Source of the DNA: Eledone cirrhosa | Lineage: Eukaryota | DNA length: 64,000 bases | Assembly (NCBI GenBank): GCA_964016885.1 | Contig: OZ024751.1 | Coordinates: forward strand, 32,550,001-32,614,000 | Direction: 5' to 3' | Shown: positions 1-64,000 of the stretch, in pieces | Layout: each line of letters begins with the position of its first letter | Numbering within the stretch: the first letter of the stretch is position 1 | Translations under genes and position numbers: made by a program | The notes under the pieces: model-generated | Databases searched by the model: none | What the model saw: only the letters and a program-made list of their open reading frames with translations | What the model was told of the DNA's origin: nothing

Positions 1-341
1 TTCGCCTCACAAAAGATTGGAAATCCAAGGGACTTCCAATGGAAAGATCGGCTTTTCCCTTACATAGAACATATAGTCCCATAGCAGGCAAATATATTGC
101 CTTCAGCCAGCTAGTGAAAGATGAGGTGGGGGCCGTAAACATGACCTACACGTGAACTGGTCGTTAATAGAAGCGGGAATATTATAGACGTGTTGTTTGC
201 CACACTACTAAAAATAGCAGCTAGATATACAACGGATGTTTTCTCTACACATGGGAGAATATACATAAAATGAGAACAATATCCCCACAGGTACTAATTA
301 CCCACGGAAATATATAGGGTGTCTATAATGCAGTTGTTGTT

Positions 342-408
<67 letters not shown>

Positions 409-1606
409 ATATAATAAAATATAATATATAATACACAAACATTAAAAGAATTAATATTTGAAGGATTCAGTATTTGGTAAATATTCCGTTATCCCCTTCC
501 CCCTTCAAAAAGCAGGAATTAACCAGAGACAAACAGAGAATGCATCAATGTTCTTGATAGACAAATAATCCCTGGAAAACTTGTTGCTTTATAAATTGGT
601 TCGATTTGACGAATATATATATATGTGGTTTAACTCTGGAGCAGAAGTAAAAATTGTTTTTATCTTACTGTTTAATCCCAGGTCAACTTTGATTGAGCAG
701 AGAAACTACAGCTGTAACAGTCTCCTGGTTTTATTTGGCAGGTATCATCTATCTAGTGCTACATTAATTAATGTAGTTTAAGTAATCACATTTCTTAAGA
801 CAGTAAGATTGTAATTTATGAGAGATTGTGCTGCTATTTCTAACATGTCCACTGGTCACGTATATGGCTCTCTTGTTGAGAAGAAAGTTGGGTGGAAATG
901 GGAAACACTTTAAACATGATGTATTTGTGTCAGAATTAACAGCGGCTTAAGAGAAGCTTAAATTGAGACTTGAAACAACTGTTTAGTGACGTTGACTCTC
1001 CTTCAAGCTTCGGTCTTGCTCAATCGCACAACAAACATCACATACATCATTCAGAATACATCTCACAACACACAGACTACAGATTATACACACAACACAC
1101 AACTAACATTTAACAACATATATTACTCTCTACACACACCACAGATCTCAACAACCGCAATGAAAATTGGTTTACATGATTTTTCATGTAAACCAATTTT
1201 CATTTCGTTTTTTTTTTCATCTTTTTAGTTTGGTTGTTGTTTTTGTTGTTGTAGTTGTTTAGCCCTAGGTCAGCCTTAAACGAGCAGACTAAGATTATAA
1301 GAGAACTCCATTCGTTATTTGTACTCCAGAGCAACATTATCCAATGTGTAATTTACAATGTTTTAAGAGAGCCAGCTAGGAGTAATGAAAGATTTAGCCG
1401 AGCGATCAAGTAGAGAATCCACCATTGTACTACAAACTTGAGAACACACAAAACAGTTTCTGTGTTAGTAGATGTATAGAAGGATGTTGTGAGTTAATGC
1501 ATTTCAAAGGAGATAAAATATAAGCAAAATATTAGAAATATACATTTTTTAAAAGGATATCTTGATACACATACATACACAGACATATATATACATGTAT
1601 ATATAT

Positions 1607-1660
<54 letters not shown>

Positions 1661-1666
1661 TTATAC

Positions 1667-1701
<35 letters not shown>

Positions 1702-1710
1702 CACTTATAC

Positions 1711-1865
<155 letters not shown>

Positions 1866-2557
1866 CACATAATTATAAATACATATATATATATATATAT
1901 TTGTATATAAAATTAGTAATTAAAGTTTTTGAAATTTAAAATAAAATTAAATGGTTTGGGTACTTACAGTTATTTTAAAATAAAATTTAAATAAAGTTTA
2001 AAACTATTTTGTATAGATGGTGATATATATGTATGATGTTGATATTGAGTAGTTGATGTTGGCTAAGTAACCACTCTGCCAAGCTGGTCTGCTACGATAG
2101 ATACTTAGAACTAAAGTCTAAGTTATAATTCTTTGGCCGTCTTTGAAAAATTGCCTCAAAATTATTGAGAGGTTAAAAATAGAATCTTATTAACAGATTT
2201 GTTTCCTCCAATAAGATTTGAGGAAATTATTGGGGTACTATCTCCGCTAATGGAAGTAAAACACCCTTAATCTTGTTCTATCTCTCTCTCTCTCTCTCTT
2301 TCTCTCTTTCTCTCTTCCTCAACCACCCTAATTCCTTCTACTCCTCTATTTCTTTCTTTCTTTCTTTATTTATTTATTTATTTCTAACTCGATCCCCCAC
2401 CCACTATTTCTTCATTACTTAACACCAAACAAAATCTGTCACCACCATACACCCTCTCTCTACCCCCTTCTCTCTTTCTCTCTCTCTACCTCTCACTATT
2501 ACTCTTTCATTATATCCTTCTGTCTCACATTTATTAGAAAACTGTCTTCTGTCCCAA

Positions 2558-3180
2558 TGTGTGTGTATATGTATGTGTACATGTAGGTGTGTACCTATGT
2601 GAACGCGTGTGTATATGTATGTGTACGTGTAGGGGTGTAGCTATGTGAATGCGTGTGTATGCGTATGTACGTGTAGGTGTGTACCTTCGTAGGCTCGTTT
2701 GTATGTGTAGGTGTGTACCTATGTGAGCGCTTTTGTATATGTGTGTGTATGTGTAGGTGTGTACATATGTGAATGCGTTTGTATATGTATGTGTACGTGT
2801 AGGTGTGTATCTGTGTGAGCCCGTCTGTATGTGTATGTACGTGTAGGTGTGTATCTGTGCGAGCCCGTGTGTATGTGTATGTACGTGTAGGTGTGTATCT
2901 GTGTGAGCGCTTTTGTATATGTGTGTATGTGTAGGTGTGTACCTATGTGAATGCGTTTGAATATGTATGTGTACGTGTAGGTGTGTGTTTGTGTGAGCCC
3001 GTCTGTATGTGTATGTGTATGTGTATGTGTAAATATGTGTAAGCGCGTCTGTATGTGTATGTGTATGCGTATGTGTATGTGTATGTGTATGTGTAGGTGT
3101 AAATATGTGTGAGCCCGTCTGTATGTGTATGTGTATGTGTAAATATGTGTAAGCGCGTCTGTATATGCATGTATCTATCT
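2558..3180. repeat. TG-rich degenerate minisatellite (about 40-bp units such as tatgtgtacgtgtaggtgtgtacctatgtgaatgcg)
   Basis: Repeated gtgtaggtgtgtacctatgtga / gagcccgtctgtatgtg motifs. Confidence 0.8.
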
Positions 3181-3319
3181 GTATATGTTAATATATATGG
3201 TGTGTGTTCGCTCGTTTCTACCTGTCAATGTACGCTGGTCTGTCTGTGTGGGTGTGTCTTGTTGTTTTTGCACGTGTATGCATGTATCCATCTAGGACTA
3301 TGTGAATTACACTGCTTAG

Positions 3320-3385
<66 letters not shown>

Positions 3386-4008
3386 TTGTGTTTATATATG
3401 TGTGTTGATAGGTGTGTATGTGTGTATGTGTGTATGTGTGTGTATTTAAGTTAATATATGTGTGTGTGTGACTATTTAAGTTAATATATATGTGTGTGTT
3501 GATAGATGTGAGTGTATATGTGTGTGTATGTGTGTGTGTGTGAGTAGTTAAGTTAATATATATATATGTGTGAGCTGATAGGTGTGTGCATATGTGTGTG
3601 TGAGTATTTAAGTTATTTGAGATATGTAGGCAGGCCAGGATGGTTGAGGTGTGAGGCTGGCATAGTACAACGGTGAGGGCGAGGAAGGAGAGACTTATTT
3701 TACTTTCATTTATTTTCTCTGTTTAAGAATTATTTTAAAACTAAAAACACAACATACGCAATAAAACGAACTAGAAATAAAATTTGAAAAAGGATGGAAC
3801 GGAAAATAGGCGTGTGTATATACACATGCCTGTGTGTATATATGTATACCTGTGTGTATATATAACTGTGTGTATGTATAATGGAGTGTATATTTAACAG
3901 TGTGTATATATAACTGTGTGTATGTATAATGGTGTGTATATTTAACAGTGTGTATGTATAACTGAGTGCATGTATACACATATTACAATTTGAAGGTAAA
4001 AATATAAG

Positions 4009-4045
<37 letters not shown>

Positions 4046-4167
4046 CATACATACATATACACACACATATATATATATTTCATACCTATAACTATATATC
4101 TCTTCATATATACAACAATATATTTATCTATCTATCAATCTAACTATCTATCTATCTATCTATCTAA

Positions 4168-4254
<87 letters not shown>

Positions 4255-4493
4255 GACAACACATACATGTTTGTGTGTGTATATGTATGGGCCTCTGAAA
4301 TATTTCATTTCATCCTTGTATTTTACATAAAACAGTCATCCCTTATCTAATATTCGTCTGTGACTTTTACGTTTGTATTTTGACTAAAAGATATTGATAA
4401 AGCACAAAGGTTTAATATGATTGACTTGATGATGTTGCACTAACATGGCCGAAATCTAATGACTGGAGGAAAAAAGAAAGAATATAAATGTAC

Positions 4494-4533
<40 letters not shown>

Positions 4534-4537
<4 letters not shown>

Positions 4538-4586
4538 TTCCTGATGATTTCTAATGAATGAAACAGTTCTAGTCCTGTAGAATCTC
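4534..4586 (+). ncRNA. Type I hammerhead ribozyme (family B)
   Basis: GAGAUUC-CUGAUGA-U UUC UAAU GAA U-GAAA-CAG UUCUAGUC CUG-UA-GAAUCUC: 7-bp stem I, intact core, predicted cut after GUA at 4579. Confidence 0.88.
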
Positions 4587-4667
4587 TTCTATATTAAAAC
4601 TATTATACTCTGCTATGTATTGAGTACCTTACTTACTGTGGTTACCTCCGATTCAACCCGGAATAAC

Positions 4668-4668
<1 letters not shown>
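4534..4668 (+). mobile_element. Family B short PLE-like/retrozyme remnant flanked by (TA)n
   Basis: Near-identical copies at 9690-9817 and 28165-28277, diverged copy at 27910-28056; the three close copies end at ...cccggaataacg followed by (TA)n. Confidence 0.8.
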
Positions 4669-4702
<34 letters not shown>

Positions 4703-4704
4703 TG

Positions 4705-4753
<49 letters not shown>

Positions 4754-4755
<2 letters not shown>

Positions 4756-4914
4756 TAATAATAATAAATTTCAAGACTAAAATCCAAAGAGGGCTCGATA
4801 AGGATAAATATATATCAAATATATAAGAGAACCGTAGAGCAAATATTTATTAAAATAACAGATTAAAGTTTAAGCAAAGAATCGCTGCTTTCACCCTTAA
4901 CGGGATCTTCTGAA
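4754..4914 (-). mobile_element. Family A element 3' end, truncated within HHR stem I
   Basis: Matches 56167-56326, 62358-62495 and 63645-63803; bounded by (TA)n. Confidence 0.8.
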
Positions 4915-4941
4915 TATATATATGTGTGTGTGTGTGTGTAT

Positions 4942-5008
4942 AGGCGGTGCCTCAGCATAGCCTCAGCCGGATGGCTGGAACAGGTAAAAGAGTAAAAGAG
5001 TATACGTA
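4942..5008 (+). mobile_element. SINE 3' tail fragment (ggcggtgc...gtaaaagagtaaaagagta)
   Basis: Related fragments at about 6045-6098 (minus) and 35105-35145; resembles octopod SINE tails as recalled. Confidence 0.55.
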
Positions 5009-5213
5009 TTATATATATATATATTTATATATACATGTATATATATATATATATACAGATACACATACACATATATATTCGCATAAACATATATATCAGG
5101 TAATGTGATAATGTGTAATTTACGGAAACAACTTTTCTCTCGATCACACTTACAGAAACATACCAACACACACAGACAAATAGCAACACATACACACACA
5201 CACTCTTTGTCTT

Positions 5214-5244
<31 letters not shown>

Positions 5245-5259
5245 CCCACTTTCTCTCTA

Positions 5260-5427
<168 letters not shown>

Positions 5428-5520
5428 ATATAGAAATAGATAGATAGATAGATATAATATATATATTATACGTATATAAAATATATTTATGTAATGTATC
5501 CCTATTCAATATATATATAT

Positions 5521-5570
<50 letters not shown>

Positions 5571-6101
5571 ATTTGTCTCTCTCTGTATTTGAGTGTGAGT
5601 GTGTGTGTGTGTCCATGTTGTACACATTCGTTCACACACACTTTTATACCTAACTCATAACATTGGCGCCAAGTAGCGAAGACGTAAGGTAACCATACGG
5701 TAGCCATAATTAGTTCATTGTTCCTCTTCCCTGTATTTGGAATATAGCAACATAAGGAAGTACCATTACTTGAAAGACTATAACTAGAGCATTGTTGTTC
5801 GCTCTAGTTATGTAGCTCATTCATACGTAGCCTAGAAGAACGAGTAAAGGTGTTGCATAAGAATGTATAAAAGAAGTTATATATATATATATATATATAT
5901 ATACAAACGTACACATACACACACGCACCCCCACCTCATATATATATATATATGAAGGAATTTTTTCACATTATTCTTCACTGAGGTGTAACTGATATGT
6001 CGTTGTGATAAATTGTACCTTGCATACTCTCAATGAATACATTCTTTTCTTTTCCTGGTTTCATTCGTTAGGCACCGACTATGCTGGAGCTACCGACTTA
6101 T

Positions 6102-6285
6102 AATAATTGTTTCTACTTTAGGCACAAGGCCAGCAATTACCCAGTGCATTACTGGTACTTTATTTTATCGACCCCATAAGGATGAAAGGCAAAGTCAACC
6201 TCGGCGGGATTTGAACTCAGATCGTAAAGGGACGTAACTATGCTGGAAAGCATGGCGTCCGCCCCTCTACCGATACTGCCAATCC
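6102..6285 (-). mobile_element. tRNA-derived SINE
   Basis: Minus strand has an A box (tggcagtatcggt), a B box (gagttcaaatcc) and the conserved core ctttgcctttcatcc...ggggtcgataaaataaagtaccag; homologous to 42891-43078. Confidence 0.85.
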
Positions 6286-7239
6286 ATATAATAATGATCC
6301 CTAACCTATATATTCAGATTTTATTTGTTTCCCTCCATGTAGCTACATGATAAAATCATGAGGAGGGGCAGTGCCCATGCCATTTTGAAGAGTCAGGTGA
6401 TGGGTAGGAAGAAAAGACAGCTATTCTCAAACCAGATACCCATCCTGAATGCTTGCAACATGTTGGAGTCAGCTAAAGGCGCTCAAGAATTAGGCAGGGG
6501 TTATTGAACCGGGTGTTGGATTAAATGACGCACCCAAATAAGTCGCAGAGGACTTTGGACTGAGAAAGCCTAAAATAATCCTGAAGGATGAAAGGTAAAG
6601 TCGACATTATGGGGGGTGTGAACTGGTAAAGCAAGAAGCTGGAACAAATACCGCAAGGTTTTTGTTTTCCCCAAGAAGTGTTTCGTTGCTTCTCTTTTAA
6701 CCTTCTCTATATCTAGAGAAGCTCCTTATCCCCGTCACACGAGCCTTCTCACAAAGAATGATGCAGAGAGAGAGAGAGAGGGGGGAGAGAGAGAGGGGGG
6801 AGAGAGAGAGAGAGAGAGAGAGAGAGTTCGGAAGAATAACACTATTTTACAGAGAAGAGACAAGTTAATTTAAACACATTTATAGTGTTTTGAAATAAAC
6901 AGCCGTTGTTATTTTTTAAATGATAGAGGTGAGTTATTTTTAATATGATAGAGGTGAGTTTCAGAGATTGTTTGGTCACTCATTCTATCTGTTGACCTGT
7001 CACGGTGAGACTACACCCATCGGTTATTTCTATTTAGAAATCTTATCTTAACCCGATTACTACAAATACTGCATTCATACGATAAACGACTTCGTGTCGG
7101 GACAGCAAGAAAGTGTTCGCTCGGCTCTGCTGTATATAGCAACCAAACTACTTGAAACCCCACCCCAGTCGGGTGAACGATATTTAAGATAATATAATTC
7201 TATATATTCATTTATTAATTTAATCAATTTAAACGTCCG

Positions 7240-7744
7240 CAGAGAGCTAGAAAAGCATGATAGACTAGGAGAGGTGTCTAGTACAGAGCTAGAAAGCCAT
7301 GAGAGACTAGGGGAGGTATCTAGTACAGTTAGAAAGCCTTGAGAGACTAGGGGAGGTATCTAGTACAGAGCTAGGAAGCCTTGAGAGACTAGGGGAGGTA
7401 TCTAGTACAGAGCTAGGAAGCCTTGAGAGACTAGGGGAGGTATCTAGTACAGAGCTAGAAAGCCTTGAGAGACTAGGGGAGGTATCTAGTACAGAGCTAG
7501 GAAGCCTTGAGAGACTAGGGGAGGTATCTAGTACAGAGCTAGGAAGCCTTGAGAGACTAGGAGAGGTGTCTAGTACAGAGCTAGAAAGCCATGAGAGACT
7601 AGGGGAGGTATCTAGTACAGGGCTAGAAAGCCTTGAGAGACTAGGGGAGGTATCTAGTACAGAGCTAGGAAGCCTTGAGAGACTAGGGGAGGTATCTAGT
7701 ACAGAGCTAGAAAGCCTTGAGAGACTAGGGGAGGTATCTAGTAC
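7240..7744. repeat. 42-bp tandem minisatellite, about 12 copies
   Basis: Unit gagagactaggggaggtatctagtacagagctag(a/g)aagcctt; gives the 14-aa periodicity in ORF 7566-7757. Confidence 0.95.
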
Positions 7745-9515
7745 CTCTAACAGTTAAGAAACGAAACGAGATGAAAACATTCGCTAAGGTAAATGAAACA
7801 AGATAAAGAAAAAAATAGAAAATAAATGAAACTGTAAACCAGCTAAAAGGTTCTGATGTTGAATACTTTCTACATATAATATATCCGAAAGAAAAACACA
7901 ACTGTATGGGTCGACCTCCTTTAATTAGTACAGAAATTGAGTTAGGAATAGAATGGATTTCCACCAGTTTCAACGATGAGTGTTCCAGTCGTTTGATTAA
8001 CAGATGAGACTGCTCAGGAAATTAACCTGCAAGTAGCTGAGCATTTCACTGACACGTGAGACGTGTACACATAATGTAATTCTAGGGAAGATTCAATTCA
8101 ACGTAGCACAGTGTATGATATGGCCGTACCTTTGACCTACAGGCACAGTAGATCTTATGGGCTTCCAAACAGTTCCATTTAGCTAATGTCATTCTCAAGT
8201 CTTGGGGTTCACCCCACGACTATGGTAGGTGACACTTATGCCAAGTACTGAGACTTTAACACGATTGCTCAACCATTGGGTCATGCTACGTCCATAAACT
8301 AAGATTAAACAACAATTACATGAGTTACATCATCATCATCATTATAAATAACAATAACAACAACAGCAACAAAAGCGACAACAACGAAGGTTTTGAACAC
8401 AGTTGTGACCAGCTGAAGCATTTGCTGTTATTTCGGATCTTAAAGAAATTATATTTTCTATGGATCCAGATTATTTAGCACACTATACTTGCACATACAC
8501 TCACACAAATATACATATGTGCGTATATATGATATATATGTACGAACACACACAGACGAACATATATACTTATACGTATATACATGATATAAATTTACAT
8601 ATAGCGACAGACAGACCTATATATACATATATGTATATGCATGATACACATGTACAGACACACACATATATATCTTTGTGCGCGTGTTTACATGTATATA
8701 TGAGTGCACGTATCGTTGGTTAAAAACAAGAGATGGTGTGTCAAGATAAGTACATAGATAGTGTAGTTATAAATAATCCTGAATTGACAACAGTAATGTT
8801 AAGAGAGTTAAAGGAGTATATTAGGGTGGGTCGTGGATGGGTTGTGAGTGGGTTGTGGGTAGATTGTAGGTGGGTGGGTTCAAGGCATAAAGAGACAAAT
8901 ACAGAAATTAAATGAGCAAAACATTTTCCCTCTCTCTTTCTCTTGGTACCAATATCTCTCTCGCGTTTGGTCACTCTCTATATAGATGAGTAAGTATGTA
9001 TTTTTGTGAGTGTGTTTCTGTGTGTGTGTGTGTCTATATATATATGTGTGTGTGTGTGTGTATGTATATATATGTATGTGTGTGTATATGTGTGTGTGTA
9101 TATGTGTGTATGTATATATATGTATGTGTGTGTATATGTGTATATGTGTATATGTGAGGATTTTCTACATTCTGATTGTTAGTTTATGTAATTGTATAAA
9201 AATATAAGAGCTCTCAATACATTGCTTGTGGTGGAAGTATACCGAGTTAGCAAGTGCCTATATATATATATATATTTATATGCATGCACCCCCCCCCCCC
9301 ATACATATATATATATATATATATATATGTGCGAGTGGTGTGTATCTGTAAAGTAAGGAAGAGAATGCCAGAAGATAGTATAGATCTCAAATTCCAGTCT
9401 AGCATCAAAGATGGTTTTCTATGTATTTAGTGATGTTAACTGAGGGAAAAGATGTTAGCGTTAGTGGGAAATCCTTTGGGAAAATAGGCCTCATATATTA
9501 TATACATATATATAC

Positions 9516-9849
<334 letters not shown>

Positions 9850-10019
9850 TATTTATTTATATATATGTGTGTGTGTTTGTGTGAATGTGTTTATGTATAT
9901 ATGTATATCTATATCTATTAACATCTACTTTGCTGGCTTTCTGTCAATTTGTCTTACACAGTGTGAGCAGCGACGTGTGCAGCACGCGCGTGTGTATGCG
10001 TGGGTATATATATATATAA

Positions 10020-10114
<95 letters not shown>

Positions 10115-10209
10115 GGGATGTCATGCGTACTTTCTGCCGTGTTGCCTTAATATGATATTCATACGAGTATCACTGTAGCGTTTATGAGGCTTTCTGGAGT
10201 ATTATGATT

Positions 10210-11092
10210 AACATGTGACAGTTTGTATCATGTGATGTGGTGTAACATTTGACGTGTATATATCATGTGATGTGGTGTATCATACAGTGTGGTTTATCAA
10301 GTGGTGTACCATGTGACGTCGTGTATCATGTGACGTGGTGTAATATGTGACGTGGTATATGATGTGACGTGGTGAAACATATGACGTCATGTATCATGTG
10401 ACACGGTGTAATATGTGACGTCGTTTATCATGGGACGACGTGTATCATGTGAGGTAGTGTAACATGTGATGTCATGTATCATGTGACGCAGTGCGTCATG
10501 GGATGTCACGTATCATGTGACGTGGTGTATCATGTGACATCGCGTTTCATGTGATGTGGTGTATCATGTGACATTGTGTAACATGTGACGTGGTGTATCA
10601 TGTAACATCGCGTAACATGTGACGTGGTGTATCATGTGACATCGCGTAACATGTGACGTGGTGTATCATGTGACATCGTGTAACATGTGACGTCGTGTAT
10701 CATGTGACGTCGTGTAACATGTGACGTGGTATATTATGTGGTGACGCCGTGTTACATGTGGCGTGGTATATAAATTTATCTGGTGTAATATGTGACGCAG
10801 TGTAATGTTTGACGTGGTGTAACATGCGACGTCGTATATCATATGGTGTCGTGTATCATGTGACATGGTGTAACGTGTGACGTCGTGTAACATCATCGTG
10901 GTAAATCATCTGACGTCGTGTAACATGTGTAATGGTGCAACATGTGACGTCGTGTAACATGTGACGTGGTATATCATCTGACGTCGTGTAACATGTGATA
11001 TGGTGTAACATGTGACGTCGTGTAACATGTGGCGTGGTAAATCATCTGACGTCGTGTAACATGTGATATGGTGTAACATGTGACGTCGTGTA
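10210..11092. repeat. About 17-bp CpG-rich satellite (catgtgacgtcgtgtaa)
   Basis: Dozens of degenerate tandem units. Confidence 0.92.
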
Positions 11093-11151
11093 TCCAGAAA
11101 GATGGATGATGTAATGTAGATATATATGTACATGTATATATATATATGTAT

Positions 11152-11202
<51 letters not shown>

Positions 11203-11246
11203 CATATATATATACATATACATATATATATATACATATATGTATA

Positions 11247-11313
<67 letters not shown>

Positions 11314-11320
<7 letters not shown>

Positions 11321-11468
11321 ATCAAAAGATGGTTAAAGGAGTTCCATGTATTTTAACCATCTTTTGATCTTATATATTATGTATACTCCAGTCCTACAAA
11401 CTGTAGAGTGCTTCTTATCCGATATCTGCATTGCTTTATTGTACTACAATAAAACTCACCTCCTACAT
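11314..11468 (+). mobile_element. Short fold-back element with unique tail, (TA)n flanked
   Basis: aagatcaaaagatggttaaa / tttaaccatcttttgatctt inverted arms, then an unpaired tail of about 90 bp. Confidence 0.6.
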
Positions 11469-11797
11469 TATATATATATATATGTGTGTATGTATATATA
11501 TATTTTTTTTTTTGAAAGACACCTGTCAATTTTGGTGTCGATTGTTTGTTTTGTTATCGTCTCACATGCACCTTACCAGTAGAGCCGTTCTCCAATCTGT
11601 TGTGTAAACAGAAATTATAATTTCACTTTAATGAGCAAAATTGCACACCATCAAAGTGGCTGACGAGGAGCAGATGCAGCAGTCTGTTCGTTTTATATAG
11701 CTACTTTTTGTGCGCGTTTTCTTTCGAGACTCTCTCGGTGTAACTCTTTCTCTCTCTTTCTCTCCCTCTTTCTCCTCTTTCTCTCTATACATATATA

Positions 11798-11842
<45 letters not shown>

Positions 11843-13672
11843 TATATGTGTGTGTTTGTGTGTGTGTGTGTGTGTCTATATGTGTGTGTTTGTGTGTGTG
11901 TTTGTGTGTGTGTGTGCGTGGGCGTGTGCGTGTGCGTGTGTGTGTGCTGTATTATATGAATTAAAATAACTTAATACATATGTCAATTCGTTACTCGGAG
12001 TTTCTTCCAAATTGTTACATAATGTGTTGGAAAGAGATATCTGTCTGTTTAAGCATTTCTACACTGCATAGACTCAGATAGGGAGAGAAACACACACATT
12101 CTAGATTACTTGGTATTTAAAAACAAAATATTTATTTTAGTAATCTAGAGATATTGAAAGATTCTTTCGTGTTTAGAAGAAACAAAAGTTATACCCCATC
12201 CTCTTTCGTGTGTTCTATTGTTTTCTTATCATGGTCTTTCAGTTCCATTGTTTAGAATGAGTTAATATTGGATGCGGTAAAAGACAGATACTTCTGTTAA
12301 CACGATGAGGCCAAACCCTCATATGGGATCCTATTTTCGGCAGTTTAAACAATTATTTTGTTATAAATATAATCTATTTACATATATATAGATGTATAGA
12401 TGCAGACACACACACACGCATACATACATATATAGACAGACACACAGAGACACATACATACACACATACACACACACAAACACACGCATACATACATATA
12501 GACAGACACACAGAGACACATACACACATACACACATACACACAAACACACGCATACATACATATAGACAGACACACAGAGATACATACACACATACACA
12601 CGCATACATACATATAGACAAACACACAGAGACAGATACACACATACACACACAAACACACGCATACATACATATAGACAGACACACAGAGATACATACA
12701 CACACACACACACACATACACACATACACACATACAGACATATACACAGACACACATACACACACACATGTACGCATACAGATATAGGGACATACATACA
12801 CACACTCAGGCACACACATATATATGTATTCATGTATCTATATATGAATTATATGTTTATGTATGTGATGTAATCTGTATGTGTTTAATTTCATGTACTT
12901 TATGTGTGAATTATCCTCCCCCCCTCTCTCTCCCTTTACATATATATATATATATATATATAAATTACATGAATCAAAGTTCTGTTTAAACCATTTATTC
13001 GCTTACAATTGTTTCTTCCAAACCGAGGTTTGGAGTCTTCGGAGCAATTTTTCAATGATTGTTTACATACATGACCCCCTTTTCAACACAAGAGACATAC
13101 AGGAACATATGTATATATTGATGCACAGTGGGTTGACATCCATTATAATATTTAGCATGGCAATTTACATTCAAAGATTAAAGTCATATCAAAGAACAAA
13201 ATTAAAGTTAAAATACAACATTGGCAGTTTACGAAGATAAAGCAATAGTTTGAAGTAGTTAGTGTATGCAATAGTTACACATGGGGCATGCACGTGTGTC
13301 TTGTTTATATAGGATTATAGTGCGGCAGGGTGTTATATGTAATACAAGCACTTTAAGCGGGCAATCAAGAGTATTATGGGGGTTGTATTGGTAAAGTATT
13401 TTTTTATATGTATGATATAGAAGCTTGTGTGTAAAGAAATATTAAAAATAATAAAATGTTCTATATAACTGCTCTGTAGAACAACTGATGTTATTACATT
13501 GAGCTATTTATCTTACTGGTAATAAGGTAGTAATAAATTACTGTCTTTCACTATTTAGGGTTTAAAATATATATAACTATAAAAGGTTTTAGTATATAAA
13601 TAACCATAAATAGTATCCTTAATACTATATATATATATATATATTAGTTACCGACGTAATTGTTCAAAGATT

Positions 13673-13728
<56 letters not shown>

Positions 13729-13886
13729 TTAGTGTACCGAGCCCTGCGTTGCGTTACGTATATATATACATATGGAAATAATTATACAAGGGAGCACGTA
13801 TGTTTGCTTTCATTTTTCTCCCTTTTTTTTCATATTTCGTGTTCACCCATGCAACGTTTTCCATATGTACACACACTCATATATAT

Positions 13887-14059
<173 letters not shown>

Positions 14060-14110
14060 GTACATATATATATATATATATGCATATATATATACCTATA
14101 TATATATATA

Positions 14111-14258
<148 letters not shown>

Positions 14259-14639
14259 TATATATATACCTATATATATATATATATATATATACATACA
14301 GGATAACTCTCCAATGAAAATATGTAAACTGAAGCACTAAGTTAGATGATTTTCCACAGAAATACTATTGAAAATTACGGTCATTTTGATATACTATTCG
14401 TTGCTGCTGTTTTTATTGTTGTGCAAGCCCATAAGATATAATCAAAAGCATTCTTGCTTTGATGCAGATGTCTTAGTGTATTTAGGTGTATATTACATAA
14501 TGTCTTTATTGTTAATGTGAATTGAGGGATATTGGTTACTATTTCTCCTTGGCTCTGGTGTTTGTGTTTTCTTAACCTCAAGTTACATGAAAGGGACATT
14601 GTCTTGTTGGTTCTGTAACATGTAGCATAGATTTCCAAA

Positions 14640-14945
14640 GAAACAAAGTCTAAATGTTTGTTAAACATGCACCAGGATGTACCATATACAAAGTGAATCT
14701 TGTCGTAAACATATACTGTGATGTACTATATAAGGAAAAATACAGCCAAAAAAATTCTAGCTTGTAGATATATAATATGTGCTACCATTGTAGTTAAAGA
14801 GTTTAGCTACTCGTATATAAAAAGTCAGAGCTTTCCTAGTTGTAAATATTTAGCATTAAATCGAATAGTCCCCACCCCAAGTTATAAATATGCCACCATA
14901 TGAAGTTACACTGAAACCATCTCATTGTATGAAGAGGAGTTATTT
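14640..14945 (+). pseudogene. Possible highly decayed GIY-YIG endonuclease segment of a Penelope-like element
   Basis: Frameshifted translations give C..TIYKVN...YYIRKNT...RY...SF, loosely resembling the PLE 'IY...YIG.T...RY' pattern. Confidence 0.25.
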
Positions 14946-15186
14946 CTGGAGTTGCTGTGTTTTGTTAGATTGCAAGACTAAGTTGACATAATAACATAAC
15001 TATTTTATTGAAGGAAAGAAACCAGCATGAGATGGACTTAAAGTATATCAAAGAAAAGAACTCTCCCGTGTCCCACAATACTTAATATTACCACATCATA
15101 TATATATCTGTGTGTGTGTATATATATATATGTATGTATATAATATATAAATACGTATCTTTATATACATATATATATAATATCTG

Positions 15187-15238
<52 letters not shown>

Positions 15239-16053
15239 GACGTTTGTGAGTGTGTATATATCACAAATCTGATACATTTCTATATATGGTATTATGCGTT
15301 TACTACTGACTAGTATTAGCTAACAGAAGGAGAGGTGTCACCGCGGTCGTAATTTGAAAAAGCCTAAGCTTTAGTTGAAGTCAACTTAACCAACGTGAAA
15401 AAACAAAACAGACCTTCTATTAACTGACGAATGTATTTTAGACTGAACCGTTATGAATAAAATAGAATATATTTAATCTTACACGCATCTTTTGGCCTTT
15501 CAACCATTTTATTTTCTTATATATATATATGTTTGTGTGTGTGTGTGGGGGGGGGGGGGGGGGTGAACCACAGATTCTTAAATACGTCGCTATCTAGAAT
15601 TTCTCGCCACGATTAGTTGATCAGGCAACAATATAATATTTCGTCTTATTCTCGCACGCAGCGAGAGACTCGGAGGAGCCACTATGTGTAAATGTTTGTC
15701 TCAAAATGAACTCTACTGCATGTATATGAGCGTCACCTCATATTTGTAACCCAAAACTGATTGGAAAGTAGGAAGAAAAGACCCAAGGAATTTAGGAATA
15801 AAATAAGGAAGGAAGTTATGCTCACACCAAAGTCTTGGGCCGAATGTCTGCAAGCGAGTAAACTTCGTTAAAGACACCAAACGTTGGTGATAAAAGTTAT
15901 GGTGGTGTTAAACCGAGTGTCAATAACTAATAAAGATACTGTAACAATGTCTAGGTTTGTCTTTAAGAAAAGAGGATGACATCTCGTCAAGACTTTCCAT
16001 GAGTTCAAATAAAATCTTTCTACATGGTGTGTGAAAAGAAATGCCCTATTTAT

Positions 16054-16156
<103 letters not shown>

Positions 16157-16387
16157 TACTTACGCTTTAATTTATATTTTTAATTATCGTGTCTATAGTC
16201 TGTCTTTCATAGGTTATAGATTCCATACACTGGTTGTTTTTTCCCTGTATTATTGATAATGCACTATATATCTCTCTCTGGTGTGTTACCTTTTCAATAT
16301 ATTGTATTTTAAAGAGCTCAGGATCTCTTCTCCTTTGAGCACACTATTTACAAGGAATAGCGAGGGCCTATGCCTCCGTTAATTTAT

Positions 16388-16424
<37 letters not shown>

Positions 16425-16426
<2 letters not shown>

Positions 16427-16636
16427 AACCAGTAAGACCCCGACAGCTGAGCTCAAGCCGTTTCGACGGCTAATTCTGGACTAAATCCAGACTAAATTTA
16501 GTCCAGAATTAGCCGTCGAAACGGCTTGAGCTCAGCTGTCGGGGTCTTACTGGTTCCTATTACCCACTCTACTACCTCAAGTATTGAGTACTTTGGTGCG
16601 TTATGGTCCACCTGGTTCCTTACCACATTTCCTTCG

Positions 16637-16637
<1 letters not shown>
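16425..16637 (+). mobile_element. Family C fold-back element carrying the 3' half of an HHR
   Basis: Inverted arms; GAAA-CGGC-UUGAGCUCA-GCUG-UC-GGGGUC (stem III with palindromic loop, GUC at 16538-16540); second copy at 38063-38230. Confidence 0.8.
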
Positions 16638-16729
<92 letters not shown>

Positions 16730-17064
16730 ACTTTATTACTAACTTCCTTTGGCCCTTTCCTCCTACCTTCCAATCAGTTTTGGGTTACAAACATGAGGCG
16801 AAGCTGAGAACAATATACATGCAGTAGAGTTCATTTTGAGAGAAACAGTTACACGTCGTGGCTCCCTGGTGTTGAGTTCAAATTTCGTCAGCGATGACTA
16901 AAATTTATATTATTTCTGGGTAGAATAAGTTAAGAACTATTATTTCTGAGAACCAGTAGCATCCTAGGATAGTCATATAATCGGCTGGACCCTCCGCTAA
17001 ATGTGACGTTCTCTTGTATAATAATAATTGCAATAATAATTTCTTTTTTTTTAATTGCGGGTTG

Positions 17065-17222
17065 GTAGAATCGTTGGAGTGCCGGACAAAATGCCTTGCA
17101 GTATATATAACTGTGGCTTTTTACACCCTGTTTTCGAATTCCACCGAGGCCAACTTTGCCTTTTATCCTTCCGAGGTCCCTAAAATAAAGTAACAACCAT
17201 GCACTGGTTTTGATTTAATTGA
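17065..17222 (+). mobile_element. Diverged tRNA-derived SINE
   Basis: ttggtagaatcgtt...ttcgaattccaccgaggccaactttgccttttatccttcc core. Confidence 0.7.
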
Positions 17223-17709
17223 CTCTATGTAAGAAACCATTTTTATTATTGACATTAGCAGGTAGATGACTAAGGCTTCGGATTAAATTTATGCTATATT
17301 CCTTTTACATTATAGCTTGCATTAACGCGTGTGGATTTTGTAGATGTGTTTAACTAGCAAGTGATTGGTGCGTAACTAAGTTTCAAATCAGTTGCAATGA
17401 AACTGTCTGTGGCCAGGTTGCAAACAGTACGACGAAAATATTAACACTAAGAAATATATGATAAGTGTAAAGTACATTTAACAGATGTTTTTTTGTGTAT
17501 TTTGAATAACTAAAATGATTCTTTCATGTTGGAAAGCAAACGGTTTGTTTCACGTTGCTCCAGTATACTCAGCTGAAAACGATTACTAGCAATAGTTGAG
17601 GGTTTAACCCTGCGATAAACATGTGTCCTGTAGAAGGGGTGTCTTGTACTCTCAATCGCTTAACGCCACAGAAAGCAGGGGCCTGATGAGCCTCCGAGCT
17701 CGAGACAGA

Positions 17710-17779
<70 letters not shown>

Positions 17780-18549
17780 ATGCGTGTGTGTGTGTATTAC
17801 AAAGTATCGTAATTATCCACCAAAATGCTGCTTTTTAACATCAATTAATCTTTCTCGTGGCAGAATTTGAAAATTTTATACAAATATTTCTGTAATATCA
17901 AAATCTGTAGAAATAATTTTAAACCTAAAAGTAAATAATTTAAGATACGGATCATCAACCACACACACAAACAAAAATAACAAAACAAATATATAGAAAT
18001 GATCAAATAGAAATTTCTTTAAAAATATATAAATAAGTAAATAAAACCAAAAATATCGTGAAAATAGGAAAATATATGAGAAATGAAATAAAATTTGATG
18101 AATTTCATAGGACTGAAAGTGAAAGTAAAATAATTAAATAAATAAATAAATGGTCGATAAAAAGATTCAAAATGTGAAGGATCAATCAGATAATTAATTA
18201 AATAAATGAATTAATAAAGAAATAAGAAACCGTTAAAATCTATCATAACTCACCCTAATAAAATCCATTTTTAGAAAGTTAAGCTATCTGTTGAAAGTAA
18301 AGATTTTCTGAGATGTGTATAAGAGAGAAAGTGGATTGTTGCTTGGTGTCAAGATGGTAAACGTTTCTCGACTAAGCTAGAAACTTTTGATCACTTCTTA
18401 ATATATTGAATTACTTAACAAGAAAGAAAGAAGAAACCTGCTACTTCACTAATGAGAACAATTGAAACCAGTTACGTAGCATTGTTACTTAGAGAAAACA
18501 AAACATGAGCACACATAAGCACACATACACATACACATACATGCATGGC

Positions 18550-18586
<37 letters not shown>

Positions 18587-19055
18587 TTATATGTATGTAT
18601 ATGTATATAGACACACATACATTCATATTTACATATATCCATAGAAGAGGATTAGATATAGGAGATGTACAACGAGGCAGGAGCATCAAAACATGCACAC
18701 ACACACCCTCCACACACACATGTGCATGCATGCAGAGAAAATAATAAAAAAAATGACAAAAAAAATGACAAAACTGCATAGATGGAATAGTAGGTGCAAA
18801 ACACACATATATGAATAGGTAGAAGTTAGAGACAACAAAAAAGAGAGAGAGACATTGAGACAGAAAGGCGGTTAGGGATGGAGGAGAGAGAGATAGAGAG
18901 AAAGACATACTAGATGACATTCGCATGAGATAGAGAGTAACAAAGAGAGAGAGAGATAGAGAGGGGGAGAGAGTAAACACAGGTGTTTCTTTAAATGGTA
19001 TAGACGGATAGGAAGACATTAATTTAGCATCAAACTGAACAAACATGCAGCTTAT

Positions 19056-19089
<34 letters not shown>

Positions 19090-19130
19090 AATATATATAT
19101 ATACATGCATATATATATGTATGCGTGTGC

Positions 19131-19161
<31 letters not shown>

Positions 19162-19226
19162 TATATAGGTACATATATAAAATTATACGCACACACACAT
19201 ACACACATACACACACAAACACACAC

Positions 19227-19286
<60 letters not shown>

Positions 19287-19361
19287 CGGATGTTCAAAAA
19301 ATGTATAATACTTCAACAGCATTCTAATTATTGTATGTATACATTTTTTACGGACACCTTG
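19287..19361. mobile_element. Tc1/mariner-type mini-MITE, degenerate
   Basis: Homologous to 28371-28463 and 60732-60807; TIR-like tgttcaaaaaatgtata / tatacattttttacggaca. Confidence 0.65.
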
Positions 19362-20295
19362 TATATATATATATATATATATATAAGTGCAGACATTTTT
19401 CTTCCCCCGCTCTGTGTTATTTTAGTAATACCTATATAAATTCGTAGTTCCTCACATCTAGGAAGCATTATTGAAAACGAAGCTTCACGGCGTTGCTTCC
19501 AGCAGATACCGAAAATAACCATAAAAAAGGGAGAATTTCTAAAAACGTCACTTTGAGAAAAGGTAATCACCGGCATACCTCTATCAGATACGTGTACACA
19601 CATACACATACACCTCGCCCATCCCGCATACACACAGTTACATTCATACCTGTACGCGTAGAGACTCGCCGTACGCACACACACATTCATAAGGTAAAAC
19701 TGCGCGTGCGTAGACGCATGCACACTGATTTTACACAGTATATGGGACGTAATTGGTTTCAAACTAGATCCACAAAATCCTGATTATCATTGGACTTAAG
19801 AATGGAAGCAAAGCTTTGTTTCGCCAACAACAGAACTAACCAGAAAATGCTTCATTATAGCTATGACAGACATGAAGAATAGAAGAAAGCTACGTGCAAG
19901 GAATGAAGTATCAGCATATATTATATTAATACAAAATGGTTGTAGCATTTTTGAAGTGGTCTTAGCTGCAATTGTTTCGGTGAAGTGTCTGCAGTGGACA
20001 GAAAAAATCTTGTTACTCGGTGGACGGAAATATAAAACACGGATATTCCTTGCTAACATCTAGGTTGTGTGACATCCACGAGAGTGAGCGCCATTTTTGA
20101 ATGTTATTGCAGCCCTGGTGTAGTTTTGAAGTCGTTTGAACGTCGGATAGAATGCTTTGCGGTATTCGTTCGGTCCGGCTCTTTGCGCTCCCAATTACCA
20201 TCGAAGTCAACTGAGCCTTTCACCTTTTCGGGGTTGAGATCCTTCCTCGATATATCTTTCTCATTATCTCCCTCCCTCTCTCTTTTTCTCTCTTT

Positions 20296-20352
<57 letters not shown>

Positions 20353-20639
20353 TATATCTCTCTCTCTCACTCTCTCTCTTTCTCTTTCTCATTCTCTGTC
20401 TCTCTTCCCCTCGGTCTCTCTTTCTTTCTCTCAAGGAAACTGGATGTTTTCTAATCTGGAGAAGTGAAGCCCTCCATCAGGTTTAAAGTGTCTAAGGAGG
20501 TATGTAAAGATGGCGTCTCCATCAGGAGTTACACATCCATTCGTTTACGCATTATCCATGATTCAGATCAGGAGATTATGACAGGGATTATTGGTTACAC
20601 ACGTAACCACGTGGTAAATGTGTGCAAAAAGGGGGAAGA

Positions 20640-20790
<151 letters not shown>

Positions 20791-21511
20791 GAGGAGGAGG
20801 ATATATAAAAAAAAAGAGACTAAAATGAGTATCAGGATTTTCTAAGAATGTAGACACATTTCAATTACGTGACATTTACAGGTGCGGTAAATTGATATGG
20901 TTGAATATATATGGTCTATTTGAGATGTGGAGGGTGACTTAGTTGTGTTTAGTGGAATGGAGAATGTAATTCATAAGCGGTATTTAATTCCCTTTGTTCT
21001 ATTTGAAGCTGATTAAGTTGTTTTTCATTCTGATTAATTGATTTTATAATCGATTTATTTAGAAAATCTTCATGGATGGGCGGAGACTGGCTCTTATCAG
21101 AGTAATAACAAATGTGGTATTTAATAAAGCCTTTATTTTGTGAGTTTAAGGTTGATAGTTACGTTTTGTGGTACCTGCCACCACAGACAGACAGACACAG
21201 CCACCACACATATGCACACCCAGGTACACAAACACTAGAAACTAACCCATATATTTACACACATAAATATATATACACACAGCCTAATTCTGATTTCAAT
21301 CTTCTTTTCCAAGAGAGCTGATTAACAACAACTTGCGATTTCTCTCTTTTCTACCATTTTCGTTTTTCTTCTCCCAAATATCCTCTCTTCTCTCTTTTAA
21401 TTTCTTCCGATGAAAGACGAGTGACCAATAATATGGCCACAATCTAATGAATGAAACCAGTAAAAGTGACAATACACACACATACGTATATCTATCTATG
21501 TGTGTGTGTCA

Positions 21512-21588
<77 letters not shown>

Positions 21589-21746
21589 GTGTGTGTGTGT
21601 GTGTATTTGTGTGGGTGTATATTTATGAAGACAGACAGAATGTAGCAAAAATTGAAAAGGAATTGTTTCAAGAATCTTTGACACTAACATATGGTGGTTG
21701 ATTGGCAGTGGTTTTGTGTGTGTATATATATATATACAACACACAC

Positions 21747-21800
<54 letters not shown>

Positions 21801-21875
21801 CATATATATATGTATATATATACATATATACATATATATATATATACATATATATATATACACACATATATATAC

Positions 21876-21913
<38 letters not shown>

Positions 21914-21917
21914 ATGA

Positions 21918-21949
<32 letters not shown>

Positions 21950-22048
21950 TTGTTTGTATATACACCCACTGGCATTTACTCTAAACACCACGTGAGATCA
22001 GATGTGTAGAGCGCATATGTCGTATGTACTTCGAACATGTACACACAG

Positions 22049-22148
<100 letters not shown>

Positions 22149-22354
22149 TGACGTACATATATATATATATATGTATATATATGTACACACATATATATAT
22201 TCATTAGTTAAGCAAAACAAGTCCACAAACTTCACAAGGAAGACATATTCGCCGGAATTTTAGCAGTAACAGCACCTATACAGGGAACTTTAATGGTGGC
22301 AGCGGCCTGCTCCCCACTCCAAGTAGCAAACTAAAAATCAACCCTAGAATTGGA

Positions 22355-22588
22355 ATGAGAAATGGGATGACAAATAATAAATCCCCAGGTAATAATAACC
22401 CTAGGAAGGCCCCTACCAACTCCACTAGAACCCCTAGAAGGAATAGACCTAGATATTACACCTGGCTCAACCCCCCATTCTCATCTAATCTATCCACTAA
22501 TATCCCCAAACGCTTCTTCTCTATCCTATCCACCCCAAATTATCCAAATTATTTGTTAAGCAAAAATTCGCCTGAATTACTGCTATGA
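22355..22588 (+). pseudogene. Penelope-like element ORF remnant (region C-terminal to RT)
   Basis: RRNRPRYYTWLNPPFSSNLSTNIPKRFFSIL matches the PLE motif R.R...W.NPP(F/Y)S..V.TNIG..F..L; followed by an HHR-bearing terminal repeat. Confidence 0.7.
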
Positions 22589-22940
22589 TTCATAGTAGTA
22601 TTTTGGCTACTGTCTTTTTAACACCCCACTCCTCACTGATTAACCTCGATGTCACGTGCTTGATTCTTTTGAATTTGCCACTGACCGGGAAGGTAGTGAA
22701 ATTTTCAGTGTCTTGAAATTTAGTCCGTGCTTGCTTCTTTTCCATTCACTGAATTATTTTTGTTTAAGATCCCTGGTCCGCCTATCGCCTGGGATCTTAG
22801 CAGAGAATTGACACCCTGATGAAGAAAGGAATTCTCCATAGCTTTGAACACTTGTATATCCCCTTTCAGAAACTAATTAGTTGGAGTGAAACTTAAGTAA
22901 GTAAGTCAATTATTATAATTTTCTTATTTTACGTCTTTCA
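22575..22940 (+). mobile_element. Family D PLE terminal repeat (pLTR), hairpin-rich
   Basis: Homologous to 51548-51926; both share the end ttttcttattttacgtctttcatat. Confidence 0.75.
22811..22887 (+). ncRNA. Type I hammerhead ribozyme (family D, long stem II)
   Basis: ACACC-CUGAUGA-A GAAAGG...CCUUUC A-GAAA-CUAAUUAG-UU-GGAGU; one mismatch in stem I. Confidence 0.75.
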
Positions 22941-23049
22941 TATAATTGTTCTACATTTTTGTATTGAACCACAAAGTTACTAAGACAAAACCCATATCTT
23001 GCTAGCATAAGTATACTTCTGTATAAATATGTTGGTAGATATATTAATT

Positions 23050-23087
<38 letters not shown>

Positions 23088-23090
<3 letters not shown>

Positions 23091-23223
23091 AATACTCATC
23101 TTTTTCCATTTCTTCGAGCCCACTATCAGGCTAAATAATTTTCTTTAATTTCTTTAGTCAAAATACAGCGATAGCTTACATTTCTAATTTCAAACTCGCT
23201 CGCTGTTTCGAAAATATTCTTAC
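23088..23223 (+). mobile_element. Family I element 3' end
   Basis: Reverse complement of 56441-56540; (TA)n flanked; begins at gtc-aatactcatc. Confidence 0.7.
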
Positions 23224-23266
<43 letters not shown>

Positions 23267-23369
23267 ATTACATTGACAGGCACTGTAATCGCCGTATGAG
23301 GACAGGTGGTATATATACGTGTGTGTGTGTGCGTATGTATGGGTGTGTGTGCAAGTATTTGAGTGTACT

Positions 23370-23423
<54 letters not shown>

Positions 23424-25329
23424 GTATGTAAACATGTATATTATATATGCATTATATATATATATATTATATTACTTTCCTGTATTGCCCTATACGAGAT
23501 GTTTTGCGACATAGTTTTCAGGAGAAAGCTGTTTCTGCAAGCAATTTTACTGGAGCTAACAAAAAAGTGTCTATTCGGTTGCTCCATCTGCTAGAAACAG
23601 CCTCCCAATTTCAGGAAACTTTATCAAATACGTTTCCATTATAAAGGAAGACATATTGGACTGCCTGAAATGAGTTGTGCTCGTTACTGTTGGAATATTT
23701 TTAGTAATAGTTCAGATATATTACGAGGCTTAACTTACATTAAACGGCAATAGAAACATACAATAACTCAGGGATTCTCAACCGTTTCACAAGCAAGATC
23801 TTTTTTATTTGAATGAACTTCCCCCCGTCCTCAACTCCATTACAATTTACCCCTCTTTCAGTTTGTTATACAGAGAAAACATCAATTGAAAGTCAGATTT
23901 GTTTATACTTACAGAAAACGAAATCCCCAATAGTGTGACGTGTGTTTTTAAGAAATTAGTTTTAGATATTTTGAACTTAGCCCACTGATAATCAATGTTA
24001 CTTTTGAGGACTCCAGTTTAGAAAACTCTGCTTTAGATTCAAGACTAATTGCATATATACACATATACCCACATATACCCACATATACCCACATATACAC
24101 ACGTATACACACATATACACACATATACATACATATACACAAATATATTATGATTAAGGTGAACGACATATTAAATTAGTTAACATTGAAAGTAAAGAAG
24201 AAACAAATGATAAGTGGTTTAAAGTGAAGCCAAAAGTACATAAATAATGAATGCATGAATAAATAAATATGTAAATAAATAAATAGACATATATTCGTTT
24301 TCTCATATATTAACAGCACTAAAATATATTAATAGTACTATAATATATTAACAACATGATAGTTAACTTGTAATTAACCACGCCAAATTAAACACCCATG
24401 GGTATGTCATCCCGCTGTCGTGTGATGTGTTTGAAGTTGTAACTGAATCCCTGTTTAAACCACACCCCTACTCTATTTAAAAATGCATTACACTTTACAG
24501 GATAAAGCATTAGATCGCCTGTAACTGAATAACACACCTGGTTGTCACTTCTGGTAATTATTTCATCAAAGATCTGCCTTAGTTATTTCAGTTACAGCTC
24601 TTTGAGCTCTGAGTTCGATTCCCGCTGAGTTTGACTTAGTCGTGTATCCTTTCGGATTCGATAAAATAAAATAAAAGTCCGAAACGAGTTACCTAGTGGA
24701 CCCTTTTCCAGCGTGCCTTGTGGACCAGCTTCTGGTACTTTGAACAACTTAGTACACAAAAAGCAAGATTGTTATGGATTTGATCATAGGGGTGCTTGAT
24801 TAGGGCTAAACAGCAATAACACGTATTTATATGATTATATACAGAGAGAGGGGGAGAGATAGAAAGATAGAAGGGGGGGGGGCTGAATTTACATGCAGAC
24901 TCACAAATACACAGATTCATTGAATCCCCAAAAACAAAATATAAAAAAAGTACATTTATAAAACTAGTTTAATATAACATAAACACAGAATTGTTGCAGT
25001 TAATTATACACACACATAAATACTTTCAAATACATACAAATACATACATTTCTACCTGGAACCATTCTTATGTAATAGATATATACAATTCCTTAATATA
25101 TACCCATTTATTTATCCATTATATTTTGCAGACCAAAATTTAACTCACAAATATATACACTTGAATGTATCTGTATATATTATGACTATATACATAAACA
25201 TTTTTCCTTTGTTCTTCGACTTAAATGTTTCCATTACCATCTATGACACGTATAAACGTCTAAGGTACCTTTATATGTCGATGTTGTGTATAAATGTTTA
25301 GATAGCTATGAAGTGTTTAGATAGCTAAG

Positions 25330-25700
25330 ATATTTAGTGTAAGATATCTTAAGACGTGTTTAGATATATCATATGTATTTACTGCAGAAAATGTATGTCG
25401 ACATTTAAGATGTGTTTAGATGGCACAAGATATATGTAGACATTTAAGATGTGTTTAGATGTATCATATGTATTTAGAGACATGAGATATACGTAGACAT
25501 TTAAGATGTGTTTAAATGTATCATATGTATTTAGAGGCACAAGGCGTATGTAGACGTTTAAGATGTGTTTAAATGTATAAGGTGTATTTAGAGGCATAAG
25601 ATATATGTAAAGATATAAGATGTGTTTAAATGTCTTATGTGTATTTAGAGGCACAAGATGTATGTAGACATTTAAGATGTTTAGATGTATAATGTGTCTT
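25330..25700. repeat. 57-bp tandem minisatellite
   Basis: Recurrent tatgtagacatttaagatgtgtttagatgtat...ttagaggcacaag; 19-aa periodicity in ORF 25379-25654. Confidence 0.85.
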
Positions 25701-25899
25701 TTTATATCTAGGAGGATGTGTTAAGGGGCCTACCGCGTGATCAGATGTCTTAAACGTATTTAGACATTTAAAATGTATTTAATCGTTTAAGTCGTTATCA
25801 CATACAACAATTAAAAGCGAAAACCGTACGTTCATATATTTCATCTATAACTATAACCTTTTCATTAGCTGTCCAACATGCAAATATCCAGTATCATTT

Positions 25900-25968
<69 letters not shown>

Positions 25969-26027
25969 CTATTTCACACATATATATATATACACACACA
26001 CAATACACACACACCTCTATTTCACAC

Positions 26028-26102
<75 letters not shown>

Positions 26103-27276
26103 TACATAAATCTGTTCGTAAATATATTGCCTTTAAAACAAATAATAAATAATAATAATATTGGTAAAAAAAAAATATGGTTTCTACTCTTAAATGAACT
26201 TTTTAAAAATATTTTTGAATAAAGAGAAATAAATAAATCATAAATAAAACAACAATAAAATAATAATATATATAATTTATATATATAATTTATTTGTTTT
26301 TGAATTACATAACTGAAACGAAAATCTATTTTTAGATACAAGTGCACTCACTACCAAACACGAACAAATTCTGTGGCATTTTTTTTTATTTTTTTTATTT
26401 TCACCTTGTTCGAGTATGTAATTATTTATTTAAACCTCAAACAGTATTTGGAGCAGATCCAGAGATAAATAATAAATAATTACAAAGAAAGAAGAGAGAA
26501 TAAAAATTGCAACGTCACAGAGATAGAGTGTAATGTCTTCCTGCTAACTTATTGCAAAAGAAAAGAAAGAAAGAAGAAACAAACGAACAAAGATGGACGA
26601 GAGCATGGATGAGTTGTGAGAAAGTTCAGTCTGTAGTCATAAGGTAATGGTTTTAAAACCATTGGGTGGAAATTGTGAGGGTAATTCAGCAGATTAATAG
26701 AAACTGTTTGGAAGCTTGTTGAGTAGATCGTAGGCTGAACCTGAGCCAGACTTTAGCACAAACTGTGTCACACTGATTGATGAACTCAAACATTTTCACC
26801 GAAAGCAATGGAGATCCATTTTATTTTCTCAGTGATCGAAACTAAACAAGCAGTAAATATGGCGGTTTTTTGAGAGTGGTCTTATTTGAAAGCGGTGGTT
26901 TGTAGTTTAGAGACTTTCTTGTTTAAAGACTAGATGTTTCGGCTTTAATTTGGTTACTGTGTGAGCTAGTAAACCGTTCTTTGCACCAACGATTTCTTTA
27001 CTTTTAATTAGTAGCATGAACACTTTATCGAACAATTAGATTACTCATTGTTAAAACCAATGGAGGATCTATTTATTTGTATTATATTTTATAGGAAAAA
27101 AATACATATTTTATTGATAGGACTCTCAACTGTATAGCGGGTGTATTATGATAGAGTTCTTAGCGCTATTTCACCCGATGTTCTAAGTTATTATTTATAG
27201 TAATTGACTATTGCTACAGCTATTTCCTGCATTTGGGATTCCTACATCTTCTAAAAAGATATATATGCATGAATGT

Positions 27277-27310
<34 letters not shown>

Positions 27311-27849
27311 GCACATATGCGTATACTTATGTATGCGTGCATGTATGTATGTAGGCAGGTAGGTAAATAGATATGCATGCATATATATATAAACTCATAA
27401 ATGTATACATGTGCATATGTGTATGAGTGTGTATGTATATATGTGTGTATATGTGTGTGATAGTGTAGTAAAATATATATTATAGTAACCTTTACCCGAG
27501 ATTCTCAAAGTTTACATTAGGGTATGTCAAGCAATATGGAAACCGTTCGCCATTTCAAAGTGGGTCTCGTTATTATAGAAACAGAGAGCCACATTGACAT
27601 TTAGCGCTTGTTATTGTTGTTATTATTGTTATTGTAGCTGTTATTGTTGTGTTGTTGTAACTATCGTTGTTTTTGTTGTTGCTGTCATAGATATTGCTGC
27701 TGTTGTTGAGGGAATAGCGATGAGGTAGAAGATGAACCAGAAATAAATTAATGGCACATGCGCACAGAGAGGAGCACGTACACAATTCCACCGAGAACAA
27801 TTAATATATTTTGCACATACATACATGCATATATATATATATATATATA

Positions 27850-28056
27850 ATGTTTAATATAGAAATGGTTTCTATAGGACTAGAAGTGTTTCATTCAAAA
27901 GAATCACCAGGCTTTCCTGACCATTTCTTTTGAATGAAACAGTTCTAGTCCTGTAGAAGCCATTTCTATATTAAACATGATGTTTACACTCTACCAATGT
28001 ATTGAGTACCTTGCTTACTGTGGTTACCCACGATTGAACCTGGAACTCACACGCTC
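27850..28056. mobile_element. Diverged family B fold-back with decayed HHR cores (CUGGUGA / CUGACCA)
   Basis: Inverted arms; same stem III cagttctagtcctg; stem I variant ggctttc/gaagcc. Confidence 0.75.
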
Positions 28057-28103
28057 ATATATATATATATACATCTATATACACACATACGTACATGCAT
28101 GCA

Positions 28104-28164
<61 letters not shown>

Positions 28165-28167
<3 letters not shown>

Positions 28168-28277
28168 TGAAACAGTTCTAGTCCTGTAGAATCTCATCTA
28201 TATTAAAACTTTTATACTCTGCAATGTATTGAGTACCTTACTTACTGTGGTTACCTCCGATTCAACCCGGAATAACG
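28165..28277 (+). mobile_element. Family B 3' fragment
   Basis: Near-identical to 4556-4668. Confidence 0.85.
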
Positions 28278-28370
<93 letters not shown>

Positions 28371-28373
<3 letters not shown>

Positions 28374-28463
28374 GGTGTCTCCAAAATATCTATACACACT
28401 TTGATTACCTGTACAGGCAATATTTATTAGAATGCTGTTGAATACATTTTTCGGAACACCCTG
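28371..28463. mobile_element. Tc1/mariner-type mini-MITE
   Basis: TA-CAGGGTGT...ACACCCTG-TA terminal inverted repeats with TA target duplication. Confidence 0.8.
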
Positions 28464-28685
28464 TATATAGATAAAGATAGATGGGTGTATACATAGATAC
28501 ACTGAGAAACAAATCAACATTGAAGTGGAGTAATTAGCTAGACAACCAGTTAAATGAGGCAATGTTAAACATTACTTCACCTCCGTTATATCATCTCTAT
28601 TTAGGCCTTTTCTTTCATGCTCCACCACAGTTAGAAGCAGGATATAAACGAGAAAAACAAATACAACAATAACTATACCCCCCCT

Positions 28686-28720
<35 letters not shown>

Positions 28721-29084
28721 GTGCACAAGAGGACACACGCAACGAAAACAACAAATGAGTCTTTATTATACCAAAAATAGACATGATTCTACTAACGTTA
28801 TCTCCCTAGCTTGTTATTTTTAGATTTCTAACATTTCTTATGGGGAGCTTTTGTCTACTAATTGCATGGATAATCTCAGTTTATGGACGTTTTTCAACTT
28901 CCTATATTAGATACTTAGTGTCGTCTGGTACTAGAAGGAAACGTAGTGTCCCTGACTCATATTGAAACCTCCAAGATTTGCTGGAGGGAAGATCGTTGGC
29001 TCAAATACTTTCAACAATCTGAACTTCACTAAAGTCTCCCAGGAGCTATGTGGTGCTGTTAAACCGAACAATCGGTTAAATATA

Positions 29085-29640
29085 CCACCCTAGATTAAAT
29101 ATACCACCAAAGATTATGTCTACTATCCAATATTATGTCTATTACCCAATATTATGTCTACCACCCAAGATTATGTCTACCACTCCAGATTAAGTCTACC
29201 ACTCCAGATTAAGTCTACCACTCCAGATTAAGTCTACCACCTAAGATTTGTCTACCACTCAAGATTATGACTACCGCGCCAGATTAAATCTACCACCTCA
29301 GCTTAACTCGACCATATAACTTGGATTCATTATTCAGGATTAAGTATACCACCCAAGATTAAGTCTACCACCCAAAATGTGTCTACCACTTCAGATTAAG
29401 TTTACCACTTCAGCTTAATTCGACCATATTACTTAAGTCTACCACTCAAAATTTGTCTACCATTCCAGATTAAGTCTACCACCTCAGCTTAACTCGACCA
29501 TATAACTTGAATTTATTATTCAAGATTAAGTCTACCACCCAAAATTTGACTACCATTCATGTTTAATTCTGCCACCGAATATTCCACATAAGTTAGCTTT
29601 ACTACTCAAGATTTAGTCTATCACCCAAGATTATGTTTGA
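29085..29640. repeat. About 19-bp degenerate minisatellite (ctaccacccaagattaagt)
   Basis: Tandem units visible, with higher-order duplication. Confidence 0.88.
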
Positions 29641-30397
29641 TACCAGTTTTAGGTACCAGTTATATAATGAGCTCAATTATTCTCTTGTTATTATCCACCA
29701 TAAAGGAACAGAATTGGATGTATGTCACTTCTGAATAATCCATTTGGTTTTATTTTATTACATTCTGTATATTATGTCAGGTCAGTCCAAATCAGACATG
29801 ATGTAACGAACCTATCATCAAAGGCACTCCTTCCATGGCTATCCATTTCCTCAAATAAAAACGTGAACTCAGGACAACATTATTCAATCTTTATGTTGTT
29901 TTCTTCTAAGACGGTAGGATGTGATTTAAGCTACATTTAGCTTGTTATAGAGGCTAAAAATATCAGTAAACTACTGGGGGGTCGATTTAACTAATTATCC
30001 GCCACTCACAAAACTTGCGGCTTTGTCTCAATGTTAGAAATATTCAATGTTGTTATAGTTATCATTGTTATTGCAGTAAGTTTTCCTCATGTCATTCGAG
30101 ATGTAAGTAATTTGAGAACGTTCCACGTACCAACAATCATCTTTCTTTTCAACTCCTCCTCCAAGAATTTATCTCTTTGTAATATAAAGACGTACTAAAT
30201 ATTTCTTGTAGAAGTCGCCTGACCCGTTGAGCAGGAGATGTGCATCCGGTGAATCATTTCTGCATCTCTATTTCATTTTTCAGTTGTTATAATTTCAGTT
30301 TTGTTCATGTCATCGAATGAACGACCTTGAGAAAACGCTGGAGGTCACAGCAACACATAATTCTTCACCCGTACAAATATGCATATATATATATACA

Positions 30398-30463
<66 letters not shown>

Positions 30464-30470
<7 letters not shown>

Positions 30471-30645
30471 AAAAAGAGATGAAATCGAAAATGCAACTGA
30501 AGTCTTATTTTTTTTAAATATATATATTTTTTTTAAAAATAAGACTTCAGTTGCATTTTCGATTTCATCTCTTTTTCTTTATACTTTCACTCGTGTAGGA
30601 CACCTCGGTTATTTTTCATTTTGTAAAAAAAACCTCACTTTCTAA
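30464..30645 (+). mobile_element. Family E fold-back element with tail
   Basis: About 50-bp inverted arms (aagaaaaagagatgaaatcgaaaatgcaactgaagtcttatt and complement), then a tail of about 60 bp; (TA)n both sides. Confidence 0.7.
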
Positions 30646-30647
30646 TA

Positions 30648-30737
<90 letters not shown>

Positions 30738-30740
30738 ACG

Positions 30741-30943
<203 letters not shown>

Positions 30944-32772
30944 GTATATATGTATGTATATATATATATGTATATATGTATATATATATATGTATGTATA
31001 TATGTATGTATCTATGTGTGTGTATTTATATGTATATATGTATGTATCTATGTGTGTGTATTTATATATATGTTAATGTATTTATATGTATGTATGTATT
31101 TATGTAATGTATGTATTGAATAAGGGATGGTAGATTTGATTAATTTAGTTTTAAACAATGAACAGTTTTTATAATATTAAATATATTATTGCTTATCTAA
31201 AAGGGGCAATGTTAGAGATAGAATATATAAGAGGAACATTGTCGCCTATTAGTATTGTAAAACTAGGTGTAGACTATGTGACATTGCCTGCATGAATGCA
31301 ATGCATACAGTGCTTGTCTGAGATTTGTAAATGAATACAAGCAACAAATCAGCTTTTAATATAAATATTTCATATTTATGAAAGAAGGTAAATACTGTTA
31401 TATGTTACCCTCCTACAATTATATGGTTTCGATTTTTAAAATTGCCCTGGTTCAAGTAACGGTAATTGCTCCTCTCTCCCCACCCCGTGTAAAAATGAGC
31501 TATGGTAACCCTGCTTTCTTACAAAAGCTAATTGACAGTGAATATATGTATAGTAGCAAAGTTGTAAAAGAAAATAGTAATAAATAAATGAAATAAATAA
31601 ATATAATAATAAATGAGGGGTGGAGATGAGTGGGACGGTGGATTTGTAAATAGAGAAGTAATAAATACAGAAAGAGAGAGAGAGAAAGAGAGAGGAGGGG
31701 GAGATAGGAGAGAGAGAGAGAAAGAGAGGGGAGGGGGAGATAGGAGAGAGAGAGAAAGAGAGAGGAGGGGGAGATAGGAGAGAGAGAGAGAAAGAGAGAG
31801 AGAGTCGAGATAGCGACTCGGGTTTATTTTCCCGCTATATGCTGGTTTTCAATTCGCTCACGTCAGTGATAACCTTCAGAAGTTATGGAAGGTCATAGCA
31901 ATCTTATTTTTAATTGTCATAAATGGAAGACTGTTTAGAAGAAAATGTAAGAAAAGATAAATCATAAAAATTTAGAATCGGAATGGTTGCGGTTAGTAAG
32001 TAGCATAGAGCCACACGTAGGCAGCGGGCCAGATAACATTGCTTACTGGTTTCGAATCCAGTCACTTCTTTAGTATCAATAATGTCTCCTAAACTATTTC
32101 ACCCCTACCATTAAATACGCCTAAAACCACCTTTGATTTTATGTTACAAGACTGCTCGTTTTAAAGTCTTTATATTAAAATTAAAAGCTTCTATCTAAAG
32201 AACTTCCTAAGAAACTTTTTGCTGATTAATATTACAAAAATAAAATTAACAATGAACAAAAATGAAGCTATGTCACTAAATTATTAAAGATAAAACCAAA
32301 TTATTATTTTCAGTAGGACTTCTGTGTCATTGAAGGTTGGGTTTTTCAATTGTATTCCTAGTAATAGCCACCAAAATAACTCTGGTTAGGTCTCATAGGA
32401 AGGGAAGGCGAACAACGGCTTACTTTTATTTATTTAGCAATATATCAGGTCAAACACTGCAAATGACAGATGACAACTCTCTACCTCTCTATATCCCTCT
32501 TTATCAGGAAATCAAACAAGTAAAAGATCAATACTAATCGGTAATTCGAAAAACTTTCTTTTGCTTTTGATCAAAATGGTGTCCATTACCAGTAGAGCTT
32601 TGAACTTATTCCGTCAAGGTTTTCCCCAAGCATTACCAAACATTTGTGGGCGAAAACTAAACCCGAATATCAATATCAGAATCGTTGATTCTGCTAAAAG
32701 GGTTCATAAAAGAGCCCCCAACATAGGTTTCTAGTTCATGGTTTGTTATAGATAGCTAAAGAAAGAAAGAAA

Positions 32773-32884
<112 letters not shown>

Positions 32885-34041
32885 CATGGCGGAGAGAGTA
32901 AAGACAGATATGAGGGAGGGATAGTGTGAAAGAGAATATGGCTTCGTGGACAGGGTAGCAAGCAACCAGCCAAATGTTAGGCACTTCCGATTCATATCCT
33001 GCATAAGAGAGGCCTGGGTGTAATTTCCCTGTAACAAACCATTAAACTGCACTCATATGGCATTTATCAAGCCACAGTTATAGTAGAGAGCCCAGCCAAA
33101 TGGTTCCATGCAACGGAACCAAGCAGAGACCTATCTGATTACAAACCAAACTTCCTATGCCCACATTGATTCTCGTTATAATACTGAACCGCCATTGCTT
33201 ATTACAGCCAGTGGGATGGAGGTGGGGTCAGATTTATAGATGATGTCACAATTTAAACATTTCTGACACACTATTTTCTAATTCCATACATGGATATAAC
33301 TGAATATTCCACATACTTATTTATTTATTTATTCATACATTTATTTTCAAAAGTATTCTATTTTATCACTAAAAATCAGTCGAAGGAGTTTGAGGCGATT
33401 GACACCTCTCATATGGTGTTTATTTGAATAGGCAAACAAAAACAGTGATTTTACTGGCAGCCATAACTAACTGGAGAATGGAAATAGAGATTTGGTTGAG
33501 TGGAATTGACATTTGACGTGTCATAAATTGCCAACGGCAGGGTAGCTGTCAATTCAAAGACACAGACTTCACTAATACGATGGTGCTTAAATATTAATAA
33601 TGTCAAAAATAATGATAATCATCATGATCATCATCATTCAATCATGTTGTTGTTAAAGATTTTGATTAGGGTTCAAATTAGGCATTAATTAAGGCATTCA
33701 TTAAAGAAAGAATAATAAAATGGTGAAATATAATGCTAAAATATTTCCTCAGTCAGCCATGTTAGCTACAACACCACAATACATCCTTGACGACAACATA
33801 TTACATACACTGTTAGGTACGTGTAGGAGGCGAACCCACACACACATATATGGATGTGTATGGGTGTATGTGTGCAAGAATGTATGTGAATATGTGTGTA
33901 GTTTGGGAAGATCTTTAGTGTAAAAAGAAAAAAAGAAGAAAAGAAAACAAAATATGAGCAAACAAAAACACACAAAAAATAAAAAGAAAAAAATACATAA
34001 AAGTATACATAACAGAAAAAATAAGAAATCCAGAATCATGC

Positions 34042-34073
<32 letters not shown>

Positions 34074-34135
34074 GTATATATATATGTATATATATATGTA
34101 TATATGTATATATATGTATGTATGAATATATATAT

Positions 34136-34231
<96 letters not shown>

Positions 34232-34330
34232 GTATATATATATATGTATATATATATGTATATATATGTATGTATGTATATATATATATGTATATATATG
34301 TATATATATGTATGTATATATATATGTATG

Positions 34331-34363
<33 letters not shown>

Positions 34364-34598
34364 ATACATATATATATATATGTATATATATATGTATATA
34401 TATGTATGTATGTATATGTATATATATGTATGTATGTATATGTATATATATGTATGTATATGTATATATGTATGTATGTATATGTATATATATATGTATA
34501 TATATATGTATATATATATATATATGTATATATATATGTATATATATATGTATATATATATATATATGTATATATATATGTATATATATGTATGTATG

Positions 34599-34683
<85 letters not shown>

Positions 34684-34868
34684 AAGGATAGGGAAGAGAC
34701 GAGAGAGACTTCATATCAGTATAAATCTAAGCAGTGTATGATTAAATTAATTAACAATTATATATTATGACTGGTTCTCTGATTATTAGCCCACGTATAC
34801 CACCCAAATATTCAAATAATGTTTATCCTTTCCTTTAACCAGGTGTGCAAAGTAGCAGGCTAGGATTG

Positions 34869-34991
<123 letters not shown>

Positions 34992-35023
34992 TTACATAGA
35001 TAAATAGATAGATATAGATATAG

Positions 35024-35091
<68 letters not shown>

Positions 35092-36492
35092 TATAAATAT
35101 ATATGCTCCAGCATGTCCTTAAACCAGTAAAAGAGTTAAAGAATATACATGAATATATTCTCGTATTCTGGTACAGTTTTAATAGATTCTAGGGTGCAAG
35201 AGTTAATGCCGGTACCAGAATGCGGATGCTCTCCTTGTCTAAAATATCAGACAAAATAACTTCAAACGTCATCCCACTATTGTAATGATTTAACGTCCAG
35301 TTAGATAATGTCGTGTTAGGTACACAATAGTTAATATAAGTAAAAGGAGGGATGGCCTCAGTTGAAACGTCTTTGATTATATGTGTGCTGGAATTTCGAC
35401 GACTTGGAGTTGATAACATCAACGTCGAGGTCACACTGATTTCAATAATGTTGGAATAACATAGAACTCCTTAGAAAATGAAACAATTAAAAAATACGAC
35501 ATAACATCATAATTAAATTATGATTAGTAAAAATTAAATGATGATTAGTAAATTATAATTAGTTTATATCAATATGCGTAATTAATGATATTGAAAAATA
35601 TATAAAATACTGAATATCGTGTTGTTATGTTTTTCGGTTAATGTTTTAAAAAATAAAATAAAATAAAAAATTAAAGCATATTCAGAGAACTTAGGAAGAA
35701 TGAAATTTAAAATTAAATAAAGTGTAACCATGTTAAAATTAAAGATTAAATATTAATTATAAAGGTAAAAAAACTTACCAATAGTTTTTGAGCCATTTTG
35801 GTTATATTACTTCTGGTGTTGTCTCTGTTAAGTGTTGATTAGGTTTTCTTTAATTGGGAAGAAATGCTGCGTGCAGAGCAGATAATAACGATATATCACA
35901 GTGCGTTATATAGTTCTTGTGATGATAATAAACAAAAAACTAATATATATTTATATATAGATATGTATATATGCGTATGAATATATATATATACACTTAA
36001 ATATATATGCAACTATAAAAGAAGTCGAAAGTTTGGAGACGTTTGGAAGAATAAGTTCCCTAAGAGAAAAGGCAACTGCATATATAGTCGTAACCTGATA
36101 GGGGAATGAATAAATATAAGTAATAATAGAGATAGATAAATAAGAAAAGAAGAAAGACACAGAAAAATAAATAAATACGAATAGAATAAAAAGCAATAAC
36201 AAAACAATAAACCGACCAACCAAAATGGAAAGAAAGTAACGCCTATAAAGAGTGGTCCATGTGATTTTCTGCCCGTCTTAGTATAAATACAGCGCGATTT
36301 GTTCACCAGAAAAAAGACTACCATTTGTTGCGTATTTTGTATGCATCGACGGCAAGTTTAGATTGGTTCTTCACTTTGAGATTTCTCAACAACTGGGATT
36401 TTCCTTTAGTGCTCACTAAAGCAGTTCTTTTATCTTAATCACTATACATAAATACATACATACATATAAATAAATAAATAAATAAATATATA

Positions 36493-36531
<39 letters not shown>

Positions 36532-36928
36532 ATATATAAATAAATATATATATATATATTTAAATGTATGTATGTATAAATATATGTGTAGGTGTAGGAG
36601 TTTTAATGCTTAACAGCATAAAAAATCTAATACCGTTCTTGAGGTGTTTACTTTTCTTTTGTCTTGTTTTGTTTTATACGCCATTTTGTATTTTGAACAC
36701 TTTACTACCGGTTGCTTCCTACTTCTTTATGTCATGTGACCTTCATCACCATCATCTTCTTCTTCTTCATCACTATTATCATCCTCAAAATCTGTTTTCC
36801 CTTCTTCTTCTCCATCTTTTTCTACTACTAATATTATCTCTTCAACTTTTAACATCTATCTTCTGCTTCTAATTGTTCCTGATGTAAAAGCTCTTTCTTC
36901 CTCTCTTCTTCTTCTTCTTCTTCTTCTT

Positions 36929-36959
<31 letters not shown>

Positions 36960-37290
36960 ATATTATTATTATTATTATTATTTCCCTCTACTTCATTTTC
37001 TCTCCTCCCCTCTTTCTTCTGGTCCTCCTCATCGTCCCCAACACCCTCTCCTTATCCCTTCACTCTTCTCCTCACCCCCACCTCACTGTTTACCTTTACC
37101 TATGTTGCATTCACATGTTTTCATTCCTCTATACACAAGTGCTCTTTTTATATGTCAAATAATTGCAGGCAGAGAACAATTTCGCACATTGTACAAAGTC
37201 AAAGATAAAAATACCGAAGCAAATATGTAACGACCAGCATTGTACGTAAATATATAAATATATATATCTTTGTCTACGTGTTTCTCTCGA

Positions 37291-37357
<67 letters not shown>

Positions 37358-37536
37358 GTGTACATATATGTATGAGTGCGTATATCTGTATGCATATATA
37401 TATATATTCGTATATGTTTATATAGATATATGCGTATGTTTATGCATAGATATATACATATATGTATATATATATATATGTATATGTACATATATATATA
37501 AATACATATATATATATATATATGTACATATATATA

Positions 37537-37695
<159 letters not shown>

Positions 37696-38013
37696 GTGTG
37701 TAGATATCACAAGGATATGCATGATGTGTGTGCTTGTACCTCTAATATAGAAAGTATGTGTATGGCGTGTTTCAGTGAAGTACTGCTATTTGGGTCGTGA
37801 GATCTTGTTGAATATATAACGTGGTTGCTGTTACTTTATTGCAAAAAGATGGACTGACTATTCGACCGAATCCCTGTCAAGTGCACTTTATCAGATAAGA
37901 TACACACACACAGAGACACGTATATATATATATATATATATATATAGATAGATAGATAGATAGATAGATAGACAGATAAATATATATTTATATATAAATA
38001 TAGGTATATGCAC

Positions 38014-38062
<49 letters not shown>

Positions 38063-38064
<2 letters not shown>

Positions 38065-38230
38065 AACCAGTAAGACCCCGACAGCTGAGCTCAAGCCGTT
38101 TCGACGGCTAATTCTGGACTGAGCTCAGCTGTCGGGGTCTTACTGGTTCCTATTACCCACTCTACTACCTCAAGTATTGAGTACTTTGGTGCGTTATGGT
38201 CCACCTGGTTCCTTACCACATTTCCTTCGT
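38063..38230 (+). mobile_element. Family C fold-back element, second copy
   Basis: Same outer ends as 16425-16637 but a different inversion junction (at tgagctca). Confidence 0.85.
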
Positions 38231-39565
38231 TATATATATATATATATATACTGTATACGTGTGTGTGTGTATATATATATATATACTCACTCCCTCACTC
38301 TCTCTCTTTCACACTCTCACACGCACATATATATGTGTGTGTGTGTGTGTGTGCGTGTGTGTATGTGTGTGTGTCTGAGTGTGTGTGTGTGTGTGTGTGT
38401 GTGAGTATGTGTGAGTATGTGTGTGTGTATATTTGAAACAGTTTCAAATTTTATCCGTTCGCCACAACGCACTACTGCACATAACTCTAGCATCATCTGC
38501 CTCGTTTCGCTGCCTTCACCATCATCTTCCTTCACCATAATCATCATCACCACTTCCAATGCCACCTTCGTCATTATTATCATCGTCATTATTATCCTCC
38601 TTGCACGATCAGTGTACGAACTGTATCATTTTAGTCAGTAGAGTCCCAAAGGCGTTGCATTTCTGGAACAATGTATCTTTTTGCAATCTACTCTACAACC
38701 TTATATCATTAGTATAACTAGCAGTTGCAGTGATAGTAGTGGTGATGATGGTGGTGGGGTATGGTAGTGGAGTATGGTGCTGATGGTGGTGGAGGTTGTA
38801 GTAGTGAGGCGGGATAATGCTGATGCTTGTAGTGGTGGTGGTGGTAGTGATGGTGTTTTGATGGTAGATTAGCAGAGTTTGCCGAGCTTTGAGGAGTGTT
38901 GGGATTTCTGGCACATTGAGCAGGGTTCACTTGTGAGGAGATGGGAAGATAGTCGCATTGGAACAGGTGACTGGGCCGTAAATTAAGGCGAATTCTGACA
39001 CATAAGTCTGGGTCCAGACATATTGGGTAAGTCTCTGTCTAGAATTACGTGATATATGACACGTTGAACAGGGCTTGGTTCTAAAACAAAGAACCTATTG
39101 ATGTATTCGGCAAGGCTCATCTGTGAGGCGATAGATAAGATCTGAAATAATTTGCCTTGAACTCTGTCGCATTGAGCAGAGCTCAACTGTGAGGTGAGGT
39201 TTTGTCCCGAAACATTAAACAAGGCTCAACTATCAGGACAATTCTGATACATTAGTGCAGGGTTCAACTCTAAGAAGCGGTATGAGATCTGATACATTGA
39301 GTTGGGTAAAGTGACGTCGCATTTTCTGTACAATTTGGTGTGTGATGGTGGTGAGCGGGGTCATCCTTGATATGGAAGTTCAGATGATCTCCCAAGGCCA
39401 TAAAGGTGTCCCAGATAACTAGATATTTCAATATTTTCTCTTCTTCTATTTTAAACATTTCTCTCATGTTCCATTCTTTATTATCGTTCGGAGATCGGAA
39501 AGGAGAAACTAAGTGTAATGATGTGTGATGTTTCATATAACAATATATATATAACAATATATATA

Positions 39566-39831
39566 TATAAACGTTTGTATTTGTAAAGCCAAAACAATGC
39601 AGGTATGGACATAGAATAAAAATGCAAATGCAAAAGATATTGTTGACAATTAGTCTTTTACCTTAAATTTATTTAAATGTCCTAAATCTAAGGTAAAAGA
39701 CTAATTGTCAACAATATCTTTTGCATTTGCATTTTTATTCTATGTCCATACCTGCATTGTTTTGGCTTTACAAATACAAACGTTTATACCTCATTACACA
39801 AAGCTTCAAGTGAACTATAACTTCCTCCTTT

Positions 39832-39834
<3 letters not shown>
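39566..39834 (+). mobile_element. Family F fold-back element with tail
   Basis: About 100-bp near-perfect inverted arms plus a tail of about 45 bp ending in (TA)n. Confidence 0.8.
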
Positions 39835-39890
<56 letters not shown>

Positions 39891-39918
39891 TGGTAACACA
39901 ACAGTTAGTTCACCATAC

Positions 39919-39956
39919 CGAGAACAATTGTTTCACCCTAGCGGATCATCAGCTCG
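39919..39956 (-). ncRNA. Minimal type I hammerhead ribozyme
   Basis: CGAG-CUGAUGA-U CC GCUAG GG U-GAAA-CAAUUG-UU-CUCG; palindromic stem III ACAAUUGU. Confidence 0.82.
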
Positions 39957-40230
39957 TACTCACTACCTAACTCGTCCCATGGACTGAGTGCTCTACCACT
40001 ACGGATATTACCTTCCAGTGTTCTACCTCTCTCTCTATATATATATATATACCAAAGAATAATATGGTTCGTTGATTATTCAACGAATGCAATTTTACAA
40101 TAGATTAGAAGCACTCAAATCTTATATTTTGTCTCATGAAAACGTACTTAAACATCATTGTACCTTTGAAATATGTATAATAAAATATATATTTTGATTA
40201 TGAGAATATTTTTCATTTATTAATATCTTA

Positions 40231-40307
<77 letters not shown>

Positions 40308-40361
40308 GAGAAGAAAGAGGATTACTGCGTGGTTACACATGGGTTACATATTATAAAATTA

Positions 40362-40463
40362 GTCCCTCGTCAGTGATTTGCCAACCATCATTGGTATTTC
40401 ATCGCATTAAAAATCATATACCTCAGGTTGGTGCGAGCAATAACTAAAAAAAGCTATTGGGAC
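40362..40463 (-). ncRNA. Candidate strand-permuted hammerhead ribozyme (G1 copy 1)
   Basis: GUCC-CAAUAGCU/AGUUAUUG-C-UCGCA-CCAACC-UGA-GGUA-UA-UGAUUU-UUAA-UGCGA-U-GAAA-UACC-AAUGAU-GGUUGG-C-AAAUCA-CUGACGA-G-GGAC. Confidence 0.7.
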
Positions 40464-40871
40464 AAGTGAGTCGCGTAAGGCGAGTGAGACAAGTAAAAAA
40501 CATAGAAGGATAAAAGCAAACAGAAGATAGGGAAAAAACAAGCAACATGGTTATCCGGTCAGCATAAGCTGGGTGAATTTCATGAGTGAGATGTGAGAAA
40601 GTAAGAAAGAACCCCACTACCAACGAAACGGGAGGAAGTGAGAAGGGGAGAAACAGAGAGTGAGTGAGTGGAAGTACGAGGAAGATGTCAGCCGAGAGAA
40701 TGTGTAACTGACAGAGGGGGCGAAAGAAGGTAAGAGAAACAGAGAGAACGGGGGAGCAGTAAGAGAGAAAGAGAGAAACAGACAATCGCAGCCGAGGTAA
40801 ATATGTATAAAAAACATGAGAAGAAAGAGGATTACTGCGTGGTTGCACATGGGTTACATATTATAAAATTA

Positions 40872-40973
40872 GTCCCTCGTCAGTGATTTGCCAACCATCA
40901 TTGGTATTTGATCGCATTAAAAATCATATACCTCAGGTTGGTGCGAGCAATAACTAAAAAAAGGTATTGGGAC
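40872..40973 (-). ncRNA. Candidate strand-permuted hammerhead (G1 copy 2, GAAA mutated to CAAA)
   Basis: Tandem copy of 40362-40463 with a core substitution. Confidence 0.55.
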
Positions 40974-40995
40974 AATGAGTCGCGTAAAGCGAGTG

Positions 40996-41026
<31 letters not shown>

Positions 41027-41047
41027 CATACATATACATTTATATAC

Positions 41048-41164
<117 letters not shown>

Positions 41165-41333
41165 CTGAGTCCTGTATTTTCGTTGCTGTGCTAATGCGGC
41201 TGGACTGCCGATCCTGTCTAAACGTATTGTTATTACTCTGGGGTACTACCCCCCTCCGAGTGCTAAAGCTACATACCGAATTTGCATTCGTTAGCTTGGC
41301 CGCAAACTAAAGCTTCGTTTATGCTGTACTAAA

Positions 41334-41434
<101 letters not shown>

Positions 41435-41679
41435 CATATATATATACATATATATATGTGTATACATATATATACACATATATGTATATAGTTATATATA
41501 TATATATATACATATACGTGTATATATATATATATATATACACATACACATAGAGACACACAGACACAGACACACAAACAAACACACATATATATATATA
41601 TACATTTATATGTGTTTGTTTGTGTGTCTGTGTCTGTGTGTCCCTATGTGTATGTGTATGCATATGTGCATTGACATTA

Positions 41680-41724
<45 letters not shown>

Positions 41725-41912
41725 ATGTGTGTGTGTCTGTTCGGTATAAAGATGTAGAGATATAAACTAACATATTTAGCTGTCAAAACAGTAATATATT
41801 CAAATAAAAAGATAAAAAGTCACAGGTGTAGAAAATGTTGGCTTATATATTTGTTTGTCTTCTGAATATTTATTTTATTACATTTACATGTGGTTTTGTA
41901 TAACTCTCAGTG

Positions 41913-42086
<174 letters not shown>

Positions 42087-42087
42087 T

Positions 42088-42151
<64 letters not shown>

Positions 42152-42426
42152 CGTATAGGAAGTGATATAGATAATATTCCTCGTGTCGAACCAACATATA
42201 GCCAGCCATATAACTACATTCCATCAATCCAAATATCTGATATGTTTACGAAAAAGAAGGTAAGTATGTAGATATGTAGGAAGGGAGGAAGGTAGGAAGA
42301 TAGACAATACACGGAAGTTAGATAAACATTTCGGTCATAGCATAGTGGGAGGTAAGACTTGTGCCAGGGTAGGACGTTGGAAAATATGCGCTGGTAGAGA
42401 CTGAATAATATGAATGTTAATGATGT

Positions 42427-42585
42427 CTAATATAGGCACAAGGCCAGCATTTTATTTTTATTTTCCTTGGTTGGGGAGAGGGCGTGAAGAATCAATTATA
42501 TAGCCTCCAGTTCTTGCCTGTTTCATCGATCCTACAAGGATGAAATGCGAAAATGATTTTGTAATGAATTGAACTCAGAATTCAG
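42427..42585 (-). mobile_element. Diverged SINE
   Basis: ggcacaaggccagca...atcgatcctacaaggatgaaa...ttgaactcaga. Confidence 0.65.
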
Positions 42586-42890
42586 AGCCCCGATTTCTAC
42601 CTAATCTTAACCCTCCTCGGGACTAAAAATATTGGCATAAGACAATGGGTAAAAACAGTCACAATGAAATATAACTCTATGTTCGCATTGTCCAGGAAGC
42701 TATTATATGAGTACAAATTTCTCTTATCTTTTAAGCTAGATTCTACTAATTTGATTAGTTGTATATATAGTAGTTTTCTAGTTGCATTAGACCCCTTTCT
42801 CTTTGTGTTTGTGGTAGGTATAATCTTTCTAGTTCTGATTTTAGGTAATGTATTTTAAATTCTATCATTATTTTTCTTATTTTTGAGGAC

Positions 42891-43078
42891 GGCGGATTGG
42901 CAGTATCGGTAGAGAGTCGGAGACCATGCTTTGAAGCATAGAGTTACGTCCCTTTATGATCTGAGTTCAAATCTCGCTGAGGTTAACTTTGCCTTTCATC
43001 CTTACGGGGTCGATAAAATAAAGTACCAGTAATGTACTGGGTAATTGCTGGCCTTGTGCCTAAAATAGAAACAATTAT
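42891..43078 (+). mobile_element. tRNA-derived SINE, full length
   Basis: A box tggcagtatcggt, B box gagttcaaatc, conserved core and 3' ggccttgtgcctaaaatagaaacaatt. Confidence 0.88.
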
Positions 43079-43514
43079 TTTTCTTTTTAGTCCTGTTAGT
43101 TCTTTTAGTGTCCAGTTCAGAAAATCTATTACTGTAACTTATTACTGTGATCGCTTCAATATTGATGATTATTATCTTATTCTTTTTATTTAGTTTTGTC
43201 TTAAGTAATAATCTAATCCGTCTATAGTAGTATTACTTTCTATTCTTTTCTTTTACCTGTGGGTTGAAACCCCTCTAGCTCATTGATTCCTAAGTATTTA
43301 TATGTTTGTGTTTCATTTAATTCCCTTATCACAGTTTCTTTATCTAGCAGGATATTAATATTTTTCAATGGTTTCCTTCTCTTCGAAGTCCTTCTAGTTC
43401 AAATTTCATTTTTATTTCTTTTCAGCAGCAGTGTTTCAAGTCACCTTTCGTTTGCAAGGTACATCTTTAGACTGTCCATATACAGGTGATGGTTAATTAT
43501 TGTTGCTGTTGTTG

Positions 43515-43557
<43 letters not shown>

Positions 43558-43639
43558 TGCCGCCGTCGTCGTTGTTGTTTTTATTAAATGTTTTAATCAT
43601 AATCATTCCACTACACCTCCACATTGCATAATTTTTGGT

Positions 43640-45525
43640 ATTGTTGTTGGTGGTAGTGGTGGTGGCATTGTTGTTGGTGGTAGTAGTAGTGGTGATAGTA
43701 TTCTTTCTGGTGGTGGTATTGTTGATGGTTCTAGTAGTAGTGGTGGTAGTGGTGATGTTAACGGTAGTGGTTGTTGTAGTGATGGTAATGTCGTGATGGT
43801 GATAATCGTAGTGGTAGTAGAAATGATAGACGGTAGTGCTCATCGTTGATGGTGGTATCGGTGGTGGTCTTGGTGGTGATGTTGATGGTGGTATTGATGG
43901 TGGTGTTGATGGTGGTGTTGATGGCGGTGTTGGTGGTGGTGTTGATGGTGGTGCTGATGGTGGTATTGATGGTGGTGTTGATGGTGATGTTGATGGTGCT
44001 GGTGGTGTTGGTGGTGATGTTGATGATGTTGTTGATGGTGATGTTGGTGGCGATGTTGATGATGTTGTTTATGGTGGTGTTAATGGTTGTGTTGATGGCG
44101 GTGTTGGTGGTGGTGTTGATGGTGGTGTTGGTGGTGGTGGTGATGGTGGTGGTGTTGGTGATGATGCTGATGGTGATATTGATGGTGGTGTTGATGGTGC
44201 TGGTGCTGTTGGTGGTGATGTTGATGATGTTGTTGGTGGTGGTGTTGATGGTGGTGTTGATGCTAGTGTTGGTGCTGGTGTTGGTGGTGGTGTTGGTGGC
44301 GTTGATGGTGGTGTTGGTGGTGTTGATGGTGGTGTTGGTGGTATTGATGGTGGTGTTCATGGCGGTGTTGTTGGTGGTGTTTGTGGTGATGTTGATGATG
44401 GTGTTGGTGGTGGTGTTGGTGGTGATGCTGATGGTGGTATTGATGGTGGTGTTGATGGTGCTGGTGCTGGTGGTGCTGATGTTGTTGATGGTGGTGTTGA
44501 TGCTTGTGTTGGTGTTGGTGTTGGTGTTGATGTTGTTGGTGGTATTGATGGTGGTGTTGATGGTGTTGTTGATGCTGGTGTTGATGGTGTTGATGGTGGT
44601 GTTGGAGGTGTTGATGGTGGTGTTGGTGGTATTGATGGTGGTGTTGATGGTGTTGTTGGTGCTGGTGTTGATGGTGTTGATGGTGGTGTTGGAGGTGTTG
44701 ATGGTGGTGTTGGTGGTATTGATGGTGGTGTTGATGGTGTTGTTGATGCTGGTGTTGATGGTGTTGATGGTGTTGATGGTGGTGTTGGAGGTGTTGATGG
44801 TGGTGTTGATGGTGTTGTTGATGCTTGTGTTGATGGTGTTGATGGTGGTGTTGATGGTGTTGTTGGTGCTGGTGTTGATGGTTTTGATGGTGGTGTTGGT
44901 GGTGTTGATGGTGGTGTTGGTGGTATTGATGGTGGTGTTGATGGTGTTGTTGGTGCTGGTGTTGATGGTGTTGATGGTGGTGTTGGTGGTGTTGATGGTG
45001 GTGTTGGTGGTATTGATGGTGGTGTTGATGGTGTTGTTGGTGCTGGTGTTGATGGTGTTGATGGTTGTGTTGGTGGTGTTGATGGTGGTGTTGATGGTGT
45101 TGTTGATGCTGGTGTTGGTGCTGGTGTTGATGTTGTTGGTGGTGTTGATGGTGGTGTTGGTGGTGTTGGTGGTATTGATGGTGGTGTTGATGGTGTTGTT
45201 GGTGCTGGTGTTGATGGTGTTGATGGTGGTGTTGGTGGTGTTGATGGTGGTGTTGGTGGTATTGATGGTGGTGTTGATGGTGTTGTTGGTGCTGGTGTTG
45301 ATGGTGTTGATGGTGGTGTTGGTGGTGTTGATGGTGGTGTTGGTGGTATTGATGGTGGTGTTGATGGTGGTGTTGGTGGTGTTGATGGTGGTGTTGGTGG
45401 TATTGATGGTGGTGTTGATGGTGTTGTTGGTGCTGGTGTTGATGGTGTTGATGGTGGTGTTGATGGTGTTGATGGTGGTGTTGGTGTTGGTGTTGGTGTT
45501 GGTGCTGGTGGTGTTCGTGGTTGAA
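43640..45525. repeat. Cryptic trinucleotide (GGT/GAT/GTT) expansion with higher-order units
   Basis: Continuous degenerate triplets; stop-free in several frames. Confidence 0.92.
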
Positions 45526-45907
45526 CTGGATGTGAGCAGTGATGGTAGTAAAGACGGTGGAAGAATAATAGTATTGATAGTAGTGATAGTGATGGCAGTG
45601 ATTGTAGTAGAAATATAGGTGTTGGTAGTGTCAGTGTTAGTGAAGGGTGTAGTTCAAGAAAAACAAATATTGTCTCCAGTTGCAAGGGTTCGCTGGAGAT
45701 ATGCGGTGAAAGTCAAGCTACTACAAATACAGTGACGTCACATGCAGGAAGAACGCAGGCTGGAATTTCAAATTTCTACTAATTGATAAGTAACAATCAC
45801 TCGTATATCCATAGATACATACATATAAAGACAGTCATGAAATAACAGACACGTACAGCTGTACTCACTCAAACACATATAAATATAAACAAACGTATAG
45901 ATACATA

Positions 45908-46037
<130 letters not shown>

Positions 46038-46048
46038 CATATATATAC

Positions 46049-46139
<91 letters not shown>

Positions 46140-46148
46140 TATACATAT

Positions 46149-46181
<33 letters not shown>

Positions 46182-46290
46182 AATAAATATATATATATAT
46201 ATAAATAAATATATATATATATATAAATAAATATATATATATATAAATAAATATATATATATATATATAAATAAATATATATATATATAA

Positions 46291-46458
<168 letters not shown>

Positions 46459-46747
46459 GCAATTCTCTTCGAAAACAAACATGCCAATGTTTGCTAGTAC
46501 CGAGGATCTAGGTATGTATTTCACCGTGTATAGGTTTTCAACATTGCTTTCTAGTAACCCTAACGCCATTACCACTTACACCGTCACCGCCACCACCACC
46601 ACCGCTAACAACGCCCACACCCACTACCACCACTAACACCACCAACACCATTATCATGAGCATGAAAAAACCATCCAAACCGTCAACAACATCAACTTTA
46701 CCAACACCATGTACACCAACAACAACACCATCAGCATCATCATCACC

Positions 46748-46918
46748 CAGGTCCTTCGAGTGGGCGCGGGGAGTCAAGCTGGTATTTTGTTCCAGGGCCC
46801 AAGAGCTAAGAAGGTCCCACAGCAACCATGCACCATCAATTTTGAGAAAAATCTTTGCCTGAATCGGGCCCCAAAGAAGTCTTTGTACCACCTTGAAACA
46901 TTTCTCTTGGAGGCCCTG
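46748..46918. mobile_element. hAT-type MITE, diverged
   Basis: TIR-like caggtccttcgag / cttggaggccctg; imperfect 8-bp flanks tcatcacc / gcatcccc. Confidence 0.5.
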
Positions 46919-46929
46919 GCATCCCCAAC

Positions 46930-48275
46930 ATCTACACATCACCACCACCACCACTATCACCACCACCATATACACCACTACCATCTACACCATCAGCAAC
47001 ACCACCACCGATATCATCTACACCACTAACACTACTATCACCACCACTAACACCACCATCACCACCACCATGTACACCACCACCAACACCACCATCAGCC
47101 ACACCACCACAAACACCACTATCACCAGCACCACCAGCACCACCACCACCATCTACACCACTAACACCACTATCACCACCAACACCACCATGTACACCAC
47201 CACCACCAACACCACCATCTACACCACTAACACCACTATCACCACCACCACCAACACCATCATCAGTAAAAGCACCGCCACCACCATCTACACGATTAAC
47301 ACCACTATCACCACCACCAACACCATATACACCACCACCTACACCACCATCAGTAGCAGCACCACCATCTACACGATTAACATCACCATCACCACCACCA
47401 CCATCATGTACACCACCACCAACACCACTATCACCACCACCACCATATACACCACCACCAACACCACTATCACCACCACCACCATGTACACCCCACCCAC
47501 ACCACCATCAGCACCACCACCACCGCCACCATCTACACCACCACCACCGCCACCATCTACACCACCACCACCATCTACACCACCACCACCACCACCATCT
47601 ACACCACCACCACCACCATCATCACCACCACCACCACCATCACCACCACCATCTACACCACCACCAACACCACCATCTACACCACCACAACCACCACCAT
47701 CTACACCACCACCACCACCACCACCACCATCATCACCACCAACACCACCATCACCACCATCATCACCACCATCATCACCACCATCTACACCACCACTACC
47801 ATCTACACCACCACCACCACCATCTACACCACCACCACCACCACCATCTACACCACCACCACCACCACCACCATCTATACCACCACCAACACCACTATTT
47901 ACACCACCACTAACACCACCCCCATATACACCACCACCACCACCATCTACACCACCACCACCATCTACACCACCACCATCACCACCACCATCACCACCAC
48001 CATCACCACCACCACCACCACCACCTCCACCATCACCACCACCACCATCTACACCACCACCACCACCACCATCTACACCACCACCACCACCACCATAACC
48101 ACCACCACCACCATAACCACCACCACCACCATCTACACCACCACCATCACCACCACCATCACCACCACCACCACCTCCACCATCACCACCACCACCATCT
48201 ACACCACCACCACCACCATAACCACCACCACCACCATAACCACCACCACCACCATCTACACCACCATCATCACCA
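46930..48275. repeat. Cryptic (CAC/CAT/TAC) trinucleotide expansion
   Basis: accaccaccatctac-type units. Confidence 0.92.
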
Positions 48276-48666
48276 CTTCGATCACAAAACTAGTGAGGTA
48301 CATGAATGGGAACCACATCAACATTATCGACATCACAACACCACCGAGGACAAATCATAAACAACAACAACAACCACATGTGCGGTATATAATTCAACAA
48401 CAACAACAACAACAACGTCAACTATATCAACAACAACAACATGCACCACATGTGCGGTATAGTTCACCAATAATAACATGATGTACGGTATATGTAAAAC
48501 CAAAAACAAGAATATATATACAGCATTACCAGGCAACAACAACATGTGAGTTGATGTATGTATGTTCCACTGCAACAGCAACAACAACAAGCAGTAGTTT
48601 TGGGTTTTTTTTTTTTTTTGCTTTGCATATACATGCATATATAATATATGTGTATATATGTGTGTG

Positions 48667-48795
<129 letters not shown>

Positions 48796-49686
48796 TTATT
48801 TATATATATATATTCTGCTTCAAAAGCAATATATATATATATATAACACACAAGTTGATGTATTTATATATAATAGAGTGTTAATGTTGACACATTCATT
48901 TCTATACATACATCAATTTTATTTACACCACGCTCTATATTTTATTAACATTTTCATAAATAAGAAGCCAGAGAACTTTCATCACTTTTAAAAAACACAT
49001 ATATTACTAAGTAATAAAAAATATATGGCAGGAAGAAACAGAAAAATCTAATGAAACTTGTGGCCTCTGTTGGCAAATGTTAAATACAAACGTTTTACTA
49101 CGTGAAGTTTGCCAAGATGAAAGCAGAAGCTTTTATAAGAGAGTAAGGATTACTCTATGGTGAAGGATTGTTTTCCGAAACGTCAGCCATCACGAACTAT
49201 TTTATTTCACTTTAGTGAACTGGACATAAGATTTTGTATGGACAATTTATTCTTTCTGTCGTCTTCTTTTATTAGAGACAGGGAGATTTCTTATAGGTGT
49301 TTGATGGCTCCGTCAGAAGATGTAATGTTTTAGACAAGGGCACGAGAATTAAGAACAGAGCGATTCGTTTCTAGTCAAACCCTCATCAGCTTCTTCAAAT
49401 AGCACTTTATAAGAAGAGTGAACCTCTCGATGGGGTGGATAGGCATTTTCAGGGTCCCTCACACCGGTGAGAAGAAATGAATAAATTATCGTCAAACTGG
49501 AGAGCCAGCCCAACAGAGTGAACTGTACTGAAGGAATCTAAGGATCAGTTCATCTATCAATTGACTTATCATTACGCAAGGATTGTGATAAATTTGTCAA
49601 CCAACTAATTTTACAATCCCAAAACACAATATGTAAAGAGCCGAAACGAATACCGATAACAATACACCAATTAATCAATGAATTAA

Positions 49687-49729
<43 letters not shown>

Positions 49730-49744
49730 TTTTCTATACCTTTC

Positions 49745-49794
<50 letters not shown>

Positions 49795-49858
49795 TTCTTC
49801 CTCACTTTCTGTTGCTTCACCATTTTGTTTGTTTACCCTCGCGTCCCCTTTATTTACG

Positions 49859-49962
49859 TGTCCCAACGACTTTTTTTAGCCGTTGCTCGCACCAACCGGA
49901 GGTATATGGTCTTTAAAGCGATGAAATGCCTATGATAGTTGGAAGATCACTGATGAAGGACA
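49859..49962 (+). ncRNA. Candidate strand-permuted hammerhead ribozyme (G2 copy 1)
   Basis: UGUCC-CAACGACU/AGCCGUUG-C-UCGC-A-CCAACC-GGA-GGUA-UA-UGGUCUU-UAAA-GCGA-U-GAAA-UGCC-UAUGAU-AGUUGG-AAGAUCA-CUGAUGA-A-GGACA. Confidence 0.7.
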
Positions 49963-50473
49963 AACTTTTTTTATATGTAACCCATTTGCAACTCCGCAGC
50001 GCCCTTATTATCATATTTACACATATTTTTTTCCTCTGCTGCTACACCGTCTTTTTCGTTCTATGTATCTTTACCCTTTCTAGCAGTCTCTCTCTCTGTT
50101 AGCCTCTTCCTCACCCTTCACTCACTCATTCTCTGTCACTACCTCTCCTCCTCCTCTTTCTTCCCGTTTGACCTGTGAGTAATTCTTTTCTCTCACATTC
50201 TCGGCCAAGCTGGTCGGAATTTTTTCTCTCTCGTCTACGATTTCACAGAACTTATGTTTACCGAATTCGCAGACCAGACCCCTTCTTCCTCCCGTTAGAC
50301 CTGTGCGAAATTCCTTCCTTGCTCACATTTCAACCAGGTTTGATGGTCTTTATTCTCTCGTTCACGATTTCACCGAACTTAAATTCATAGAAATCTGGGA
50401 CTTGTTTCCTTCTTCCTCATTTTCTGTTGCTTCACCATTTTGTTTGTTTACCCTCGCGTGCCCTTTATTTACG

Positions 50474-50576
50474 TGTCCCAACGACTTTTTTTAACCGTTG
50501 CTCGCACCAACCGGAGGTATATGGTCTTTAAAGCGATGAAATGATATGATAGTTGGAAGATCACTGATGAAGGACA
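50474..50576 (+). ncRNA. Candidate strand-permuted hammerhead (G2 copy 2, stem III damaged)
   Basis: Tandem copy; UGCC after GAAA changed to UGA. Confidence 0.55.
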
Positions 50577-50623
50577 AACCTTTTTCATATGTAACCCATT
50601 TGCAACTCCGCAGCGCCCTTATT

Positions 50624-50734
<111 letters not shown>

Positions 50735-51012
50735 ATTCATTGATTAATTGGTGTATTGTTATATCTATCTATCTGTCTGACCGGTAGACGGTCAGACAGA
50801 TAGATAGATAGATAGATAAGTGTGATGAATTAGACTGACATTAAAGCAAAATTCCATCAGGGCAAACGTTACATGAATCATAGTGTGCTCAAGAGAATAT
50901 TTAAACCAAAATAACACGAGATTTGAGATGCGCCTGTGATATGAAATAAATATGTAGATAGATTAAACATAGAATATAATACACACACAGTCACTCACAC
51001 ACACACACACAC

Positions 51013-51070
<58 letters not shown>

Positions 51071-51092
51071 AGAGAGAGAGAGATGTATGTGC

Positions 51093-51142
<50 letters not shown>

Positions 51143-51146
<4 letters not shown>

Positions 51147-51532
51147 ATAAACGTGCTGCGTGGTTGCAAATGGGTTCGCCTTTTTTCTCTCTCTCGTCTA
51201 TGATTTCACAGAACTTATGTTCATCGAATTCACAGACTAGATTCCTTCTTCCTCCCGTTAGACCTGTACGGAATTCCTTCCTTGCTCACATTCCAACCAG
51301 ATTTGATGGTCTTTATTCTCTCTCGTTCAAGATTTCACCGAACTTGTATTCATGGAAATTTGGGACTTGACTCGTTCTTCCTCACTTTTCGTTGCTTCAC
51401 CATCTTTGTTTGTTTACACTCTCGTGTCCCCTTTATTTACGTGTCCCAAAGACTCTTTTTAGCCGTTGCTCGCACCAACCGGAGGTATATGGTCTTTAAA
51501 GCGATGAAATACCAATGATGGTTGGAAGATCA
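51143..51532. mobile_element. Family G fold-back-type insertion (minus 3' end 51143-51176 plus arm ending just before CUGAUGA)
   Basis: gctgcgtggttgcaaatgggtt is the reverse complement of the G 3' end; plus arm matches 50221-50563. Confidence 0.8.
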
Positions 51533-51547
51533 TATATATATATAAAA

Positions 51548-52049
<502 letters not shown>

Positions 52050-52519
52050 CATATGCGTGTGTGTACATGGATGTATGCATGTATACAAGTATATATGCCT
52101 GTCGGTCTGTATATATATATATATATGTATGTATATAAATTAGCGAAGTAAAATTCCTGCACAATTAGATTATTATACAGACAATCTGTTGTGTAAAACA
52201 TCTCTAATATATTAGCAGGAACGATATCGGGATGAAATGTGTCGAATGTCTAAACATGAAATATAAAATATCGGTCGGCCAAGAACAATCGAAAGATATT
52301 CAAGTGAAGACGAAATTCTTTGCAAGCTTTTCCTTCCCTTTTCCCGCTCCTCTTATACAGATAATTACATGAGATATAACGATATTTACCTGGTCCATCA
52401 AAGGGAAGCGAGGAAGATAAGCGCTCATATTATGTTAGATGAGATGAGAGGTGCGCGTTAGACATGCCATGAATGTGGCTCGTATCAAACATTTTTCTTT
52501 TATTTGTTTGTCGCTGTTA

Positions 52520-53020
52520 GTGTTGTTGTTTTTATTGGTTCTGCTGTTGTTTTACTATTGTTGTTGTTACTATTGTTGCTGTTGTTGTTATTGTTGCTGC
52601 TGTTGTTACTATTGTTGCTGCTGTTGTTGTTGTTGTTGTTGCTATTATTGTTGCTGTTGTTGTTACTATTGTTGCTGCTGTTGTTATTATTGTTGCTGCT
52701 TTTGTTGTTGTTGCTATTATTGTTGCTGTTGTTATTACTATTGTTGCTGCTGTTGTTATTATTGTTGCTGCTGTTGTTGTTGTTGCTGCTATTATTGTTG
52801 CTATTGTTGTTGTTATTATTGTTGCTGTTGTTGTTGTTATTGTTGCTGCTATTGTTGCTATTATTGTTGTTGTTGTTGTTATTATTGTTGCTGTTGTTGT
52901 TGTTACTATTGTTGTTGCTGTAGTTATTATTGGTGCTGCTGTTGTTGCTATTATTGTTGCTGTTGTTGTTATTATTGTTGCTGCTGCTGCTGTTGATATT
53001 ATTGCTGCTGTTGTTGTTGT
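52520..53020. repeat. (TGT/TGC/TAT)n trinucleotide array
   Basis: Direct reading. Confidence 0.92.
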
Positions 53021-54770
53021 TTTAGATAAGAGGCGTATTAGATATTATAAAGAAACATCAAACGAGTAAACCCCGTTACTAATCAGTATGACTGATGATG
53101 TGATAGTTGTTGCAGTCGTTGTCATCGTTCTCGTAATCCATCAGTAATTGTCAACATCCCCATCTTCATCATCATCATCATCATCATTATTATCATCATC
53201 ATCATCATCATCAATCATCATCATTATCATTTTGATCATCATCTACACCACCATCATCATCAACAACAACAACAACAACTTAATCACCAACGTCGTCGTT
53301 TTCACCATCCTTTTGTCGATGACAGCATGAAAAGCTTCACCCATATCACTTTCATCACCAAAATTCCCACCACCGCCACCGCCGCCACCACCACCACCAC
53401 CACCACATCAGCAGCACCAACACCAACAGCAGTAACATCACCAACACCGGTAGCAGCACCACCACCATTACTACTTTCGCCACCGCCGCTCAGTACATTA
53501 ACAAAATTGTTTGTACTCAGAAATGTTTGTTTTCAGAATATACAACTCAATATACTACAAAGACTATATTTATCACAACTATCAAGATTGTAGAGATTTC
53601 TTCAACTAAAACCTACTATTAAATATCTAAATACTAGGTATCTAATGTCGAACTAAATACATATCTAGAAATGAAAATCGGAAAAACTAATATTAAATAG
53701 TTATAAAACACGAACAATTTCTTTTAATGGCTGACATGAAAGACTTGTGAGAGGGTAGAGAATATAATAAGAATTGTGAACAGTTTAAAACTTAAGCTAA
53801 ACATTATCCAACGGCAAGACATGCTTCAGTGATGTCAAAATTGTTCCCTATATCATCAAAACCATTAAAAACTGAAGTGTTGAATTTGGTAAATGGCAGC
53901 ATTTACATAAACACACACACACATATAACATATACTACACATATATACACACACACGCTTACACAAGAACATATACACATATACAGACATAACACATATC
54001 ATACATACGCACAGATACACATGTATGTGATTATATCGCAGTAGAAGTCATGCTTTGAAAGACATGCTTAAGAAAATGTTATCATTGACGGTATAAGCTA
54101 CGTTTCGGCCATCTTACAAGACGGTAGTTGACAGGATAAGTAGAGTGAGAGCAGAATTGGTAGAGCAACAAGCAAATAGTTATGTGTTGTACATAGTCAA
54201 GTAAGCTATATAATATGAATTCAAATCTTCAAATAAACGTAAGCTTTGGTTGATAATGAATAGAAAAAGAATTATGCAAACGCATTCCTGCTCACACACA
54301 CACACACACACATACACATACACACACAAACACACATACACACACACACACACACACATACTCACTCACACGCAAACAGAGACAAACAAACATGCCAATA
54401 CACATATATCAAGCTATGTTAAAGTGGACGACTTGCCTTTCATTAAACCGTTTATGCGATGAGGTTGAGAAAGCAGCGTAAGTCTGAAATAAAAATTTAC
54501 AGAATTTCAGAAGACAATACAAAGGCAGGCGTTCTTGAAGAGAGACAGAGAATACCGTAAATCATATCAATAGCACAAGTAACGCACGCACACCTAGACA
54601 AATATGCGATGTAGGTGACATATACTTTAAACACAGTGATGATTTACTGGTGCGTGTAGTGGAGGTTAGTCAGATGATCGTCGTTTACTGCTAGCGTAAA
54701 CCTCTTCAAATGAAGTTGATGTTTATTACGGTATGTCGAATATATTTATCTATAAAACTGTTTATATTGT

Positions 54771-54834
54771 ATTTTGTCTGATGAAGGCATAGCATATTGT
54801 TAATATGATATCCCCGAAATATATATAATGAAAT
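54771..54834 (+). ncRNA. Type I hammerhead ribozyme, partly decayed
   Basis: AUUUUGU-CUGAUGA-AGG CAUAG CAUAUU GUU AAUAUG AUAUC CCC-GAAA-UAUAUA-UA-AUGAAAU. Confidence 0.65.
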
Positions 54835-54963
54835 AAATATGGTTTTATAAATATAGTTTTCCATTTATTTAATATTGTAAATATACTCCAAATATTTGTC
54901 GAGTGCTTTTATATCAGTTATAAATATTTACTAGTTGTAACCCAACAATTTTAAATATAACTT

Positions 54964-55023
<60 letters not shown>

Positions 55024-55150
55024 TGTATGTATATACATACATACATATATATCTATGCATGTATGTATATACATACATACATATATATATATATGTATGC
55101 ATGTATGTATATACATACATACATATATATATATGTATGCATGTATGTAT

Positions 55151-55230
<80 letters not shown>

Positions 55231-55364
55231 ATACATACATGCATACATATATATATATGTATGTATATACATACATGCATACATATATATATGTATGTAT
55301 GTATATACATACATGCATACATATATATGTATGTATGTATATACATACATGCATATATATATAT

Positions 55365-55427
55365 ATACATACATATATATTAAACGATATATGAGGATGT
55401 CTCAATTAAGAAACCAACACGCATTTA

Positions 55428-55483
<56 letters not shown>

Positions 55484-55539
55484 TAAATGCGTGTTGGTTT
55501 CTTAATTGAGACATCCTCGTATAACGTTTAATATATATG

Positions 55540-55547
<8 letters not shown>
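55365..55547. repeat. Inverted repeat (about 70-bp arms) around a (TA)n spacer
   Basis: ttaaacgatatatgaggatgtctcaattaagaaaccaacacgcatttagtatatgtgtg and its reverse complement. Confidence 0.85.
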
Positions 55548-55587
<40 letters not shown>

Positions 55588-55593
<6 letters not shown>

Positions 55594-56326
55594 TAACAGA
55601 TTAAAGTTTAAGCAAAAGATCGCTGCTTTCACCCTTAACGGGATCTTCTGAAACTAACAAAGTCAATCTGTGAACGCAGAAGTGAATATTTCAAAAAACG
55701 TTGCAACCGGAGGAAGACAGGAAGACGATACTTTGGTTCGTCGAAACGTTCCCTATGCAAATAAGTAATGGTATAAACATAACATATACTTACCTACCAC
55801 ATCAAGACGTAAAATATCCGCGTATAGATCGTACTATCCGTTAGGGTATAATGTGGGGCTGTAATACAGGAAAGTTTTGTGCAATTTATGTTTACAAGCC
55901 GAAATCTGAGGCAATTTCGGCTTGTAAACATAAATTGCACAAAACTTTCCTGTATTACAGCCCCACATTATACCCTAACGGATAGTACGATCTATACGCG
56001 ATTATTTTACGTCTTGATGTGGTAGCTAAGTATGTTTTATGTTTATACCATTCCTTATTTGCATAGGGAACGTTTCGACGAACCAAAGTCTCGTCTTCCT
56101 GTCTTCCTCCGGTTGCAACGTTTTTTGAAATATTCACTTCTGCGTTCACAGATTGACTTTGTTAGTTTCAGAAGATCCCGTTAAGGGTGAAAGCAGCAAT
56201 TTTTTTGCTTAAACTTTAATCTGTTATTTTAATAAATATTTGCTCTACGGTTCTTATATATTTGATATATATTTATCCTTATCGAGCCCTCTTTGGATTT
56301 TAGTCTTCAAATTTATTATTATTACT
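55588..56326. mobile_element. Family A long fold-back (about 318-bp arms, 8-bp spacer 55906-55913, tail of about 95 bp)
   Basis: Arms 55588-55905 and 55914-56231 are reverse complements with few mismatches; HHR-like motifs at 55605-55655 (-) and 56164-56215 (+). Confidence 0.9.
56164..56215 (+). ncRNA. Variant type I hammerhead (core CAGAAGA, U4A)
   Basis: AGUUU-CAGAAGA-U CCC GUUAA GGG U-GAAA-GCA...UGC-UU-AAACU; stem I extends via CAGAUUGA/UUAAUCUG. Confidence 0.65.
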
Positions 56327-56382
56327 ATATATATATATATATATATTTTTTTTTCTACCCGCCGAAATGCGATTCTCGCTGA

Positions 56383-56434
<52 letters not shown>

Positions 56435-56437
<3 letters not shown>

Positions 56438-56563
56438 ATATAAGCTATCGCCGTATTTTGACTAAAGAAATTAAAGAAATTATTTAGCCTGATAGTGGAG
56501 TTAAGAACCCTCGGAGAAATGGAAAAAGATGAGTATTGGCGTACATGTACGTCAATACTCATC
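56435..56563 (-). mobile_element. Family I element with terminal 36-bp palindrome
   Basis: Homologous to 23088-23180; palindrome gatgagtattggcgtacatgtacgtcaatactcatc. Confidence 0.7.
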
Positions 56564-57041
56564 AGTGTATGTTTGCGTGTATATATATATGTCTGTATCT
56601 GTGTGTGTGTGTATATGTGTCTGTGTATGTGTGTGTATGTGTATGTGTGTGTGCGGTTGTGTGTATGTGTGTGTGTGTGTATGTGTGTGTGTGTGTATGT
56701 GTGTGCGTGTATATGCGTATGTGTATATATGTGTCTGTATATGTGTGTATGTGTGTATGTGCGTATGTGTGTGTGTCTGTGTATGTGTGTGTATCTGTGT
56801 GTCTGTATATGTGTATATGTGTGTATGTGTGCATGCGCGTATGTGTCTGTGTTTGTGTGTGTGTCTGTGTCTGTGTGTGTGTGTGTGTCTGTGTCTGTGT
56901 GTCTGCGTATGTGTATGTGTGTCTGTGTGTGTGTCTGTATGTGTGTGTGTGCCTGTGTGTGTGCGTATGTGTCTGTGTGTGTGTGTGTGTGTATGTGTGT
57001 ATGGGTGTGTGTGTCTATGTGTGTGTGTGGAATGTGTGTGT

Positions 57042-57082
<41 letters not shown>

Positions 57083-57317
57083 TGTGTGTGTGTGTCTGTG
57101 TGCGTGTGTGTGTGTGTGTACACACGTGTACAGTTGGAACAATACCAAGATCCTCAATTGCTAAACGTTGTTTGAGGGGCCAGTTATTTTATGAATGGAA
57201 TCTCTATCTTCAACTACTTACACCGATTATATCGCCACTTAAATTTACTCCACTTCACACCTTACCCCTAACTGCCAGATTCTTCGGATTTAATAGCCTT
57301 CTTGTTCTTATTATGAC

Positions 57318-58005
57318 CATCATCATCATCGTCATTATCATTATCACCATCAACATAGTCATCATCGTCGTCATAATAATCGTCATCATTATCATCATCA
57401 TCAATATAGTCATCCTCATCGTCATCATCATCATCGTCATCTTGATGATAATCGCCATCATCATCATCATCATAATAATCGTCATCATCATCGTCATCAT
57501 AATCGTCATCATCATCATCATCAATATCGTCATCATCATCATCATCATCATCATCATCAATATCGTCATCACCATCAACATCGCCATGATCAACGTCATC
57601 ATCATCATCATCATTATCGTCATCATCATCGTCATCATAATAGTCATCATCATCATCATCATCAATATCGTCGCCATCAGCGTCATCATCATCATTCATC
57701 GTCGTCATCCACATCCTCATTATTATTTCATCATCATCATTATCACCAATATCGTCATCATCACCATCATCATCATCATCATTATTACTTCATCATCATC
57801 ATCATTACCATTATCATCATCAACATCATCATCACCATCATCACCATCATCATCATCATCATTATTACTTCATCATCATCATCATTACCATTATCATCAT
57901 CAACAACATCATCATCACCATCATCACCATCATCATCATCATCATCATCAACAACATCATCATCATCATCATCAACAACATCATCATCATCATCATCATC
58001 ATCAT
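57318..58005. repeat. (CAT)n degenerate trinucleotide array
   Basis: Direct reading. Confidence 0.92.
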
Positions 58006-58380
58006 TATCGGTGGAATGGCAGAGTCGTTAGAACGTCAGACAAATGCAGAGAAGAAAGCTCTAACGGCCGGACCAATTGTAAGGCAAACCAGAATGTACG
58101 AACTGTTTTAAAAACTCAGAGATAACATACCAATAAAAACTGCAACAATCCTGTACCAACCGAACATAACTGACAATTCTATGGTAGAGAGAACAAATAT
58201 AATGTTCAGATGTTCAACGAATGTGAAGGTTTTCCTCTAAAGTTGAAGAAAACTAAAATATTTCTATATTAGATCTATGGTAAGCTAATATAGAAATTAT
58301 GGCTCGTGTTTCCTGGTTATACATCTTCATTTATATCTATTATCATTGCTGCACCGGCTTATGTAACAACTGATTTGTAT

Positions 58381-58565
58381 ATAATTGTTTCTACTTTTGG
58401 CACAAGGCTAGCGATTACTCCAGTACATCACTGGTACTTTATTTTATCGACCCCGTAAGGATGAAAGGCAAAGTTAACCTCGATGGATTTGAACCCAGAA
58501 CACAAAGGGCCATAGCTCTATGCTGCAAAGCATGGTGTCTGACGCTCTGCCGATACTGCCAAACC
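58381..58565 (-). mobile_element. tRNA-derived SINE
   Basis: Homologous to 6102-6285; a partial second copy follows at 58599-58675. Confidence 0.85.
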
Positions 58566-58747
58566 ACATATATAAGGAGTAATGACGCAGATTTGTAAAT
58601 AATTGTTTCTACATTTGGCACAAGGCCAGCAATTATCCCAGTGCATTACTGGTACTTTATTTTATCGACCCCGTAGCTATGTTATCGTACCAATAGCTAT
58701 GTTATCGTATCTTTAATAGTTGCCATCCAATTCATTGTAGTTACTAC

Positions 58748-58947
58748 CAGTGTCAGATTTAGGACAATTGAGGCCCAGTGCTAGTTAAGTTATGAGGCCC
58801 CTTACACGGTAAAAATTCATCATGAAAAAAAATTTTTTTTTTTTGGGGGGGGGGGGGGCAGAAAAATGCTCCCAAACCCCCCACCATCCCTTGCCAACGG
58901 GGCCCTGTGCTTAAGCACATCTAAGCATAATGGTAAATTCGGCAATG
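58748..58947. mobile_element. hAT-type MITE
   Basis: TIRs cagtgtcagattta / taaattcggcaatg with 8-bp target duplication gttactac / gttattac. Confidence 0.75.
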
Positions 58948-59074
58948 GTTATTACAAATTATTGGAAGGGCTTAAGCCTCAAAGGCCCCCTTAGCGCCGG
59001 AAGACTTGTAGTAGCCCTCAAATAAAATATTATTCTATACATACATACGTACGTCTATATACACATACATACAT

Positions 59075-59526
59075 ACATCCGTAGAAAAGATAGCCCCGAT
59101 AATAAACACATTAAAAGCAACAGCAATGTGGAAGACATACATATACATAATATGAAAGAGTACTGGTGGAATGTTCCAGTAAAAACCCCAATAAAATGCA
59201 GACATAACAGACCAGATATTATGATATGGGACAGGGAAAAGAAGGGATTCACAGTAGTGGAAGTTAGCTGTCCAGCAGAAGCCAATATAATATCAAAGAT
59301 TAGCGAAAAGGAGATTATTTATGCAGAACTGATGAGAAATCTGCAGATACTCCACCCTGATTACACCTTCAGATTTATTCCTGTGATTATTGGGGCACTG
59401 AGATATGTTAGTAACTGCCTCAATACAAATCTTGAGAAGCTGGGCTTCACAGGAACAGAAAGAACACAACTAGTTAGGAAATTACAAGTACAATCCATTA
59501 ATGGAACAGCAGACATATCTACCTAG
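59075..59526 (+). pseudogene. 3' fragment of a non-LTR retrotransposon ORF: restriction-like endonuclease (R4/Dong-like)
   Basis: NRPDIMIWD...VVEVSCP...EKEIIY..L...IPVIIGAL matches the RLE PD-(D/E)xK domain; 5'-truncated next to (TACA)n. Confidence 0.85.
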
Positions 59527-59663
59527 TTGATGTTGTGTATATTCCAATGAGAGAGTCTTGTGTCTATGTTAGAAACCGACTCTCTCTCTATTCGCAAAAA
59601 TTTGTGAAATTATAAAACTACTTTTATATACTAACACTCACTTTCTCTTTCCTTCACTCGCTG

Positions 59664-59708
<45 letters not shown>

Positions 59709-60253
59709 TACATGTTCATGCATAAATACACACACACACATACACTACACATGCACTCACAAACACACGCACACTCACATACACACACACACAGACTTGC
59801 AGATACAAACACACAATATATTTCACACACACTCACACACTCCACCACCACTACACATAGACACAAACACACACAAACACAGACACACACACAATATTTC
59901 CATACACACACACACCAGTTCACACATACACACACATAATATCTCCCATACAGCCACACATGCACACACCCACACTATCTATGATAGCAGCACACAACCA
60001 CATCCGGCATCTAGTCTCGCTAACACTTTCAATGTCAGAACACTAAAGAGCTGTGCTGTTGTGGAAGTTTGCTGACTGCATTCACAGCAAGTCTTAGCTT
60101 GGTTGCTGTAATGTAGTGATTAGGGCCGATACACACGCAAGCAGACGGGTAGCAGTAAAGCTGCACATACTGTACATTGGTCTGATTACAAAATAGATTC
60201 TAGCATTTTAGTAGCATTTCTGAAATATATATATATGTGTACGTGTGTATACA

Positions 60254-60347
<94 letters not shown>

Positions 60348-60394
60348 AAAATACTCGCGCGCGCAAACACACACATACATATATATGAATAAAC

Positions 60395-60433
<39 letters not shown>

Positions 60434-60534
60434 GTATAATCAAGGATGCTTATATTTTGAGATTACTTAGCAGAATAAGGCTCGTGGAATGTATTTCATT
60501 CCACTCGCATTACGTGGACGTGTATATGTGTATG

Positions 60535-60597
<63 letters not shown>

Positions 60598-60731
60598 CTA
60601 CGTACAGTAATATTTCTGTGGTAGAGAGTGGCGAGGGAGACGATACTATGCAAACATATGCATCTAAACTTATATATACGTACATAGATACAATACACAC
60701 ACTCACACATACAAAGATATATATATACATA

Positions 60732-60805
60732 CAGGGTGTTCAAAAAATGTATACACACTTAAAAAGCATTCTAATCAACGTGGTATACATTTTGGGGATA
60801 CACCC

Positions 60806-60807
<2 letters not shown>
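60732..60807. mobile_element. Tc1/mariner-type mini-MITE
   Basis: ta-cagggtgttcaaaaaatgtatac ... gtatacattttggggatacaccct-ta. Confidence 0.7.
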
Positions 60808-60849
<42 letters not shown>

Positions 60850-62257
60850 AAGCAAGGGAAACCTTACATATCCTATGGCAGAAAGGAGAAATGTCAGCGT
60901 GATCTAGCAACCAAATATTATTACCTGTAATGAAACCCTGATTGCACAACATCATCTGTGATATTGAAGCTATATCCTGCAAATACCAGACCATTGGGAT
61001 CCAGTGTACCTTTACTGCTAGCAGAACGAATGAAGCTGCTCTGAAAGAAGTGATGAAGTGAAGCGGTTCAATGAAGATCTTGAACACTATTTGATAGAAG
61101 ATGGCATCTGTGAGTTATTGTGGGATTAATTGGTGGATAGCTGACACAAGCAGAGGCGGATCTACTTGGAATGGAACTCAAAGTTTTGATATACACACAG
61201 TACTAAGTAAATATCTAAATAAGAAACAGAAACGTCAAAAGTAGCGTAAAGCGACTAATATAGCATACCCTGTCTCTCCGGACAACAAATACACAACAAA
61301 TTAAATTAGAATTTAAAAAACAAAAAAACAGTCTGAGGCTTAAATATATTGAAATAAATATACTATTTTAAAAAATTGCACCAAGAAATGAATTCTACCG
61401 GGACATGTACTGTTTCTGCAAACTGTCCGACTTAATATGCAACGAGAAGCTCCACTAGAGGGAATTAAATGCAGGTCAACAATTTTTTTTATCAAATATA
61501 CTCTTGACAATAACGACACCAGGCATGAAAATTCCGTGAAACTTTATAGAAACCTACCAGCCAGTCTTCCAACCACTCAGAGAGTGAGCCAGTGAGCTAG
61601 TGAGCTAGCAGATGGTATGTAATACACAATGGTGGCAGCGGAGTTGTGGATTGATTATGTCCAATGATATCAGGCCGGGACAGGATTTTTCACCTCAACT
61701 CAGAACGACCCCTCTTTCTTTAACCAAGGAGACAAGCCCAAAGTTAACAAAAAAAATGTATGAAATATATATATATATATGTGGGGGGGGGGAACTTACA
61801 GTAACTCCACGTTACACTCCCTGGATATATAACAAACTGAATTTCTGGGTTATATTGTATTGTAGAATTTCTAAAGAAAAAGAGAAACACACAAACACAC
61901 ACATATACACACATGCATTTTCACACACACATCATAGATTGACACATATAAACGCACAAACAAACACACGTATATACATGTATATACATTTATCTATGTG
62001 TGCATACATGCATGGTTGGTGATGTCGTGTATGCATGTATGTGTGTATAAAGTATGTATATGTGTATATATGTATGTGTGTATACATGCAGGTATTTATG
62101 TCTGTCTCTATGTGTGCGTGTGTATAACTATGAAATAACTGCCTTTCTAAAGAATAAGGTGGAAGATGGCAGCATTTCAAGTAAATTTGTCAATTGTTTA
62201 GTAGAATGTAAAGAAAAGTACCATTCTTACTACAGCCATATTAAGAAAGATAAAGGG

Positions 62258-62557
<300 letters not shown>

Positions 62558-62671
62558 ATATATATATATATATATCATTATACTTTTGTAGGGCCATCCT
62601 GCCAATAGAAGTACCCGCACTAGCTGATTTTCACTTCAGTTTTATCAGTTAAGTAGTATATATATATATAT

Positions 62672-63632
62672 TGTTGAAAAACTGAATCCTCCGTTCGATC
62701 ATGAATACCACGAGCTTGCCAGCCACGTAAGTCTGATATTTGATTTCGGATTCAAAGAAACACTTTAAACGATTGATCGTTTGATTTGTCCAGGTGTATT
62801 TTTCTCAACCTGATTAGTTCTATCGTTACTTTGGTATATATTGTGTGTTAGATTCGCCTACCACAATGTTCGATTTGTCAAGCTATTTAAACGTATGTTA
62901 TTACTCTAAGGCCCTAACTTATCGAGTACTTTGCTAACTCATCATTTCATATAAGTAGGCCAAATTTACTTTCAAACCGCCAGAGATTCGATTTTACTAA
63001 TTTCCAATTATATTATTCTCCTAGATTTAATAATTAACTAATTAATTTAATTAGACAATTCTGTTGATTGGTTAATTATTTGTGTTTGTTTCATAACATC
63101 TAGTTGAGAGCTTATCATGATGATTAGCGGAAATTAAAATATTTCCTTTGTCTAACATTTTGAATGACCCGCCGAAAACCGGGGGTTATTTCCCTTGCCG
63201 GAATTAACACGTGACAGCTATAGATACGATACGCCGCATATATAGCAGCAACATTTAGCTTATCACTTCGGTTCTGGGTAGAACGAAAAACCTGTTGAAA
63301 AACTGAATCCTCCGTTTGATCATGAATACCAAGAGCTTGCCAGCCACGTAAGTCTGATATTTGATTTCGGATTCAAAGAAACACTTTAAACGATTGATCG
63401 TTTGATTTGTCCAGGTGTATTTTTCTCAACCTGATTAGTTCTATCGTTACTTTGGTATATATTGTGTGTTAGATTCGCCTACCACAATGTGCGATTTGTC
63501 AAGTTATTTAAACGTATGTTATTACTCTAAGGCTCTAACTTATCGAGTGCTTTGCTAACTCATCATTTCATATAAGTAGGCCGAATTTACTTGCAAACCG
63601 CCAGAGATTCGATTTTACTAATTTGCAATTAT
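62672..63632. repeat. Partial tandem duplication, 621-bp period (about 1.55 units), (TA)n flanked
   Basis: 62672-63010 repeats at 63293-63632 with few substitutions. Confidence 0.9.
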
Positions 63633-63644
63633 ATATATATATAT

Positions 63645-63905
63645 AGTAATAATAATAAATTTGAAGACTAAAATCCAAAGAGGGCTCGATAAGGATAAAT
63701 ATATATCAAATATATAAGAACCGTAGAGTAAATATTTATTAAAATAACAGATTAAAGTTTAAGCAAAGAATCGCTGCTTTCACCCTTAACGGGATCTTCT
63801 GAAACTAACAAAGTCAATCTGTAAACGCAGAAGTGGATATTTCAAAAAACGTTGCAACCGGAGGAAGACAGGAAGACGATACTTTGGTTCGTGGAAACGT
63901 TCCCT
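63645..63905 (-). mobile_element. Family A element with complete variant HHR (63756-63806)
   Basis: Matches 56066-56326; diverges from the other copies after 63905. Confidence 0.85.
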
Positions 63906-64000
63906 GGCAAAGAACGGGAAAAAACGAATATAATACGTCATTAATAGGAGCGGTGAAAAACAATTACGCGCAAAGACAGAACCACGTTTATGGTATAAAA

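Follow-up and report, generated by a model that had tools for sequence, protein, structure and literature searches.

Family G, a non-coding repeat of Eledone cirrhosa with a predicted rearranged hammerhead ribozyme and the insertion footprint of Penelope-like elements

The stretch of DNA analysed here (64,000 nucleotides from Eledone cirrhosa, hereafter the window) carries insertions of a repeat family, G, that we read with moderate confidence as a non-coding parasite of Penelope-like elements (PLEs), in which each unit bears a predicted hammerhead ribozyme of rearranged order and which would be recopied into (TA)n tracts from an RNA circle. As far as its sequence tells, family G acts like a non-LTR retrozyme but with a different ribozyme, and this predicted ribozyme is in turn ordered like the type-SGC hammerheads but lacks a direct stem II.

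Partial tandems of a non-coding monomer

The first locus, G1, reads on the minus strand, a point on which the preliminary description was silent. It spans 696 bp (40301..40996), or 1.36 units of a 510-bp monomer, and it is truncated at its 5' end, where a (TA)n-rich tract is found (40997..41137), while its fixed 3' end abuts the (TA)n target tract at 40235..40300. The second locus, G2, is a member of a young subfamily and lies in (TA)n on the plus strand (49793..50630); it again amounts to 1.36 units, here of a 615-bp monomer. The repeated part is 97.3% identical over 187 nt in G1 and 96.9% identical over 225 nt in G2, and high identity between the two loci is confined to the block made up of the ribozyme and the tail (79-82% over 144 nt). 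There is no credible ORF in either, the longest Met-started frame having 77 aa and the longest stop-free frame, of low complexity, 138 aa. The earlier picture of non-coding 510/615-bp partial tandems of about 1.35 units, flanked by (TA)n and possessing a common downstream block, is thus borne out. The GC content of the G monomers is 42%, below the 45% used as a criterion for retrozymes. Within the G2 monomer, a direct repeat of about 130 nt (50158-50418; 72% alike) suggests that its greater length arose partly through internal duplication.

Two ribozyme motifs are present at each locus, as had been proposed, but one of the two is damaged in both G1 and G2. The 3'-unit motif of G1 (40362..40463, minus strand) is predicted to be intact and consists, in this order, of splint D, hairpin P0, splint E, helix X1 with a kink, the site block, GAAA (40400-40397) and CUGACGA (40373-40367); its H17, the predicted cut nucleotide in all of these motifs, is an A at 40417. 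In the 5'-unit motif of G1 (40872..40973, minus strand; H17 at 40927), a C takes the place of G12 at 40910. On the plus strand, the 5'-unit motif of G2 (49860..49961) is predicted to be intact, with an A as H17 at 49906, and stem III of the 3'-unit motif (50475..50575; H17 at 50521) is damaged by the loss of 1 nt and by substitutions. The AUA triplet previously put forward as the cleavage site does coincide with the predicted cut, but with neither locus bearing two intact motifs, the envisaged release of 510- or 615-nt monomers is unlikely, and G1 and G2 themselves probably release none.

Downstream of its last ribozyme, G2 displays two CATAT sites. Site B (50586..50590, plus strand) is the second fixed end of the family, that of tail-less and inverted arms; it is followed by a 40-nt tail (50591..50630) that closes with site A (50626-50630), the main fixed 3' end. 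A third, truncated copy of the G2 type (51129..51532) has two arms: a short inverted one consisting of tail (51129-51176, minus strand), and a forward one (51183-51532, plus strand), with H17 at 51489, that stops short of CUGANGA.

Abundance and integrity in the genome

Across the 3.0 Gb of chromosome-scale contigs searched, a 34-nt core pattern has 11,997 exact matches, as against 2 in a reversed control, and 21-mers of the G2 and G1 types occur 6,102 and 5,388 times, respectively, with controls at 0. The best-scoring G2 copies are 96-98% identical, and full-length G1 matches 81-92%. At loci picked by the pattern, core and stems are intact in 128 of 169 arms, and both ribozymes are intact in 17 of the 25 unbiased tandem pairs lying outside the window loci. 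Of 34 tandem pairs on the same strand, 32 are spaced by 488-637 nt, and the remaining two show double spacings. The monomers are 66-68% pyrimidine; when folded as circles they are 38-47% paired, with z-scores against 40 shuffles each of -0.4 for G1 and -3.3 for G2.

A hammerhead core in SGC order with a split stem II

All core elements of a hammerhead are present in family G, and they follow one another as site (NUH), GAAA and CUGANGA. To judge from sequence, this order is that of type SGC, a non-circular permutation, and not that of a type I hammerhead. The arrangement described above for G1 is that of the family as a whole, with a kink of 3 nt in X1 and CUGANGA as the general form of the last block. 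Stem II does not form as a direct helix; instead, the strand that follows CUGANGA pairs with splint D, and the strand that precedes GAAA pairs with splint E, leaving 10.1-11.1 as the sole direct stem II pair. Among 105 in-register arms, drawn from 171 distinct G instances, this pair is formed in 100 (A-U 60, G-U 26, U-A 13, G-C 1), and H17 is A in 81, C in 22, U in 1 and G in 1. The preliminary assignment to the hammerheads of known metazoan retrozymes therefore did not hold, the core being of SGC order with a split stem II, and an Rfam search of the whole window and of both loci found no hammerhead. Readings of the motif as type I, type II or twister were ruled out, for its pairings fit the SGC order alone.

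In 19 subfamily representatives, 96.1% of the cells in stems I, III, X1 and IIb are paired, and 10 of the 20 pairs have changed on both sides (three of six in stem I and two of five in stem III); none of 500 shuffles scored as high, and slid-register controls gave 30-47%. For splint IIa, hairpin P0 and the lone 10.1-11.1 pair taken together, pairing reaches 93.8%, and compensation is seen in 5 of 11 pairs. Relatedness among the representatives is not taken into account by the shuffle control, so more weight rests on the independent families H and M, which are unrelated to G in sequence and keep, by eye, the same helices with other sequences; their patterns have 266 (H) and 130 (M) matches, with a control of 0 for each. 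Of 150 pattern matches from the own genome, 115 form stems I and III, as against none of the 80 chance matches tested among 118 stretches found in a metagenome. Against dinucleotide shuffles, a descriptor of the rearranged core was matched in 0 of 3000 for G1 and 1 of 3000 for G2, and the core pattern has 3 matches within the window versus 0 in 100 shuffles. When the G1 motif is folded to minimum energy, III, X1, P0 and IIa emerge without help; the splint here takes up part of CUGACGAG by pairing, a possible inactive state. No helix linking the distal sides of stems I and II was identified in G, and the splint together with the I-to-IIb linker may stand in for it. The kink in the stem III extension is made of a bulge and G-A pairs in G and M, and of Watson-Crick pairs in H.

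The same ribozyme architecture, with other sequence, is seen in families H (L111-L148), J/K (L149-L167) and M (L309-L338); family H has a perfect four-way junction and family M a canonical G10.1-C11.1 pair.

Does the motif cleave? The pattern of conservation makes it likely that it does so at the predicted site. It could instead be a conserved fold bound by a protein (the RT or a kink-turn protein) that cleaves poorly or not at all on its own, which would turn G into an ordinary non-autonomous PLE. Such a role would sit well with a stem II reduced to one pair or replaced by a four-way junction, forms for which no published test was found, as well as with the box C/D-like kink, noted by eye, in the stem III extension of G and M, and with the 85% of arms that read through the site. 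In addition, in the available part of a recent report, one of nine predicted retrozyme dimers, from Xenopus, cleaved and the other eight failed to do so (bioRxiv 10.64898/2026.07.22.740005). What this explanation does not account for is that the catalytic residues (CUGANGA, GAAA, U16.1-A15.1 and an H17 other than G) are fixed while all of the helices vary, a constancy that spans four families and several phyla, and that natural type-SGC hammerheads do cleave, according to the accessible text of Eckert et al. (2023; PMC10085705). The absence of kink G-A pairs in family H further implies that a kink-turn protein would not be a universal partner. We thus consider protein binding without efficient cleavage quite improbable, and retain self-cleavage as the preferred reading.

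The ends of the insertions carry a Penelope-like footprint

Mapping of copy boundaries throughout the genome, which the preliminary description had called for, revealed fixed 3' ends at CATAT, variable 5' ends and inverted arms. Among de-duplicated top-match loci, 24 of 25 G1 and 28 of 28 G2 loci share the fixed 3' end, and a TA tract lies at the 3' end in 23 of the 25 and in 25 of the 28; the 5' ends are scattered, the longest arrays have 3.2 units, and of 11 inverted G2 arms, 9 terminate at site B. This set is biased toward the phase of the query; in the unbiased, pattern-picked set, the 95 G2-type arms divide into 38 that terminate at site B, 32 that terminate at site A, 2 that stop in between and 23 that continue, and site A is the end of 55 of 72 G1-type arms. 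The two sites, both CATAT, are 40 nt apart, and 7 of 9 distinct two-armed insertions of the unbiased set join an A arm and a B arm head to head. Two such ends, 40-66 nt apart and in (TA)n, also mark the autonomous PLE families found here, which form the same kind of partial tandems. Because the two fixed ends, the tandems and the inverted arms match both the published descriptions of PLEs and the autonomous PLEs present here, mobilisation of G by PLE machinery, as suggested earlier, is well supported and highly probable.

The same anatomy bears on the proposal that G is merely an LTR or the UTR of a coding element, or that its tandems are local DNA duplications, an outcome that the preliminary description had named as its own refutation. 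It is true that the motif terminates coding Naiads, a group of PLEs, in other species. However, no coding sequence belonging to the element is found upstream of the examined G, H, J/K and M motifs, and fixed 3' ends combined with variable 5' ends and with inverted arms at a second fixed site are a misfit with LTRs and with unequal crossing-over alike. This proposal is largely refuted and can be given very little credence.

A template continuous across the predicted cut

The predicted cut lies upstream of site A by 115 nt in G1 and by 109 nt in G2, so that a linear monomer primed at site A would yield no more than 109-115 nt. Since 142 of 167 arms read through the cut, the template appears to have been continuous at this point. 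Indels at the cut are absent from all 205 read-through arms: the canonical sequence is kept in 190, and the other 15 deviate, on reading, by substitutions or by deletions away from the cut. All 46 within-locus pairs are of a single subfamily. Identity within arrays is no higher than identity to the nearest other locus, and its use as a sign of copying from one molecule was given up.

What kind of template would behave in this way? A circle is favoured as the simplest one, as it would explain read-through free of indels and would also regenerate the multi-unit arrays that truncation erodes; the template was probably continuous across the cut and circular. Arrays might nonetheless be produced with no circle, either from uncleaved multi-unit transcripts or by jumps of the RT between the ends of cleaved linear monomers, which is how PLE pseudo-LTRs are usually explained. 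An uncleaved multimer or precise template jumps would account for read-through of the cut just as well as a circle does, and the similar partial tandems of the autonomous PLEs point in the same direction. Furthermore, in 62 tail-anchored arms, 5' breaks occur at 0.0052, 0.0046 and 0.0079 per nt on the site-A side, down to the cut, and at 0.0021, 0.0015 and 0.0016 per nt beyond (upstream of) it, i.e. about three-fold less often; a similar excess downstream of the cut is seen in families H and M. In one two-armed insertion (L193), both arms even begin at the cut. Cleaved linear templates may be reflected in this suggestive excess, but stalling of the RT in the fold or a greater commonness of short insertions would explain it equally well. 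End-to-end template jumps are, moreover, often imprecise, as is established for R2, and this is at odds with the absence of indels at the cut, just as the absence of pairs mixing subfamilies is. Uncleaved transcripts alone would only shorten arrays, yet multi-unit arrays persist in many subfamilies. An origin of the arrays without circles is, on these grounds, unlikely, and a circular template is what we assume below. In about 4 of 149 arms the 5' end falls right at the cut, but these cases are confounded by TA microhomology, and no pile-up is claimed from them.

On this reading, the life cycle of family G probably begins with transcription through loci bearing two intact motifs, whereupon the cleavage predicted to occur after NUA or NUC, as the conserved core and the covariation suggest, would free monomers of about 470-640 nt. 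By analogy with known retrozymes, a host ligase would close these monomers into circles. A PLE endonuclease would next nick a (TA)n tract, allowing the 3' end of the target to pair with the internal CAUAU and, as the observed fixed ends suggest, to prime reverse transcription 109-115 nt downstream of the cut. The RT would then cross the cut junction, often for more than one round, and would leave arrays that lack the 5' part and range from 0.1 to over 3 units, in line with the read-through observed. Finally, the opposite side of the break would often prime at site B, 40 nt upstream, generating an inverted arm without a tail, which is the geometry seen in the insertions.

Comparison with retrozymes and type-SGC hammerheads

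In the accessible portions of the two accounts at hand (PMC7229834; bioRxiv 10.64898/2026.07.22.740005), metazoan non-LTR retrozymes resemble family G in having non-coding tandem monomers with one hammerhead per unit, a GC content within whose range the value for G falls, thousands of dispersed copies and a proposed mobilisation by PLEs. They differ from it in their type I hammerheads, in place of which G has a non-circular SGC core with a split stem II, and in the size of their monomers, given there as 150-450 bp (PMC7229834), whereas those of G measure about 490-640 nt, are pyrimidine-rich and appear to pair only weakly with themselves. Retrozyme circles are described as 'highly self-paired', unlike the G1 circle, which is no more folded than its shuffles; and circles have been shown for known retrozymes, whereas for G they are proposed from the structure of its insertions.

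Non-circularly permuted hammerheads, for their part, had previously come only from metatranscriptome or metagenome contigs of unknown origin, with one doubtful bacterial case, and the available text of Eckert et al. (2023; PMC10085705) reports that type SGC (HRIMA-1 and variants) cleaves and that none was found in genomes of known organisms. Type-SGC hammerheads and G have in common the block order, all core nucleotides, covarying stems I and III, and a short linker that connects stem I with the GAAA block (PMC10085705). Stem II, by contrast, is a direct helix in type SGC as presented there, but a single pair in the G types and M and a four-way junction in H and in Naiads, in all of which it is completed by an upstream splint with a hairpin; further differences are the extension of stem III via the 3-nt kink and the presence of G as roughly 12,000 DNA copies in an animal genome. 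In literature drawn mostly from outside subscription journals, no published account of an SGC-order core combined with a retrozyme was found, and the term 'type-SGC' turned up in a single paper.

If active, a split-stem-II form that is abundant in an animal genome would widen the known tolerance of the hammerhead core, and descriptor searches that require a stem II hairpin would miss whole classes of ribozymes. The thousands of insertions also make up a record of how a PLE enzyme primes, namely within TA repeats and at two CAUAU sites separated by 40 nt, and of template continuity across the cut. The question of circular intermediates in the mobility of PLEs and retrozymes hence becomes testable with an RNA of 110 nt and a circle of 615 nt.

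A link to Naiads and the search for a helper

In the parts of Craig et al. (2021; PMC8557442) that were accessible, PLEs are described as forming partial tandems accompanied by a truncated copy in inverted orientation, with a tail of 30-40 bp at one of the ends, and Naiads as targeting (TA)n and lacking canonical hammerheads, with 10 'HHR_core' and 8 'HHR_half_core' cases tabulated. Naiads and non-autonomous PLEs such as MRC1 resemble G in their (TA)n targeting and partial tandems, in the inverted 5'-truncated arm and in the tail, 40 nt long in G, on one end; they differ in that G has no ORF and in that, although the fold is common to both, the sequences are not alignable (PMC8557442). In the accessible part of the 54 records belonging to that paper, the site-GAAA-CUGANGA fold was recognised by eye at the 3' ends of nine Naiad consensi, namely those of Octopus bimaculoides, O. 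vulgaris, Euprymna, three Acropora (names by record order) and three more. Most of the nine have the splinted junction, one of the three further records has a stem I of just 2 bp, and two of the nine carry the label 'HHR_half_core'. Descent of the G motif from the 3' end of a Naiad PLE is accordingly rated as likely, and this offers an answer to the apparent absence in Naiads of the ribozyme carried by other PLEs. More tentatively, the splinted four-strand SGC hammerhead may be active and may be the 'missing' ribozyme of many Naiads across animal phyla, captured in this genome by a family of RNA circles with some 12,000 motif copies that has outlived the Naiads and is pasted by another PLE enzyme priming twice per circle; taken as a whole, this scenario is about as likely to fail as to hold, if not slightly more so.

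Elsewhere among the same records (PMC8557442), the hammerhead cores of the Naiads Smim, Nbra-2 and Nbra-3 are circularly permuted and have long stems, and oyster Naiads carry a structured 3' motif of another kind, which suggests that the type of ribozyme varies inside the Naiad clade.

Which enzyme could mobilise G today? The preliminary description had proposed looking for an autonomous PLE with a common 3' end, and none was found, only decayed Naiads and PLEs with C-terminal endonucleases whose 3' ends are different. The Naiads found here (L399-L406, L526-L531) have the CxC linker and the GHVITGDL, KGTKFRE and DKA motifs and resemble the published octopus Naiads, a likeness that, together with clusters of zinc-finger genes, points to an octopod cephalopod, but all are decayed (67-86% alike, with many stops and no recognisable motif at their 3' ends). 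They thus cannot be the helper of the 98%-identical young G2, in keeping with the available description of cephalopod Naiads as long inactive (PMC8557442). Genome searches with Naiad motif patterns gave 0 matches for the endonuclease, 1 match versus 1 control for the RT and 9 matches versus 3 controls for the linker, six of the nine being decayed Naiads. Protein searches with a local endonuclease returned no N-terminal-endonuclease protein among the 2 and the 150 matches listed, and in a GIY-YIG family search, in which the best 150 of 10,596 candidates were scored, the long ORFs inspected had C-terminal endonucleases. The 3' ends of five C-terminal-endonuclease PLE families of this genome differ from that of G. 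Intact young PLEs of this kind are nevertheless present, target (TA)n and could act in trans on G.

These young PLEs comprise family A (L091, L092, L096, L100), L093, family B (L094) and family C (L097), all with long ORFs, for instance of 938 aa in L091, whose copies are 97% alike, and of 1,096 aa in L093. They end in (TA)n, at pairs of fixed sites that are separated by 66, about 57 and 40 nt, and the fold of family A is type I-like except that its first core block deviates. The tail of family C is 40 nt long, like that of G2, but the likeness in sequence is weak: it was equalled in 14 of 1000 shuffles for one G2-type tail and in 709 of 1000 for another, and it is not robust. Family C (which also includes L103 and L109) is a candidate helper, as is any young Naiad that may have escaped the searches. 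A supposed chimera of a G tail and a PLE at L094 was dismissed, since its ORF proved to be a (TA)n pseudo-ORF. Alignment comparison shows ORFs like those of Hydra-clade PLEs at L147, L152, L159 and L342.

Other elements in the window and the genome

Next to G1, a fragment of another repeat (39890-40030, minus strand) contains a core in canonical order (CUGAUGA, a short stem II, GAAAC and a palindromic stem III) and ends at a (TA)n tract (39835-39888); it is probably a type I retrozyme or the end of a PLE. Further type I-like hammerhead cores are located at 4541 (plus), 9690 (plus), 9685 (minus) and 49389 (minus), those at 9685 and 9690 standing head to head in a manner resembling a two-armed insertion. 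A long inverted repeat at 39573-39790 looks, by eye, like the 3' end of PLE family E (L101; CUGAAGA core). On the plus strand, an open frame at 59026-59526 resembles by eye the restriction-like endonuclease end of an R2/R4-type LINE, with no Pfam match, and a longer relative of it is carried by locus L346.

On contig C27 (G000:C27, 2.74-2.84 Mb and 12.52 Mb), 7-kb repeats that had been considered as long elements turned out to be duplications of zinc-finger genes. Each of these tandem C2H2 genes (L339-L343) has an old copy of the family-M ribozyme about 0.15-1.1 kb downstream on the same strand, and these copies are probably passengers of gene duplication. Their site block is mostly lost, but is nearly intact in L341 and L342.
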